A stretch of 64,000 nucleotides of DNA from Candidatus Falkowbacteria bacterium (GTDB lineage Bacteria; Patescibacteriota; Patescibacteriia; Patescibacteriales; UBA12465), in contig JAPLVY010000004.1 of assembly GCA_026396875.1 (NCBI GenBank), positions 10,828 through 74,827 of the forward strand, in the 5' to 3' direction. Below are positions 1 through 64,000 of the stretch, piece by piece. Position 1 is the first letter of the stretch. The number at the start of each line of letters is the position of its first letter. A model generated the notes under the pieces. That model saw nothing but the letters and a program-made list of their open reading frames with translations. It was not told where the DNA came from and did not search any database. The position numbers and the translations under genes are program-made.

Positions 1-1243
1 GACGACCAGTGCCACGAAGCGGAGAGACTTCACCAACAGAATATGGTGGGAAGTTGTAGTGGTGCATATAACGCTTTTTGCTTTGACCATCTAAGCCTTC
101 AAGAGATTGCTCAAGACCAGGGGCGCCAAGAGTAACGATAGACATTACTTGAGTTTCGCCACGTGAGAATAAACTAGTACCATGATCACGAGGGATAATC
201 TGAACTTCTGCGGAAAGATTTCGGATCTCATTTAGGGCGCGACCATCAACGCGACGTTTGTCGTTAACGATTGCCGAAGTAACTGCCTCGTCAACCATCG
301 ATTCCACTAATTTTTTAATTACATAAGCGCGTTGGTCTTTTTCATAACCTTTTTCAAATAGGAATTCATCCAATTGTTGCTTAATGGAAACAACCGCACC
401 CTTTCTTTCGCCTTTGGTGGTATAGAATTCTTTATTAAATAAAGTTTTGTTAATATTTTCTTTTAGCCAAGCCTCGCCAATTACTAGCAATTCTTTCTTT
501 GCAGCTTCTTTTTCAAGTTCGGCCTCACTCTTGAGGATTTTCTTTTCAGTTTTTATCTTTTTTGGTAAAGCAGCCTGCATCTTTTTGATGAGTTCAATCG
601 CTGGTTGCATGGCTTTCTGTCCGCCGACGATCGCTTCGTAAACTAAATCTTCTGGGATTTCTTTGCCACCAGCTTCAATCATAATTGATTTGTGTTCGGT
701 ACCAGAAACGATGAGATCCAAAGTGCTGTTGATTTGTTGCTCCATGGTCGGGTTATAGACTAGTTGCCCATCAATCAAACCAACGCGAACGCCGCCGAGA
801 GGCCCCTTCCAATCAATTCCGGAAATTGCCAAAACAGCGGAAGCCGCGATTAAAGCAGTAACATCATAGTCATTGACTAGGTCATAAGACATAACCGAAG
901 TAATAACTTGGATATCGCGACGATCTTCTTGGTTAAAAAGCGGGCGAATAGAGCGGTCAATCATGCGACCGGTTAAAACGGCATCATCAGTTGGGCGTCC
1001 TTCGCGTTTCAGCCATCTAGAACCCTTAATGATTCCGGCGGCGTAAAGCTTTTCCTCAAATTCCACCATCAGTGGAAAAAATTCAATACCGTCCCTCTCG
1101 GTTTTTGATTGAACGACGTTAGCCATTACGACGGTTTCGCCGTATTGTACCAAAACCGAAGCGTCAGCCTGAAGGGCGAGCTTGCCAGTTTTGATGGTTA
1201 GAGTGCGGCCAAGCCACTCTCCAGAGAAAATTTTCTCTTCCAT
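1..1243 (-). CDS. pnp: polynucleotide phosphorylase (PNPase), N-terminal part; gene runs off the left edge of the window
   Basis: Not in the ORF track because there is no stop in the window. My translation of the reverse strand from the ATG at 1243-1241 gives MEEKIFSGEWLGRTLTIKTGKLALQADASVLVQYGETVVMANVV...FFPLMVEFEEKLYAAGIIKGSRWLKREGRPTDDAVLTGRMIDRSIRPLF. This is a typical PNPase first RNase-PH domain. It lies downstream of rpsO, as in most bacteria. Confidence 0.9.
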   Translation of the reverse strand, partial: MEEKIFSGEWLGRTLTIKTGKLALQADASVLVQYGETVVMANVVQSKTERDGIEFFPLMVEFEEKLYAAGIIKGSRWLKREGRPTDDAVLTGRMIDRSIRPLFNQEDRRDIQVITSVMSYDLVNDYDVTALIAASAVLAISGIDWKGPLGGVRVGLIDGQLVYNPTMEQQINSTLDLIVSGTEHKSIMIEAGGKEIPEDLVYEAIVGGQKAMQPAIELIKKMQAALPKKIKTEKKILKSEAELEKEAAKKELLVIGEAWLKENINKTLFNKEFYTTKGERKGAVVSIKQQLDEFLFEKGYEKDQRAYVIKKLVESMVDEAVTSAIVNDKRRVDGRALNEIRNLSAEVQIIPRDHGTSLFSRGETQVMSIVTLGAPGLEQSLEGLDGQSKKRYMHHYNFPPYSVGEVSPLRGTGR

Positions 1244-1437
1244 ATATTTGTTTTGAGCCTGGCCAGTAAATTTGAGAACTGTAAAAAAATTACAGTGCTA
1301 ACTATCTAGTGGTCAGGCTTTAAATTAATTACGTTTTAATGTTTTTAGTCGCTCGGTCTTTTTCTGGGGCAAAAATTTAAATAATTAGTTTTTACTAACG
1401 AAAAAAAACATGAGCTTAAAAAACACTAAAACATTAC

Positions 1438-1977
1438 TTATCTTTTGTGTTTATTTTTTAGTGCAGTTTTGGAGTACGGACTACGCAGCAAGAATTTTGG
1501 GTCACTGCCGATATCAACAAAGTCATCAACTTCTTCAATTAGGCGAGAGGAAGTAGTTTTTCTGAAAGCCAGAACTTCCACCAGGCAACCTTTATTGTGC
1601 TGCAAGTAAGAGACTAATGGCAAGTAGTCGCCATCGCCCGAGACGATAACAATTACATCTAATTTTTCGGATAACTTCACGGCGTCAATTGCTAGCCCGA
1701 CGTCCCAGTCAGCTTTTTTTGAACCATCGGGAAATATTTGCAAGTCCTTCATGCGGACTTCAAAACCTTGTTGGATAAGTGCTTCAAAGAAAGGAGTCTC
1801 TTCTTCGTTTTCAGTCCGAATAGCATAAGCAGTGGCCCGGATAAGTTTCCGACCGGCCACTGCTGTGCTGAGGATCTCCTTAAAGTTGGCTTTCTTACCG
1901 TAAAGATTTTTAGCAGAATGATAAATATTTGAGATATCTACTAAAACGCCGATTCTTTGTTCAGGATGTTTGATCAT
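1438..1977 (-). CDS. NYN/LabA-like (PIN-like) domain protein, putative RNase
   Basis: 179-aa ORF. RIGVLVDISNIYHSAK and VIVSGDGDYLPLV match the acidic motifs of NYN/LabA-type nucleases. It sits between rpsO and pnp. Confidence 0.7.
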   Translation of the reverse strand: MIKHPEQRIGVLVDISNIYHSAKNLYGKKANFKEILSTAVAGRKLIRATAYAIRTENEEETPFFEALIQQGFEVRMKDLQIFPDGSKKADWDVGLAIDAVKLSEKLDVIVIVSGDGDYLPLVSYLQHNKGCLVEVLAFRKTTSSRLIEEVDDFVDIGSDPKFLLRSPYSKTALKNKHKR

Positions 1978-1985
1978 AATTTTTT

Positions 1986-2360
1986 TTAGACTTCCGGAAC
2001 GATTTCTTCCGGAACGATTTCTTCAGTTTCATCCGCAACGACATATTTCCTTTCCTTCGCTTTTGCCTCCTCTTCTTCGGCGATCAACTTGGTAGCAATT
2101 TTCAGCTTCAATTTGATGGCTAGTTCTTGAAAAGCGGCAGAGTTTTCCTTTTGTAGGTACTTAAGTAGTTTTCGTCTTTCGCCGACTTTCTTGAGTAAAC
2201 CGCGGCGGGAAGAGAAATCATGCTTGTGCATCTTCAGGTGGTCGGTCAATTGTTTAATTTCCTCAGTCAAAATAGCAATTTGGACTTGAGGGGAACCGGT
2301 ATCGGTGTCGTGAGTGCGGAATTTTTTAATTAATTTTTCTTTGTCTTTCTTGGTCATCAT
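1986..2360 (-). CDS. rpsO: 30S ribosomal protein S15 with an acidic C-terminal extension of about 37 aa
   Basis: TGSPQVQIAILTEEIKQLTDHLKMHKHDFSSRRGLLKKVGERRKLLKYL is the S15 core. The protein is 124 aa rather than about 89. The tail ends EEIVPEEIVPEV. Confidence 0.9.
   Translation of the reverse strand: MMTKKDKEKLIKKFRTHDTDTGSPQVQIAILTEEIKQLTDHLKMHKHDFSSRRGLLKKVGERRKLLKYLQKENSAAFQELAIKLKLKIATKLIAEEEEAKAKERKYVVADETEEIVPEEIVPEV
1991..2020. repeat. exact 15-nt tandem duplication (cttccggaacgattt x2) inside the rpsO 3' extension
   Basis: Read directly: 1991-2005 equals 2006-2020. It encodes the EEIVP-EEIVP repeat on the minus strand. Confidence 0.9.
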
Positions 2361-2438
2361 AAAATTCTTCGCCTAAACCAAGGAATAATCCCTAAGACGG
2401 GGGTTATTTCCGAGAAAAGGTGCATTATTTTTTTATAA

Positions 2439-2702
2439 TTATTTACTTAAAGCGTTAACTTTTTTCATCAAGCGAGATTTTTTGCGGGCAGCGGTTCCTT
2501 TCTTGATTACGCCATTTTTTGCCGCCTTGTCCAAAGCCTGGAAGGTTTTTGGTAAAGCTTCTTTAACACCAGCATCCTTGGCAACGATTGCCTTTAAATT
2601 GGTTTTCACCAATTTTTTAACGGTTTCTTTCTGTTTTTTGTTGGCTACGTTGCGCTTGATGCTTTTGCGCAACTCTTTCTGAGCCGATTTCTTGTTTGGC
2701 AT
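2439..2702 (-). CDS. rpsT: 30S ribosomal protein S20
   Basis: 87 aa and highly basic. MPNKKSAQKELRKSIKRN...KNGVIKKGTAARKKSRL is typical of S20. Confidence 0.9.
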   Translation of the reverse strand: MPNKKSAQKELRKSIKRNVANKKQKETVKKLVKTNLKAIVAKDAGVKEALPKTFQALDKAAKNGVIKKGTAARKKSRLMKKVNALSK

Positions 2703-2856
2703 AGAATAATTTTGCTTTTATTAGGCAAAAAATAATTAGTTTTTTGTAATTTTTAGTAAGTAATAAGATGGTAGCATAAATGTTCAGAAAAAACAAGGTC
2801 TACGGATATGTCTTTTTGCCAGGTGCATAGTCCGGTGGGTGGCAGGTGTGATAAAT

Positions 2857-2886
2857 AAAAAAACCCTTCTTTGTAGAAAGGTTTCC
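2857..2886 (-). terminator. putative intrinsic terminator downstream of the 192-aa gene
   Basis: On the minus strand the sequence reads ggaaacctttc-tacaaa-gaagggttttttt, an imperfect stem followed by a T-run. It begins about 17 nt after the stop at 2903. Confidence 0.4.
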
Positions 2887-2902
2887 TTGAAATAAGCAAA
2901 GG

Positions 2903-3481
2903 TTATTTGCGGACACCAAGAAATCGATAATCTTCACCCCAGGTACCTCCTGGCCAAGATATTGAAATTGAGCGCTCTGTCCCATGAGTCGTTAGGCAAG
3001 TCCTTGGTTGTGGACCTCCATCTATAGGCTCACAAATAGAACCAAGAGCAATTATTGAAAATTTTTTTTGTAGCCCGGGACGAGTAGCGCCCAAAGCCAA
3101 TAGTTCCATTAGGTTCGCCGGACGATAGCCTTTATCAGATAATTCCCACTCAGCTTTTTCGGCACTAATCAGACGATTGTTAAAATGAAATAATCTAGCA
3201 GATATTTTTACATTTTTTCCAATCATTTCCGAGGGAATGGAATAATTTAAAGAAGTAAACTTGCAATAATCTCGAGCATAATTGCCAGCGGCAATAGCTT
3301 GTTCAACTGTTTTTGTGTAATCAACTCTTAGGTTGAACTCGATTATTTTTTCGCTTTCTAAATTTTTAACAAGCCGGATAACTTGTGATATTGGTAAATT
3401 TTTATTTTGTATTAATTCCGTTAATTCTAGTAATTCCGATCTACCTTGACTGCTTAGATCGTTTTCTCTTACTTTTTCCAT
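2903..3481 (-). CDS. hypothetical protein
   Basis: 192-aa ORF with its own upstream spacer and downstream terminator-like hairpin. I recognise no motif (C-terminus ...WPGGTWGEDYRFLGVRK). Confidence 0.55.
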   Translation of the reverse strand: MEKVRENDLSSQGRSELLELTELIQNKNLPISQVIRLVKNLESEKIIEFNLRVDYTKTVEQAIAAGNYARDYCKFTSLNYSIPSEMIGKNVKISARLFHFNNRLISAEKAEWELSDKGYRPANLMELLALGATRPGLQKKFSIIALGSICEPIDGGPQPRTCLTTHGTERSISISWPGGTWGEDYRFLGVRK

Positions 3482-3674
3482 TTTATATTTTTTAAAGAAC
3501 TGTGCATCTTATCCTAGCGGCTTACTGGCCATAATTTGCACGTACAATAAATATACACTAAAATAGCGTATATGTCAATATGTAGCGGTAATATGCACGT
3601 ACATATTGCTAATTTTCAATAAAATAATAAAACGAGATTTGTGTTGAATTGGTTCCCAGTCAGTGGGCATTTAA

Positions 3675-3699
3675 CAAAAAAACTGCCTAAAAGCAGTTT
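3675..3699 (-). terminator. intrinsic terminator ending the four-tRNA cluster
   Basis: Stem aaactgc/gcagttt (3680-3686 / 3693-3699) with a 6-nt loop. On the minus strand it is followed by a T-run (plus-strand a3676-3679). It lies immediately 3' of tRNA-Pro. Confidence 0.5.
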
Positions 3700-3705
3700 A
3701 TTGTT

Positions 3706-3779
3706 TGGTCGGGGTGCTGGGAATTGAACCCAGTCAACATGCTCCCAAAGCATGCGTACTACCGGTATACGACACCCCG
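3706..3779 (-). tRNA. tRNA-Pro (anticodon TGG), CCA encoded
   Basis: The reverse complement is cggggtg tc gtat..gtac gcatg cttTGGga gcatg ttgac tgggttcaattccca(g) caccccg a cca. The cloverleaf was drawn by hand. Confidence 0.85.
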
Positions 3780-3820
3780 TATGAATAAACCCATGCGAAA
3801 TTCATGGGTCTATTTTTTTG

Positions 3821-3892
3821 TGCCCCGGGTCAGAATCGAACTGACGACACAAGGATTTTCAGTCCTTTGCTCTACCACTGAGCTACCGAGGC
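3821..3892 (-). tRNA. tRNA-Phe (anticodon GAA)
   Basis: The reverse complement is gcctcgg ta gctc agtggta gagc a aagga ctGAAaa tcctt gtgtc gtcag ttcgatt ctgac ccggggc a, 72 nt with all stems pairing. Confidence 0.85.
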
Positions 3893-3931
3893 GGTATTTC
3901 AGCTTCCTGTTTTTCAGTTTTCCTGAAATTG

Positions 3932-4004
3932 TTGCGGGAGTCGGACTCGAACCGACGACCTCCAGGTTATGGGCCTGGCGAGCTGCCAACTGCTCTATCC
4001 CGCT
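3932..4004 (-). tRNA. tRNA with CAT anticodon (Met / initiator / Ile2 not resolved); atypical A1-A72 mismatch and C33
   Basis: The reverse complement is agcggga ta gagc agttggca gctc g ccagg ccCATaa cctgg aggtc gtcgg ttcgagt ccgac tcccgca a. T8 and the D-stem fix the register. Position 1 (a) faces position 72 (a). The anticodon loop is cccataa. Confidence 0.7.
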
Positions 4005-4064
4005 ATTATGTGCGAAAACTCATGGCAATAAAATAAATTCTCATCGCCACTTTTATTTTTCAAG

Positions 4065-4138
4065 TGGGCAATGGAGGATTCGAACCTCCGACCTCAACAT
4101 TATCAGTGTTGCGCTCTAACCAACTGAGCTAATTGCCC
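4065..4138 (-). tRNA. tRNA-Ile (anticodon GAT)
   Basis: The reverse complement is gggcaat ta gctc agttggtta gagc g caaca ctGATaa tgttg aggtc ggagg ttcgaat cctcc attgccc a, 74 nt. Confidence 0.85.
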
Positions 4139-4204
4139 ATATTTTTTGACTTTTTCACTATAACAAACCCAAAACAAAAAAGCAATACATATTTCTCACC
4201 GATT

Positions 4205-5179
4205 CTATAAGGAAACCATGAATAGTGTCAAGCCATTCATTAAATCTTTCTGCCCAGTCTTATTCTCGTAGTCCAAAAGGACTAGTCGATTAAAATATTC
4301 CGTCAATTCGGAAAGAGAAAAATTTTTTGCTTGGTTTAGCGACTTGGAAACCACAAAGGGGTGCAAACCAACTTCACTAGCGATTGCACCGGAAGTCTTT
4401 TTTCCTTCAAAACTTTTGACCTGGATAAGAATTTTAAAATGGCGAATCATCATTGCAAGCATTTGTTCGATGTCGATGCCGGCAGAAATTTGCTCCTCAA
4501 AAAGTTTGACTGTTAATTTCTTATTTCTTGACCCGAGGGCGTCTGTAAAAGAGAAGACGTCTTCTCCGTAGGCGCGACTACCAATTTCTTCCAAATCCTT
4601 GCTCTCTATTCTTCCTTCAGTTTTGAAGTAGGTGAGTTTTTTTATTTCATTGCTGATTTGCCAAAGACCTCCTTGGTGTCGAGCAACCAACTCACTTGCA
4701 GCTGCCGGTGAAATTGTTTTTCCTTCTTTTGCCAATTCTTCTTTAACAAAATTATTTAATTGGAGTGGACTGAGGGTTTTAAATTCTTGTGATAATTTCT
4801 GTCCAGCTAGGAATCCAAAAAGGGTTTTTGTTTTTGTTTTTAGTGGTGAGTTTTTGGTATTTAGTTCACCGTCTAAGAATATCAAAACATTGCGGTCATC
4901 TAAGTCAGCTAATTTCTGTTTTTCTAAGTAATCCTTTAGTTCAGTAAAGATTTTTTCCTGTTTGTTATTAAAAAAGTCCTCAATAATAATTAAGCGTTTG
5001 TTGACAAAAAGTGAGCCGGTATTTATCTGTTCGGCGATTTCTTTGATGCCAATTTTTGCGCCATCCAAAGTACTAATACTGGAGGCGCCAGAGTCCACCT
5101 TGTCTTGAAAATTCTGGCGGATTTCTTTAAGTTTTCGATGGCTACGAAAGGTGTCGGCGCCATAGAGAAAAATTATCAT
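4205..5179 (-). CDS. holA: DNA polymerase III delta subunit (HolA-like)
   Basis: 324 aa. The N-terminus MIIFLYGADTFRSHRKLKEI and the size are typical of clamp-loader delta. Its start overlaps the stop of the upstream Mur ligase gene (ATGA at 5176-5179). Confidence 0.6.
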   Translation of the reverse strand: MIIFLYGADTFRSHRKLKEIRQNFQDKVDSGASSISTLDGAKIGIKEIAEQINTGSLFVNKRLIIIEDFFNNKQEKIFTELKDYLEKQKLADLDDRNVLIFLDGELNTKNSPLKTKTKTLFGFLAGQKLSQEFKTLSPLQLNNFVKEELAKEGKTISPAAASELVARHQGGLWQISNEIKKLTYFKTEGRIESKDLEEIGSRAYGEDVFSFTDALGSRNKKLTVKLFEEQISAGIDIEQMLAMMIRHFKILIQVKSFEGKKTSGAIASEVGLHPFVVSKSLNQAKNFSLSELTEYFNRLVLLDYENKTGQKDLMNGLTLFMVSL

Positions 5180-7788
5180 AAATTCTTAATTGCTTCTTTA
5201 AACAGTCTGCCTTTTTCTTGAAAGTTCTTAAAAATACTATAGCTAGGAGATGCGGTAGAGAGAAGAACGGCTTTTTTATCAGCAGTGTTCTTGGCGGCAA
5301 AGATTACCGCTTCTTTCATACTGCTGGTTTCTAGAATTTTCGGCAAGCTTTTGCCTCGATAAATATTTTCTAACGCTTCTTTAATCCTTACTCCAGAGAA
5401 GGGGAAGAGCACGATATTGGAAATGTTTATCTTCTTCAATTTTTTGGCTAATTCGGAAAAATCATAACCGCGGTCTTCGCCACCGAGAATTATTGTATCC
5501 AATTTTCCTTCCAGATATTCAATGGCAACCAAAGTGGATTCTGGTGTTGTGGAAATGGCGTCATCGTAGAAATATAAATTGTTTTTCTCACCAACGAGCT
5601 CAAGGCGATGCTCCAACCCGGGAAAATTTTTCACGCCAGCGCGCACGCACGACAGAGGAATTTTCAGCGCCTTGATTACTGTGGCTGCAGCAGTGATATT
5701 TTTTAGGTTATGCTTTCCTGGTAACTTTATTTCATTGAGTGGCATTAATTTTTCGTTTTCGAAAAATAAATAGGTGCCATCTTCTTTCCAGGAATCATGA
5801 TAATCTTTTTTGTTGGCAAGACTTTCCCCGGCTACCAATTTAACGAACGGCGAAGCGCTATCATAAACGAAATAATCATTTTTTTGTTGCCATTTAGTGA
5901 TATTAGCTTTGGCGCGGCAATAATTTTGAAAGCCGCCGTGATAAGGGAGGTGGTCAGGAAAAATATTAATCATGACCGCTACTTTCGGGCTAGCTTGAAG
6001 GTTCTCTAATTGGTAACTCGACATCTCATAAACAAAGAAGTCTTTCTCTGAATTATTTTTTAGGTATTTCAGGGGATCATTGCCAATATTACCAACCAAA
6101 TAAACTTTTTTTCCAGCAGCTTTTAGCGCGCGGAAAATCAAGGTAGCAGTGGTGCTCTTGCCCTTAGTGCCGGTAATACCAATCACAGTGCCTCGACAGT
6201 TTTTTAAGAATATTTCAGTAATTGAGGTAAATTTTATTCCTCGAATTCTGGCGCTGGCAATTTCTGGAAATTGGTTGGTAATTCCTGGCGTTTTAATGAT
6301 CAAGTCAAATTCTTCCAAATGTTTTAAGTATTTTTTTCCTTCAAGAACTTCGCAATTTTTATCTGGGGCAATGATTTTATTTCTATCGGCCAGCCAGATT
6401 TTTAAGCCAGGATTTTTTTTGCGCCAATAGTGAAAAGCAAATTTCCCTTCCTTCCCAAATCCCAGGAGCAGGGTTTTCTGGAAACCATCGGGAATTAGGT
6501 GCTCTGGATTATTTCTTAAAGCGGAGTTAATTAGGGAATTTTTATCTTTTATTTTTGGTAAGATTTTTTTGCGGAAATATTCAACGATCAAAGAGTTGTC
6601 CCAGCTATGATTTTCACAAATTAAGACAAAGGCCGCCTTCACTTCCTCGGGTGTGCCAACACAATCAAAAGGCTTGAAAGCTTTTTCTCCCCACAGTTCT
6701 TGAAACACCGGTAGCAATTCTTTGTCGTCTAGAAGATTAGCGCCAAAAATTTTAATGCTAGTTTTTGGACTATTCCAGGCAGCGAAGATCGCTAGAGAGA
6801 AGGCGCATTTTGCACAAGTGCCGCACCAGCGTTTTTTTGCCTGGCCGTTAATTTTAAAGTTGCGATTACAACTGGAAAAGGAGCCAAAGTATTGTGGGTA
6901 CTTGGAAAATTCGCGGGCAATTTTTAATTCTGAGTATGGTCTTAGCAAACTGAAATACTGTAAATCGGGGGTCAAAAAATTGTGCAGGTAGTTAGCAAAA
7001 TCTTGTTCAAATTCAAAACTTTTGCTGTATTGATGGTTAATTTCCGTATCCAAATATCTTACATTACCAAAGTTGGCACTATGTTCGTTTGAAAAAATAA
7101 TATTTTGAAAATCACCCAAGATGGCAGCAACCACGCAAGTCCAGGAATAAATTGCCGAAATTGGTACATGGCCATTGTAAGCGCCGCTTTCGTTGAGACG
7201 AAAAAGACGCGCATCCATTTCTCGACCAATAATAACTCGTGGTGCACCGACAATTTGCGCGGTATCTTTCTGGATTTTGCTATCACGCAAACTAATAAGA
7301 GAAAACTGCTGGCCAATACTTTTTAATTTTTCAGCACTTAAGCAAGAGTCTTTTCCACCACCAATTGGCAACAAGCTGTGTTTTTTAAACTTCGCAGCTA
7401 TAGGTTTTATGCTTTTCCCGTGGGCGGGGAGATTTATTAGACCGCGGAAATCTATTTTGTTGCGATAAAAGAACTCACCCAAACCTTTCTCGTAGAGTTT
7501 ATTCCAAAATTCTGCCTGTGCTTTGTTCAAGGTGCCGCTTTTGATTTCAATCTTCTTCGGGCAGTAGGCTTTGAAATAGCCAACCCCAAGAGCAAGATGA
7601 AGATTAAAAAGGGCGCGATCGAGAAGCTCAAGATTTATTTGATGCCAATTGGTTTTGCAGGCGGAAAAGTCCAGAACTTCCTGAAAATCTAATTTTCCAT
7701 CAAAAGAGTAAGAAAAAGAGGCCAATTTAGTTCTTTGGTCGAAAGAGTAGTTTTTAAAAATGAAACTTTTTGGCAACTGTTTTTCCAT
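5176..7788 (-). CDS. murD: fusion protein: N-terminal PP-loop-like domain of about 440 aa (possible MurL-type epimerase) plus C-terminal MurD-type UDP-MurNAc-L-Ala:glutamate ligase
   Basis: The C-terminal half has GITGTKGKSTT (Mur ligase P-loop), DDAISTTPEST (compare MurD NDSKATN) and a Mur ligase C-domain. The N-terminal half has PIGGGKDSCLSAE (7345-7362, compare the SGGxDS PP-loop) and WCGTCAKCAF. Confidence 0.7.
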   Translation of the reverse strand: MEKQLPKSFIFKNYSFDQRTKLASFSYSFDGKLDFQEVLDFSACKTNWHQINLELLDRALFNLHLALGVGYFKAYCPKKIEIKSGTLNKAQAEFWNKLYEKGLGEFFYRNKIDFRGLINLPAHGKSIKPIAAKFKKHSLLPIGGGKDSCLSAEKLKSIGQQFSLISLRDSKIQKDTAQIVGAPRVIIGREMDARLFRLNESGAYNGHVPISAIYSWTCVVAAILGDFQNIIFSNEHSANFGNVRYLDTEINHQYSKSFEFEQDFANYLHNFLTPDLQYFSLLRPYSELKIAREFSKYPQYFGSFSSCNRNFKINGQAKKRWCGTCAKCAFSLAIFAAWNSPKTSIKIFGANLLDDKELLPVFQELWGEKAFKPFDCVGTPEEVKAAFVLICENHSWDNSLIVEYFRKKILPKIKDKNSLINSALRNNPEHLIPDGFQKTLLLGFGKEGKFAFHYWRKKNPGLKIWLADRNKIIAPDKNCEVLEGKKYLKHLEEFDLIIKTPGITNQFPEIASARIRGIKFTSITEIFLKNCRGTVIGITGTKGKSTTATLIFRALKAAGKKVYLVGNIGNDPLKYLKNNSEKDFFVYEMSSYQLENLQASPKVAVMINIFPDHLPYHGGFQNYCRAKANITKWQQKNDYFVYDSASPFVKLVAGESLANKKDYHDSWKEDGTYLFFENEKLMPLNEIKLPGKHNLKNITAAATVIKALKIPLSCVRAGVKNFPGLEHRLELVGEKNNLYFYDDAISTTPESTLVAIEYLEGKLDTIILGGEDRGYDFSELAKKLKKINISNIVLFPFSGVRIKEALENIYRGKSLPKILETSSMKEAVIFAAKNTADKKAVLLSTASPSYSIFKNFQEKGRLFKEAIKNL

Positions 7789-7859
7789 AGTGATGGTAAA
7801 TTGATTTTTATTGTTTTTTGTGTTTAAATATCTTAATACTTTAAAATCTTAATATAATA

Positions 7860-8351
7860 ATGAAAAATAAAAAATTGATGAAAGTTTGGTTTTTTGCCGA
7901 ATTTTTTATTTCTCGTCTTGGCAAATCTTTTTGGTTTTGTCTGCTTGGGTCAATAATTTTTACTCTCGCATTTATTCTCATCAGTCTCTTGGTCTTGCAT
8001 CAGCCCTTTGAGGTATCTACTGATCAGGAGTATTTTTGGCAGGTGGCAAAGACTTGGCGCCTGGGAAATATTAACTGGCGCGTCTCTGGCTATTGGAATT
8101 TTGCTTTTGCAATTTTATGGAGCATGCTGGTTTTTCTTCTAGATAAAATGAAATTTTTGGAAAAGCATGAGTTAGTTAATCTGACTGCTTTAAATTTCTT
8201 TTCTTTTTCTGTGGGAATTTACTCGTCTTTCTATTTTCACTCTTTACTGTTTGGTTTAATCGCTCACTTTTCTTTTCTTTTGATTTATTTTGGGATCATT
8301 ATCTTCCTGGAAATAAACGAAATTATTTGGGGAATCATGTTCCCAGACTAA
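7860..8351 (+). CDS. hypothetical multi-pass membrane protein
   Basis: 163 aa with four or five long hydrophobic segments. No recognisable motif. Confidence 0.55.
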   Translation: MKNKKLMKVWFFAEFFISRLGKSFWFCLLGSIIFTLAFILISLLVLHQPFEVSTDQEYFWQVAKTWRLGNINWRVSGYWNFAFAILWSMLVFLLDKMKFLEKHELVNLTALNFFSFSVGIYSSFYFHSLLFGLIAHFSFLLIYFGIIIFLEINEIIWGIMFPD

Positions 8352-8381
8352 CCTTCTTTAATTAAAATAAAGGAGGTTTTT

Positions 8382-16028: not shown

Positions 16029-16047
16029 GTGGACCCTACAGGACTCG
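16029..16047. repeat. 19-nt repeat copy lying within and beside the tRNA-Ala 3' end
   Basis: Identical to 15854-15872. On the minus strand it covers the T-arm 3' half, the acceptor 3' strand and the discriminator. Confidence 0.9.
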
Positions 16048-16102
16048 AACCTGCCACCCCCTGCTTGCAAAGCAGGTGCTCTACCAGATGAGCTAAGGGC
16101 CC
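16030..16102 (-). tRNA. tRNA-Ala (anticodon TGC)
   Basis: The reverse complement is gggccct ta gctc atctggta gagc a cctgc ttTGCaa gcagg gggtg gcagg ttcgagt cctgt agggtcc a. The G3-U70 wobble, the Ala identity element, is present. Confidence 0.9.
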
Positions 16103-16144
16103 GTAATGCGATGGAGATTTTAACCATCGCTCTGATTTTATTAT

Positions 16145-16432
16145 TTAATTTTGAATTTGTCCAGACCCCCCGCGACTGGAGCCTCCGATTCCTGCATTAG
16201 TTAGTGGGCTAGTCACCCATTGCATAAAGGAACTCGAAGAGCCGGTCATCATAATAACACCAATAATTACCGCAACTAAGCCAAGTAATTTATAGCCAAG
16301 ACGAGAGCCTCCCTCGGTGCCAAACTTTTCTTCAAACCAATCGATACGTCCAAAATTTTCCAGGAGCCATTCAGTTTTCAGAATCATCATAACGCCACCA
16401 AAGGCGACAACAATCCCCAAAATAATCACCAT
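16145..16432 (-). CDS. small hypothetical membrane protein (2 TM, Gly/Ser-rich tail)
   Basis: 95 aa, with MVIILGIVVAFGGVMMIL and LLGLVAVIIGVIMM hydrophobic helices. Confidence 0.5.
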   Translation of the reverse strand: MVIILGIVVAFGGVMMILKTEWLLENFGRIDWFEEKFGTEGGSRLGYKLLGLVAVIIGVIMMTGSSSSFMQWVTSPLTNAGIGGSSRGGSGQIQN

Positions 16433-16436
16433 ATTT

Positions 16437-17849
16437 TTATTTGATATAGTTCAATGGATTATACTTTACTCCGTTGATCATCACTTCAAAGTGGATGTGT
16501 GGGCCAGTGGACCAACCAGTTGAACCCATGGCGGCAATGTTTTCACCTCTTTCCACTTCTTGTCCAACAGTGACAAATAACTTCGAAGCATGGGCGTAGC
16601 GAGTTTTCTTGCCTCCGCCATGATTAATCACAACGTTATTACCATAACCAGTGCTCCAGCCAGCAAACTCAACAACGCCATCGGCGGCGGCGTAAAGCGG
16701 GGTGCCGACCTTATTGGCAATATCGACGGCAGTGTGGCGCCAAGAGTAATATTGAGTAATGCGATGACCAACTGTTGGCCACAGCATGGTTCCTCCGCCG
16801 CTAACTTTGCTTACTGGCGCCTTAACTAAATCTTTAATTACCGAAATGCCAGTGTAGCTATTAGTTTTTGGTGTTTGGGTTGGAGCGGTGCTTTCAACTA
16901 AGCGGCGTCCGCCAGGAATAATAATTTTTTGGCCGATAGAAATGTTGCCACCGAGATTATTGCTGGCCGTTAGATCGGCTTCAGAGATATCGTACTTTCT
17001 GGCAATTCTGCCAACAGTGTCTCCTTTAACCACAGTGTATAGCACGCCATTTTGCGGGAGAATCATTAATTGATTGTCTGGTTTGATTAGGCTATTTGGT
17101 CCAAGATTATTGGCCCATAATATAGTATTAACACTCAAGCCAAAAGAGCGAGCAATGGCACTAATCGTTTCGCCATTCTTGATGGTGTAATAAATAACGC
17201 TCGTTCTTTTTTGAGTTTCTGGAGTTGGCGCAGAATTAATATTCGTCCCGCCATTTTCTGAGCCAAGTAATTGCGGCTTACTCAAATAATCAACATTTCT
17301 TTCCAGAACAAATTGATCCTCATTATAATCAATATTGTCGTCAGTTACTGGAATCTCATTAGTTAACACCCCTTGATCGTGTGAGTATTTATCGTTAGCG
17401 TAGTCATGGATACTATTGGGGTTGAGAGTCTCAGTAATCATGCTTTCCTGTTCAAGATTGCTAAATTCTCCAGAAACTAACTGAGCGATCGTGGTTTTGG
17501 TCATCTTTTCGGTGACCGCTGATATCTTCGTTGGTTGACCAAGGTTGCTAATAAAACTAATTAGTACCAGCAGGGCAATAATAAAGTGTGGCAATTTTTT
17601 GCGAACAATATCAAAAACCGAGTTTTCTATCAATCCTTCTTTACGGAAGCGGAAAATCCAGTAGTATATTCTTACTAAAGGACGTTTTAAGGTTAGGCGA
17701 AGAATCCAGGTAGTGAATTTTACCAGGAGGTTAACAACGAGAGCAATTGATTTTTTCAAAAACAACAGAAATTTTACTGTATTCAATAAAAAATCAATTG
17801 TCGCTTTCGCTAGTTTCCGATTTTTCGGTTGTCCATTTTCTGGTTCCAT
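16437..17849 (-). CDS. LysM-domain M23 family peptidoglycan endopeptidase, membrane anchored
   Basis: Two LysM repeats are present (YTIKNGETISAIARSFGLSVNTILWANNL; YTVVKGDTVGRIARKYDISEADLTASNNL). The M23 motifs are HTAVDIA and GSTGWSTGPHIHFEV. Confidence 0.85.
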   Translation of the reverse strand: MEPENGQPKNRKLAKATIDFLLNTVKFLLFLKKSIALVVNLLVKFTTWILRLTLKRPLVRIYYWIFRFRKEGLIENSVFDIVRKKLPHFIIALLVLISFISNLGQPTKISAVTEKMTKTTIAQLVSGEFSNLEQESMITETLNPNSIHDYANDKYSHDQGVLTNEIPVTDDNIDYNEDQFVLERNVDYLSKPQLLGSENGGTNINSAPTPETQKRTSVIYYTIKNGETISAIARSFGLSVNTILWANNLGPNSLIKPDNQLMILPQNGVLYTVVKGDTVGRIARKYDISEADLTASNNLGGNISIGQKIIIPGGRRLVESTAPTQTPKTNSYTGISVIKDLVKAPVSKVSGGGTMLWPTVGHRITQYYSWRHTAVDIANKVGTPLYAAADGVVEFAGWSTGYGNNVVINHGGGKKTRYAHASKLFVTVGQEVERGENIAAMGSTGWSTGPHIHFEVMINGVKYNPLNYIK

Positions 17850-17982
17850 GGTTTTTCTGCTTTTAATACTATCATTAGGGGTGCTTTGTAGTCAATTTTC
17901 TTTTTCTGAAAAATCTGTTAAAATATCCTAAGATTACTTATTTTTATCTAAAAAATCAGGAAGAAATAAACAAACAAAAAAC

Positions 17983-19497
17983 ATGAAAAGTAAACAACCC
18001 GTCATCTTAATCATCCGCGATGGTTGGGGCTATAATTCCGGTCAGGAAAATAACCCGATTGCCCAGGCGCATACACCAAACGAAGATAGTTATTTGTCTA
18101 AATTTCCCAATGGCCTGCTTGCCACGAGCGGTGAAGCCGTCGGGCTCAGCGAAGGCTATCAGGGAAATTCTGAAGTTGGTCACCTCACTATGGGTGCTGG
18201 TCGAATTATCTTTCAACCACTCACTCGTATTGATAAAGCGATTGCTACTGGAGATTTTTTTAAAAATCCAGCTTTCCTGGGAGTTATAAAAAATTGCCAG
18301 ACCAATAAAACCAAGCTTCATTTGATCGGTTTGCTCCAAGATCAAGGAGTCCACTCTCACATCAACCACCTTTTTGCCCTGCTCGATTTGTGTAAACAGC
18401 AAAATTTTCATGATGTCTTAATTCACGTTATTACTGATGGCCGTGATGCGCCGGTCACCGAAAGCATCCAGCACTTGGAGAAGTTACAGAGTAAGCTCGC
18501 GGTTCTTGGATTCGGGAAAGTAGTAACTATTAGCAGTCGTTATTACACAATGGATCGTGATAATCGTTGGGAGAGAACCGAAAAAGCCTATGACACGATT
18601 GTCTTGGGTCAGGGTCCTGAATTTAATGATCCCATTACAGAAGTGAAGGCTTGTCACCAGAATAAAGAGTTTGATGAATTTATTCAGCCCAGAAGAGTCA
18701 CTGACTATAATGGTTTTGCGGCAAACGATGGAGTTATTTTTTTCAATTTCCGCACAGATCGTCCAAGACAATTAACCAAGGCAATCATTGACCAGGATTT
18801 TGTTGGTTTTAATAGGCAAATAATCCCCATCGAATACGTCACCATGACGCAGTATTACGAGCCGAGCACGGCAATAGTGGCTTTCTCCAATATTTCTTTA
18901 AATAATCTATTGGGTCAGGTAGTCTCCGCTGCTGGTTTCTGTCAATTGAGGATTAGTGAAACGGAAAAATATCCTCATGTTACTTTTTTCTTTAATGGGC
19001 AGGTAGAAGAACCCAGTGCCGGTGAAGATCGAGTGATGATTCCTTCCCCAAAGGTGGCTACCTATGATTTACAGCCAGAAATGAGTGTTTTTGAAATTGC
19101 CAATCGCTTAATTGTAGAGATTGAAAGGGATATATACGACCTGATTATTGTTAATCTGGTTAATAGCGACATGGTGGGGCATACTGGCAATATCCCCGCA
19201 ATTATTTCAGCAATTGAAGCCGTCGACCAGGCGCAAGGTCAAATCATCAACGCAGCTCTTACTAAAAATTATGTCTGCCTAGTTCTTGCCGATCACGGGA
19301 ATGCAGAGGATAAAAATGCCGCTACCCAAACCAGTCACACCACTCACCCGGTCCCAGTAATTTTGATTTCCAATAATCAGGAACTCAATCAAAGAAAAAT
19401 TATTACAGGTGGAGGGCTAAAAGATGTGGCCCCGACTATTTTGCAATTATTAGGTTTGGCGCAGCCAGAAGAGATGAGCGGTAAGTGTTTATTTTAA
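17983..19497 (+). CDS. gpmI: 2,3-bisphosphoglycerate-independent phosphoglycerate mutase
   Basis: 504 aa. ILIIRDGWGY and GNSEVGHLTMGAGR are iPGM hallmarks, and the C-terminus has ADHGNAE. Confidence 0.9.
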   Translation: MKSKQPVILIIRDGWGYNSGQENNPIAQAHTPNEDSYLSKFPNGLLATSGEAVGLSEGYQGNSEVGHLTMGAGRIIFQPLTRIDKAIATGDFFKNPAFLGVIKNCQTNKTKLHLIGLLQDQGVHSHINHLFALLDLCKQQNFHDVLIHVITDGRDAPVTESIQHLEKLQSKLAVLGFGKVVTISSRYYTMDRDNRWERTEKAYDTIVLGQGPEFNDPITEVKACHQNKEFDEFIQPRRVTDYNGFAANDGVIFFNFRTDRPRQLTKAIIDQDFVGFNRQIIPIEYVTMTQYYEPSTAIVAFSNISLNNLLGQVVSAAGFCQLRISETEKYPHVTFFFNGQVEEPSAGEDRVMIPSPKVATYDLQPEMSVFEIANRLIVEIERDIYDLIIVNLVNSDMVGHTGNIPAIISAIEAVDQAQGQIINAALTKNYVCLVLADHGNAEDKNAATQTSHTTHPVPVILISNNQELNQRKIITGGGLKDVAPTILQLLGLAQPEEMSGKCLF

Positions 19498-19539
19498 TTG
19501 GTTGGAAAAAATAAATTATCATTCTTTATAAAAAAATTT

Positions 19540-20004
19540 ATGAATAGAAATGAAATTCCAGTTTTTAACGAAAGAGAAGGGAAGTTAGAGGCCGATAGGC
19601 GCGAGATGATTAATTCTTTGGCAAACTTAATGCATGAAAGTTGGCGCCAGGGAAGATTTGATGCCGAAAATAATATTTATGAGCCAAGAGTAAAGGCGAC
19701 CGCGGACGAGGACTGGGTAAGCGCACATAACGGGGCGAGAGAGGTCGATATTGCAAATACTTCTTTTTCAGAATTACCAGCCGATTGGCAGGAGGAAAAT
19801 TATCTTTCTGCAAAAGTAGCAACCGAAAAACTAGAAGAAGTTCTTTATTTGATTCATGACAAGTGGCTGGACAGAAATGATAACTACGCTTCCAGTGAAC
19901 AAAAGACTCAATATTCCAGACTACCAAATGACGAAAAATTGAAAGATCTGGATATTCTGAAAGAGGCAATCGACCTTATGGAGGGGAAGCTAAAAATTGG
20001 CTAG
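19540..20004 (+). CDS. hypothetical protein (weak resemblance to RyR-type domain)
   Basis: I prefer the ATG at 19540 (MNRNEIPVF...) to the TTG at 19498. LANLMHESWRQGRF...FSELPADWQEENYLSAKVA loosely recalls bacterial RyR-domain proteins. This call is uncertain. Confidence 0.4.
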   Translation: MNRNEIPVFNEREGKLEADRREMINSLANLMHESWRQGRFDAENNIYEPRVKATADEDWVSAHNGAREVDIANTSFSELPADWQEENYLSAKVATEKLEEVLYLIHDKWLDRNDNYASSEQKTQYSRLPNDEKLKDLDILKEAIDLMEGKLKIG

Positions 20005-20010
20005 ATAAGA

Positions 20011-20040
20011 AAAAAGAGCGAATTGAATCGCTCTTTTTTT
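20011..20040. terminator. bidirectional intrinsic terminator between convergent genes
   Basis: aaaaa-gagcg-aattgaat-cgctc-ttttttt has an A-run and a T-run flanking the stem. Confidence 0.55.
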
Positions 20041-20614
20041 ATTTCTCTATTACTTTGAATTCTCCTTCCTTTAGTTTAATAATTTCTAAGTCTTCCCCGT
20101 GGTCTTTTAATTTTTTGAGAGCCTTATCCCAGTCTATATCTTGATAATCACTCGATTGCCAATGAGAAACAAATTTAATCGGTAGTAATCCAAATCCTTT
20201 CACCGCTTTTGGCTTGATAAAATCACAATAGTATTCAGCCATCATTTCCGCCCCCGCCGAGGTGCCGGCCAAAACTTTTCCAGTCAATTCTTTTTGCCAG
20301 CCCAGATCTTTCTTTAAGGCTTCTATCAACATTTCAGTTTCTCCGCCTTTTAGAAAAATTACGTCAGACTCTTTTATTTGTTCCAGAAATTTTTCAGGCA
20401 GAGCAAGATCGAGTTGGAAATTTTTGATAAATTTTGAGAGTAAAAAATTGTCACTTTCCAGGGTTTCTTCCCAGCAATCCCTTGTGCGAGCAAAAACACA
20501 ATCCAATATCTTTATCGGATTTCTTTTTATCCCTTTGACCAATTCTTCGCAGAAAGCTTTTCCGCCGTCGGCAGCCTTGTGAACATATCCGCCCGCCAAA
20601 ATATATTTAGTCAT
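20039..20614 (-). CDS. peptidase S51 family (dipeptidase E / cyanophycinase-like)
   Basis: 191 aa. The sequence contains VIFLKGGETEMLIEAL...LAGTSAGAEMM, which includes the GxSAG nucleophile elbow typical of S51. Confidence 0.65.
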   Translation of the reverse strand: MTKYILAGGYVHKAADGGKAFCEELVKGIKRNPIKILDCVFARTRDCWEETLESDNFLLSKFIKNFQLDLALPEKFLEQIKESDVIFLKGGETEMLIEALKKDLGWQKELTGKVLAGTSAGAEMMAEYYCDFIKPKAVKGFGLLPIKFVSHWQSSDYQDIDWDKALKKLKDHGEDLEIIKLKEGEFKVIEK

Positions 20615-20615
20615 T

Positions 20616-21548
20616 TTATTTTACTATCACTTCAAATGGCTTACTCCCTCCATATGGCGGAAAACCATAGTCATTGCAAAAATTATAGATATTTTTACCA
20701 AACCAGTCTGGTTTGCATTCCTGAATTTGGCCAATAATGAAGTAGGTTAGAGCCATCATTAATCCGGAGTCTGTATTCTTTGGCAACTTAATTTCCCAAC
20801 GATGTTTTGGGTGACCAAAGTAAAGATTCTCAGAAAAGCTAATAACCAACTCCTTTTCATCGCGGATAACAAATTTGGCGTGTCTGGCTTCGCCCTCAGT
20901 GCAAGCACGCAGAGAAAGTTTTGGGCCGAACAATTCGTTTCTCTTTATTTCCAACATAGGAGCAAGGGCGGAGTACTTGTCCGGTAAAATAAAGGCAAAA
21001 GATTCGTAACGGCGGAAGCGGGCCGGGAACTTAAGAGATTTAATATATCTTAGGATCAATTTTGGATCCTCCAAGGTGGCGCTTAAAATCATTCCTAGGT
21101 AAGTAGAAGTATTATAGGTATATGGTTCTGGGAGCTTATTATATTTAAAAACACTCTCTGCCAATTTAGCCGCTGAAGATTCTGGTGAACAAGTCATTAA
21201 AGAGGTTTTCATTCCTAGTTTTTTCGCTAATTTTACTTCCCAGGTAGAGTCTTTCTCGCCAGAAGCCGAGATTATCACCGCATCGCTAATGATTTTTTGC
21301 GAAATTAAGTCTTTATAATTTTTTATCAGCTCCTTGAATTCACTTTCATTGGCAAATAAAGCTTTTTGTCCGCCAAAAATGACTTGGCCAGCGTTATAAG
21401 CGTTGCCGCTGCCAACAACTAAGGGAAACTTGAAGTTTTTAAGATTTAATTTAGTCGGACGATTTTTAGCGAAATAAGTCAAAGCTGACAAAGAAGCCTC
21501 GCTTAAAGATACTAGATTTTCTTTTTTCATAAATGATTTTTTACCCAA
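20616..21548 (-). CDS. hypothetical protein (possible SIS-like sugar-phosphate-binding fold)
   Basis: 310 aa. PLVVGSGNAYNAGQ and AVIISASGEKDSTWEVKLAKKLGMKTSLMTC resemble SIS-domain motifs. This is weak. Confidence 0.4.
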   Translation of the reverse strand: MGKKSFMKKENLVSLSEASLSALTYFAKNRPTKLNLKNFKFPLVVGSGNAYNAGQVIFGGQKALFANESEFKELIKNYKDLISQKIISDAVIISASGEKDSTWEVKLAKKLGMKTSLMTCSPESSAAKLAESVFKYNKLPEPYTYNTSTYLGMILSATLEDPKLILRYIKSLKFPARFRRYESFAFILPDKYSALAPMLEIKRNELFGPKLSLRACTEGEARHAKFVIRDEKELVISFSENLYFGHPKHRWEIKLPKNTDSGLMMALTYFIIGQIQECKPDWFGKNIYNFCNDYGFPPYGGSKPFEVIVK

Positions 21549-21645
21549 TTTTATTGATAATTTAATTATAGTGGATATTGATTTTTATTTCAATTTGGGT
21601 TAAGATGAGGCTGTTATCTTATTTAGAATTCACTATTGCATTTTT

Positions 21646-22371
21646 ATGTCCGGACACTCAAAATGGGCGACAACTCATCGCCAGAAAGAACTTGTTGATG
21701 CCAAGAGAGGCGCAATCTTCACCAAATTAGCCAACAATATCTCTATTGCTGCCAAGAAAGGCGGTGATCCTGAAGCCAACCCTGCCCTGCGAACGGCAAT
21801 TGATAAGGCGCGGGCCGCCAACATGCCAAAAGACAACGTCGAGAGAGCAATTAAGAAGGGCACAGGAGAATTGGGCGGTGTTGCCGTGGAGGAGTTGTAT
21901 TATGAGGGAATAGGCCCAGTTGGGGCACAGTTTGTGGTCAAATGTGTTACCGACAACAAAAATCGTAGCGCCAGCACTGTTCGTCATCTCTTCACCAAAA
22001 ATGGCGGCTCTTTCGGTGCCGTCTTGTGGAACTTTGATCAATTGGGAGTCTTTTTGATTTCCGGCGAAGAACTTAATGAAAAGAAAGTTGATTTTGATGA
22101 TTTAGAGTTGGAGTTGATTGACCAAGAGGTTCAGGATATTTCCAAGGAAGAAGAAGGGCTCACTATTTATGTTGCCATTAAGGACTTCCAGAAAATGAAT
22201 GATTTTTTGGCCGCAAAAAATCTCAAGACTGAGTCGGCAGAAATTGAGTATGTTGCCAAAGAAAAATCAGTCGTCAATAATGCTGAAGAAGTGCAGAGGC
22301 TGGAAAAATTCGTTAGCGACTTGGAAGATAACGAGGATGTTGATAGTTATTATACGAACGCTGAATTTTAA
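21646..22371 (+). CDS. yebC: YebC/PmpR family DNA-binding transcriptional regulator
   Basis: MSGHSKWATTHRQKELVDAKRGAIFTKLANNISIAAKKGGDPEANPALRTAIDKARAANMPKDNVERAIKKG is diagnostic. Confidence 0.95.
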   Translation: MSGHSKWATTHRQKELVDAKRGAIFTKLANNISIAAKKGGDPEANPALRTAIDKARAANMPKDNVERAIKKGTGELGGVAVEELYYEGIGPVGAQFVVKCVTDNKNRSASTVRHLFTKNGGSFGAVLWNFDQLGVFLISGEELNEKKVDFDDLELELIDQEVQDISKEEEGLTIYVAIKDFQKMNDFLAAKNLKTESAEIEYVAKEKSVVNNAEEVQRLEKFVSDLEDNEDVDSYYTNAEF

Positions 22372-22377
22372 AATTTC

Positions 22378-22716
22378 ATGATGGAATACAACGAAAACAT
22401 TGGCAAGGCAATGATGGGTATCATTATTTCTTTAGTGATTGTTTTTGTTTTTATTTCTCAGTCATACATCAAAAAAGAAAGGGCTATTCCCTTGGAAGTT
22501 AGGGTGGCCGAGGGCTATTGCAGTAATTTAAAACCATCAAGCGACGATTTCCAAGCCGAATGTGAGGATGGAGTACTGGCAGATATTGTAAATAAGTTTG
22601 AAACACTAGAACTCTGTCAGCAAGAAATGGCCAAAGACCACAAGACTTGGTCCAGGGAGGACTGGCTTGACTGCTACAATAAGCGTGCAGACGTTATTAG
22701 TAGTTTAAGTAGGTAG
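22378..22716 (+). CDS. hypothetical membrane-anchored protein with 4 Cys
   Basis: 112 aa with one N-terminal TM helix (GIIISLVIVFVFI). It is inserted between yebC and ruvC. Confidence 0.5.
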   Translation: MMEYNENIGKAMMGIIISLVIVFVFISQSYIKKERAIPLEVRVAEGYCSNLKPSSDDFQAECEDGVLADIVNKFETLELCQQEMAKDHKTWSREDWLDCYNKRADVISSLSR

Positions 22717-22729
22717 TCCCTCATTATTT

Positions 22730-23215
22730 ATGTCAAAAATAATTTTAGGAATTGACCCGGGAATTGCTGATACTGGCTTTGGAGTAATCAAGGTAGATAA
22801 GGGAAAAATCACCTGTCTTACTTACGGATCCATTAAGACACCAAAAAAAACCGATCTCAGCGAACGATTAGTCACTCTTTACGATGACCTGAATTCTCTT
22901 TTGGAACGTTATCACCCGGATTTAGCAGCGGTAGAACAATTATTTTTTAATACCAACGTCACCACTGCATTGATTGTTGGTCAAGCCAGAGGCGTGGCTC
23001 TTTTGGCTCTCAAGCAAAGGAAAGTATCGATTGTAAATTTTACTCCGTCTCAAGTAAAGGCCGCAGTTTGCTCTTACGGCGCGGCACCAAAACTACAGGT
23101 ACAGAAAATGGTAAAAACTATTTTGAGTTTAGAAAAAATTCCAACTCCCGACGATGCCGCTGATGCTCTAGCGCTAGCTATTTGCGCGAGTGGCGCGCGC
23201 CTGGAAGCTTGTTAA
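22730..23215 (+). CDS. ruvC: crossover junction endodeoxyribonuclease RuvC
   Basis: ILGIDPGIADTGFGVI, AVEQLFF and DDAADALALAICA are the RuvC catalytic motifs. Confidence 0.9.
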   Translation: MSKIILGIDPGIADTGFGVIKVDKGKITCLTYGSIKTPKKTDLSERLVTLYDDLNSLLERYHPDLAAVEQLFFNTNVTTALIVGQARGVALLALKQRKVSIVNFTPSQVKAAVCSYGAAPKLQVQKMVKTILSLEKIPTPDDAADALALAICASGARLEAC

Positions 23216-23219
23216 TATT

Positions 23220-24686
23220 ATGGCCAAGAAACTAAAAATCGTTCATATTGCCTCAGAAGTCGCTCCTTTTTCCAAAACGGGAGGTCTTGGGGATGTTGCT
23301 CGTAGTTTGCCCAAGGCTTTAAAACGTCTCGGGCATGACATCTGTATCATTACCCCACTGTACGGAAAGGTAATTAGCAAAGAAGAGGAAAATCTAAAAT
23401 TACTTTTTAAGGATGTAAAAATTTATTTAAACTCCACCGAAACGGTCGCAGTTAATTATTGGCAGGGATATTCCATGGAAGGACTACCGATTTATTTTGT
23501 TGAACAAGCTGCATATTTTTCTCGCTCTAAGCAGATTTATGGTTCAGAAAAAGAAAATGCGCGGTTTTTGATTTTTAGCGTTGCCTCCTTGAAACTATTG
23601 TCTCTCTTGAAGTTTGAAGCTGATATTGTCCATTGTCATGATTGGCAAACCGGACTCATTCCTTATTATTTAAAAAATGATTTTCGTTACTCAAAGACCT
23701 TAAAGAAGTCTAAGACGGTTTTCACTATTCATAACCTTATTTTCCAACTGGGGCATAATTGGTGGGAGATTCCTGCCGAAGAAAGAGACTTTGGCCGCAA
23801 ACGCTTGCCTCATATTTCTGATCCGGCAATTGAGCGGATCAACTTTGCCAAAAGAGGAATAATGTCTGCCGATACGGTCAACACGGTAAGCGAGCAATAT
23901 CGCAACGAGATCATGACCAAAAAATTCGGCCAAGATTTGAATCGTATTCTGAAGAAACGCGAGGATCGTCTCTTTGGTATTATCAATGGAATCGACTATA
24001 ACGCTTATAATCCAGAAAAAGACGAAGCAGTTTTTAAAAAGTACTCTTATTCAAATCCCGAAGTAAAAAAAGAAAACAAATTATATTTGCAAAAACAATT
24101 TGGTTTGCCGGAAGATGAGGGTGTGCCAATTTTCTGCACTACTTCTCGGGTAACTTTTCAAAAAGGATTTGAGTTGATTATCAAAATCATGCCTGCTCTT
24201 TTGAGGTTGGACGCGCAATTCATTATTATTGGATCTGGTGACAAGAACTATCTCAAAGAGTTGGCCAAAATTGCCAAAAAACATCCGAAGAAAATGGTTC
24301 TCATTCCTTCGCATGAAGCAAATCAAAAATATGAGACCTTGGTTTACGCTGGATCAGATTTTTTCTTGCTTCCCTCGAACCACGAACCCTGCGGTATTAA
24401 TCAATTGATTGCCATGCGCTATGGTTGCATCCCGATTGTTCGAGAGATTGGCGGACTTTATGATACTGTGTCGAACTATTCTCCAGCGACCAAACGTGGC
24501 AGTGGTTTTACTTTTAAGGCGGAGGATGTTTGGCAATTCTATGGGGCGATTATCCGCGCGCTAGAAAATTACAAAAACAAAAAAGATTGGCGAGAATTTT
24601 TGAAGAGAGTTATGAAGCAGTCCAATAGCTGGGAGATCCAAGCTCGAAAGTATGTAGAGTTATATCGTAAGACCTTGCGCTTTTAA
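23220..24686 (+). CDS. glgA: glycogen/starch synthase (GT5)
   Basis: MAKKLKIVHIASEVAPFSKTGGLGDV contains the KTGGL motif. I prefer the ATG at 23220 to the track start at 23190, which overlaps ruvC. Confidence 0.9.
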   Translation: MAKKLKIVHIASEVAPFSKTGGLGDVARSLPKALKRLGHDICIITPLYGKVISKEEENLKLLFKDVKIYLNSTETVAVNYWQGYSMEGLPIYFVEQAAYFSRSKQIYGSEKENARFLIFSVASLKLLSLLKFEADIVHCHDWQTGLIPYYLKNDFRYSKTLKKSKTVFTIHNLIFQLGHNWWEIPAEERDFGRKRLPHISDPAIERINFAKRGIMSADTVNTVSEQYRNEIMTKKFGQDLNRILKKREDRLFGIINGIDYNAYNPEKDEAVFKKYSYSNPEVKKENKLYLQKQFGLPEDEGVPIFCTTSRVTFQKGFELIIKIMPALLRLDAQFIIIGSGDKNYLKELAKIAKKHPKKMVLIPSHEANQKYETLVYAGSDFFLLPSNHEPCGINQLIAMRYGCIPIVREIGGLYDTVSNYSPATKRGSGFTFKAEDVWQFYGAIIRALENYKNKKDWREFLKRVMKQSNSWEIQARKYVELYRKTLRF

Positions 24687-24689
24687 ATT

Positions 24690-25847
24690 ATGAAATGGTT
24701 TAATTTTTTACATTTTTATCAACCAGCAAATACTGAATTTTCCAATATTCAGGAGGCAGCAGAGAAAAGTTATTTTCGCTTACTCCGTCTTTTTGAGGAA
24801 AACAAAAATTTGCGCATGACTATTAATGTTTCCGGCTGTTTACTAGAAAGAATGACTGAAGGAGGGATGGCAGATTTTTCTCGTCGTTTGTCGCCTCTTT
24901 TAAAATCTGGTCGCATTGAGATTGTCGGCACCGCCGCCTATCACGCTTTTCTCCCCTTGCTTCCTGAGAAAGAAGTGATTTTTCAGATCAAGGAGCAGGA
25001 AAAAATTCTCAAAAAGTATTTAGGAGTCTCTCGTCCGAAGGGCTTTTTCTTGCCGGAAATGGCCTATTCATCAGGCGTCGCTAAAATTATTAAAGGCTTA
25101 GGCTACGAATATTTAATTCTTGATCCAATTGCTTATAGTCACAAAAATCCTCACGATTTTGAAGCCCTAAAAACTTATCTCGACAAGGCCAGCGGTCTAA
25201 AGCTGGTTTTTCGCAATCGTGCCTGGTCAACTAAATACGCGCCAGACTATTTGCAGCGCGCCCTGGAGACCGGAAGATCAACAACTGTTGTTACTGCAAG
25301 CGATGCTGAGCTTTATGGTTTGCGCCATGAGGACCCAACAGCTGAGCTGGAAAGAATTTCTCGAGATGATCGTTTAGCCACTGGAACTTTGAGTGATTTT
25401 ATTTCGTTGACTGCCAACCCGGAATTAATCACTCTCCGTGCTTGTTCTTGGGAAAGCAGTGAGAGAGAATTATTAAACAAAAACCCTTACGCTCTTTGGA
25501 GTGACAAGCGAAACGAAATCCATAAAGACCTCTGGAGTCTCGCCGATTTAGCAATTAAAACCGTTCATGAAAACTCGAAGGATCGGGGAGCTTCTTGGGC
25601 TCGCTGGCATTTGTCTAGGGGCTTAGCAAGTTGTGCCTGGTGGTGGTCCAGCGGTCATGATTTTTCGCGCCATTTTGGTCCCCTGGCTTGGAGTCCGGAC
25701 GAGCTTGAACGTGGAGCCAACGACTTGCTGCGTTCGGTGAGGTCCTTAGAAAATAAAAAAACCCGTCGTCAAAAAATCTTGGCAGAAAAACTGGCTTTAC
25801 GCTTGAGAGCTCTTGTCTGGGTTAAGCATTGGAAAAAATATTTTTAA
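24690..25847 (+). CDS. glycoside hydrolase family 57-like alpha-glucan enzyme
   Basis: LHFYQP (compare GH57 HxHQP), GFFLPEMAYS (nucleophile Glu region) and TASDAELYG (acid/base Asp region). Confidence 0.65.
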   Translation: MKWFNFLHFYQPANTEFSNIQEAAEKSYFRLLRLFEENKNLRMTINVSGCLLERMTEGGMADFSRRLSPLLKSGRIEIVGTAAYHAFLPLLPEKEVIFQIKEQEKILKKYLGVSRPKGFFLPEMAYSSGVAKIIKGLGYEYLILDPIAYSHKNPHDFEALKTYLDKASGLKLVFRNRAWSTKYAPDYLQRALETGRSTTVVTASDAELYGLRHEDPTAELERISRDDRLATGTLSDFISLTANPELITLRACSWESSERELLNKNPYALWSDKRNEIHKDLWSLADLAIKTVHENSKDRGASWARWHLSRGLASCAWWWSSGHDFSRHFGPLAWSPDELERGANDLLRSVRSLENKKTRRQKILAEKLALRLRALVWVKHWKKYF

Positions 25848-25856
25848 ATTTAGTAT

Positions 25857-26918
25857 ATGAATAAGATTTATAAATTGTTGGATGAAGATTTTATTGCCGA
25901 GCTTTTTTTAAAAAAAGTGCTGCCACTTTATCCGCAAATTAATAAAATCGAAAAGATAAAGATTACACCTTATAAAAAGATGATTTGGGAGACCACCTAT
26001 CATGTGGTCTTTTCTTATGAATTATTTTGGCGCAATAGCCGACAAGAATTAAAAAAAATCCACATAGTTTGTTCTGCCCATAGCAACGAGCCGCGTAAAA
26101 ATGTTCTGGATACTCTCAATTATCTTTGGGATAAGGGCTTGCCTGACGAAAACATTAAACTACCAAGGCCGCTTTTTTACATTGAAGATTTTCAAGCAAC
26201 CTTTTACCGCGCTGTTTCTGGTAAAACCTTATTGCATCTTATCAAAGAGCTGGATAAAGAGGCGGTTAGTGCTCTCATTTCCGGGGCAGCCAAAATGTTT
26301 GCCAAATTACATCAGTTACCTATTGATTCCAGCTTCCAATTTAATACCAGCAATCAAAGAATATCTTCCGTTGTTCCTGGGGAGAAATTTATTTACGAAG
26401 AATTGGCCGCTCGTTTTAAAAACGGTGAAGATGGCGACTTAGCTGCTTGTTACGCCTCCTGTGTAGCGCGAGAGAAAAATCTTTTCCCCAAAGAAGGTGA
26501 GCGTTCACTAATTCATGGTGATGCTCATCCGGAAAATATTATTAAGGTTGGAGAAAACAAAATCGGCTTGATTGATTTTACGGATTTTTCTCCAGCAGAT
26601 TTTGCTCGAGATCTCGGAGCCTTTATTCAGCAGATAGAATATAAAATTGTTCGCAAAGCGGAAGATTTGGAATTCGCCAGAGAAATGAAGAAGCTTTTTT
26701 TGGTTGAGTATTTAAAGTCTTCAGGGAAAGAGCTTAACGAAAACTTGCAGGAAAGAATCAATCTCTATTACGATTGGACCGCGCTCAGGACAGCGGTATA
26801 TTGGTTTTTAAATCATCGATCTTCTCCAGTAAACGGCCTTGAGCTCTTGTCGGCTATTCACGAACGGCAGAAAACTGGTCGCAATGCTCAGGATTTGATG
26901 ATTAATTACAAGAGCTAA
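25857..26918 (+). CDS. APH/ChoK-like phosphotransferase (possible sugar/maltose kinase)
   Basis: LIHGDAHPENII is the catalytic loop HGDxxxxN, and IGLIDFTDF is DFG-like. The gene lies in the glgA-GH57 cluster. Confidence 0.6.
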   Translation: MNKIYKLLDEDFIAELFLKKVLPLYPQINKIEKIKITPYKKMIWETTYHVVFSYELFWRNSRQELKKIHIVCSAHSNEPRKNVLDTLNYLWDKGLPDENIKLPRPLFYIEDFQATFYRAVSGKTLLHLIKELDKEAVSALISGAAKMFAKLHQLPIDSSFQFNTSNQRISSVVPGEKFIYEELAARFKNGEDGDLAACYASCVAREKNLFPKEGERSLIHGDAHPENIIKVGENKIGLIDFTDFSPADFARDLGAFIQQIEYKIVRKAEDLEFAREMKKLFLVEYLKSSGKELNENLQERINLYYDWTALRTAVYWFLNHRSSPVNGLELLSAIHERQKTGRNAQDLMINYKS

Positions 26919-26924
26919 AAATAA

Positions 26925-27953
26925 ATGAAAAAAATAAAAATTGCCCATATTCATGTTTGGGATAAAGATAATAAAGGTGACCTTGCCATCGTGATAGCTG
27001 TCCAGGATGCCTTAAGATGTGAGTTCCCAAATGCTAAAATCATAGATTTTCCGATAGAAGTATTAAAAAATTATGATGCCAAAAAATTAGGCGAGCTTAA
27101 TCAGGCCGATTTTATTGTTTTTGGTGGTGGTGGTGTTTTTTATCGCTATTTCTTGCCATTTAATAAAAGAATGATTTCCGGCCTTAAGAGTCCGTTAGCC
27201 ATTTTTGGTGTTGGTTACATAAGAGAGGTGGGGGCAAGAGCGTTATTAGACAAGGAGCGTGATAGTATTATTCAGTTGGTCAAGAAAGCAAAATTAGTTG
27301 GTGTTAGGGAAAATTACACTAAGAAAATTCTGGTTCAATGGGGCCTCGGGAGTGATAAAATTTTGGTTATTGGTGACCCAGCGGTATTGCTTGAAGAAAG
27401 AATCCCCAAAGACTTTCCTCTGACCCCAGGATTAAAAATTGGTTTAAATTTAAATTATTCTGGCTGGCTTGGCTTTGGTTCTTGGAGAGAAGATATTCTT
27501 AACGCCTATCGCGAAGTAGCTGAATATTTTCAAAAAGAATTAGGGGCAACTGTTTATTATTTGAAACATCATCCGGGAGAAGATAATATTTACCCATCTT
27601 TGGAAATTAAGGATTTGCAAGTAGTCGATCTTGAACCCAAAGAGCAAAAATATGTTTATGGCGAATTGGATTTAGTGATCGGAATGATGCTACACTCTTG
27701 TGTTCTCGCTTTCGGCGCCCTAACTCCAGAAATTAATGTCGCCTATGATTTGCGCAACCGCAACTTCGCTCGTTTTATCGGTTGCGAAGAATTGGTAGCA
27801 GAGCTTGTGGATTTGAAGAGCGGAAAATTGCTAGCAAGCGCTAAGAATTTGATTGATAAAAAAGATTTTTATTCTCAAAGATTTAGTAAAAAAAGATTAA
27901 TTATTAAAAAACGTCAAGAGGAATTTGTTAAACTATTAAATACCCTAAAATAA
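26925..27953 (+). CDS. polysaccharide pyruvyl transferase family protein
   Basis: 342 aa. The N-terminal HVWDKDNKGDLAIV and FGGGGVF pattern is typical of the CsaB/WcaK-type PS_pyruv_trans family. Confidence 0.55.
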   Translation: MKKIKIAHIHVWDKDNKGDLAIVIAVQDALRCEFPNAKIIDFPIEVLKNYDAKKLGELNQADFIVFGGGGVFYRYFLPFNKRMISGLKSPLAIFGVGYIREVGARALLDKERDSIIQLVKKAKLVGVRENYTKKILVQWGLGSDKILVIGDPAVLLEERIPKDFPLTPGLKIGLNLNYSGWLGFGSWREDILNAYREVAEYFQKELGATVYYLKHHPGEDNIYPSLEIKDLQVVDLEPKEQKYVYGELDLVIGMMLHSCVLAFGALTPEINVAYDLRNRNFARFIGCEELVAELVDLKSGKLLASAKNLIDKKDFYSQRFSKKRLIIKKRQEEFVKLLNTLK

Positions 27954-28972
27954 TGAAGAATAATATGAAAAAGAGACGCCACTCCAGCCATTTGCCAGTA
28001 ATTGCTGCCTTCGTCGGTAATTTTGTGGTTACCTTGGCAAAATTCGCTGGATTCCTAATCACTGGTTCTGGCTCGATGTTTTCCGAAGCCATTCATAGCT
28101 TTGCTGATACCGCTAATCAGTTTTTACTATTTGTCGGTCTACAAAGATCGCAGAAAAAAGCCAGCGAAGAACACCCGTATGGTCATGGCCGTGAGCGTTA
28201 TATTTGGGCGCTTATTTCTGCCTGCGGTATCTTCTTTTTGGGTTGTGGTGTAACAGTTTACCATGGCTTGGACGTTTTGATTAATGGTCACAATTTCACT
28301 TATAGTAATTGGGCGATTATTATTCTCCTGGTTTCTTTGGTGATTGAGTCAATTACGCTCTGGCTCGCCTTTAAGGAAATTCGTCGCAACTTTCCTCGTG
28401 CCAAATGGCGCACAATTAGTCGCGACGGCGACCCGACTACTCTTGCCGTGCTTATGGAGGATGGATTGGCGGTAGTTGGTATTTTGATTGCCGCTGCTAG
28501 TATTATTTTAACAAAGTATACGGGGAATCATTATTGGGATGCCATCGGTTCAATTGTTATCGGAGCATTACTAGGTGTGGTGGCCATTGTTTTGATTAAT
28601 AAGAACCGTCATTTTTTGATTACCAAGTCCATCCCTCATAAAATGGCTGAGGAGGTAAAAGAAATTTTACTCGGTGACCCAAGTATTGAGAAAATTTATG
28701 AATTTAAGTCGGCGGTGTTTGATGCTGACAAATATCTAGTTAAATGCGATGTTGAATTTAATGCTTCGGCAATGATTAAAGATCTTGATCGCCATCACTT
28801 TATTGCTAATGAATATCAGGAGGTGCAAGGGGACCCAGAGGAGTTTAAAAAATTCTGCGTGGAATATATGGACCGAGTGCCGCGCTTGGTTGGCAAAAAG
28901 ATTGATGAAATTGAGAAAAAAATCCGCGATCGTTTCCCGGAAATCGTTTTTATTGATATTGAGATAAACTAA
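27953..28972 (+). CDS. cation diffusion facilitator (CDF) family metal efflux transporter
   Basis: FAGFLITGSGSMFSEAIHSFADTANQ is the CDF TM2 signature. There are six TM helices plus a cytoplasmic domain. Confidence 0.8.
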   Translation: MKNNMKKRRHSSHLPVIAAFVGNFVVTLAKFAGFLITGSGSMFSEAIHSFADTANQFLLFVGLQRSQKKASEEHPYGHGRERYIWALISACGIFFLGCGVTVYHGLDVLINGHNFTYSNWAIIILLVSLVIESITLWLAFKEIRRNFPRAKWRTISRDGDPTTLAVLMEDGLAVVGILIAAASIILTKYTGNHYWDAIGSIVIGALLGVVAIVLINKNRHFLITKSIPHKMAEEVKEILLGDPSIEKIYEFKSAVFDADKYLVKCDVEFNASAMIKDLDRHHFIANEYQEVQGDPEEFKKFCVEYMDRVPRLVGKKIDEIEKKIRDRFPEIVFIDIEIN

Positions 28973-28993
28973 GCTAACTGCTATAATTTTGGT

Positions 28994-31504
28994 ATGAGTA
29001 AGAAAAATTCAAAAAAAGTCCAAGAAAAAGAGCTGATCGAGGAGCCATCGACGTCTCACCTGGAGCTCAACGAAAGAGCTAGAAAAAGTATTATTATCTT
29101 GGCAATTTTTGCTTTTGGCCTCTTGAGCCTTTTGGGGCTCTTTGACCTGTCTGGTAAATTCGGGCAATTCATTGCCCAATGGTTGGGGCTTGGCTTTGGC
29201 TTTGGTCGCTATTTGGTGCCATTCTTCTTTTTGGCTTGGGGCGGGCTTCTCTCTCTGGGCAAGAAACACCACATTCGCTTCAACGATTATCTCGGACTAT
29301 TCCTGCTTTTTATTTCTCTTCAAACAATCTTGCATTTTTTTATCGATCCTCTTCGTTGGGAGGCAACCGCAGCAACTGGTTCTGGTGGTGGTTATCTCGG
29401 CTTGGAATTGTCTCGCCTTTTCTTTTATCTTTTTGGTTTTTGGGGTGGCGTATTAGTTCTGGCCTGTATTTCTCTTTTGTCTATCGTAATCGTCTTTAAT
29501 ACCTCGCTTGCCAAAATTATTGGTCGCGAAAGTATTTGGGCGAAAGCGCTTCGAAGTTTTTCTGGAAAATCCGAATCGCGCGAAGATGATGGTGAGGGGC
29601 AAGAAGAAATGGCAAGAGCTAGCGCTAGTGCTCTGAGCAGTAAGATACTTTCTGCTTGGCAGCAGAAACCAGTGCCGGTTCACGAAGAGGAAGTCGAAGA
29701 AGCGGAAGAAATTGTACCAACAAAATTCAAAGAAGCAGAGAAGAAGGTTCAAGAAAAGATTGTCTGGCCGAAGAAGACGGTAAAAATTGATATTCCTTTA
29801 GAATTATTAAACAACAAGGTCACCAAGGCGATTGGCGGAGATACTGCCGCTGGTGCTTTGAAAATCAAGCACACTCTGGAAAATTTCGGCATCATGGTAG
29901 AGATGGGCGAAACCAAAGTTGGTCCAACTGTTACCCAATATACATTTAAACCGGCCGAAGGTGTGAAGGTGGCGCGCATCACCACCCTGAATAACGACTT
30001 ATCATTAGCACTCGCTGCTCATCCGATTCGTATCGAGGCGCCGATTCCTGGTCAGTCGTTGGTTGGTGTCGAAGTTCCGAACAAGGCGAAAGCGCTTGTT
30101 GGTCTCAGGGAGATTTTGGACGACGATGCTTTTCGCAATCGAAAAAATAATTTAATGATTGCCCTCGGTAAGGATGTATCTGGCACTTCCTGGAGTTATG
30201 ATATTACCAAGATGCCACACTTGTTGGTTGCGGGTGCTACCAATTCTGGTAAGTCAGTTTGTTTAAACACAATTATTGTTTCCTTGCTTTATCAAAACAA
30301 TCCGGAAGACTTACGTTTTATTATGGTTGATCCAAAACGAGTGGAGCTGCCAATTTACAATGGTATCCCGCACCTACTCGTGCCAGTTATTACTGAGGTC
30401 GGAAAAACTATTAACGCGCTCAAGTGGTGTCTTAACGAAATGAATCGCCGTTACGATACTCTCAATGCTTCTGGCAAAAAAAATATTGCGAGCTATAATA
30501 TCGATGCAAAAAACAAAATGCCTTATATTGTTTTTGTGATCGATGAGTTGGCGGACTTCATGATGACTGCCGGCAAAGAAATGGAAGCGGCGATTATCCG
30601 TCTCGCGCAAATGTCTCGCGCTGTCGGAATCCACTTAATTCTTGCTACTCAACGCCCGAGTGTCGATGTTATCACTGGTTTAATTAAAGCCAATATCCCG
30701 GCGCGTATTGCTTTCGCGGTGACCTCTCTGGTTGATTCAAAAACTATTTTAGATATCTCTGGTGCAGAGAAGTTGCTGGGTCAAGGTGATATGCTTTTAA
30801 CGACACCAGAACTATCCAAACCAAAACGGATTCAGGGCGCTTATGTTAGTGACGAAGAGATAAAAGACATTATTAACTATATCAAAGAAAAGAGCGGCGA
30901 AGTTGATTATTTGGACGGCGTGACCGAAAGGCAAAAAGTTAGCGGTGTTGCTGGAGTTGGTATAGATGGTAATCATGGCGATGAAGATGATTTAATGGAA
31001 GAAGCGAGAGATATTGTTGTCAAAGCCGGCAAAGCCTCCACCTCGTTATTGCAAAGGCGCTTGAGTATCGGCTATGGCCGAGCAGCCAAAATTTTAGATA
31101 TGATGGAGGAGGCGGGAATGATTGGTCCCTCTAATGGTTCCAAGCCAAGAGAAATTTTAATTAACAAGAATGATTATGAAGCAGGGATTCCAGTTTCGCC
31201 GGTTCATAGTCGCGTAAGTGCAGTTGCGCCAGATCATTATTTGGGAGACGAAGAGGGCGATGACGGAGTTTTGGACTTCGGTCACGAGAAGCATGAAGAA
31301 GCCGAAGACTTAACGGAAGATGAAATTTTTTCTGAGGCAGAACAAGAGGAGCTTAGGGAGGAAGAAGAGGAATTTACCAGCAATGAGGATTACGAGGATC
31401 ACATCCTTGAGGAAATACATGAGGACGAAGGGGAAGCTAAGCCGGAGATAAAAAAAGAGAAGAAGCCGGCGATGCTTGACGAAGAAGACTATTTTTCACA
31501 CTAG
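28994..31504 (+). CDS. ftsK: DNA translocase FtsK/SpoIIIE with a 113-aa acidic C-terminal tail
   Basis: An N-terminal TM region is followed by Walker A GATNSGKS and then VIDELADFMM. The gamma winged helix is ASTSLLQRRLSIGYGRAAKILDMMEEAGMIGP. The tail at 31163-31501 is rich in E/D. Confidence 0.9.
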   Translation: MSKKNSKKVQEKELIEEPSTSHLELNERARKSIIILAIFAFGLLSLLGLFDLSGKFGQFIAQWLGLGFGFGRYLVPFFFLAWGGLLSLGKKHHIRFNDYLGLFLLFISLQTILHFFIDPLRWEATAATGSGGGYLGLELSRLFFYLFGFWGGVLVLACISLLSIVIVFNTSLAKIIGRESIWAKALRSFSGKSESREDDGEGQEEMARASASALSSKILSAWQQKPVPVHEEEVEEAEEIVPTKFKEAEKKVQEKIVWPKKTVKIDIPLELLNNKVTKAIGGDTAAGALKIKHTLENFGIMVEMGETKVGPTVTQYTFKPAEGVKVARITTLNNDLSLALAAHPIRIEAPIPGQSLVGVEVPNKAKALVGLREILDDDAFRNRKNNLMIALGKDVSGTSWSYDITKMPHLLVAGATNSGKSVCLNTIIVSLLYQNNPEDLRFIMVDPKRVELPIYNGIPHLLVPVITEVGKTINALKWCLNEMNRRYDTLNASGKKNIASYNIDAKNKMPYIVFVIDELADFMMTAGKEMEAAIIRLAQMSRAVGIHLILATQRPSVDVITGLIKANIPARIAFAVTSLVDSKTILDISGAEKLLGQGDMLLTTPELSKPKRIQGAYVSDEEIKDIINYIKEKSGEVDYLDGVTERQKVSGVAGVGIDGNHGDEDDLMEEARDIVVKAGKASTSLLQRRLSIGYGRAAKILDMMEEAGMIGPSNGSKPREILINKNDYEAGIPVSPVHSRVSAVAPDHYLGDEEGDDGVLDFGHEKHEEAEDLTEDEIFSEAEQEELREEEEEFTSNEDYEDHILEEIHEDEGEAKPEIKKEKKPAMLDEEDYFSH

Positions 31505-31521
31505 CTTAATATAAACAAAAC

Positions 31522-31550
31522 AAAAAACACTTCCTTGGGAGTGTTTTTTT
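31522..31550. terminator. bidirectional terminator between ftsK and the convergent membrane-protein gene
   Basis: aaaaaacact-tccttggg-agtgttttttt. Confidence 0.5.
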
Positions 31551-31577
31551 GTAAATAAAAAAGACAGAGTTTGTGGT

Positions 31578-32216
31578 TCATCTGTCTTTGTAGCGTTTTA
31601 GTAAAATTGCTATTAGCGTTATTATCGTTACCGAAATTGCGTTGGAAAGCTGAAAGACCCAGTCTTTTGTAATAATTCCATATATTAACCACGAAGAATT
31701 GGTGACAATATAGACATTAATTAACTTCGGCTCCAGGGCGCCACTTTTCTTGTTTCTGATAAGCAATATCAATTGAGACAACATCCCTAGCAACATAACC
31801 GAGGCACAGCTCATGTACGCTAGTTTTTTGTTGGTAGAAATAACCATGATGGGAATCATCAAGGAGAATAGTAATAAAAACATGGCGTCACTTGAATTGA
31901 TTTTTTTATAACGCCAAACTTTTATTAATACAACAGAAAAAAATAGAAAATTTGTACCGTTATATATCACCGATAATTTCATGGTATACACTCCGTATAG
32001 TGCGGTTGCTATTAAATAAAAGAAAGCAAAAATAATCAGTGGGATAGAAATTGATTCAACAGATTTCTTTCTCTCGATTGTTGCAATCTGTTTGGTGACT
32101 CCCCACATTTGGTATGTGCTGAGAATTATTGTGAGTAAGGCGCTAACGGTTATTAGGTTGAAGTCAAAATTTTTGGCTTCAACTGAATTTTTAAAAAACT
32201 GAACTATCGTTTCCAT
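31578..32216 (-). CDS. 7-TM membrane protein, PQ-loop/SWEET-like (3+1+3 topology)
   Basis: 212 aa with seven hydrophobic helices. Two related halves are visible: STYQMWGVTKQIATIERKKSVESIS...ALYGVY and LSQLILLIRNKKSGALEP...SSWLIYGII. They recall the MtN3/PQ-loop repeat. Confidence 0.4.
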   Translation of the reverse strand: METIVQFFKNSVEAKNFDFNLITVSALLTIILSTYQMWGVTKQIATIERKKSVESISIPLIIFAFFYLIATALYGVYTMKLSVIYNGTNFLFFSVVLIKVWRYKKINSSDAMFLLLFSLMIPIMVISTNKKLAYMSCASVMLLGMLSQLILLIRNKKSGALEPKLINVYIVTNSSWLIYGIITKDWVFQLSNAISVTIITLIAILLKRYKDR

Positions 32217-32331
32217 TACATACTTTTTGGTGTCTGATGCCTTGTAAAATATAATATTTTTTTTGTTTTGTCAATCTTTTTTTGTTTCTATTTTTTGCTT
32301 TTTTCACCCCTTTGCGCTAGAATTATTCAAT

Positions 32332-33795
32332 ATGCTAAGTAAAATCAAAAAATTAATCCCTCGTCAGTTATTTAAGGCCATTCAGCCAGTATATCATTTT
32401 ATTCTCAGTTTTGCCGCAGTTTTATTTCATGGCTTTCCGTCGGACAGGCTTATTGTTATTGGTATCACTGGTACCACGGGGAAAACCTCTACGGTCTATT
32501 TATTGGCTCGCGCCTTGCAAGCAATGGGCTATAAGGTTGGTTACACCTCAACTGCCATGTTCTCGGACGGTAATAAAGAATGGTTGAATGACAAGAAAAT
32601 GACTATGGTCGGCCGTTTTTTTACTCAGCGGATGATCCGCAGGATGTCCAAAAATGGTTGTGAATTTGCGATCATTGAGAGTACTTCCGAGGGAATACGC
32701 CAATTCCGTCATCGTTTTATTAATTTCGACGCTTTATTGTTCACTGGCTTGTACCCCGAACATCTGGAATCTCACGGCACTTTTGATAACTATAAGGCAA
32801 CCAAGGGGCGACTTTTTGGCCATCTACAATTTTGTCACACCAAGTATATTGATGATCAAAAAAAAGTTGTGAAACCGAAGAGTGAGTTACAAAAATTAGG
32901 ATTAAATAGAGTAAAAAAGACGATTATTGTGAATGGTGATGACGAAAACGCTCCTTATTTTTCCAATTTTTGGAGTGAAAGAAAGATCGCTTTCACAAAT
33001 GGTCATCCTGGCGAAAACGAGTTGGCCAACTTCTCAGAAATCATTCTCAAAGATTTAGAATTATTATATTTTAGTGAAGCAGCAAGTTCTGCTGCTGGTG
33101 CTTCCTTTAATTTTTTTGATCTTTTACGCGCCAATAGTCAAGACGACGTAAAACCAGAAGCGATGATTGCTCACCCGGTGGAGCTGAAATTGTTGGGGGT
33201 GTTTAATGCTCAGAACTCAGTTGCCGCTCTGGCGGTTTGTGCCGGCCTAGATTTGTCGCTAGAGAAAGCACAGGTTGGCCTCGAGGAGGTCTCTGGCTTA
33301 GTTGGCAAAATGGAAAAAATTGATGCTGGCCAGGATTTTACTGTGTTGGTTGACTATGCCTTTGAGCCGCGCGCCCTGGAGAAGCTCTATGATACCATGA
33401 GCCTCATTCCTCACCAAAGGACAATTAATGTTTTGGGGTCAACTGGTGGTGGGAGAGATGCTTCGCGTCGGCCAATTCTTGGTAAAATTGCTGGCGAACG
33501 AGCAGATTTAGTGATCGTTACCAACGAAGATCCATACGATGACGATCCTCAGGAGATAATTGATCAAGTAGCCGCCGGGGCAGAATCGGTCGGCAAGTCT
33601 ATTGGCGAAGATTTGCTAAAAATATTAGATAGAAGGGAAGCTATTCGCAGAGCCTTTGAAGAGGCTCGTACCGGAGATTTGGTTTTGATTACCGGAAAGG
33701 GCGGCGAACAGTTTATTTGCGCTAAAAATGGAGAAAAAATACCTTGGGATGACCGCTTGGTGGCCAAGGAAGAACTAAATGCTCTTGGCAGTTGA
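32332..33795 (+). CDS. murE: UDP-N-acetylmuramoyl-L-alanyl-D-glutamate:diamino-acid ligase (MurE-type)
   Basis: GITGTTGKTST P-loop, a Mur ligase middle and C domain, and VTNEDPYDDDP. I prefer the ATG at 32332 (MLSKIKKLIPRQL). The substrate (DAP or Lys) cannot be called. Confidence 0.8.
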   Translation: MLSKIKKLIPRQLFKAIQPVYHFILSFAAVLFHGFPSDRLIVIGITGTTGKTSTVYLLARALQAMGYKVGYTSTAMFSDGNKEWLNDKKMTMVGRFFTQRMIRRMSKNGCEFAIIESTSEGIRQFRHRFINFDALLFTGLYPEHLESHGTFDNYKATKGRLFGHLQFCHTKYIDDQKKVVKPKSELQKLGLNRVKKTIIVNGDDENAPYFSNFWSERKIAFTNGHPGENELANFSEIILKDLELLYFSEAASSAAGASFNFFDLLRANSQDDVKPEAMIAHPVELKLLGVFNAQNSVAALAVCAGLDLSLEKAQVGLEEVSGLVGKMEKIDAGQDFTVLVDYAFEPRALEKLYDTMSLIPHQRTINVLGSTGGGRDASRRPILGKIAGERADLVIVTNEDPYDDDPQEIIDQVAAGAESVGKSIGEDLLKILDRREAIRRAFEEARTGDLVLITGKGGEQFICAKNGEKIPWDDRLVAKEELNALGS

Positions 33796-33817
33796 TATTT
33801 TGTGGATAAATTGTGTG

Positions 33818-33846
33818 TTGACAAAACATAATTTATTTTATATTAT
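33818..33846 (+). promoter_or_regulatory. sigma70-type promoter of rpoBC (TTGACA-17-TATTAT)
   Basis: ttgaca at 33818-33823, a 17-nt spacer, and tattat at 33841-33846. This leaves a leader of about 240 nt before the rpoB ATG. Confidence 0.55.
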
Positions 33847-33896
33847 AGAAATCAAGACAATTTAGGACAGAAAATATCTCCACCCCGTAGAAATAG

Positions 33897-33930
33897 AAAA
33901 CCTCGCGCGAATCGGTTTTTTATCTTTTTT
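33897..33930 (+). promoter_or_regulatory. attenuator-like hairpin A in the rpoB leader
   Basis: aaaacc (33897-33902) pairs with ggtttt (33914-33919), followed by ttatctttttt. Confidence 0.35.
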
Positions 33931-33986
33931 GGGTGGCTTTCGCTCCGTGATTACTCAAAAAAAATCATAATTTGCGATTTCGTTAA

Positions 33987-34015
33987 CTCAAACCGAACGG
34001 CTTTGAGATTTTTTT
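33987..34015 (+). promoter_or_regulatory. attenuator-like intrinsic terminator B in the rpoB leader
   Basis: ctcaaacc-gaac-gg(c)tttgag gives 8 bp with one bulge, followed by a-ttttttt. It lies 70 nt upstream of the rpoB ATG. Confidence 0.45.
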
Positions 34016-34085
34016 GTTGATTGGAAAACAACGCGCAAAAATCGTCATCTTTTTAAATAGTTTATAAATTTTTTTAAATAAATTT

Positions 34086-35954
34086 ATGTCCCAGGCCAAC
34101 ACAAAATCCGAGAAAAAACTCACCGGTCGGAAGTTTTTTAATGACCACCAAGAAGTGATGGCAATGCCTGATCTGATTGAGATTCAGAAAGATTCTTATC
34201 GCTGGTTTTTGGAAGAAGGCTTGGCTGAGCTCTTCGATGAGATTAATCCGATTTCTGACTTTATCGGTCGTGACCTAGAGTTGTATATGGAAGATTATTA
34301 TCTCGATGAGCCGAAGTTTAATGAAACTGAAAGTCGCGAGAAGAACATTACCTACGAAGCTTCTCTGCGCGTCAAGACTCGCTTGCTGAATAAGAAAACC
34401 AATCAGGCGATTTCTCAGGAGGTATTTTTGGGAGACTTCCCAATCATGACCGACAAGGGAACATTCATCATTAACGGAATCGAGCGCGTTATTGTTTCTC
34501 AGCTGATTCGTTCCGCTGGTGTAATGTTTACTGCCGAATTTGTTAAAGGAAAAAAATGCTACGGTGCCAAAATTATTCCGAATCGCGGTGCCTGGCTAGA
34601 AATTGAAACTGATCAAAATAAAGTTCTCTGGGTGCGTATTGATCGCAAGAGAAAAGTAGCCGTAACTTCTTTGTTGCGTGCTTTTGGCTACGTTAATGAT
34701 GAAGAATTAATCAACTTATTCAAAGACGTTGATTTAAAAAAGACTCCCGACGAAATCGGTTTCTTGGAAGCAACAATTGAAAAGGATGCTGCCAAAACCG
34801 AAGAGGAAGGTTTGCAAGAAGTTTACAAAAGAATCCGTCCAGGCGACTTGGCTTCCTCGGAGAATGCCCGCCAATTGATTCAATCAATGTTTTGCCGTTT
34901 CGACCGCTATGATTTTGGTCGTGTTGGTCGTTATAAATTAAATCGCCGCTTTGGTCTTGATTTAGCCAACAAGAAAGAAAATCGAGTTTTACGAAAAGAA
35001 GATCTGGTTTTAATTATTAAGGAAGTTATTCGTTTAAATATTGTTAAGGAGCCAGAGGATGATATTGATCACTTGGGAAATCGCCGCGTGCGCGCTATCG
35101 GTGGCTTGATTCAGAATCGTTTCCGCGTTGGTTTAGCGAGAATGGAACGTATTGTTAAAGACAGAATGTCCACTTCTGATATCGCCAGTATTACTCCAAC
35201 CAAACTGATCAATGCCCGACCAGTTATTGGTGTTGTCAAAGAATTTTTCATGTCTTCCCAGCTTTCTCAATTCATGGATCAGACTAACCCGCTAGCTGAA
35301 CTTGAGCACAAACGTCGTTTAAGTGCGATGGGTCCTGGTGGTTTGACTCGTGAACGTGCTGGCTTTGATGTTCGTGACGTGCATACCACTCACTATGGAC
35401 GCATCTGTCCAATTGCTACTCCGGAAGGTCCAAACATCGGCCTAGTTGGTCATCTTTCTAGTTTTGCTCGTCTGAATAGCTATGGCTTCCTGGAAACTCC
35501 TTATCGCAAGGTTGTTCATGAGAATACTGGTAGCCGAGTAACCAACGAAATTGTTTATATTGACGCTTTTGAAGAAGAAAAATTTATTACCGCTGATGCC
35601 ACCATCCCAATGGATGAGACTGGCAAGATTTTGGTAAATAAATTTCAGGTGAGAAAATTTGGTCAGCCGGCAACCGAAGAAACTGCTAAAGTAGATCTCG
35701 TTGGTGTTGCCGCCAATCAGATTATTTCTATTGCCACCAGCTTAATTCCTTTCATGGAACACAACGATGGTCAGAGATCTTTAATGGGAACAAACATGCA
35801 ACGTCAGGCTGTGCCTTTAGTTAAGGCTGAAGCGCCTGTTGTTGGTACTGGAGTTGAAGAAAGAGCGGCTCGTGACTCTGGTCACGTCGCGATTGCTAAA
35901 GAAGACGGTATAGGCTGTCCGAGTAGATTCTTCTTGTATCGAAACAATCGATAA
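34086..35954 (+). CDS. rpoB: RNA polymerase beta subunit, fragment 1 of 3 (frame broken near 35913)
   Basis: The conserved RpoB N-terminal two thirds are present ([66 protein letters not shown]). The last 14 codons ([13 protein letters not shown]) are off-frame. Confidence 0.9.
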
Positions 35955-35961
35955 GAAGGGA

Positions 35962-36300
35962 ATGGTTACTCGTTATACCTTGAATAAATTTTTACGTTCC
36001 AATTCCTCAACTTGTATTAACCAGCATCCAACAGTTAGTGTTGGTGATAAAATCAAAAAAGGCGACGTCTTGTCCGACGGTCCTTCTATCGACAATGGCG
36101 AGTTGTCTCTCGGTCGCAATGTCCTAGTAGCCTTTATGACCTGGGAAGGCTATAACTACGAAGATGCGGTTATTATTTCGGAACGCTTAGTTAAAGAAGA
36201 TGTTTATTCTTCTATTCATATTGAAAATTATACAATCGATGTTCGCGATACTAAATTAGGTCCGGAACTTATTACTAATGATATTCCAAATATCAGATGA
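35962..36300 (+). CDS. rpoB: RNA polymerase beta subunit, fragment 2 of 3 (conserved reading actually resumes at 35914)
   Basis: [44 protein letters not shown] and [15 protein letters not shown] are present, in the +1 frame relative to fragment 1. Confidence 0.9.
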
Positions 36301-37453
36301 AGAGGGTATTATTCGCATCGGCGCTGAAGTTTCTTCTGGCGACATTTTGGTTGGCAAGATCACTCCGAAAGGAGAAACTACGCTATCTGCTGAAGAAAAA
36401 TTATTACGTGCTATTTTTGGTGAGAAAGCCAAAGATGTTCGAGATTCTTCTTTGTACCTCGAGCACGGTGAACACGGTAAAGTAGTCGACATTAAATTAT
36501 TCTCTCGCGAAGAAGGCGATAAATTATCCGCCGGTGTTTTGAAATCAATTCAGATTTCTGTGGCTAATCTCCGAAAAATTCAGGTCGGTGATAAAATGTC
36601 CGGACGCCACGGAAACAAGGGGGTTATTTCCAAGATTGTTCCAGTGGAAGATATGCCTTATTTGGAAGACGGCACACCAATCGACATTATTCTTTCTCCT
36701 TTGGGTATTATTTCTCGTATGAACCTCGGTCAGTTGCTTGAAACTCACCTCGGTTTTGCGGCGAAAAAATTAGGATATCGAGTTGCTACCCCGGCCCTGA
36801 ACGGTGTTTCTGAAGAACAAATCCGTGAAGAATTACGAAAAGCTGGTTTGCCAGAAGATGGAAAAGTGGTGCTTTATGATGGCAAGACCGGTGATCCATA
36901 TGATCACAAGATTACTGTTGGCTATAAATATGTCTTGAAGCTCAACCACATGGTTGAAGATAAAATCCATCAACGTTCCATTGGTCCTTACTCTTTAATC
37001 ACTCAACAACCTTTGGGTGGTAAAGCACAATTTGGTGGCCAGCGTTTTGGTGAAATGGAAGTCTGGGCTCTTGAAGGCTATGGCGCCGCCCATACTTTGC
37101 AAGAAATTTTGACCATCAAATCCGATGACGTTCCTGGACGCAGCAAGGCTTATGAATCAATCATTAAGGGTGAAGAAATCGAAAAACTGAATGTTCCAGA
37201 ATCTTTTAACGTGCTTATTCGCGAATTGAAAGGTCTCTGTCTTGATGTTGAACTTCTTGGCAATAATGAAGTTTTAGAGGTACCGAAAGAAACGCCGGCA
37301 GAAATTTTTGCTGCCGAAGAAAATGGCAGGGCAAAAGATGATAAGTTTGCCTTTGATGCCCCAGAAGTTATTGTCCAAGAAGGAGAGTTGGCTGAACTGG
37401 AAAAACTTGATGAAACCGAAGCCGTCGAAGAGCCAAGTCCACTGGAAGAATAA
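36278..37453 (+). CDS. rpoB: RNA polymerase beta subunit, fragment 3 of 3 (conserved reading resumes about 36293)
   Basis: [83 protein letters not shown] are present, in the +1 frame relative to fragment 2. Confidence 0.9.
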
Positions 37454-37493
37454 TACTTCACCTCGTTATTAATTATCGCTTCATATAAAAAAT

Positions 37494-40400
37494 ATGTTAA
37501 ATCCAATCAAAACTAGCGATTTCGACGCCATCCGCCTCAAATTGGCCAGTCCAGAAAATATTCTTTCTTGGTCGTTTGGCGAAGTTACTCGCCCGGAAAC
37601 GATTAATTATCGCACCCAGAAGCCTGAAAAGGATGGCTTATTCTGCGAAAAGATTTTTGGTCCGACTAAGGACTGGGAATGCGCTTGCGGTAAATACAAA
37701 AAAATCCGCTACAAAGGAATCGTTTGCGATAAATGCGGCGTAGAAGTAACTCGCAGTGTGGTTCGTCGCGAAAGAATGGGCCATATCACCCTCCAGGTGC
37801 CAGCTACTCATATTTGGTTTTTACGCGGCGTTTCTTCTAAAATCGGTTTGTTGTTAAATCTCGGCATTCAATCCCTGGAAAAGGTTATTTATTATGCGAG
37901 TTTCATTGTGACCGAGGTAGATGAAGATTTGAAAGAAGCAACAATTGAACAAATTAAAAACGAATATAAATCAAAAAAGAAAAGCATCGACAAAGAAGGC
38001 GGTGATTTGAAAGAAGAAAAGACCAAGCAACTAGACGAAGAATTCAACACCACCTTAAAGGAATTAAAAGAACTAAAACCATTACTTGTTATCTCTGAAC
38101 AAAATTATCAGACTTTGAGTTTGAAATTTGGTCACATTTTTGAAGCCGGAATCGGCGCTGAGGCCATTAGAAAGTTGTTAGAAAAAATTGACCTAGAAAA
38201 GAGTGTAATCAAACTTGAAGAGAAACTTCAAGATGTTGTTGAATCCAAGAAGGACAAACTTATCAAGCGTTTAAAACTGCTCAAGAGTTTTAGAAATAAT
38301 AATATTCGCCCAGAGTGGATGATCCTTAACGTTTTGCCAGTTGTTCCACCAGACTTGCGCCCAATGGTTGCTCTTGATGGTGGTCGCTTTGCCGCTTCTG
38401 ATTTAAATGATCTATATCGCCGAGTGATTAACCGTAATAATCGCTTGAAGCAATTGGTGGACTTGAACGCTCCAGAAGTTATTTGTCGAAACGAAAAGCG
38501 CATGCTTCAGGAAGCAGTTGATGCTCTGATTGATAACTCTGCTCGTCACAGTAAAACCGTTACTGCTTCCACTGGTCAGAAACGTCAATTAAAATCTTTA
38601 GCTGACTCCCTAAAAGGCAAACAGGGACGTTTCCGCCAGAACTTACTCGGTAAACGCGTTGACTATTCCGGCCGTTCGGTAATCGTGGTTAATCCAAAAT
38701 TGAACTTGGACCAATGCGGTTTGCCAAAAATTATGGCTATCGAACTATTCAAGCCATTTATCATCAGCCAATTAATCAAGAGAGAAATTGTTCATAATGT
38801 TCGCAGTGCTTCTCGTTATATTGAAGCTGGTCACGACGAGGTCTTTGATATCTTAGAAGAAATCGTTCGCGAGGCCTTCGTATTATTAAACCGCGCTCCT
38901 ACTTTGCACAGACTCGGTATCCAGGCCTTCCGCCCGATTTTGATTGAAGGTAAGGCAATTCAAATTCATCCTTTGGTTTGTACCGCTTTTAACGCTGACT
39001 TTGATGGAGACCAAATGGCTGTCCATGTTCCATTAACCAAAGAAGCTCGTAAAGAAGCCGAAGAGTTGATGCTTTCCACCCACAACTTACTGAAACCAGC
39101 GACCGGCGATCCAATCGTTGCCCCTTCTCAAGATATCGTCTGGGGTGCTTACTATATGACGCTAGAGGATTCCGAGACCAAGGACCTAAAAGATGAAGAC
39201 TTGAAACGCTTTTCTGATGAAGACGAAGCCGATCTTGCTTATCAAAATAATTTTATTACTTTGCACCAACCGATTATTGTTCGTTTGCCAGACGGCAAGA
39301 GAATCAGAACCACTGTTGGTCGAGTAATTTTCAATCAAGTTTTGCCGGACAAACTACGTTATATCAATGATGTTATCGGCAAAGGAAAACTAAAAGATTT
39401 GATTCGTGAAGCACTCCGTTTATACGGTGAAGATGAGACTGTGCATTTTATTGACGACTTAAAGAATCGAAGTTTTGCCTTTATTACCAAATCCGGTTTA
39501 TCTTGGGGCTTTGGCGATCTGCCTACCTTGCCAGAAAAGGATCAGTTGATTGATGCTGCCAATACCCAGGTTGAATTAATCCAGGAACAATACGAAGAAG
39601 GTTTACTCACAGAGAGTGAAAGATACGCCAAGGTTGTCGAAGAATGGACTAAGACCAAAGATAAAATTGCTGAAATTTGTAAAAAAGGTTTGACCAAAAT
39701 TTTACCGGTGTTTTCTATGATTGAATCCGGAGCCAGAGGTTCTTGGGCTCAGCCAGTGCAGATTCTGGGTATGAAAGGTTTGGTGACTTCTCCTTCTGGA
39801 GCAATTATCGAATTGCCGGTAAAAGGAAATTTCAAAAAAGGCTTTGGTGTTTTGGAATACTTTATTTCCACCCACGGTGTTCGTAAAGGTTTATCCGATA
39901 CCGCTCTTCGTACCGCTAATGCTGGTTATTTGACTCGCCGTTTAGTTGATGTTTCTCAAGACATTATTGTTTCTCAGGATGATTGTGGCGATGACGAAGG
40001 TTTAATTATCACCAAGGCCGAAAGCGATAAGGTTGGCGAAGATTTCTTCAAGAGAATGCTTGGACGTTATTTAGCTAAGGACCTAATGGACACTGCTGGC
40101 AAAAAACTACTCTCCGCCGGCGAATTACTCACTGAAGAAGTGGTACGTGATTTGCGAACCAAGGAAATTTCCGAAGTTTGCGTGCGCTCAGTCTTGACCT
40201 GTAAAATGCATAAGGGAATTTGTGCTAAATGTTACGGTTATGATTTGGCCTATAATAAGCCAGTTAAACTTGGCGCAACTGTTGGTGTTATCGCCGCGCA
40301 ATCTATTGGTGAACCGGGAACCCAGTTAACAATGAGAACCTTCCATACCGGTGGTGTGGCTGGACAGGACGATATTACTCAAGGTTTGCCTCGTGTTGAA

Positions 40401-41354
40401 GAAATTTTTGAAGCCCGTTCTCCAAAAAAGAAGGCTCTTATTTCTGATGTTTCTGGCGCTGTAAAAATTGAATTTGCTCAGAAAATAATTAGAGACAAAG
40501 ATGGTAACGAAATCTCCGTCGCCAATCCTCAATCAAAAGTCCTCAGCATCACCTACAAAGGAAAAGACCAGGATAAATATTATTTCTCAGAGAAACAGAA
40601 TGAAATCAAACTCTCTGCAGGGGTAACTTCAAAAGACAAGAAAAAATTGGTGGTTAAGGTTTTGGTAGAAGATGGAATCAAGGTGACCAAAGGCACTCCA
40701 CTATTTTCTGTCGGTGAAGAAATAGTCAAGTCCAAGAGTGCTGGAAACACTGAAGTTAAAGACAAATTTGTTGGTGTGTCCAAGGAGATTGAAAAGATTA
40801 AGGAGTTTTCTATTCCTCGTGGCACCATGATCATGGTAAAAGACGGCGACACCGTTGAAAGAGGTGTGCAGTTAACTGAAGGAAGTCTTGATTTGCGTGA
40901 ACTCTATAAACTCAAAGGACGCTTAGAGACTCAGAAATATATTATTCGCGAAATTCAATACGTTTATTCTTCCCAGGGTCAGCCATTGAATGATAAGCAT
41001 ATTGAAATCATTTCTCGCCAGATGTTCTCCAGATACTTAGTCAAAGAAGCTGGTGACACCATTCTTTTGCCAGGAGAAACTATCGAAGAGGAAGTTTTGG
41101 ACAAAGCTAATCGTGAAACCAAATACCCAGCCACTGCTGAACGATTGCTACTGGGTATCACTAAAGCCTCTTTGACCACTGACAGCTTCTTGTCAGCCGC
41201 TTCCTTCCAGGAAACCCCTCGCGTCTTAATCGAGGCAGCGGTTAATGGGAAGATTGATTATCTTGAAGGCCTGAAAGAGAATGTCATCATTGGTTGCTTA
41301 ATCCCGGCCGGTACCGGGTATAAGGGCAAGCAAACCCGCGAAGAATACAAATAA
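37494..41354 (+). CDS. rpoC: RNA polymerase beta-prime subunit
   Basis: The zinc motif is CACGKYKKIRYKGIVCDKCGVEV. NADFDGDQMAVH is the catalytic triad. The protein is 1286 aa and intact. Confidence 0.95.
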   Translation: MLNPIKTSDFDAIRLKLASPENILSWSFGEVTRPETINYRTQKPEKDGLFCEKIFGPTKDWECACGKYKKIRYKGIVCDKCGVEVTRSVVRRERMGHITLQVPATHIWFLRGVSSKIGLLLNLGIQSLEKVIYYASFIVTEVDEDLKEATIEQIKNEYKSKKKSIDKEGGDLKEEKTKQLDEEFNTTLKELKELKPLLVISEQNYQTLSLKFGHIFEAGIGAEAIRKLLEKIDLEKSVIKLEEKLQDVVESKKDKLIKRLKLLKSFRNNNIRPEWMILNVLPVVPPDLRPMVALDGGRFAASDLNDLYRRVINRNNRLKQLVDLNAPEVICRNEKRMLQEAVDALIDNSARHSKTVTASTGQKRQLKSLADSLKGKQGRFRQNLLGKRVDYSGRSVIVVNPKLNLDQCGLPKIMAIELFKPFIISQLIKREIVHNVRSASRYIEAGHDEVFDILEEIVREAFVLLNRAPTLHRLGIQAFRPILIEGKAIQIHPLVCTAFNADFDGDQMAVHVPLTKEARKEAEELMLSTHNLLKPATGDPIVAPSQDIVWGAYYMTLEDSETKDLKDEDLKRFSDEDEADLAYQNNFITLHQPIIVRLPDGKRIRTTVGRVIFNQVLPDKLRYINDVIGKGKLKDLIREALRLYGEDETVHFIDDLKNRSFAFITKSGLSWGFGDLPTLPEKDQLIDAANTQVELIQEQYEEGLLTESERYAKVVEEWTKTKDKIAEICKKGLTKILPVFSMIESGARGSWAQPVQILGMKGLVTSPSGAIIELPVKGNFKKGFGVLEYFISTHGVRKGLSDTALRTANAGYLTRRLVDVSQDIIVSQDDCGDDEGLIITKAESDKVGEDFFKRMLGRYLAKDLMDTAGKKLLSAGELLTEEVVRDLRTKEISEVCVRSVLTCKMHKGICAKCYGYDLAYNKPVKLGATVGVIAAQSIGEPGTQLTMRTFHTGGVAGQDDITQGLPRVEEIFEARSPKKKALISDVSGAVKIEFAQKIIRDKDGNEISVANPQSKVLSITYKGKDQDKYYFSEKQNEIKLSAGVTSKDKKKLVVKVLVEDGIKVTKGTPLFSVGEEIVKSKSAGNTEVKDKFVGVSKEIEKIKEFSIPRGTMIMVKDGDTVERGVQLTEGSLDLRELYKLKGRLETQKYIIREIQYVYSSQGQPLNDKHIEIISRQMFSRYLVKEAGDTILLPGETIEEEVLDKANRETKYPATAERLLLGITKASLTTDSFLSAASFQETPRVLIEAAVNGKIDYLEGLKENVIIGCLIPAGTGYKGKQTREEYK

Positions 41355-41372
41355 GCAATTTTTACTTCAAAA

Positions 41373-41410
41373 AATTCCGTCCTTTAAGACAAAAGGTCGG
41401 AATTTTTTTT
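41373..41410 (+). terminator. intrinsic terminator after rpoC
   Basis: aattccgtcctt-ttaagacaa-aaggtcggaatt forms a 12-position stem with one mismatch, followed by tttttttt. Confidence 0.6.
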
Positions 41411-41436
41411 GAGGGGGTTTGTGCTATAATTTATTT

Positions 41437-43056
41437 ATGAGTCTAAAGAAGGGAAGAGGTCAAATAAATAGCATCACTTTGGCGGCGGCACTAGTCGCTT
41501 TGTCTTCTTTACTATCCAGATTTCTTGGTGTTATTCGTGATCGTATCTTGGCTGGGCAATTTGGCGCTGGCGAATCTCTGGATATTTACTATGCTGCCTT
41601 TCGGGTTCCGGACCTGATTTTTAATCTCGTGGTTCTCGGCGCTCTGTCCGCTGGCTTCATCCCGGTTTTTACCAACTTATTAAAAAAAGATGAGGATGAA
41701 AAAAACAATGAAGCTTGGAAGTTAGCTTCTAACGTTTTAAATTTTCTTTCCCTGGCAATTTTTTTACTTTCCCTTCTAGGAATCATTTTCGTAAATCCTC
41801 TGGTAAGATTAATTGTTCCCGGATTTTCTCCGGAGGCCCAACTCACCACCGCAAAACTGACCAGAATTATGTTTCTCTCTCCTTTATTTTTGGGGATATC
41901 TGGAGTTTTGGGAGGGATTCTGCAATCTACCAAACGTTTTTTAGTTTATTCAATCGCTCCCGTCGCCTACAACTTAGGAATTATTTTCGGCGCTCTTTAT
42001 TTATTCCGCTGGTTTGGTATTTACGGCTTGGCCTGGGGAGTAGTTATTGGCGCTTTACTTCACGCAGCCATCCAACTGCCAGCGGTCCTTCGCCTCGGCT
42101 TCAAATGGTCAATGGTTTTGGATTGGCGCGATAAAAACACCAGAAAAATTGGCCGAATGATGGTTCCACGCACCCTTAGCTTGGCGGTATCACAAATTGA
42201 TGCCCTAATTACTACGGTTATCGCCTCTCTGCTTCCTGGTGGTACTTTGACTATCTTCAATTTAGCTAATAATTTGCAATCTTTTCCGGTGGGAATTTTC
42301 GGAGTTTCTTTCGCGATTGCTGCCTTCCCATCTTTTTCTGAAAATGCTTTTAATCCAGAGATCCTAGTAAAGAAATTTACTTCAACCATGCGGCAGATTA
42401 TTTTCTTTGTCATTCCTACCACAGTTTTTATTATTACCTTACGGGCTCAAATCATCCGCGTGGTTCTTGGTAGCGGTTCTTTTGATTGGAACGACACCGT
42501 ATTAACGATGAATGCTCTCGGTCTTTTTTCCATTAGTTTGGTGGCACAAGCCGCCGCTCCACTTTTAGTGAGAGTATTTTATGCTCGTCATAATTCAAAA
42601 ACTCCTTTGTATATCGGTCTAGTTAGTGTGGCGGTGGACATTCTTCTTTCCTGGTTCCTGGGAATGAGAATGGGATCCGCCGGCTTGGCTTTGGCAGTAT
42701 CTATTTCTAGCGCAATCAACTTTATTTTACTCTGGTTATTCCTGTATATAGAAGTGCCAACACTGAACTCTTTTCCAATTTTTATCACGGCCCTGAAATA
42801 TTCGGCCGCGGCACTGCTAGCTGGTGTAGCAATTCAGATTTCCAAAGTTGCTATCTGGCCTTATATTGATATGACTAGGTTTTACGGAGTATTTATTCAG
42901 TTGTTAGTTTCAATCTCTGCCGGCACTCTTGTCTATGCCTTTATTTGTAAAATGCTAGGTAGTGAAGAAATGGATAGTTTCTTGGGTGCAATTAAGGGAC
43001 GCTGGCGTTTCAAGAAGGTGACAGTGGAGGATCAAAGCGAAGCCAGGGGAAATTAG
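41437..43056 (+). CDS. murJ: lipid II flippase MurJ (MviN)
   Basis: SRFLGVIRDRILAGQFGAGESLDIYYAAFRVPDLIFNL is the MurJ N-terminal signature. There are about 14 TM helices. I prefer the ATG at 41437. Confidence 0.85.
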   Translation: MSLKKGRGQINSITLAAALVALSSLLSRFLGVIRDRILAGQFGAGESLDIYYAAFRVPDLIFNLVVLGALSAGFIPVFTNLLKKDEDEKNNEAWKLASNVLNFLSLAIFLLSLLGIIFVNPLVRLIVPGFSPEAQLTTAKLTRIMFLSPLFLGISGVLGGILQSTKRFLVYSIAPVAYNLGIIFGALYLFRWFGIYGLAWGVVIGALLHAAIQLPAVLRLGFKWSMVLDWRDKNTRKIGRMMVPRTLSLAVSQIDALITTVIASLLPGGTLTIFNLANNLQSFPVGIFGVSFAIAAFPSFSENAFNPEILVKKFTSTMRQIIFFVIPTTVFIITLRAQIIRVVLGSGSFDWNDTVLTMNALGLFSISLVAQAAAPLLVRVFYARHNSKTPLYIGLVSVAVDILLSWFLGMRMGSAGLALAVSISSAINFILLWLFLYIEVPTLNSFPIFITALKYSAAALLAGVAIQISKVAIWPYIDMTRFYGVFIQLLVSISAGTLVYAFICKMLGSEEMDSFLGAIKGRWRFKKVTVEDQSEARGN

Positions 43057-43121
43057 TATTTGATAAAATTAAAAAGGACTGTCTTGATTTTTTTATAAAT
43101 CTTGACGGTCCCTTTTTATTA

Positions 43122-43445
43122 CTAACTCAATGGAGCGAAGAGGTTTAACCCTTCTTGCAAGCTTCCCTGAAAGTGGGCTTCCTCTCCATTATCGGTATTA
43201 ATATAATATCTTGCGATATCACTCTTTGTATTAAACTTGTAAACATGTACTAATTCGGGGGATTTTCTATGTCCCACAAACCAGGTTACCGATATTTCCC
43301 CTTTATCTTTCTCAAAATTTGAGAATTTAGGAAAATGGCTGCTTTTTTTAAGACGGCGCATAATCCGGTTGCTTTTACTGAAATAATTGATAATTAACAC
43401 GGCCAACATGATAGCCAAAATTACTTGTGATACTGTTGCATTCAT
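43122..43445 (-). CDS. hypothetical membrane-anchored protein
   Basis: 107 aa with a single N-terminal TM helix (VSQVILAIMLAVLIINYF). Confidence 0.45.
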   Translation of the reverse strand: MNATVSQVILAIMLAVLIINYFSKSNRIMRRLKKSSHFPKFSNFEKDKGEISVTWFVGHRKSPELVHVYKFNTKSDIARYYINTDNGEEAHFQGSLQEGLNLFAPLS

Positions 43446-43617
43446 CGCTAAATTTATTTGATTGTTAATTTATTATAATATATTATTTAACAAATGTCAA
43501 TAGTAATGTCAATCCCTTGGTTGTTTGCTTATTATCATTAATAATTATTTGCATAATATTTATTTAATATTAGCTACATCCATTGACCACCTTTGTCAAA
43601 TCAGTTAAGATAAGGCT

Positions 43618-45441
43618 ATGAATAGAAGTGAAAAAATCAGAAATTTTTGTATTATTGCCCATATTGACCATGGCAAGTCCACACTAGCCGACAGAATGTT
43701 GGAAGTCACTAACACCGTCGATAAGCGGAAGATGAAAGATCAAATCCTAGACGGAATGGACATTGAGCGTGAACGCGGTATTACAATCAAGCTTCAGCCA
43801 GTCACCATGGACTTCGAGGGTTATCAGTTAAATTTAATTGACACCCCTGGTCATGTCGACTTTTCTTACGAAGTTTCCCGTTCATTAGCCGCTGTTGAAA
43901 CGGCGGTTTTATTGGTGGACTGTACGCAGGGGATTCAAGCACAAACTCTTGCCAACCTATACCTGGCTTTGGAGCAAGATTTAACCATTATCCCAGTAGT
44001 TAACAAGATCGATTTGCCGGCGGCCGATGTCCCTAAAACCAAGGCGGAAATTATCAAATTAATTGGCTGCAAAGAGGATGAGATTCTATGTGCTTCCGGG
44101 AAAACTGGCGAAGGAGTTGAGGATATTTTACATTCAGTAATCAAAAACGGCCCCAGTCCAAAAAGCTCTCCAACCAAAAATCCGCAACTTTCTCGTGCTC
44201 TGATTTTTGACTCCAAATATGATGAATATAAAGGGGTGGTGGCGTATGTCAGAGTTTTTAATGGTAGTATCAAAAAAGGAGACAAAATTCGCTTGATTAT
44301 CGCAGAAGCGGAGAGCGAAGTTCTAGATATTGGTATTTTTAAACCCGACTATCTTTCTACGGGCGAATTAAAAGAAGGAGAAATCGGCTACATCATTACT
44401 GGCTTTAAGCAAGTTGGTGATTGTCGTGTCGGCGACACTATTAGCACGGCGCATAGCCAGAATGACCTAAAAGAATTAGAGGCTTTACATGGTTATCAAG
44501 AGGTAAAGCCGATGGTCTTTGCTGGAGTTTTTCCACGCGAAGGCAGTGACTTTAAAGAACTTAGAGAGGCAATGGAAAGATTAAAGCTCAATGATGCAGC
44601 TTTGGCCTATGAACCGGAAAGATCGGACGCACTGGGACTTGGTTTCCGTTGTGGTTTCTTGGGGCTGCTTCATCTGGAGGTTTTTCAGGAGAGATTAAGA
44701 AGGGAATATGACCTGGATTTAATCGTTACCGTGCCAAGCGTCGCCTATCAAGTTTTAAAAAGCGACGGCGAAGAGATTGTCGTTCGCACGCCACAGCGCT
44801 TGCCAGATCCAACCGAAATAAATATTATCCGCGAGCCTTGGGTAAAACTTGATGTGATTACGCCCAAAGTTTATATGGGTAACATCATGAAAGTTTCCCA
44901 GGAGAAGCGAGGAGTTTACAAGAATACCGAATATCTTTCTGCCGAAGGAGATGATGCCAGAGTCATGCTTCACTATGAAATTCCGATGTCCGCGATTTTA
45001 ACTGATTTTTATGATAAGATTAAAAGTGTCTCTTCGGGTTACGCCTCTTTGAACTACGAATTTTTTGATTATCGTGAAGCGGATGTGGTAAAAATGGATA
45101 TCATGGTTGCCGAGGAAATGGTGGAGGCGCTATCGACTATTGTGTATCGCGACGATGCCTTTCGCGAAGGCAAAGAAATTGTTAAAATACTCAAAGACAC
45201 TCTTCCCAAGCAGATGTTTGTCCTCAAGCTCCAGGCTTCTATCGGCGCTAAAGTTATTGCCGCTGAAAGAATTAGTGCGATGAGAAAGGATGTTACTGCC
45301 AAATTATACGGCGGCGATGTTTCTCGAAAAAGAAAACTCTTGGAAAAACAGAAAAAGGGAAAGAAAAAAATGATGGCCGCCGGCAAGGGCAGTGTAGAAA
45401 TTCCGCCGGATACTTTTGTTAAGATTTTAAAAAGACAATAA
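43618..45441 (+). CDS. lepA: translation elongation factor 4 (LepA)
   Basis: IRNFCIIAHIDHGKSTLADR, DTPGHVDF, NKIDL and the LepA-specific C-terminal domain are present. Confidence 0.95.
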   Translation: MNRSEKIRNFCIIAHIDHGKSTLADRMLEVTNTVDKRKMKDQILDGMDIERERGITIKLQPVTMDFEGYQLNLIDTPGHVDFSYEVSRSLAAVETAVLLVDCTQGIQAQTLANLYLALEQDLTIIPVVNKIDLPAADVPKTKAEIIKLIGCKEDEILCASGKTGEGVEDILHSVIKNGPSPKSSPTKNPQLSRALIFDSKYDEYKGVVAYVRVFNGSIKKGDKIRLIIAEAESEVLDIGIFKPDYLSTGELKEGEIGYIITGFKQVGDCRVGDTISTAHSQNDLKELEALHGYQEVKPMVFAGVFPREGSDFKELREAMERLKLNDAALAYEPERSDALGLGFRCGFLGLLHLEVFQERLRREYDLDLIVTVPSVAYQVLKSDGEEIVVRTPQRLPDPTEINIIREPWVKLDVITPKVYMGNIMKVSQEKRGVYKNTEYLSAEGDDARVMLHYEIPMSAILTDFYDKIKSVSSGYASLNYEFFDYREADVVKMDIMVAEEMVEALSTIVYRDDAFREGKEIVKILKDTLPKQMFVLKLQASIGAKVIAAERISAMRKDVTAKLYGGDVSRKRKLLEKQKKGKKKMMAAGKGSVEIPPDTFVKILKRQ

Positions 45442-45447
45442 TACTTT

Positions 45448-45555
45448 ATGAAAATTAAAAGAAAGAAAATGATGCGTATCTTCTGGATTTTTATCTCCCT
45501 AATGGTGATAATTTCCATGGTCGCTTGGACTTTCGGCTCAATCTTCTATTATTGA
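45448..45555 (+). CDS. possible 35-aa small membrane protein
   Basis: Not in the track because it is under 60 aa. MKIKRKKMMRIFWIFISLMVIISMVAWTFGSIFYY has a basic N-terminus plus one TM helix. It fills the lepA-recJ spacer. Confidence 0.3.
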   Translation: MKIKRKKMMRIFWIFISLMVIISMVAWTFGSIFYY

Positions 45556-45571
45556 TTCTCCCAACTGATAT

Positions 45572-47311
45572 ATGTCAAAAATTTGGCAGTCTTATGCCGC
45601 AGCGCCGGAAGATTTTTTTGCCGAAAATGATGGGCTATCACCAGTGATGGCTCAATTGTTGTATAACCGCGGCTTAAAGAACGAAGAAGAGATTGAGGCA
45701 TTTTTGGATCCAGAATCTGGATTCAACGATCCTTTTTTGTTCAAAGACATGGAGGCAGCAGTCAATCTGCTGATTGATAAAATTAAGGCTGGTGAAAAAA
45801 TTATTGTCTATGGAGATTATGATGCTGACGGAATCACTGCTGCCGCAGTGTTGATGGAAACTCTGAGAATTCTTAAGGCTAAAGTCGAAGTGTATCTTCC
45901 CGACAGGGTTAGCGAGGGCTATGGATTAAACCGTGACGCCCTTGATCAAGTAATTGCCGCCGGCGCCAAACTAGTGATCACTGTAGATACGGGAATCCGC
46001 AACAAAGAAGAGGTTGCATATGCCAAGAGCAAGGGCTTACAAGTAATTATTACTGATCACCATACTTTACCAGAAAATGAAGAAGATCTGCCTGATTGTT
46101 TAATTATTAATCCAGCAGACAGGCGCAATGCCTATCCTTTCCGTTTTCTTGCTGGTGTCGGTACTTCTTTTAAGGTGGCCAGTGCCATTGTTTCGCGCTC
46201 AAAATTATCAGATGAACAGAAGCATTATTTGCTAGAAAGGTTGCTCGATTTGGTTGCTATCGGTACAGTGGCGGATATGGTGACTTTGATGGGTGAAAAT
46301 CGCACCTTGGTCAGTCGCGGCCTGGAAGTTTTAAATAATACCAAGCGCCCTGGACTTCAGGAGTTAATTAAGGTTTCTAAACTTGATGCCCTACGCCGTT
46401 TGGAATCCTGGAATATTGGTTTCCAAATAGGTCCACGCTTAAATGCAGCCAGTCGAATGGACCACGCCAACAATGCTTTTGCTCTTTTGATTTGTGAGGA
46501 CAAACAGAAGGCCGAAGTAATTGCCAAAGAATTAAATACCAGGAATGGTGATCGTCAAAAAATTACCGAGACTGCTGTTGGTGAAGCAAGAGCACAAATC
46601 GATAAACAATTTGCCGCCGGGGAGAAGTTTTTCTTGGCCGCCGTCTCTGATAGCGAAAAGATTTGGAGCGAGGGCATTATTGGTTTAGTTGCTGGCAAGA
46701 TTTGTGAGCGCTACTATCGGCCAACAATTGTCGTCACTCACACTGAAGACGGATTCAAAGGCTCAGGAAGGTCAATAGAAGAGTTTAATCTCATCGAAGC
46801 GATCGAAGAAGCGGCAGCTAGCGAAGATGGTCTGGTGGATAAATACGGTGGTCATCCAATGGCCTGCGGTTTCAGCCTGCTTAGTCAGGAAAAACTAGAC
46901 CGCTTTGTTCTTAAATTAGAAGAAATTTCTGCTAGAAAACTAAAGGGAATTAATCTGGTGCCAAAAATAAAAATTGAAGCCGAGATTCCTTTGTCAGCGG
47001 TTAACGAAGGTCTCTTGGCAGAGATTTCTCTCCTTTCACCGTTTGGTCAAAATAATCCCCAGCCAAAATTTTCTACTCATGGCCTAAAGATTATCGAGGC
47101 TTTTTATATGGGGATAGATGGTCAGCACGTTAAATTCCGCTTGGCCGACGAAGAAGGCTTTAGCTTATGGGCGATTTCTTTCGGCGGCACAGAGACCTAT
47201 AAACACTGTGAAGTTGGGGATTTTGTGGACTTGGCATTTTTCGCGGAATGGAATGATTTTAATGGTCGTCGAGAAATTCAATTAAAAATAATTGATTTGA
47301 AAAAAATATGA
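45572..47311 (+). CDS. recJ: single-stranded-DNA-specific exonuclease RecJ
   Basis: DHH motifs are VYGDYDADGITA, TVDTG and ITDHH. A DHHA1 region with GGH follows. Confidence 0.9.
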   Translation: MSKIWQSYAAAPEDFFAENDGLSPVMAQLLYNRGLKNEEEIEAFLDPESGFNDPFLFKDMEAAVNLLIDKIKAGEKIIVYGDYDADGITAAAVLMETLRILKAKVEVYLPDRVSEGYGLNRDALDQVIAAGAKLVITVDTGIRNKEEVAYAKSKGLQVIITDHHTLPENEEDLPDCLIINPADRRNAYPFRFLAGVGTSFKVASAIVSRSKLSDEQKHYLLERLLDLVAIGTVADMVTLMGENRTLVSRGLEVLNNTKRPGLQELIKVSKLDALRRLESWNIGFQIGPRLNAASRMDHANNAFALLICEDKQKAEVIAKELNTRNGDRQKITETAVGEARAQIDKQFAAGEKFFLAAVSDSEKIWSEGIIGLVAGKICERYYRPTIVVTHTEDGFKGSGRSIEEFNLIEAIEEAAASEDGLVDKYGGHPMACGFSLLSQEKLDRFVLKLEEISARKLKGINLVPKIKIEAEIPLSAVNEGLLAEISLLSPFGQNNPQPKFSTHGLKIIEAFYMGIDGQHVKFRLADEEGFSLWAISFGGTETYKHCEVGDFVDLAFFAEWNDFNGRREIQLKIIDLKKI

Positions 47312-47712
47312 AACTAATTTCTTTTACCGACGGTGGCGCGCGTGGCAATCCTGGTCCAGCTGGTGTCGGCGGCGTTTTGTATAATGATCAGAAAGTTTTG
47401 GTGGAAAAATTATCCCGCTATTTAGGAGAAACCACTAATAATCAAGCCGAATATCGAGCCTTGATTATGGCAGTAGAAAAAGCAAAAGATTTGGGGGCTG
47501 ACGAACTAGAATGTTTTCTGGATAGCGAATTAGTGGTCAAGCAGTTGAATCGTGAATATAAAGTTAAGAATCAAGAACTGGCACCGCTATTTCTTAAGAT
47601 TCACAATCTCTCTCTCGGTTTTAAAAAAATTACTTTTCATCACATACCGAGAGAAAAGAATAAAGAAGCGGATGCTTTAGCTAACGAGGCGATGGATCGC
47701 ATGAAAGATTAA
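47308..47712 (+). CDS. rnhA: ribonuclease HI
   Basis: FTDGGARGNPGPAGVG, NNQAEYRALI, DSELVVKQL and NKEADALAN are present. Its start overlaps the recJ stop (ATGA). Confidence 0.85.
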   Translation: MKLISFTDGGARGNPGPAGVGGVLYNDQKVLVEKLSRYLGETTNNQAEYRALIMAVEKAKDLGADELECFLDSELVVKQLNREYKVKNQELAPLFLKIHNLSLGFKKITFHHIPREKNKEADALANEAMDRMKD

Positions 47713-47720
47713 AAAATATG

Positions 47721-47753
47721 AAAAAAGACTGGCGAGAAACCAGTCTTTTTTTG
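47721..47753. terminator. bidirectional terminator between rnhA and the convergent pilin-M15 gene
   Basis: aaaaaagactgg-cgagaaa-ccagtcttttttt. Confidence 0.6.
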
Positions 47754-47768
47754 TCTAATAAATCAAAA

Positions 47769-49160
47769 TTAAGGGGAGCAGGCTTTTCCCGGCGGCATGC
47801 CATATTGAAAGTGCCACCATTCTCCGCAATATCTAACCCAGCCAGCTTTTTTCATGATATCTTGTAATTTCTTTACATTATCATCAGAATAAGTTGCGTT
47901 GGCAGCACTAAGCTTCGAGCAGGAGGCAGTTCCTTTGATACAAATATCCACAGCTACACCAGCACAGTGGCTATAACATTTATTTCCCGTGCAGTTCGCC
48001 GGATCAGCAACATATTTTCTGGTCTTTGCGGCATCGCCCCCGAATTTTGCTAATTGTTCGTCCCAAAGTCTTTTTTGTGTATTATAGCCTCGGTTAGCAC
48101 TGGTAACTTCAAGCTGTACGCCCTGCTTGCTAGCTTCTTCTATAGCTTTATCTAAGCCGCTTACTGCATCGGCTGATAGTCGCGGGTCACTAGCGACGGT
48201 TGTTAGCTTACTCTTGATGCTTACCAATTGACTGTCACTCAGACAACTCGCTCCGCCAGCAGCGTTGGTTTGGCTGTCACTACCATCAAGAACTGGGTCT
48301 AATTTCTCGATATATCCGATGACTAGTGGTTTCAAAATTAAAATATCGGGATTAATAATGGAGATTAGCATGTAAGAAGAAAACATGATCACCAAACCGC
48401 TGATGCTGCCAAAAATCATTTCTTTGGCGGTCTTCATTCGCGAAGCATTGCTTCCGGAAATTAACCAGATTATACCGCCAGCCATCATGGTTACTGCGGC
48501 GATTGAGCCGATTATAATAAGAGCGTAGTTATAGATAGCGACCAAGTATTGACCGATCCAAGGGACAACGCAGGTCGCATTGCCAGCCGCTCCTTCACAG
48601 TTTACTTTTGGGCAAGTGTATTTTTTTGTGCTCTGATCATATTTACACCCCATTGAGTCATAAAGGCCGGGGACTGGTACATTCAAATCATCAAAGGGGT
48701 TATTGAGAATTGCCGCTGGCTTGGCATCAAGCGCTGGTGTGCCGCAGCAACAAATGAAACTACCTCTGTCGGTAGCTGCTGGACGATCGCCGTGTCCTGA
48801 GTCTGAGCAGGTTTTGTCGGGAAGGATTGGGATCAGCGAATTGTTTGAACATTTTCCCGCTAAATCAGCTACCTGCCAAGAACAATCTTTTCGCACGGTA
48901 ATACCAATTGAAGCTGGGTCACAGCAACATTCCGCAAAAACACTTGGCGCGGTCAATCCTTGTCCGGTGCAGACAGAATTCTCTTGCGCAGTGTAGCCAA
49001 CATAGCTTGCCCCAGGGCAGTGAGTGGTGTTTGGCGGAATAACGATTGGGCTAACCCAAGCACAGTTTCCCGCGTTGGCTTTATTCCCAAAACTAAAAAC
49101 AAAACCCGTAAGCAATAAGGCTAGAAGTATTAGATAATTTTTATTTTTTTCTCTTCTCAT
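47769..49160 (-). CDS. secreted Cys-rich / T4SS-pilin-like (TrbC/VirB2-type) / VanY-M15 D,D-peptidase fusion protein
   Basis: The signal peptide ends ...FGNKANA-GN. Two CxW...C...C...CCC modules occupy aa 33-80 and 93-139. The pilin-like core is AAVTMMAGGIIWLISGSNASRMKTAKEMIFGSISGLVIMFSSYMLISIINP. The C-terminus has SANRGYNTQKRLW, HCAGVAVD and EWWHF (LAS/M15 Zn-peptidase pattern). Confidence 0.65.
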   Translation of the reverse strand: MRREKNKNYLILLALLLTGFVFSFGNKANAGNCAWVSPIVIPPNTTHCPGASYVGYTAQENSVCTGQGLTAPSVFAECCCDPASIGITVRKDCSWQVADLAGKCSNNSLIPILPDKTCSDSGHGDRPAATDRGSFICCCGTPALDAKPAAILNNPFDDLNVPVPGLYDSMGCKYDQSTKKYTCPKVNCEGAAGNATCVVPWIGQYLVAIYNYALIIIGSIAAVTMMAGGIIWLISGSNASRMKTAKEMIFGSISGLVIMFSSYMLISIINPDILILKPLVIGYIEKLDPVLDGSDSQTNAAGGASCLSDSQLVSIKSKLTTVASDPRLSADAVSGLDKAIEEASKQGVQLEVTSANRGYNTQKRLWDEQLAKFGGDAAKTRKYVADPANCTGNKCYSHCAGVAVDICIKGTASCSKLSAANATYSDDNVKKLQDIMKKAGWVRYCGEWWHFQYGMPPGKACSP

Positions 49161-50038
49161 TTTTGTTGGTATCTAACAATGTTCTCATTGGCAATTTTTT
49201 GAATTGTTTGAAGATCCTCTTCTTTAAGGTGCTTGAACCGGCCTTGAGTTTTTAGGTAGTCTGTGACTGGCTTAGCAATAAATCCAGTTTTAATGTTAGA
49301 AGAAACCAATTTTCCTTCGCGGTATTCGAGCAATGGGTAAAGCCCAGTTTCGGCCGCTAATTTACCCATCGACACTCCTTCATCAGTTCCTATTTTCCAA
49401 CCAGGCATACAGGGAGAAAGAATTTGAATATAAGTTGGTCCGTCTATTTCTAGAGCGGTTTTTACTTTTCTAGTGATATCGTCAGGGAAGCCAGCAGTGC
49501 TTTGAGCGATGTATTTTAAACCATGAGCAAGGGCAACCCCAATCATGTCTTTTTTTGTTTGTGTTGAGCCAATTGATTTTTCTCCATTGGGTGTGGTGGT
49601 GGTGGAGGCTCCATAAGGGGTTGCCCCGGAAGCCTGAATTCCAGTGTTTGAATAAGCTTCAGTGTCGTAACAAATATAGAGAATTCTTTCGTTCCTTTCC
49701 CACATGCCGCTTACCTGTCCAAAACCGATATCAAAAGTGCCACCATCTCCAGCTTGTACTACTACTGTGGGCATATTTTTTATCTTTTGTTTTTTGAGAG
49801 CCGCCAAAATTCCAGAAGCCACTGGAGCACTGCTCTCAAACAAAGTATGAATCCAAGGAATATTCCAAGCGCTTTGATTTCTAGAAGAAGAAGTCACTTC
49901 CAGACAACCGGTAGCGTTGGAAACAATGGTGTTTTCGTTTAGACCACGCATCACCGCTTGCACGGCAACTAGTTGTCCGCAGCCAGCGCAAGCGTTATGT
50001 CCGGGAAGAAGCAATTTTTTACTATAATCTTTTTTCAT
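49157..50038 (-). CDS. porB: 2-oxoacid (pyruvate-type):ferredoxin oxidoreductase beta subunit
   Basis: CAGCGQ, the TPP-binding GDGGTFDIG and YDTEAYSNTG are present. Its stop overlaps the start of the pilin-M15 gene (ATGA at 49157-49160). Confidence 0.85.
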   Translation of the reverse strand: MKKDYSKKLLLPGHNACAGCGQLVAVQAVMRGLNENTIVSNATGCLEVTSSSRNQSAWNIPWIHTLFESSAPVASGILAALKKQKIKNMPTVVVQAGDGGTFDIGFGQVSGMWERNERILYICYDTEAYSNTGIQASGATPYGASTTTTPNGEKSIGSTQTKKDMIGVALAHGLKYIAQSTAGFPDDITRKVKTALEIDGPTYIQILSPCMPGWKIGTDEGVSMGKLAAETGLYPLLEYREGKLVSSNIKTGFIAKPVTDYLKTQGRFKHLKEEDLQTIQKIANENIVRYQQK

Positions 50039-50080
50039 ATTTTTATTCTTTCTTTTTCACTTATTTCCTATAGCTTTTGA

Positions 50081-51394
50081 TTATTTTGTGGTGTTACAGC
50101 AATAATATTCAGGTTGGCAACTAGCGCCAAGGTTCCACATGTCTCGGTATAGTTCTTGGCCGGTCTTATCAACCAGACCGCATTTCTCATCTTTTTCTGT
50201 TCCCTCTTGGCTTTTGTAACAGCGACTTCCGGGTTTAGTGCCACAGGGCATGCCTGGACCCATTTGTCCGTAATGCGTGTAGCAAGTACCGCCATAACAT
50301 TCTCCATAACTTCTCGAGCCAGATTTGCAGTAGTCCCCCTCTTTAGCAGTTGAACAATCAAGAATGTTATTTTGGCATTCAGTTACAGCACTGCAGTTTC
50401 CCGTTTGAAAGGTAGCATTCTGGGTGCGACCCAAGCGGTCTTTGCAGAGACCGCTGCTAATATTTGTGCAGATTGTTTCCATTTTATTCAAATCGTCAAT
50501 TGGAGTCTTGATAACACAGCAACCAGCGGCAACGCAGGCGTTTCCTTCCTTAATGTAGCCAAATTTTCTTGCGCCACCAGCATCTTTGCAGGCGGAATCA
50601 GTTACCATTTCAGCATTATCTGGGTATTGGCAACAAATTAATTCTATACGCGCAATAATTGGCGTGACAATTGGATTTAATTTTATTAAAGCTGGATTGA
50701 TGGTGCTTAAAATCAAATAAGATCCATAGAGCAGGGCTACTCCCGCTAAGCTACCAAAAATCATTTCCTTGGCCTTGGTAACTCTACTTTCATTTCCAGC
50801 CGAAGTTAGCCAGAGTATTCCGCCTGCCATCAAAATCACTGCGGCGACAATTCCAACAATGGTTAGTAAATATTTATATACTGAGCCGATATAAATTGGC
50901 AATAAATCGCTAACCATTGATCTGGCACCAGTTTTGGGGTCAACAATGGGGTGACCGACGGTCACAGTATCGCCCTTGGTAAAGTATCCTGGGATGGAAA
51001 TTTGAGGCGTGAAAGAGGCGGAAGCATTTACCCCTGGAGTTTTTGGCGCAGGGATGTCGGTCATGTCCACATTTTCCGAAGGAGTCGGGGGAACACAATA
51101 GCCCTGTGTTCCAAGGGGAGCCTTAACGCAAATTAGGCCAGCACTGCAAGTAGAATTGTTTTGACAGGTGGCACCAGAGCCAGTTTGAATACATACACCA
51201 TAAGTTGTGCCATTAAACATTTGGCAATACAAATTAACATCGGTGCAATTGGCATTGCTTGTGCAGCTGTCCCCAAATGATCCTGCCGCTAAAGCATTAC
51301 TTCCGCCGGCGATTAAGCCGACAAGCAAAAAGCAGCCAATAATCCAATAGGCAAAAATTTTTTTTGCGTATTTTTTGTTTTTATTTTTCTCCAT
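50081..51394 (-). CDS. Cys-rich T4SS-pilin-like surface protein (paralog 2)
   Basis: A signal peptide and Cys-rich N-domain are followed by FTPQISIPG. The core is AAVILMAGGILWLTSAGNESRVTKAKEMIFGSLAGVALLYGSYLILSTINPALI. The C-terminal domain is Cys-rich with CC pairs (LICCQYP, AGCCVIK, EYYCCNTTK). Confidence 0.6.
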   Translation of the reverse strand: MEKNKNKKYAKKIFAYWIIGCFLLVGLIAGGSNALAAGSFGDSCTSNANCTDVNLYCQMFNGTTYGVCIQTGSGATCQNNSTCSAGLICVKAPLGTQGYCVPPTPSENVDMTDIPAPKTPGVNASASFTPQISIPGYFTKGDTVTVGHPIVDPKTGARSMVSDLLPIYIGSVYKYLLTIVGIVAAVILMAGGILWLTSAGNESRVTKAKEMIFGSLAGVALLYGSYLILSTINPALIKLNPIVTPIIARIELICCQYPDNAEMVTDSACKDAGGARKFGYIKEGNACVAAGCCVIKTPIDDLNKMETICTNISSGLCKDRLGRTQNATFQTGNCSAVTECQNNILDCSTAKEGDYCKSGSRSYGECYGGTCYTHYGQMGPGMPCGTKPGSRCYKSQEGTEKDEKCGLVDKTGQELYRDMWNLGASCQPEYYCCNTTK

Positions 51395-51444
51395 ATCTTT
51401 TTGGTACCAGAAAATATTGTTTTAATGATTGAAAATAATATCCT

Positions 51445-52563
51445 TTAGTCCTTAGTACAACAGCGCAGGTTTGGTCCACAGTTGCGTCCACCAACTTGAT
51501 CCCAGCTATAACCGGAAGGGCAAGAGGAAGGCAAGCAGTGGCTGGTTGGTGTTTCATTGCCGCAAGGTTCATTAGCCTCTCCTACATTATTGCCTTGAAA
51601 ATCGCTAGTCCAGCAAACTTCGTCATAGCATGTTCCACTATGAGGGCAGTCATCTCCATTGGATTTGCCGACACAATAATGATATTTAAGCATTGCTTGA
51701 TCTTGGTTGCACCAGTAGCCAATACAGTATTCGGGGTGCGGTTGGTAGATGCAGTAATTGGCGCCCTGGTCAGAATTTGCTACATCAGCGTAGTTATCGC
51801 CACAAGCAGCACAAGGACCAGCACCGGGGCCATCTATACCAAGGTAAGTGGCCCATTTGCAGTTCACGTATGCGCCGTTATTATTTGTTTGGCAGCAGCA
51901 TTGGACATTGGGTTCGTTGGTGAACTCTGTTTTGTCGGCGGAGCATTTGGTGACCCCGGCTTCAATTTTACCCAGACACTTATTATCTTTCCAGATGCAA
52001 TATGGTAAAGTCACACAGGTCTCCTGGGTTTTTAATTCACTGCAGGTGGTTATTGGTGCTGTTTGGACATCTTTGCGAGCGATGCTTGGCGATTGTATTG
52101 GTTTTAATTCAATCAGCGCAGGATTGATGGTTGCAAGAATCAGGTAAGAACCGTATAGCAGGGCTACTCCTGTTAAACTGCCAAAAATCATTCCCTTCGC
52201 TTTGGTAATTTTACTTTCGTTTCCAGCGGAAGTCATCCACAAAATACCTCCAGCCATTAGAATTACCGCCGCCAGAATCCCCACAATTGCTAAGGCATAT
52301 TGGTAGAAAGCGCCCACATAACGAGGAAGCAAAGAACTTTGTGAATAAAATACTCCTTTTATTTCTGTCTCTCCGCCGACATTAACGGCAGTACCTTTTT
52401 GAAATTCAGTAGTTGGCAGAGATATTTGCGGAGTGAATTGAATATCGCCGACTGAAATGGCCAAAGCGTTAGCACTAACAAACAAGGAGCCGGCTATTAT
52501 TATATAAATAATAAATAAATAGCGAAATTTTTTTTTCTCAAATATTTTTTTTAGATTTTTCAT
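51445..52563 (-). CDS. Cys-rich T4SS-pilin-like surface protein (paralog 1)
   Basis: A signal peptide is followed by FTPQISLP. The core is AAVILMAGGILWMTSAGNESKITKAKGMIFGSLTGVALLYGSYLILATINPALI. The C-terminal domain is Cys-rich (VQCCCQTN, LRCCTKD). Confidence 0.6.
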   Translation of the reverse strand: MKNLKKIFEKKKFRYLFIIYIIIAGSLFVSANALAISVGDIQFTPQISLPTTEFQKGTAVNVGGETEIKGVFYSQSSLLPRYVGAFYQYALAIVGILAAVILMAGGILWMTSAGNESKITKAKGMIFGSLTGVALLYGSYLILATINPALIELKPIQSPSIARKDVQTAPITTCSELKTQETCVTLPYCIWKDNKCLGKIEAGVTKCSADKTEFTNEPNVQCCCQTNNNGAYVNCKWATYLGIDGPGAGPCAACGDNYADVANSDQGANYCIYQPHPEYCIGYWCNQDQAMLKYHYCVGKSNGDDCPHSGTCYDEVCWTSDFQGNNVGEANEPCGNETPTSHCLPSSCPSGYSWDQVGGRNCGPNLRCCTKD

Positions 52564-52571
52564 AATCGCGT

Positions 52572-53738
52572 TTATTTACCCAGAAAGACTGGCTTAATAT
52601 TTTTAGCGCTAATTAATCTAAGCATTTTTTTGATTAAATTTCGGCTGATGTCACGACCGCCAAGTCCGGCAACAAAATTATTAATAATAATTTTTTTGTC
52701 TCTAATGCCACTGCTTATTTCTAGGTATAAAGGAGAAAAAGTTCCGTTACCGCTAGCTTTTTCTAAAATTGCTACCTGTTTCACGTCTTTTAAAATAGTG
52801 GCAATCTCTTGATGCGGGAAAGGGCGAAAGCATTTTATTTTCAAGACTCCGACATTTTGATATTTTTTGTCTTTCAGGGTTTCCTTGATGGTTCCGATTA
52901 CCGAACCCATTGCAATAATAATTGTTTTTGGTTTCTTTGGCCCGCAATACTCCAAGAAGCCGTTATCGATCAGGGCGTTAGATTTCTCGCGGGCGAATAT
53001 TTTTTGGAAATTTTTATATTCGGTGTTAATGTCTTTGGCGCTAGCCAACAAGTTTTCGTGTAGTTTTTCTCTGGCTTCAAAATAAAATTCTGGACCATAA
53101 AATTCCCCAAGAGAACTCGGATGTTTGGGGTCGAGAGCTTCTCCGATTCTTATTGGGCGGGCAGGGAGGAATTTTTTGATTAGTGTCGGCTCCGGAATAA
53201 TCACCGGTTCGAATAAATGGGTTAGAATAAAACCATCAACATTAACCATTGCTGGGAGACGGTATTTTTCGGCAATTTTATAAGCCAAAATATGTTGGTC
53301 AACTGCTTCCTGATGATTTTCAGCAAAAAACTGCAGCCAGCCAGCGTCGCGCACGGTCATGGTGTCGCTGTGATCATTCCAAATATTGATTGGCGCAGAA
53401 ACTGCTCGGTTAGCGTCAGTCATGACTACTGGCAAGCGCAAGCCGGAAATACAGTATACTACTTCATTCATCAACAATAGTCCCTGACCGCTAGTGGCGC
53501 TATAAGTTCTGGCTCCAGTGGCGCTTGCGCCCATGACTATTGAGGCGGCAGAGAACTCACTTTCGGCCCGAACATATTCAAAACTAGCCTTCCCTGAGGC
53601 GTGTAAATTAGCCAAGTCCTCCACGATGTGAGTCTGTGGTGTTATTGGATAGGCGCTTACTACTTGAGGTTGAATGTTGGCGATTACCATGGCAATCGCT
53701 CGTGAACCTTCAAGAAATTGTTTTTTTTGTTTTTGCAT
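52572..53738 (-). CDS. porA: 2-oxoacid:ferredoxin oxidoreductase alpha subunit
   Basis: 388 aa. GSRAIAMVIANIQPQVVSAYPITPQT and a transketolase-like pyrimidine-binding domain are typical of PorA. Confidence 0.85.
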   Translation of the reverse strand: MQKQKKQFLEGSRAIAMVIANIQPQVVSAYPITPQTHIVEDLANLHASGKASFEYVRAESEFSAASIVMGASATGARTYSATSGQGLLLMNEVVYCISGLRLPVVMTDANRAVSAPINIWNDHSDTMTVRDAGWLQFFAENHQEAVDQHILAYKIAEKYRLPAMVNVDGFILTHLFEPVIIPEPTLIKKFLPARPIRIGEALDPKHPSSLGEFYGPEFYFEAREKLHENLLASAKDINTEYKNFQKIFAREKSNALIDNGFLEYCGPKKPKTIIIAMGSVIGTIKETLKDKKYQNVGVLKIKCFRPFPHQEIATILKDVKQVAILEKASGNGTFSPLYLEISSGIRDKKIIINNFVAGLGGRDISRNLIKKMLRLISAKNIKPVFLGK

Positions 53739-53742
53739 ATAT

Positions 53743-53994
53743 TCAAAAATCTTTTTTCATTTCTATTGCTTTTACTGGGCATTCGCGAACACAAAGCGCG
53801 CAGCCTTTGCAATAATCATAATCGATGACTGCTAGTCTTTCTTTCATTTCGATACAGGCTTCTGGGCAGATTTTGGCGCACAAAGAACAACCAATGCATT
53901 TTTTGGGATCGATTTCTGGGCGATGAGTTCGCCAATTTCCGGTTTTATTGCTTAGAGAGTTATTTTTGGTAATCATATGCTTCGCGGACAGCAA
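53743..53994 (-). CDS. porD: 2-oxoacid:ferredoxin oxidoreductase delta subunit (2x[4Fe-4S] ferredoxin)
   Basis: CIGCSLCAKICP and CKGCALCVRECP cluster motifs are present. The start may be the internal Met (MITKNN). Confidence 0.85.
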   Translation of the reverse strand: MLSAKHMITKNNSLSNKTGNWRTHRPEIDPKKCIGCSLCAKICPEACIEMKERLAVIDYDYCKGCALCVRECPVKAIEMKKDF

Positions 53995-54532
53995 TTAAAT
54001 TTTTGTTAATAATTTCTTTGCCTTTTTCTTGAAATTTCTCTGAAATTGCCAGTTCTAAATTTTTCAAGGGGAACAATTTGCTCGCCTTAATAAAAGTTCC
54101 AAGAATCACGGTATTCACTATATTTCTACCAATAATTCTCAAGGCAATCTCCGTTGCTGGTGCGCAGTGAATATTTTTTTCGTTTATTTTTATGCCAGTT
54201 TCTTTTTTGATTAGCAAGGATATTTCTTTAGGGGAATTTTCGCTGTTTACTATCACTAGGGTTCTTTCAGAAATGCCGGAGAAAATATGAGCTTGTCCTA
54301 AAAGAGTGTGGTCTTGGATAATTAAGAAGTCAGGATGGTATACCTGATCTCTCGTGATAATTGCTTTATTTGAAAGACGAGCAAAGGCCGAGATTGGGGC
54401 TCCACTTCTCTCAACGCCAAAAAGTGGAAAGGCCTGAGCCTCCAGACCAGCAAAAAATCCGGCAGCGGCGATTAGCTCAGCTCCGGTGACCACTCCTTGG
54501 CCGCCTCTTCCGTGGATTCTTACTTCTTGCAT
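53960..54532 (-). CDS. porG: 2-oxoacid:ferredoxin oxidoreductase gamma subunit
   Basis: MQEVRIHGRGGQGVVTGAELIA is the PorG N-terminus. I prefer the ATG at 54532 to the track start at 54589, which overlaps the dsbA-like gene. Confidence 0.85.
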   Translation of the reverse strand: MQEVRIHGRGGQGVVTGAELIAAAGFFAGLEAQAFPLFGVERSGAPISAFARLSNKAIITRDQVYHPDFLIIQDHTLLGQAHIFSGISERTLVIVNSENSPKEISLLIKKETGIKINEKNIHCAPATEIALRIIGRNIVNTVILGTFIKASKLFPLKNLELAISEKFQEKGKEIINKNLIAVREAYDYQK

Positions 54533-54533
54533 A

Positions 54534-55334
54534 TTAGTTTGCACTAGTGGAGCTTGCGGCGGGAGAAGCAGTTTCAACCCCAGGTCCATTTTTGATTAAT
54601 TCTTGAATCATACTTTCCAGTTCTTCCTGACTAATCAAGCCGTCTACTTTATAGTTATTGACGAACCAGGTGGGAGAACCAGTTATTTGCAGGGTATTGG
54701 CAACTTCCATGTCAGAGCTAAGTACCCCCAAATATTTTTTACTTGTCAGGCACGTAGAAAATATTTTTTCATCGGCGCCCAAACTAGCAGCGATTTTTGG
54801 CAAATCGCCATTATTGATTTTTCCCTGAAGATCAAAGAGACGGTCATGCATTGGCCAGAACAAGCTACCGCCCTTGTTCTGCTGTTCTCCCGCGCAAAGA
54901 GCAGCTAAAGCTAACTCTTCAGAGTCGGTGTGCAGAATCAAGTTGCGGAAAATCATTTTCACCTGGTTGCCATATTTACTCATAATTGCTTTGATTGCTG
55001 GTTGATTTTCTTTGCAGTAGGGGCAGGCAAAATCAGAAAATTGTACAATTATAATATCTGCCTTTGGATTGCCAAGATAAGGACGGTTTTCTCCCTCAAC
55101 TAAAAGTTTTATTAAATCTGGTCTTTTGCCGGAATAAAGAGCAGCACGATCAGCATTGATTCTGGTGACGCTTTGATAAACATAAATACCAGCCATAGTG
55201 ACTAGAGAGATCGTTAAAGCCAGAATAATCAAAATCATTATTCCCCACCACTTTTTATACCAAGGAATCAGCTTATTTTTGTGGCGTTCTTTCATGCCAG
55301 CCATTCTAATACGGTCTTGTAATTCGTTATCCAT
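54534..55334 (-). CDS. membrane-anchored DsbA/thioredoxin-fold thiol:disulfide oxidoreductase
   Basis: One TM helix (WWGIMILIILALTISLVTMAGIYVY) is followed by FSDFACPYCKE (CxxC active site) in a DsbA-like fold. Confidence 0.8.
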   Translation of the reverse strand: MDNELQDRIRMAGMKERHKNKLIPWYKKWWGIMILIILALTISLVTMAGIYVYQSVTRINADRAALYSGKRPDLIKLLVEGENRPYLGNPKADIIIVQFSDFACPYCKENQPAIKAIMSKYGNQVKMIFRNLILHTDSEELALAALCAGEQQNKGGSLFWPMHDRLFDLQGKINNGDLPKIAASLGADEKIFSTCLTSKKYLGVLSSDMEVANTLQITGSPTWFVNNYKVDGLISQEELESMIQELIKNGPGVETASPAASSTSAN

Positions 55335-55403
55335 ATGAATTAAAATTGATTGAAAAAATGCTTAATTTTTAGTATCATTATTATATCACAAAACTACTCT
55401 CTT

Positions 55404-56183
55404 ATGAAAATTATTTCTTGGAACATAAACGGTATTCGTGCCGTGCTAAAAAAAGGATTTACAGACTTTATTCGGGACGCCTCTCCCGATATTTTGTGCT
55501 TACAAGAAATCAAGATTTCTCGCAGTACCCAGGAGGAGTCAATTTTTGATTTTGCTGGCTACAGGGAATATTGGAATAGTGCGGTTCGTCCTGGTTATAG
55601 CGGCACTGCTGTTTTAATCCATGAAGATTTCGCCATTCCTATTAGCATCAGAAACGGCTTTGGTGAAAAAAAGTTTGACGACGAGGGAAGGACCCAGATT
55701 CTTGAGTTTGCTGATTTTTATCTGGTTAATTGTTATTTTCCCAATGCCAATCATGAGCTTTCTAGACTCGACTATAAAATGGCATACAATGATTATCTGC
55801 AGAAAAATCTAAAAAAACTAGAAAAAACCAAAGCAGTGGTTATTTGTGGTGATTTCAATGTTGCTCACCAAGAGATTGATTTGGCGAGACCAAAAGAAAA
55901 TGTTGGTAATCCTGGATTTACTGCTGAAGAACGCTCTTGGATGGATGCTTTTGTGGCCGCCGGCTTTATTGACTCATTCCGCCTCCTTAATAATGACAAA
56001 ATTCAATATTCTTGGTGGAGTTATCGAGCTTTGGCGAGAGTGAGAAATGTGGGTTGGCGGATTGACTATTTTTGTGTTTCAGCTAAAATTAAACAATATA
56101 TCAAAAAAGCTTTCATTTCTGACCAAGTTCTTGGATCAGATCACGCTCCTGTAGGAATTGAAACGGAGGGTCTAAAAGCTTAA
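55404..56183 (+). CDS. xth: exodeoxyribonuclease III (AP endonuclease)
   Basis: MKIISWNINGIRAV, LCLQEIK, GDFNVAH and SDHAPV are present. I prefer the ATG at 55404. Confidence 0.9.
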   Translation: MKIISWNINGIRAVLKKGFTDFIRDASPDILCLQEIKISRSTQEESIFDFAGYREYWNSAVRPGYSGTAVLIHEDFAIPISIRNGFGEKKFDDEGRTQILEFADFYLVNCYFPNANHELSRLDYKMAYNDYLQKNLKKLEKTKAVVICGDFNVAHQEIDLARPKENVGNPGFTAEERSWMDAFVAAGFIDSFRLLNNDKIQYSWWSYRALARVRNVGWRIDYFCVSAKIKQYIKKAFISDQVLGSDHAPVGIETEGLKA

Positions 56184-56195
56184 TTCCATAAGTTT

Positions 56196-58697
56196 ATGTA
56201 TGATCATAGCCAAATAGAAAAGAAATGGCAGGGAAAATGGCGAGCCGATAAGGCCAATCTCACCGAAGAAAACCCAGCCAAAGAAAAGAAATATGTCCTT
56301 GACATGTTTCCTTATCCATCAGGAGCTGGTCTTCATGCTGGCCATGTCGAGTCTTATACCGCTACTGATATTTATGCGCGTTATCTGAGAGCAAAGGGTT
56401 TTTCTGTGCTGCACCCTCAGGGTTTTGATGCCTTCGGGTTGCCGGCGGAAAATTATGCTATTCGCACTGGTATTCACCCGCAGCAGACTACTGCAGAGGC
56501 AATCAAAAACTTCATTGCTCAGATGGACTCTCTTGGTCTTTCTTATGACTGGGAAAGAAGTATTAATACCTCTGACCCAGAATATTACAAATTTACTCAA
56601 TGGATCTTCCTCTTATTATATAAGAATGGTTTAGCCTACAAAAAAGAAGCGAAAGTCAATTGGTGTCGTAGCTGCCAGACGGTGCTTGCTAACGAACAGG
56701 CAGAAAACGGGGTTTGCGAGCGTTGCGGCAGCAGTGTTATTCAAAAGGATCTTTCGCAGTGGTTTTTTAAGATTACTGATTTTGTGGAAGACTTTGAAGT
56801 TTCCGGACAAAAAATTCCCGGTCTTTTGCGAGGCTTGGATGACTTGGATTGGCCAAGTTCGACCAAGGCGGCGCAAAAAAACTGGATTGGTCGCAGCGAA
56901 GGGGCAGAGATTGAATTTCCAATTCGCCTAGCTGGAGAAGATCAGCCGCAAAAAATAAAAGTTTTTACCACCCGACTGGACACAATTTTTGGTTGTACCT
57001 ACGTGGTTTTAGCGCCAGAACACCCTTTGATTCCTGAATTTTCCGGAAGCATCAAAAATTTTCAAATCGTTGAGTCATATCTAAACGAAGTAAAGCGCAA
57101 AACCGACCTTGAGCGCACCGACCTCAATAAAGACAAGACTGGCGTTCCTCTCTCTGGCTTGGAGGCGATCAATCCCTTCACCGGCGAGGCGGTTCAGGTT
57201 TTTGTGGCAGATTATGTTCTGGGCTCTTACGGCACCGGCGCGGTCATGGCTGTCCCTGCGCACGATGAACGTGATTTCGAGTTTGCCAAAAAATATCGTT
57301 TATCCGTCAAAAAATCAGTGAAGCCACTGGTAAGAGAAATTGATGATTCTGACGACTTTGAGGAAGCGGAAGAAAATTTTAGCCAGGTATTTACTGAAGA
57401 TGGTGAGCTTGTTGATTCTGGAAAATTTACTGGTCTTCAATCCGTTGAAGCACGCGAGCGAATGGCTAATTGGCTGACGGAAAATAATTTTGGTCGCCGG
57501 ATGATTAATTATCGTTTGCGTGATTGGGGTGTCTCGCGCCAGAGATATTGGGGTGCGCCAATTCCGATAATTTATTGTGATTATTGCGGCGAGGTCCCGG
57601 TGCCAGAAAGCGATTTACCAGTAGTGCTTCCCGACGATGTTGATTTTCGCCCGACCGGCGAATCTCCTTTGAGATATTCACAGAAATTTAACAAAGTGCT
57701 TTGCCCGAAATGTGGCAAACCAGCTCATCGTGAGCATGATACCATGGATACTTTTGTTTGTTCCTCTTGGTATTATTTGCGTTATGCTGATCCGACGAAT
57801 AAGGATCTCTTTGCCTCTCCGGAAAAATTGCAGCGTTGGTTGCCGGTGGACTTATATTTGGGTGGCGCTGAACACACAGTATTGCATCTTCTTTATTCTC
57901 GATTTTTTACTAAAGTATTGAGAAAATACGGCCACTTGAATTTTAATGAACCATTTTTAAAGTTGCGCCATCAGGGAACAATTCTTGGAGAAGATGGCAA
58001 TAAAATGTCCAAGTCAAAAGGTAATGTCGTTAATCCTGATGAGTTGATTAAGAGTAGCGGAGCCGATGCTTTGCGCTTATATGAAATGTTTCTTGGTCCC
58101 CTTGAAGACATGAAGCCCTGGAATAGCCAGGGGATAATCGGGGTTCGTCGTTTTTTGGAAAAAGTTTATACCCTCGCTTTCGACGTTCCACGCCAAGACG
58201 ACAAACAAGTACTTTCTTTGTTGCATAAAACTATTAGAAAAGTCGGTCAGGACATTGAGGAGTTTAAATTCAATACCGCAATTTCAGCAATGATGATCTT
58301 GGTTAACGAGATCAGCGATTATCGCCAAAAGAATAAAACTTGGCCCTTGTCACTTGAAAATACTGAAAACTTTCTGAAAATTTTTGCCCCCTTTGCGCCG
58401 CATTTAGCGGAGGAATTATGGGAATATCTTGGCAATCAAAAAAGTATTTTTCTTAGTCCTTGGCCACAGTTTGACGAAAGTTTATTGATTTCTGAAAGCG
58501 TTAATCTGGCCGTGCAAATCAATGGCAAGCTGCGCGCGACTATCAACCTTGATCCGAAGTTATCTGAGGCCGAGGTTCTATCCCTGATTAAAGAAGATGA
58601 GAATGTAAAAAAGTGGCTTTTGGATGCAGAAATTGTTAAAACCATTTTTGTTCCCGGACGCTTGGTTAATTTGGTGCTTAAAAATGTGGGGAAATAA
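56196..58697 (+). CDS. leuS: leucyl-tRNA synthetase
   Basis: PYPSGAGLHAGHVESY (HIGH), KMSKSKGN (KMSKS) and a CP1 editing domain are present. The protein is 833 aa. Confidence 0.95.
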   Translation: MYDHSQIEKKWQGKWRADKANLTEENPAKEKKYVLDMFPYPSGAGLHAGHVESYTATDIYARYLRAKGFSVLHPQGFDAFGLPAENYAIRTGIHPQQTTAEAIKNFIAQMDSLGLSYDWERSINTSDPEYYKFTQWIFLLLYKNGLAYKKEAKVNWCRSCQTVLANEQAENGVCERCGSSVIQKDLSQWFFKITDFVEDFEVSGQKIPGLLRGLDDLDWPSSTKAAQKNWIGRSEGAEIEFPIRLAGEDQPQKIKVFTTRLDTIFGCTYVVLAPEHPLIPEFSGSIKNFQIVESYLNEVKRKTDLERTDLNKDKTGVPLSGLEAINPFTGEAVQVFVADYVLGSYGTGAVMAVPAHDERDFEFAKKYRLSVKKSVKPLVREIDDSDDFEEAEENFSQVFTEDGELVDSGKFTGLQSVEARERMANWLTENNFGRRMINYRLRDWGVSRQRYWGAPIPIIYCDYCGEVPVPESDLPVVLPDDVDFRPTGESPLRYSQKFNKVLCPKCGKPAHREHDTMDTFVCSSWYYLRYADPTNKDLFASPEKLQRWLPVDLYLGGAEHTVLHLLYSRFFTKVLRKYGHLNFNEPFLKLRHQGTILGEDGNKMSKSKGNVVNPDELIKSSGADALRLYEMFLGPLEDMKPWNSQGIIGVRRFLEKVYTLAFDVPRQDDKQVLSLLHKTIRKVGQDIEEFKFNTAISAMMILVNEISDYRQKNKTWPLSLENTENFLKIFAPFAPHLAEELWEYLGNQKSIFLSPWPQFDESLLISESVNLAVQINGKLRATINLDPKLSEAEVLSLIKEDENVKKWLLDAEIVKTIFVPGRLVNLVLKNVGK

Positions 58698-58706
58698 AAG
58701 CTTTTT

Positions 58707-59666
58707 GTGAGCGCTTTAATGAATAAAGGAAGTAGAAATATCGAGTTTGACATTGCTCGCGGGGTGGCGATATTTTTGATGATTTTCCAGCATGTTTGGC
58801 TAATTATTTTTAGCGGTTTAGTAAAAAATAAAATTTTTGAAAACATTGCTTTTTTCTCCGGCACGGTTTTAGTGGCTCCAGTATTCCTATTTTTAATGGG
58901 AGCAAGCCTCACCTATTCTCGGAGAAATAGTGCGTGTGATCTTTGCCGTAGAGGGTTTCAGCTAATCATTTTGGGTTACGCTTTATCAGCGCTAAGATTT
59001 TTCCTGCCATTGTTGCTCTGTAGGTATCTAGGATTAATCACTAATCCAGAAGATGTAATTTATAAATTTCCACTAATCAATTATTTGTTAGAGGTTGATA
59101 TTTTACAGGTGGCTGGTCTGAGCTTGCTGGGCATTGCTTTCTTGAAGTGGCGCCAGATCAAGATGAGTAATTATTTGATAATCGCTTTTGTTGTTGCTTT
59201 AGTCTCTCCTGTATTGAGTCAAATTAATCTTTCCAGCTCTGTTTTTTTCTACCTCTTGTCTCCCTTTTTTGGGGCGGATAGATATGTCGTTTTCCCATTT
59301 TTCCCCTGGTTCGTTTATTCTTTGGTGGGTTTTTATTTTGGAAGTCTATTGAAATCGACAGAAAATGTCCGCGAGTTCTATTCTAGCCTGGGAGTAAAAA
59401 TGGTCCCACTAATCCTTCTCGGATCTTTCTTCTTGTTTATTGGCTATGATTTTCAGGAACTATCTTATACTCATCATGGCATCGGCCCGAGTTTGTTATT
59501 CATTGTTGCAGTAATTTATTGGTTGGGTATTATCCATTTTAATTATCACAGATTATCACCCAAGATTATTTCCACCCTTACTCTCTGGAGTAAATATGTC
59601 ACCCCTATTTATGTGGTTCAGTGGCTGTTGATCGCCTGGACCGCGATATTGATTAATATAAAATAA
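58707..59666 (+). CDS. multi-pass membrane protein, DUF1624/acyltransferase-like
   Basis: RNIEFDIARGVAIFLMIFQHVW resembles the heparan-alpha-glucosaminide N-acetyltransferase-like (DUF1624) N-terminus. There are about nine TM helices. The start could be the ATG at 58719. Confidence 0.45.
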   Translation: MSALMNKGSRNIEFDIARGVAIFLMIFQHVWLIIFSGLVKNKIFENIAFFSGTVLVAPVFLFLMGASLTYSRRNSACDLCRRGFQLIILGYALSALRFFLPLLLCRYLGLITNPEDVIYKFPLINYLLEVDILQVAGLSLLGIAFLKWRQIKMSNYLIIAFVVALVSPVLSQINLSSSVFFYLLSPFFGADRYVVFPFFPWFVYSLVGFYFGSLLKSTENVREFYSSLGVKMVPLILLGSFFLFIGYDFQELSYTHHGIGPSLLFIVAVIYWLGIIHFNYHRLSPKIISTLTLWSKYVTPIYVVQWLLIAWTAILINIK

Positions 59667-59670
59667 AAAT

Positions 59671-60510
59671 ATGGATCTTTTGAAGCAAATGAAAGAAATT
59701 TGTCGAATTTATGAAATTAAGCCCCAAAGATCTAAGGGACAAAATTTTCTAGTTACCGAAAGCATTTACGACAAGATTGTTGCTAGCGCGGAAATTAGTG
59801 CAAAGGACACGATTGTGGAGGTCGGCCCTGGTCTTGGTTTTCTGACTGCTAAATTGGCAAAAAAAGCAAAGAAAGTAATCGCTGTTGAGCTTGATGATCG
59901 TTTGGCGGAAGTCTTAAAAATTGCCATCGATTCTCAGGGGGTAGAAAATGTGGAGATTGTGAATCAAGATATTCTCAAATTTAATCCTTCTGGTCTTGGT
60001 TCTTATAAAATTGTTGCCAACATTCCGTACAACATCAGTTCTATTTTGCTAAGAACTTTTTTGGGAGCAGAAAATAAGCCAGAAATCATGGTGTTGATGC
60101 TTCAAAAAGAGGTTGCTGAAAGAATCACTGCTAAGGCGCCAGATATGAGCATGCTTGCCTTATCGGTTCAATTTTATGGCGATGCCAAGATTGTCAAAGA
60201 TGTGAAGGCTGGAAATTTCTGGCCAGAGCCGAAAGTTGATAGCGCGGTGATTAAGATTGTCATTAATAACAATAAGTATTCACGCGACGACCAGAAACTA
60301 TTTTTTCGTTTGGCGAAAATCGGCTTCGCGGCCAAGCGAAAGATGCTTAAAAATAACATTTGCGGTGGGCTAAAGCTAAAGGGCGAAGCAACAAAAAAAA
60401 TCGATGACATATTTACCAAGCTCAGTTTTGATTTAAAGGTGCGCGCCGAAGATTTGAGTCTGGAAAACTGGCAAAATTTATTTGCTGAACTAAAAGATAT
60501 TATGGTATAA
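59671..60510 (+). CDS. rsmA: 16S rRNA (adenine1518/1519-N6)-dimethyltransferase
   Basis: PQRSKGQNFLV, VEVGPGLGFLT (SAM motif I) and NIPYNISS are present. Confidence 0.9.
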   Translation: MDLLKQMKEICRIYEIKPQRSKGQNFLVTESIYDKIVASAEISAKDTIVEVGPGLGFLTAKLAKKAKKVIAVELDDRLAEVLKIAIDSQGVENVEIVNQDILKFNPSGLGSYKIVANIPYNISSILLRTFLGAENKPEIMVLMLQKEVAERITAKAPDMSMLALSVQFYGDAKIVKDVKAGNFWPEPKVDSAVIKIVINNNKYSRDDQKLFFRLAKIGFAAKRKMLKNNICGGLKLKGEATKKIDDIFTKLSFDLKVRAEDLSLENWQNLFAELKDIMV

Positions 60511-60543
60511 TTGAAGCAAATAATTTTTCTTCATTTATTACTT

Positions 60544-61083
60544 ATGCGAGAATTTGATAAAAACCAAAAAGTCGCCATTATTGCTTTGGGTTGTGTGGCG
60601 ATTTTTGTATTTTTTGGCGCATTTTGGCAACTGCATAATCGTTTGGTGTCGCCATTTAATACCGGCACCGCTGAAAAAAATAAAAAAATATCTTTTGGTT
60701 GCCAGGGGGGTAACTGTCAGAATGATATTTCCGCTCTCATGACTCGTCAGGATATTGCCACTGCCAGCGGTACGCCAATAGCTAGTGGTAATTTAGATGT
60801 CCCTGACCGCCTAAAAGCTTCCGCCGCTAGTTCTTCTTTGAGTTTAAGTTTGGGTTCCAGTACTGATCCAGTTCAGGAGGCAGAGTTGCAAAATCTTTTG
60901 AGTGGTCAGGGTAGCGCTGCTTCTATTCGTGCCCTAATGCTCCAGAGTGGCGCCGATGCTAATATGTTAAAGCAAGTCAGTGATGCTGACCTGATTCAAA
61001 TCTATCAAGAATCTTTGAACCAAGATAGCGCTAGTGCCACCACCGCAGGAGCAAGCATCGTTAGCACATCTACGCCAAAATAA
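60544..61083 (+). CDS. hypothetical membrane-anchored Ser/Ala-rich protein
   Basis: One TM helix (VAIIALGCVAIFVFFGAFW) is followed by a low-complexity S/A/G-rich region. I prefer the ATG at 60544 to the TTG at 60511. Confidence 0.45.
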   Translation: MREFDKNQKVAIIALGCVAIFVFFGAFWQLHNRLVSPFNTGTAEKNKKISFGCQGGNCQNDISALMTRQDIATASGTPIASGNLDVPDRLKASAASSSLSLSLGSSTDPVQEAELQNLLSGQGSAASIRALMLQSGADANMLKQVSDADLIQIYQESLNQDSASATTAGASIVSTSTPK

Positions 61084-61105
61084 TTTTTTACTTTTTTATA
61101 ATATT

Positions 61106-64000
61106 ATGCGTTTTAATCATTCGCGTTTTACTAATCGTGCAAAAATATCTTTAGCCTGTTTATTTATTTTATTCTCAGGATTTTTTGCATCAATCTCTCC
61201 CGCTCAAGCCATGACGGTTTCCGTGGCCGCCGATGCGCCGGCAACTGTTAATACGGTCAAGCAAACTCTTTGGCAAAAAATAACCAAGGCTTTGCTCAAG
61301 GCTGGCGGCCGCGCCCTGCAATCCGTTACCCGTTCCGCTTTAAACAAAGTTGCTTACGACGCAGCTGATTGGGCGGCTTCTGGTGGAGAAGGGCAACAGC
61401 CATTATTTGTTACCAAAGGTTGGGGTGATTATTTAACTCAGATCGGCGATGAGGCTGCCGGTCAATTTATTGAAAATTTTGCCGATAGTTTTGCTGGCGA
61501 TATTCAGGCCGAGCAAAAAAGGGGGCGTGATACCAAAAATTGTGAGACCCAGCAAGCCTCTTGTTATGACGGTTGTCAAGCCGCCGCCGATTGGGCAACT
61601 AATGGCGAGAAATGCGCTGGCGATTGTTTGTCGCGCTATGACACCTGTGCGGGGACCGCTAGTGCCAATTATTCCAATGCTCTAGCAAACAATGGAAAAG
61701 CGGCCGCTACCGGTGCCAAGACTTCAAGTTTGAATCTTTGCGCACCAAGTTTGGACATCAGAATGAAGTTAGCTATCGGTCTAGTCAATCAACAACGGCC
61801 ATCACGTCCAAATTGTGCCTGGTCAGACATGAGTAAAAATTGGACTAATGCCATCGAAGCTTCCAAGAGTGCTGACTACTACGGTAAATTACGCAACATG
61901 TTTGATTCCCAATCTTCTGATTTGGGAGCGGCTTTAACCCTACAGACTGGTATCATGGAAGATGTCGGCGTTAAAACTGATACCGGAAAGACAACTCTTG
62001 TTGGTAAGGGTGGCTGGATTGATCCAGTCGGTGTTGGTGGTAAAGCAATCGGCTTGCCTGATCAAGCAAAAACTAAACAAGAGTTGGCTCAACAGGGATA
62101 TGTTAGCAATGTGGGCAAATTTACCGGCGATGCCTTGATGGACGCTGCTAATGTGTTTTTGAATCAATTGGCGTCTAAGGGATTTGAGAAGCTAATAAAT
62201 TCATTAAAAGGTGGTGTGGCCAGCAATGCCGATGGTTCTTATCCGGTGCCTTCAGATAATATTAATGACCCAAATGCTCCAAGAAATAGGTCATATAGTT
62301 CGTCAGCCAATCAGGCTGCCCTGATGAGCATTTTGAAGCCACAATTTGAACAACGAGCTGACTATAATGTCTTGGCTGACATGGCAATTTGTCCGGATGA
62401 AGCCAATCCTGGTCCAAGTAATTGCGTCATCGATAACAAGATGATGGAGGCGATTTCTGAGCGCAAAACAATTGGCGAGGCCTTGAAAGATGGATCTTTG
62501 AACGGATCTTGGTTGATGACTGCCGACAGCAAGGTTTCTGCTTATCAGGAAAATTATTCCTTGCGTAACGCGATGATTCTTCGCAAGTATCGTATTTTGC
62601 CGGTTGGTTGGGAGGCAGCGATCGAGAAGGCCTCTGCACTAGGGAAAATTGCAACTTTGGCCGACTTAGTTTCTTGCTTTAGCGCCAACGATAGTTTTCA
62701 TACTTTTTCTTCACCAGCTCTAGAAAATAGCCAGGACTGGTGCCGCGGCTTAGTCGACCCAAATTGGGTTCTCAAGGCGCCACAGAGCTATTGTGCTAAG
62801 AGTGGTTTTGGTAATCAAATTATTTCTTCTCAAATCAACCCCACTAGCGACATTGCTACCGGCTCTCCTTCTTCCGAACTAATGGTTACTCGCGCCGATG
62901 GCTATTGTGCTGACGAAAAAACCTGTATTCAAGAGGATTCAAAAGGATCCTGCCAAGCTTATGGTTATTGCACCGAAGATCGTCGCACCTGGAACTTTGG
63001 TGGCGATTCTTGCGACCCGATCTATAATAGTTGCCAAACCTTCAGTGGACCTGGAGGCGCTTCGGTTTCATATCTAAAGGATACTCTGGATTATAGTACT
63101 TGCGCAGATAGCAATTCCGGCTGTCTTCAATATTCGACTTTTGGTTCTTATGACTTCTCGTCAGATAAAATTTCTTGGTCAGGAAATAATGCCTATAGTA
63201 TTTTCCTTAATGGCAAAGCAGACACTTGTGCCGCTTCCAGCGAAGGTTGTCGTTCGCTTGTTAGAGTAAAACCATCCTGGGGTGATAACTTGATTTTCAA
63301 TAACGACTTATCTTTATTAAACAGTAGATGGCAGGTTCTTGGTAGTTCTACTGCCATGATTGAAAATGCGGCACTTGCTAACGGTACCACTAATCCAATC
63401 TTGAAGTTCAGTAATACTGGCTATGGAGTGGGGGTAGTTTCTTCTGGCGCCAATTCGGTAATTCCAGAAAATGCCGGAGTTATCGACGGTTACTACTATA
63501 CTTTAACCGCCGAAGTCTATTTGCCAAGCTCAGATACCATTACCTTGAAACTCGGTGGCAGCGATTATGTTAGTGAAACTATGAGTGAGACAGGCGCCTG
63601 GCAGGTAATTTCTTTGACCGCCAAGCCAAGCGATGGTATTAGTAGTCTGGATTTCTCAATCACCAGTAATAATGATTCCACTTTCTATTTAAGAAATATT
63701 AAACTAGAGGCCAATAACTATTTCTCCGGCTGGTCTAGCTATGGCGCAACCACTGCCCAAGAAAAATTAATACCCGGATATTTAGAAGCTTTGTGTTACC
63801 AAAATCCTTTTGCTGCTGGTTTGCGAGATTATCGCCTCAAGGATTATGCTCCGGCAATCTGTGATAAATTTGCTCGTCGTTGTAATAAAGATGAGGTCGG
63901 TTGTCAGACCTTTACTTCTCAGGATGGCTTCTCAGTGACTGGTAAAGTTAATTTTGATGAGTATTGTCCGCAGGAGTGTGTTAATTATGATTCTTATGCC
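61106..64000 (+). CDS. giant secreted/surface protein, N-terminal 965 codons; continues beyond the right edge
   Basis: Not in the track because there is no stop in the window. My translation from the ATG at 61106 gives MRFNHSRFTNRAKISLACLFILFSGFFASISPAQA-MTVS... (signal peptide). The frame stays open to 64000. Scattered Cys-rich stretches include CETQQASCYDGCQ and YCADEKTCIQEDSKGSCQAYGYC. Confidence 0.7.
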   Translation, partial: MRFNHSRFTNRAKISLACLFILFSGFFASISPAQAMTVSVAADAPATVNTVKQTLWQKITKALLKAGGRALQSVTRSALNKVAYDAADWAASGGEGQQPLFVTKGWGDYLTQIGDEAAGQFIENFADSFAGDIQAEQKRGRDTKNCETQQASCYDGCQAAADWATNGEKCAGDCLSRYDTCAGTASANYSNALANNGKAAATGAKTSSLNLCAPSLDIRMKLAIGLVNQQRPSRPNCAWSDMSKNWTNAIEASKSADYYGKLRNMFDSQSSDLGAALTLQTGIMEDVGVKTDTGKTTLVGKGGWIDPVGVGGKAIGLPDQAKTKQELAQQGYVSNVGKFTGDALMDAANVFLNQLASKGFEKLINSLKGGVASNADGSYPVPSDNINDPNAPRNRSYSSSANQAALMSILKPQFEQRADYNVLADMAICPDEANPGPSNCVIDNKMMEAISERKTIGEALKDGSLNGSWLMTADSKVSAYQENYSLRNAMILRKYRILPVGWEAAIEKASALGKIATLADLVSCFSANDSFHTFSSPALENSQDWCRGLVDPNWVLKAPQSYCAKSGFGNQIISSQINPTSDIATGSPSSELMVTRADGYCADEKTCIQEDSKGSCQAYGYCTEDRRTWNFGGDSCDPIYNSCQTFSGPGGASVSYLKDTLDYSTCADSNSGCLQYSTFGSYDFSSDKISWSGNNAYSIFLNGKADTCAASSEGCRSLVRVKPSWGDNLIFNNDLSLLNSRWQVLGSSTAMIENAALANGTTNPILKFSNTGYGVGVVSSGANSVIPENAGVIDGYYYTLTAEVYLPSSDTITLKLGGSDYVSETMSETGAWQVISLTAKPSDGISSLDFSITSNNDSTFYLRNIKLEANNYFSGWSSYGATTAQEKLIPGYLEALCYQNPFAAGLRDYRLKDYAPAICDKFARRCNKDEVGCQTFTSQDGFSVTGKVNFDEYCPQECVNYDSYA

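Follow-up and report, generated by a model that had tools for sequence, protein, structure and literature searches.

The four-subunit pyruvate:ferredoxin oxidoreductase (POR) of methanogens, Thermotoga and Helicobacter is encoded by the genes porGDAB (= porCDAB), and a relative has been solved (PDB 9bt4). We analyzed a stretch of 64,000 nucleotides from Candidatus Falkowbacteria (hereafter the window), which keeps all four subunit types with their domains and cofactor motifs, as well as the gamma-delta-alpha-beta gene order, the best models being PorA_Arch, PorB, PorC and PorD_Arch. Here, however, one or two genes coding for exported membrane proteins lie between the alpha and beta genes, and the operon opens with a dsbA-like gene and closes with a pilin-like/hydrolase gene.

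These additional genes recall three other systems. Gram-positive-type DsbA (such as Bacillus BdbD, or the Staphylococcus aureus DsbA, whose active site is CPYC) is encoded beside its substrates. The window protein is likewise a membrane-associated member of the Thioredoxin_4/DSBA family with a CPYC motif, in an operon with secreted Cys-rich proteins, but its gene is parted from its presumed substrates by porGDA. In membrane-tethered or T4SS-associated peptidoglycan hydrolases (VirB1, PrgK, TrsG) and modular pilins, as here, a wall-hydrolase domain is joined to a secretion- or pilus-type module, and relatives of the window carry NlpC_P60, Amidase_2, SLT, 3D or C39-like domains in place of VanY/M15. 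Unlike in the VirB1 type, where the hydrolase is a separate protein, here it forms one polypeptide with a VirB2-like hairpin, and the fusion partner varies by species while the position after porB is constant. Finally, arrays of VirB2-like pilins (T4SS_pilin, PF18895) have been described in Patescibacteria, one being essential in Ca. Southlakia epibionticum (PMC12102498). The pilin-like genes of the window belong to the same Pfam family and are also highly divergent paralogues from Patescibacteria, arranged in tandem or split by porB. They differ in coding for proteins of 372-463 aa, whose hairpin is flanked on one side or both by large ectodomains, Cys-rich or enzymatic, and in sitting inside a metabolic operon, with no T4SS genes seen around them in the loci inspected. 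The word 'ferredoxin' is absent from the text of PMC12102498, and a full-text literature search found no published description of interleaved por and pilin genes, in agreement with the initial annotation, which knew of no precedent; the layout therefore looks so far undescribed.

Table 1. Features of the por/pilin-like array, in window coordinates.
Feature	Position	Strand	Evidence
DsbA-like thiol:disulfide oxidoreductase, 266 aa	54534..55334	-	Pfam Thioredoxin_4 90.5 bits, DSBA 62.2 bits, both above cut-off
porG (gamma subunit, 190 aa)	53960..54532	-	Pfam POR 116 bits; NCBIfam PorC_KorC subfamily 171.7 bits (above cut-off 81.1)
porD (delta subunit, 77 aa, 2x[4Fe-4S] ferredoxin-like)	53743..53976	-	Pfam Fer4_7/Fer4, Fer4 dicluster; NCBIfam PorD_KorD 97 bits (above cut-off 60)
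porA (alpha subunit, 388 aa)	52572..53738	-	Pfam POR_N 229 bits, PFOR_II
Pilin-like 1 (middle class, 372 aa)	51445..52563	-	Pfam T4SS_pilin E = 3.8e-4, under cut-off
Pilin-like 2 (middle class, 437 aa)	50081..51394	-	Tandem paralogue of pilin-like 1
porB (beta subunit, 293 aa)	49157..50038	-	Pfam TPP_enzyme_C
Pilin-like/M15 protein (downstream class, 463 aa)	47769..49160	-	Pfam VanY 35.3 bits (cut-off 25), Peptidase_M15 27.8 bits (cut-off 27), weak T4SS_pilin
Promoter-like site	55380..55408	-	Consensus scan: extended -10, TTCATA-17-TATAAT with upstream TG
Intrinsic terminator	47721..47751	-	Terminator scan: 13-bp stem, then T run

The eight genes, all with intact reading frames, follow each other in the order dsbA-like, porG, porD, porA, two pilin-like genes, porB and pilin-like/M15, and their coordinates were checked against the sequence (Table 1). 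The dsbA-like TAA ends at 54534 and is followed by a single T and the porG ATG at 54532; the porD ATG (53976) falls within the 3' end of porG, which stops at 53960; spacers of 8, 50 and 42 nt separate porA from pilin-like 1, pilin-like 1 from pilin-like 2, and pilin-like 2 from porB; and an ATGA (49160-49157) is common to the porB stop and the pilin-like/M15 start. Downstream, between the array and a convergent RNase H gene, the terminator folds with a dG of -15.8 kcal/mol (z = -5.06), which none of 200 shuffles equals. The scan gave no other convincing terminator on the minus strand, and no terminator-like hairpin between the genes of the array. The gene identities, order, spacers and overlap given by the initial annotation are thus confirmed by the sequence check and Pfam, and its single terminator after the last gene by the terminator scan. 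At the other end, the promoter-like site lies upstream of dsbA in the ~67-nt divergent intergenic region shared with an exonuclease III gene, and is a candidate, by consensus match only, for the promoter of the whole array. From this organization we infer that the eight genes are co-transcribed and translationally coupled. Spacing alone is a weak argument for an operon, since close packing of genes is usual in this genome (30 of the 39 same-strand neighbour pairs in the window are at most 50 nt apart, median 7); what exceeds chance is that relatives keep the same gene order.

Concerning the por genes, the porB product shows a TPP-binding motif (GDGG…YDTEAYSNTG) and cysteines at all four positions expected for the proximal [4Fe-4S] cluster, as read in the translation, and its best solved relative is a PFOR beta subunit (9bt4_C, E = 3.6e-77). 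PorA orthologues in relatives are 52-82% identical. Together with the matches in Table 1, this identifies porG, porD, porA and porB as the genes of a predicted archaeal-type four-subunit pyruvate (2-oxoacid):ferredoxin oxidoreductase. Pyruvate specificity is only putative, because the best NCBIfam matches of PorA (PorA_Arch, 406 bits) and PorB (PorB PRK11865, 343 bits) fall under the respective cut-offs of 550 (equivalog) and 405.

The three pilin-like proteins share a common architecture. In pilin-like 1, a Sec signal peptide (…ANALA) precedes a short ectodomain, which leads into a two-helix membrane hairpin (residues ~78-146; helices 78-111 and 116-146 in the AlphaFold2 model); the C-terminal ectodomain of ~220 aa is Cys-rich and modelled as beta-rich. 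Pilin-like 2 has an additional Cys-rich N-terminal segment, and is 76% identical to pilin-like 1 in the hairpin core and 44% over the whole protein. The pilin-like/M15 protein begins with a signal peptide and a Cys-rich ectodomain, followed by a hairpin (residues ~200-284) and, at the C-terminus, by a VanY/M15 zinc peptidase domain; we read the motifs SHCAGVAVD and WWHFQY in its translation. Their T4SS_pilin scores (17.8-21.3 bits) are below the Pfam gathering cut-off of 26.6; all 29 homologues in our alignment (A3) match PF18895. No solved structure matched the pilin-like proteins, either by fold search or by sequence-profile search. The earlier label 'pilin' holds in the sense of a VirB2/T4SS_pilin-type two-helix membrane hairpin, but not in that of a type IV pilus pilin, and a host-contact role for these proteins is a conjecture.

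In a comparison of hairpin cores, the closest sequence from a different genome was of the same positional class in 151 of 152 cases, which identifies the middle and downstream genes as two separate, positionally fixed orthologous groups. The middle slot, between porA and porB, is never vacated. Two middle copies occur in seven of 74 genomes, and only this second copy is a local tandem duplication. The downstream slot is present in 63 of 70 genomes and missing in seven, and its hydrolase domain is swapped: among 71 downstream-class proteins we identified VanY in 18, NlpC_P60 in five, C39_2 in five, 3D in two and SLT in one, and the protein of one locus (L089) carries Amidase_2. About half of this class carries such a cell-wall hydrolase domain, and the domains are interchangeable.

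The initial annotation had left the dsbA-like gene as a bystander, but of the interrupted loci 79 of 81 have a DsbA-like gene ahead of porG, against none of 42 uninterrupted ones. The window protein has a CPYC active site and an N-terminal transmembrane helix (hydrophobic segment WWGIMILIILALTISLVTMAGIYVY). It would be a natural folding catalyst for Cys-rich ectodomains (in the middle class the C-terminal one has 20 Cys, as a median), and the pilin-like proteins are its probable substrates. That a natural folding catalyst tracks the interruption points to two interleaved modules, rather than to por genes plus intruders.

In 74 loci with the porA-porB junction on the contig (the window and related loci, mostly from GTDB species representatives), one or two pilin-like genes, and nothing else, lie between porA and porB. 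With loci from public metagenome and run assemblies added to those from GTDB genomes, the set of readable junctions grows to 93 (the window and 92 further related loci), and every one of them holds one or more T4SS_pilin-like (PF18895) genes. In a PorB tree these 93 loci group as one clade that contains no uninterrupted locus, and in all 54 loci outside it porA abuts porB, as it does in Methanothermobacter and Desulfonauticus, bearing out the earlier view that a contiguous porGDAB is the norm. The initial annotation also placed the genes correctly between porA and porB, but they are not an insertion specific to this genome. Two very divergent loci (L132 and L144), whose PorB is 49-50% identical to that of the window, keep the layout, the leucyl-tRNA synthetase (LeuRS) of L132 being 46% identical to the window LeuRS. 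The layout looks old and is clade-wide, with a single origin deep in a lineage of the ultra-small Patescibacteria to which Candidatus Falkowbacteria and its sister groups belong, followed by vertical inheritance.

We consider that these data are best explained by a composite eight-gene operon in which an archaeal-type POR is interleaved with an envelope module, a reading to which we give a probability of about 0.6. The first module would be the POR made from porG, porD, porA and porB, the second a membrane-anchored DsbA-like oxidoreductase with three Sec-exported proteins, each combining a VirB2/T4SS_pilin-type hairpin with disulfide-rich ectodomains, the last also bearing a VanY/M15 peptidoglycan peptidase. 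Transcription would start upstream of dsbA and end after pilin-like/M15, ribosomes being handed between cistrons through short spacers and stop/start overlaps. POR would assemble in the cytoplasm, while the pilin-like proteins would be exported, held in the membrane by their hairpin (or polymerized) and oxidized by DsbA, and the hydrolase domain of the last would target peptidoglycan.

Alternatively, the arrangement may be a frozen accident, in which the pilin-like genes and porB have internal promoters of their own, without co-regulation, and stay adjacent only because rearrangement is rare in such small genomes. Slow genome rearrangement in the clade may indeed account for part of the conservation, as flanking LeuRS, ExoIII, RNase H, RecJ and LepA genes are also syntenic in most of 80 GTDB loci. 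Moreover, promoter-like hexamers occur inside the array (e.g. 55075-55048 and 53302-53275) and are in excess in the region (33 observed against 18.8 +/- 4.6 expected); in sister lineages the last pilin-like gene and porB lie 500-1000 nt apart, which leaves room for internal promoters, and small ORFs of the DUF2283 type as well as a 23S_rRNA_IVP gene occur between the pilin-like genes and porB; and a por operon of an unrelated lineage (L101) contains cyclophilin and NTP-transferase genes, which suggests that por operons tolerate passengers. However, we think this unlikely: spacers before porB and the pilin-like genes are at most 25 nt or overlapping at 62 of 74, 65 of 74 and 66 of 67 junctions, leaving no intergenic room for promoters or terminators (medians around the slots of -1.5, 3.5 and -4 nt, and 4-nt overlaps at 35 of 67 porB-to-downstream junctions, by longest-ORF start calls), the window has no terminator-like hairpin between genes, and the layout survives a change of both flanks in three loci (L087, L088 and L170), where an ornithine/arginine decarboxylase gene lies upstream and rpoC downstream.

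It is quite unlikely that the middle protein is instead a POR accessory, either a membrane tether or an outlet coupling pyruvate oxidation or reduced ferredoxin to the surface, whose position was selected for stoichiometric co-assembly. This would fit the middle slot being filled in 93 of 93 loci while the downstream gene can be lost, the persistence of porA-pilin-porB despite changed flanks and where dsbA-porG-porD is inverted away (L079, L083, L084 and L145), the 4-nt overlap at 21 of 74 porA-to-pilin junctions (longest-ORF start calls), and the accessory genes porE and porF in a methanogen por operon (L085). Yet POR is cytoplasmic, and once the signal peptide is cleaved the only part exposed on that side would be the inter-helix loop, about 5-10 residues long. 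The motif of this loop recurs throughout the T4SS_pilin family, in the downstream class as well as in homologues away from por operons. The ectodomain is fast-evolving: its identity is 34-42%, compared with 57-85% for PorA/PorB in the same genome pairs. It has no evident haem or Fe-S binding motifs, and in one locus (L171) the gene immediately before a pilin-like homologue with 22 Cys is DsbA-like, with no por genes nearby.

That same pair would suit the reverse direction of events, in which an envelope operon (dsbA, pilin-like, pilin-like/hydrolase) was invaded by a horizontally acquired archaeal-type por in two blocks, porGDA and porB. The strict co-occurrence of DsbA with the interruption agrees with this, as does the distance of the nearest PorB relatives outside the clade (at most 53% identity), among the closest of which is a protein (P0172, 49%) of a mostly archaeal family from methanogens, Bathyarchaeota and Thermoplasmata. 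We nevertheless find it very doubtful, as it needs two insertions, or an insertion and a rearrangement, against a single pilin-like insertion between porA and porB, and the DsbA-like protein of L171, the single por-free example examined, has CPNS in place of CxxC. This scenario concerns origin only, and is compatible with the composite operon as an account of present function.

Lastly, an assembly artefact or a recent strain-specific insertion, a case the initial annotation had considered and which might be suspected since rpoB in the window is split into three reading frames and the assembly thus probably has some indel errors, has essentially no chance of being correct and is refuted by the same order in 92 further loci, down to about 50% protein identity and monophyletic on PorB, and by the eight intact frames of the window.

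If the composite operon is real, surface and cell-wall proteins would be obligatorily co-expressed with the central pyruvate-oxidizing enzyme of these bacteria. The envelope genes most likely profit from the strong, constitutive expression of a metabolic operon that carries them along, an arrangement that would not require a direct biochemical link to POR.

The ORF listing and a direct reading of the minus strand returned the gene order, the spacers, the porG start one nucleotide past the preceding stop and the ATGA overlap that the initial annotation had described, and the single terminator after the last gene likewise stood. The small spacers are correct as sizes but weak as an argument for co-transcription, because tight spacing is the rule in this genome: 30 of the 39 same-strand neighbour pairs in the window are separated by 50 nt or less (median 7). 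We nevertheless consider that the eight genes form a single polycistronic unit, with a probability of about 0.6 judged from the DNA. Independent internal promoters, which would leave the envelope and metabolic genes without co-regulation, appear unlikely; a consensus scan does find promoter-like hexamers inside the array, but such matches are abundant in AT-rich DNA, so that the scan decides little.

Features of the eight-gene array and its putative signals (window coordinates)
Feature	Position	Strand	Remark
dsbA-like gene	55334-54534	minus	from ORF listing and strand reading
porG	54532-53960	minus	ATG 1 nt past the dsbA TAA
porD	53976-53743	minus	overlaps the end of porG
porA	53738-52572	minus	8 nt, then pilin-like 1
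pilin-like 1	52563-51445	minus	50 nt, then pilin-like 2
pilin-like 2	51394-50081	minus	42 nt, then porB
porB	50038-49157	minus	ATGA common to porB stop and pilin-like/M15 start
pilin-like/M15 gene	49160-47769	minus	last gene of the array
terminator (13-bp hairpin and T run)	47751-47721	minus	only convincing minus-strand one; -15.8 kcal/mol, z = -5.1
extended -10 promoter-like site	55408-55380	minus	short divergent region upstream of dsbA

Concerning the pyruvate (2-oxoacid):ferredoxin oxidoreductase (POR), all four subunits match Pfam above cut-off (gamma, POR; delta, 2x[4Fe-4S]; alpha, POR_N and PFOR_II; beta, TPP_enzyme_C), and the NCBIfam subfamily models PorC_KorC and PorD_KorD are also matched above cut-off. 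The top NCBIfam models are those of archaeal pyruvate synthase (PorA_Arch, PorB PRK11865, PorC and PorD_Arch), with ketoisovalerate (VOR) models next. Pyruvate is the likely substrate but is not proven, since the scores lie under the equivalog cut-offs (406 bits against 550 for PorA_Arch, and 343 against 405 for PRK11865). The closest solved protein to PorB is a PFOR beta subunit (9bt4_C, E = 3.6e-77), and the PorB translation contains the TPP motif GDGGTFDIG…YDTEAYSNTG and the cysteines of the proximal [4Fe-4S] cluster (C-A-G-C in HNACAGCGQ, ATGC and SPC), all invariant across an alignment from four genomes. The enzyme is an ordinary member of the porGDAB-type family in everything except gene contiguity: porA and porB lie 2.5 kb apart with two genes between them, and it is the layout, not the enzyme family, that differs.

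We tentatively assign the pilin-like proteins, by sequence, to the VirB2-like T4SS_pilin family (PF18895), whose members are two-helix membrane hairpins and not type IV pilus pilins. The three window proteins match PF18895 weakly, at 20.9, 21.3 and 17.8 bits where the gathering cut-off is 26.6, but the family is matched by all 29 homologues aligned with pilin-like 1 (E <= 0.01; best E 1.4e-8) and, at E <= 0.001, by 60 of 71 proteins encoded downstream of porB. One homologue is named 'pilin' by NCBI, and no NCBIfam family is matched by the pilin-like proteins. The three share a conserved core of ~85 residues (…Y.Y.L.I.G..AAV.LMAGGI.W..S..N.S….AK.MIFGS…….SY….INP), and AxA-type signal peptides are readable. 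An AlphaFold2 model of pilin-like 1, moderately confident overall (mean pLDDT 71; residues 241-293 poor), shows the core as a hairpin of two helices (78-111 and 116-146; pLDDT ~80-83), with the signal peptide on its N-terminal side and a beta-rich, Cys-rich domain on its C-terminal side. Compared with the PDB by Foldseek, this model had no match at E < 0.001, nor any under E = 0.25, and retrieved helical-hairpin look-alikes only; a profile of the core run against PDB sequences retrieved just designed 'Pizza' repeat proteins and FXYD peptides, which were rejected as spurious. Neither search found a likeness to solved VirB2, TraA or TrbC, a weak negative because short helical hairpins are hard to pick up by such means.

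Because both ends of a VirB2-type hairpin lie outside the cell, the Cys-rich and M15 domains are predicted to be extracytoplasmic. Whereas classical VirB2/TrbC proteins are small and consist mostly of the hairpin, those of the window have 372-463 aa and bear Cys-rich or enzymatic ectodomains of 100-220 aa. A further difference is that none of the loci examined has T4SS genes beside the pilin-like ones; those studied in detail are all flanked by housekeeping genes, and no T4SS domain occurs among the ten largest other ORFs of the window. The pilin-like/M15 protein matches VanY (35.3 bits, cut-off 25) and Peptidase_M15 (27.8 bits, cut-off 27), and has the H-x6-D … H zinc ligands in the motifs SHCAGVAVD and WWHFQY.

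Across genomes, the genes between porA and porB (middle class) and those after porB (downstream class) are, as judged by their hairpin cores, two distinct orthologous groups: in 151 of 152 cases a core and its nearest neighbour from another genome fall in the same positional class. The N-terminus of middle proteins is short and free of Cys, and their C-terminal ectodomain spans ~193 aa and holds a median of 20 Cys. In downstream proteins the N-terminal ectodomain is Cys-rich and the C-terminal domain varies; among these C-terminal domains Pfam recognises VanY (18 of the 71 proteins), Peptidase_M15 (12), Peptidase_C39_2 (5), NlpC_P60 (5), 3D (2) and SLT (1), as well as Amidase_2 in locus L089 (L-numbers denote comparison loci from GTDB genomes and public metagenome assemblies). 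A short Cys-rich module ending in a CCC triplet (e.g. AECCCDP, FICCCGTP, VQCCCQTN, CKCCCKT) recurs in the ectodomains of both classes, at 48700-48960 and 51880-51910 in the window and in the pilin-like proteins of L088 and L089, and matches no Pfam family or solved fold.

In other assemblies, pilin-like 1 homologues with as little as 34-42% identity sit in exactly the setting seen in the window (ExoIII< >DsbA porG porD porA PILIN porB PILIN-hydrolase <RNaseH <RecJ <LepA). A PorB alignment run against GTDB species representatives yielded 289 relatives, the best 80 of which (PorB 59-85% identical; records mostly titled Candidatus Falkowbacteria or Patescibacteria) were annotated by BLASTP against the window proteins and with an HMM of the hairpin core. 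Counting these, the window and the first-relative assemblies, the porA-porB junction is on the contig in 74 genomes, and in all 74 the two por genes are separated solely by pilin-like genes, a single one in 67 genomes and two in 7. One or more pilin-like genes follow porB in 63 of 70 genomes. Complete genomes, for example CP066698.1, OW818634.1 and LR026963.1, are among those carrying such loci. Taken from longest-ORF starts, and therefore approximate, median spacers are -1.5, 3.5 and -4 nt, and the junction of porB with the downstream gene is a 4-nt overlap in 35 of 67.

In the sister lineages flank synteny is lost, yet the arrangement persists. The flanks of L087, L088 and L170 consist of an ornithine or arginine decarboxylase gene and rpoC, and PorB of L087 and L088 is 53-55% identical to that of the window; here the order is DsbA, porG, porD (not listed by the gene caller in L170), porA, PILIN, PILIN-hydrolase, two small ORFs and porB. 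Even L132 and L144, which are as distant from the window as archaeal PorB is (PorB 49-50% and, for L132, LeuRS 46% identical), still carry porA, PILIN, porB and PILIN-hydrolase. In L079, L083, L084 and L145 dsbA-porG-porD is inverted to the opposite strand while porA-PILIN-porB is kept together, and in L059 porD and porA are themselves separated by an additional pilin-like gene (237 aa). However, the housekeeping flanks are also syntenic in most loci, so that part of the conservation may reflect slow rearrangement.

Several local variations accompany these loci. The small ORFs before porB form a pair of ~70 aa (L087:8035-8464; L088:8104-8557; L170:7935-8530; L091:7033-7875), one member in the sister lineages being a DUF2283 protein and its partner, devoid of Pfam match, looking toxin-antitoxin-like; in L091 the extras that separate the pilin-like gene from porB include DUF2283 and 23S_rRNA_IVP (four-helix bundle) genes. 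In L132 (L132:4596-6327) porG and porA overlap, with no intervening porD. In the four inverted loci porA-pilin-porB directly follows the exonuclease III gene (4-18 nt), and the por genes make up two divergent units.

The best 120 matches of a PorA homologue search all fell inside the clade, and the outgroup was therefore reached through a PorB library, the homologues of an outgroup PorB representative (P0172) and a metagenome scan ranked on sister-lineage PorB, which added 80 loci. A neighbour-joining tree of 167 PorB sequences unites the 93 interrupted loci in a single clade with no uninterrupted locus inside (seven undetermined members are truncated contigs), and porA directly adjoins porB in all 54 loci outside it. 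On this tree, the layout is an ancient, clade-wide character of single origin. In a library of 50%-identity representatives, no PorB from outside the clade exceeds 53% identity; P0172, among the closest (49%), sits in a mostly archaeal pyruvate synthase family. Methanothermobacter, in contrast to the window, has the classical contiguous porGDAB with porEF, and Desulfonauticus a contiguous porDAB. Outside the pilin-bearing clade, the por operon of L101 (L101:1-4177) is independently interrupted: Pfam identifies an exported cyclophilin-type PPIase encoded between porD and porA, and an NTP_transferase encoded between porA and porB. Unrelated passengers can evidently be present in the por operons of uncultured lineages.

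The first gene of the array encodes a DsbA-like protein of the thioredoxin fold (Thioredoxin_4, PF13462, 90.5 bits; DSBA, PF01323, 62.2 bits) with a CPYC active site and a membrane anchor. Among loci whose contig includes porG, 79 of the 81 interrupted ones have a DsbA-like gene upstream of it, against none of the 42 that are uninterrupted. DsbA-pilin pairing also exists outside por operons: at L171:5248-7455, an unrelated context, a DsbA-like gene (active site CPNS, with a single cysteine, not CxxC) is followed after 3 nt by the gene for a 22-Cys pilin-like homologue of 484 aa, after which comes uvrA, with no por genes near the pair. These genomic associations suggest that the DsbA-like protein likely folds the Cys-rich VirB2-like proteins. 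The simplest reading would be that an envelope module, made of an oxidoreductase and its disulfide-rich substrates, is interleaved with the por genes in the pattern E-P-P-P-E(-E)-P-E (E, envelope; P, por).

Under the polycistronic reading, a transcript would start at the putative promoter ahead of dsbA and end at the terminator, and translation would pass from cistron to cistron over short spacers and overlaps. POR would assemble in the cytoplasm, while the pilin-like proteins would be exported, anchored or polymerised via their VirB2-like hairpin, and oxidised by the DsbA-like enzyme. Peptidoglycan would be the substrate of the terminal hydrolase domain. A strongly expressed metabolic operon probably carries the envelope genes along, and loss of the middle gene may be difficult because the expression of porB has come to depend on its surroundings.

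That POR and the middle protein are genuine functional partners is rather improbable: the cytoplasmic exposure of the latter is very small, its ectodomain evolves fast, and the por-free DsbA-pilin pair exists. An origin in the opposite direction, with por genes entering an existing envelope operon, is compatible with the mechanism we favour but seems quite doubtful. The stronger proposal that the middle protein is an obligatory, clade-specific POR partner coupling pyruvate oxidation to the cell surface, which could for instance place POR at a host-contact membrane site or offer a route for reducing equivalents, would account for a porA-porB slot never emptied in 93 sampled genomes, but we regard it as a long shot. 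A direct redox link, with POR-reduced ferredoxin feeding extracellular disulfide chemistry, was rejected, as disulfide formation releases electrons and does not consume them; no DsbD/CcdA-type transfer component is found in the operon. Finally, mis-assembly with absence from all relatives, which the initial annotation had named as grounds for abandoning its reading, is refuted by the presence of the layout in 93 interrupted loci and by the eight array ORFs, all intact and matching their orthologues, and the chance of an artefact is negligible.

Elsewhere in the window, rpoB (34086-37453, plus strand) is broken into three ORFs in different frames (34086-35954, 35962-36300 and 36278-37453), more likely by assembly indel errors than by two frameshifts in an essential gene, which calls for some caution on exact gene boundaries elsewhere in the window. 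A 745-aa ORF at 11393-13630 (plus strand) has no Pfam match at E <= 1e-5 and is surrounded by ordinary housekeeping genes (PolA, Mur ligases, FtsK, iPGM, MurJ, glycogen synthase).

In the literature, VirB2-like arrays and modular type IV pilins are described, and full-text searches retrieved no por operon interrupted by such genes; the interrupted layout is robust and apparently undescribed. It provides a clean genomic synapomorphy that can help delimit Falkowbacteria-like lineages and flag mislabelled MAGs. Many records of these loci (L007, L012, L015, L016, L037, L075 and others) are titled 'uncultured Gammaproteobacteria', 'Thermoplasmatales archaeon' or 'Planctomycetota', which for Patescibacteria-type loci probably reflects placeholder or wrong taxonomic labels or bin contamination. 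The layout is also a natural test case for the stoichiometry of PorA and PorB when a membrane-protein gene lies between their cistrons. More broadly, the VirB2-like hairpins of Patescibacteria would serve, away from T4SS loci, as anchors for interchangeable peptidoglycan hydrolase domains. If the array is one transcript, a whole ultra-small, probably host-dependent lineage would couple the expression of its surface and wall-remodelling proteins to that of its main pyruvate-oxidising enzyme, a rare case in which envelope and energy metabolism are hard-wired together.
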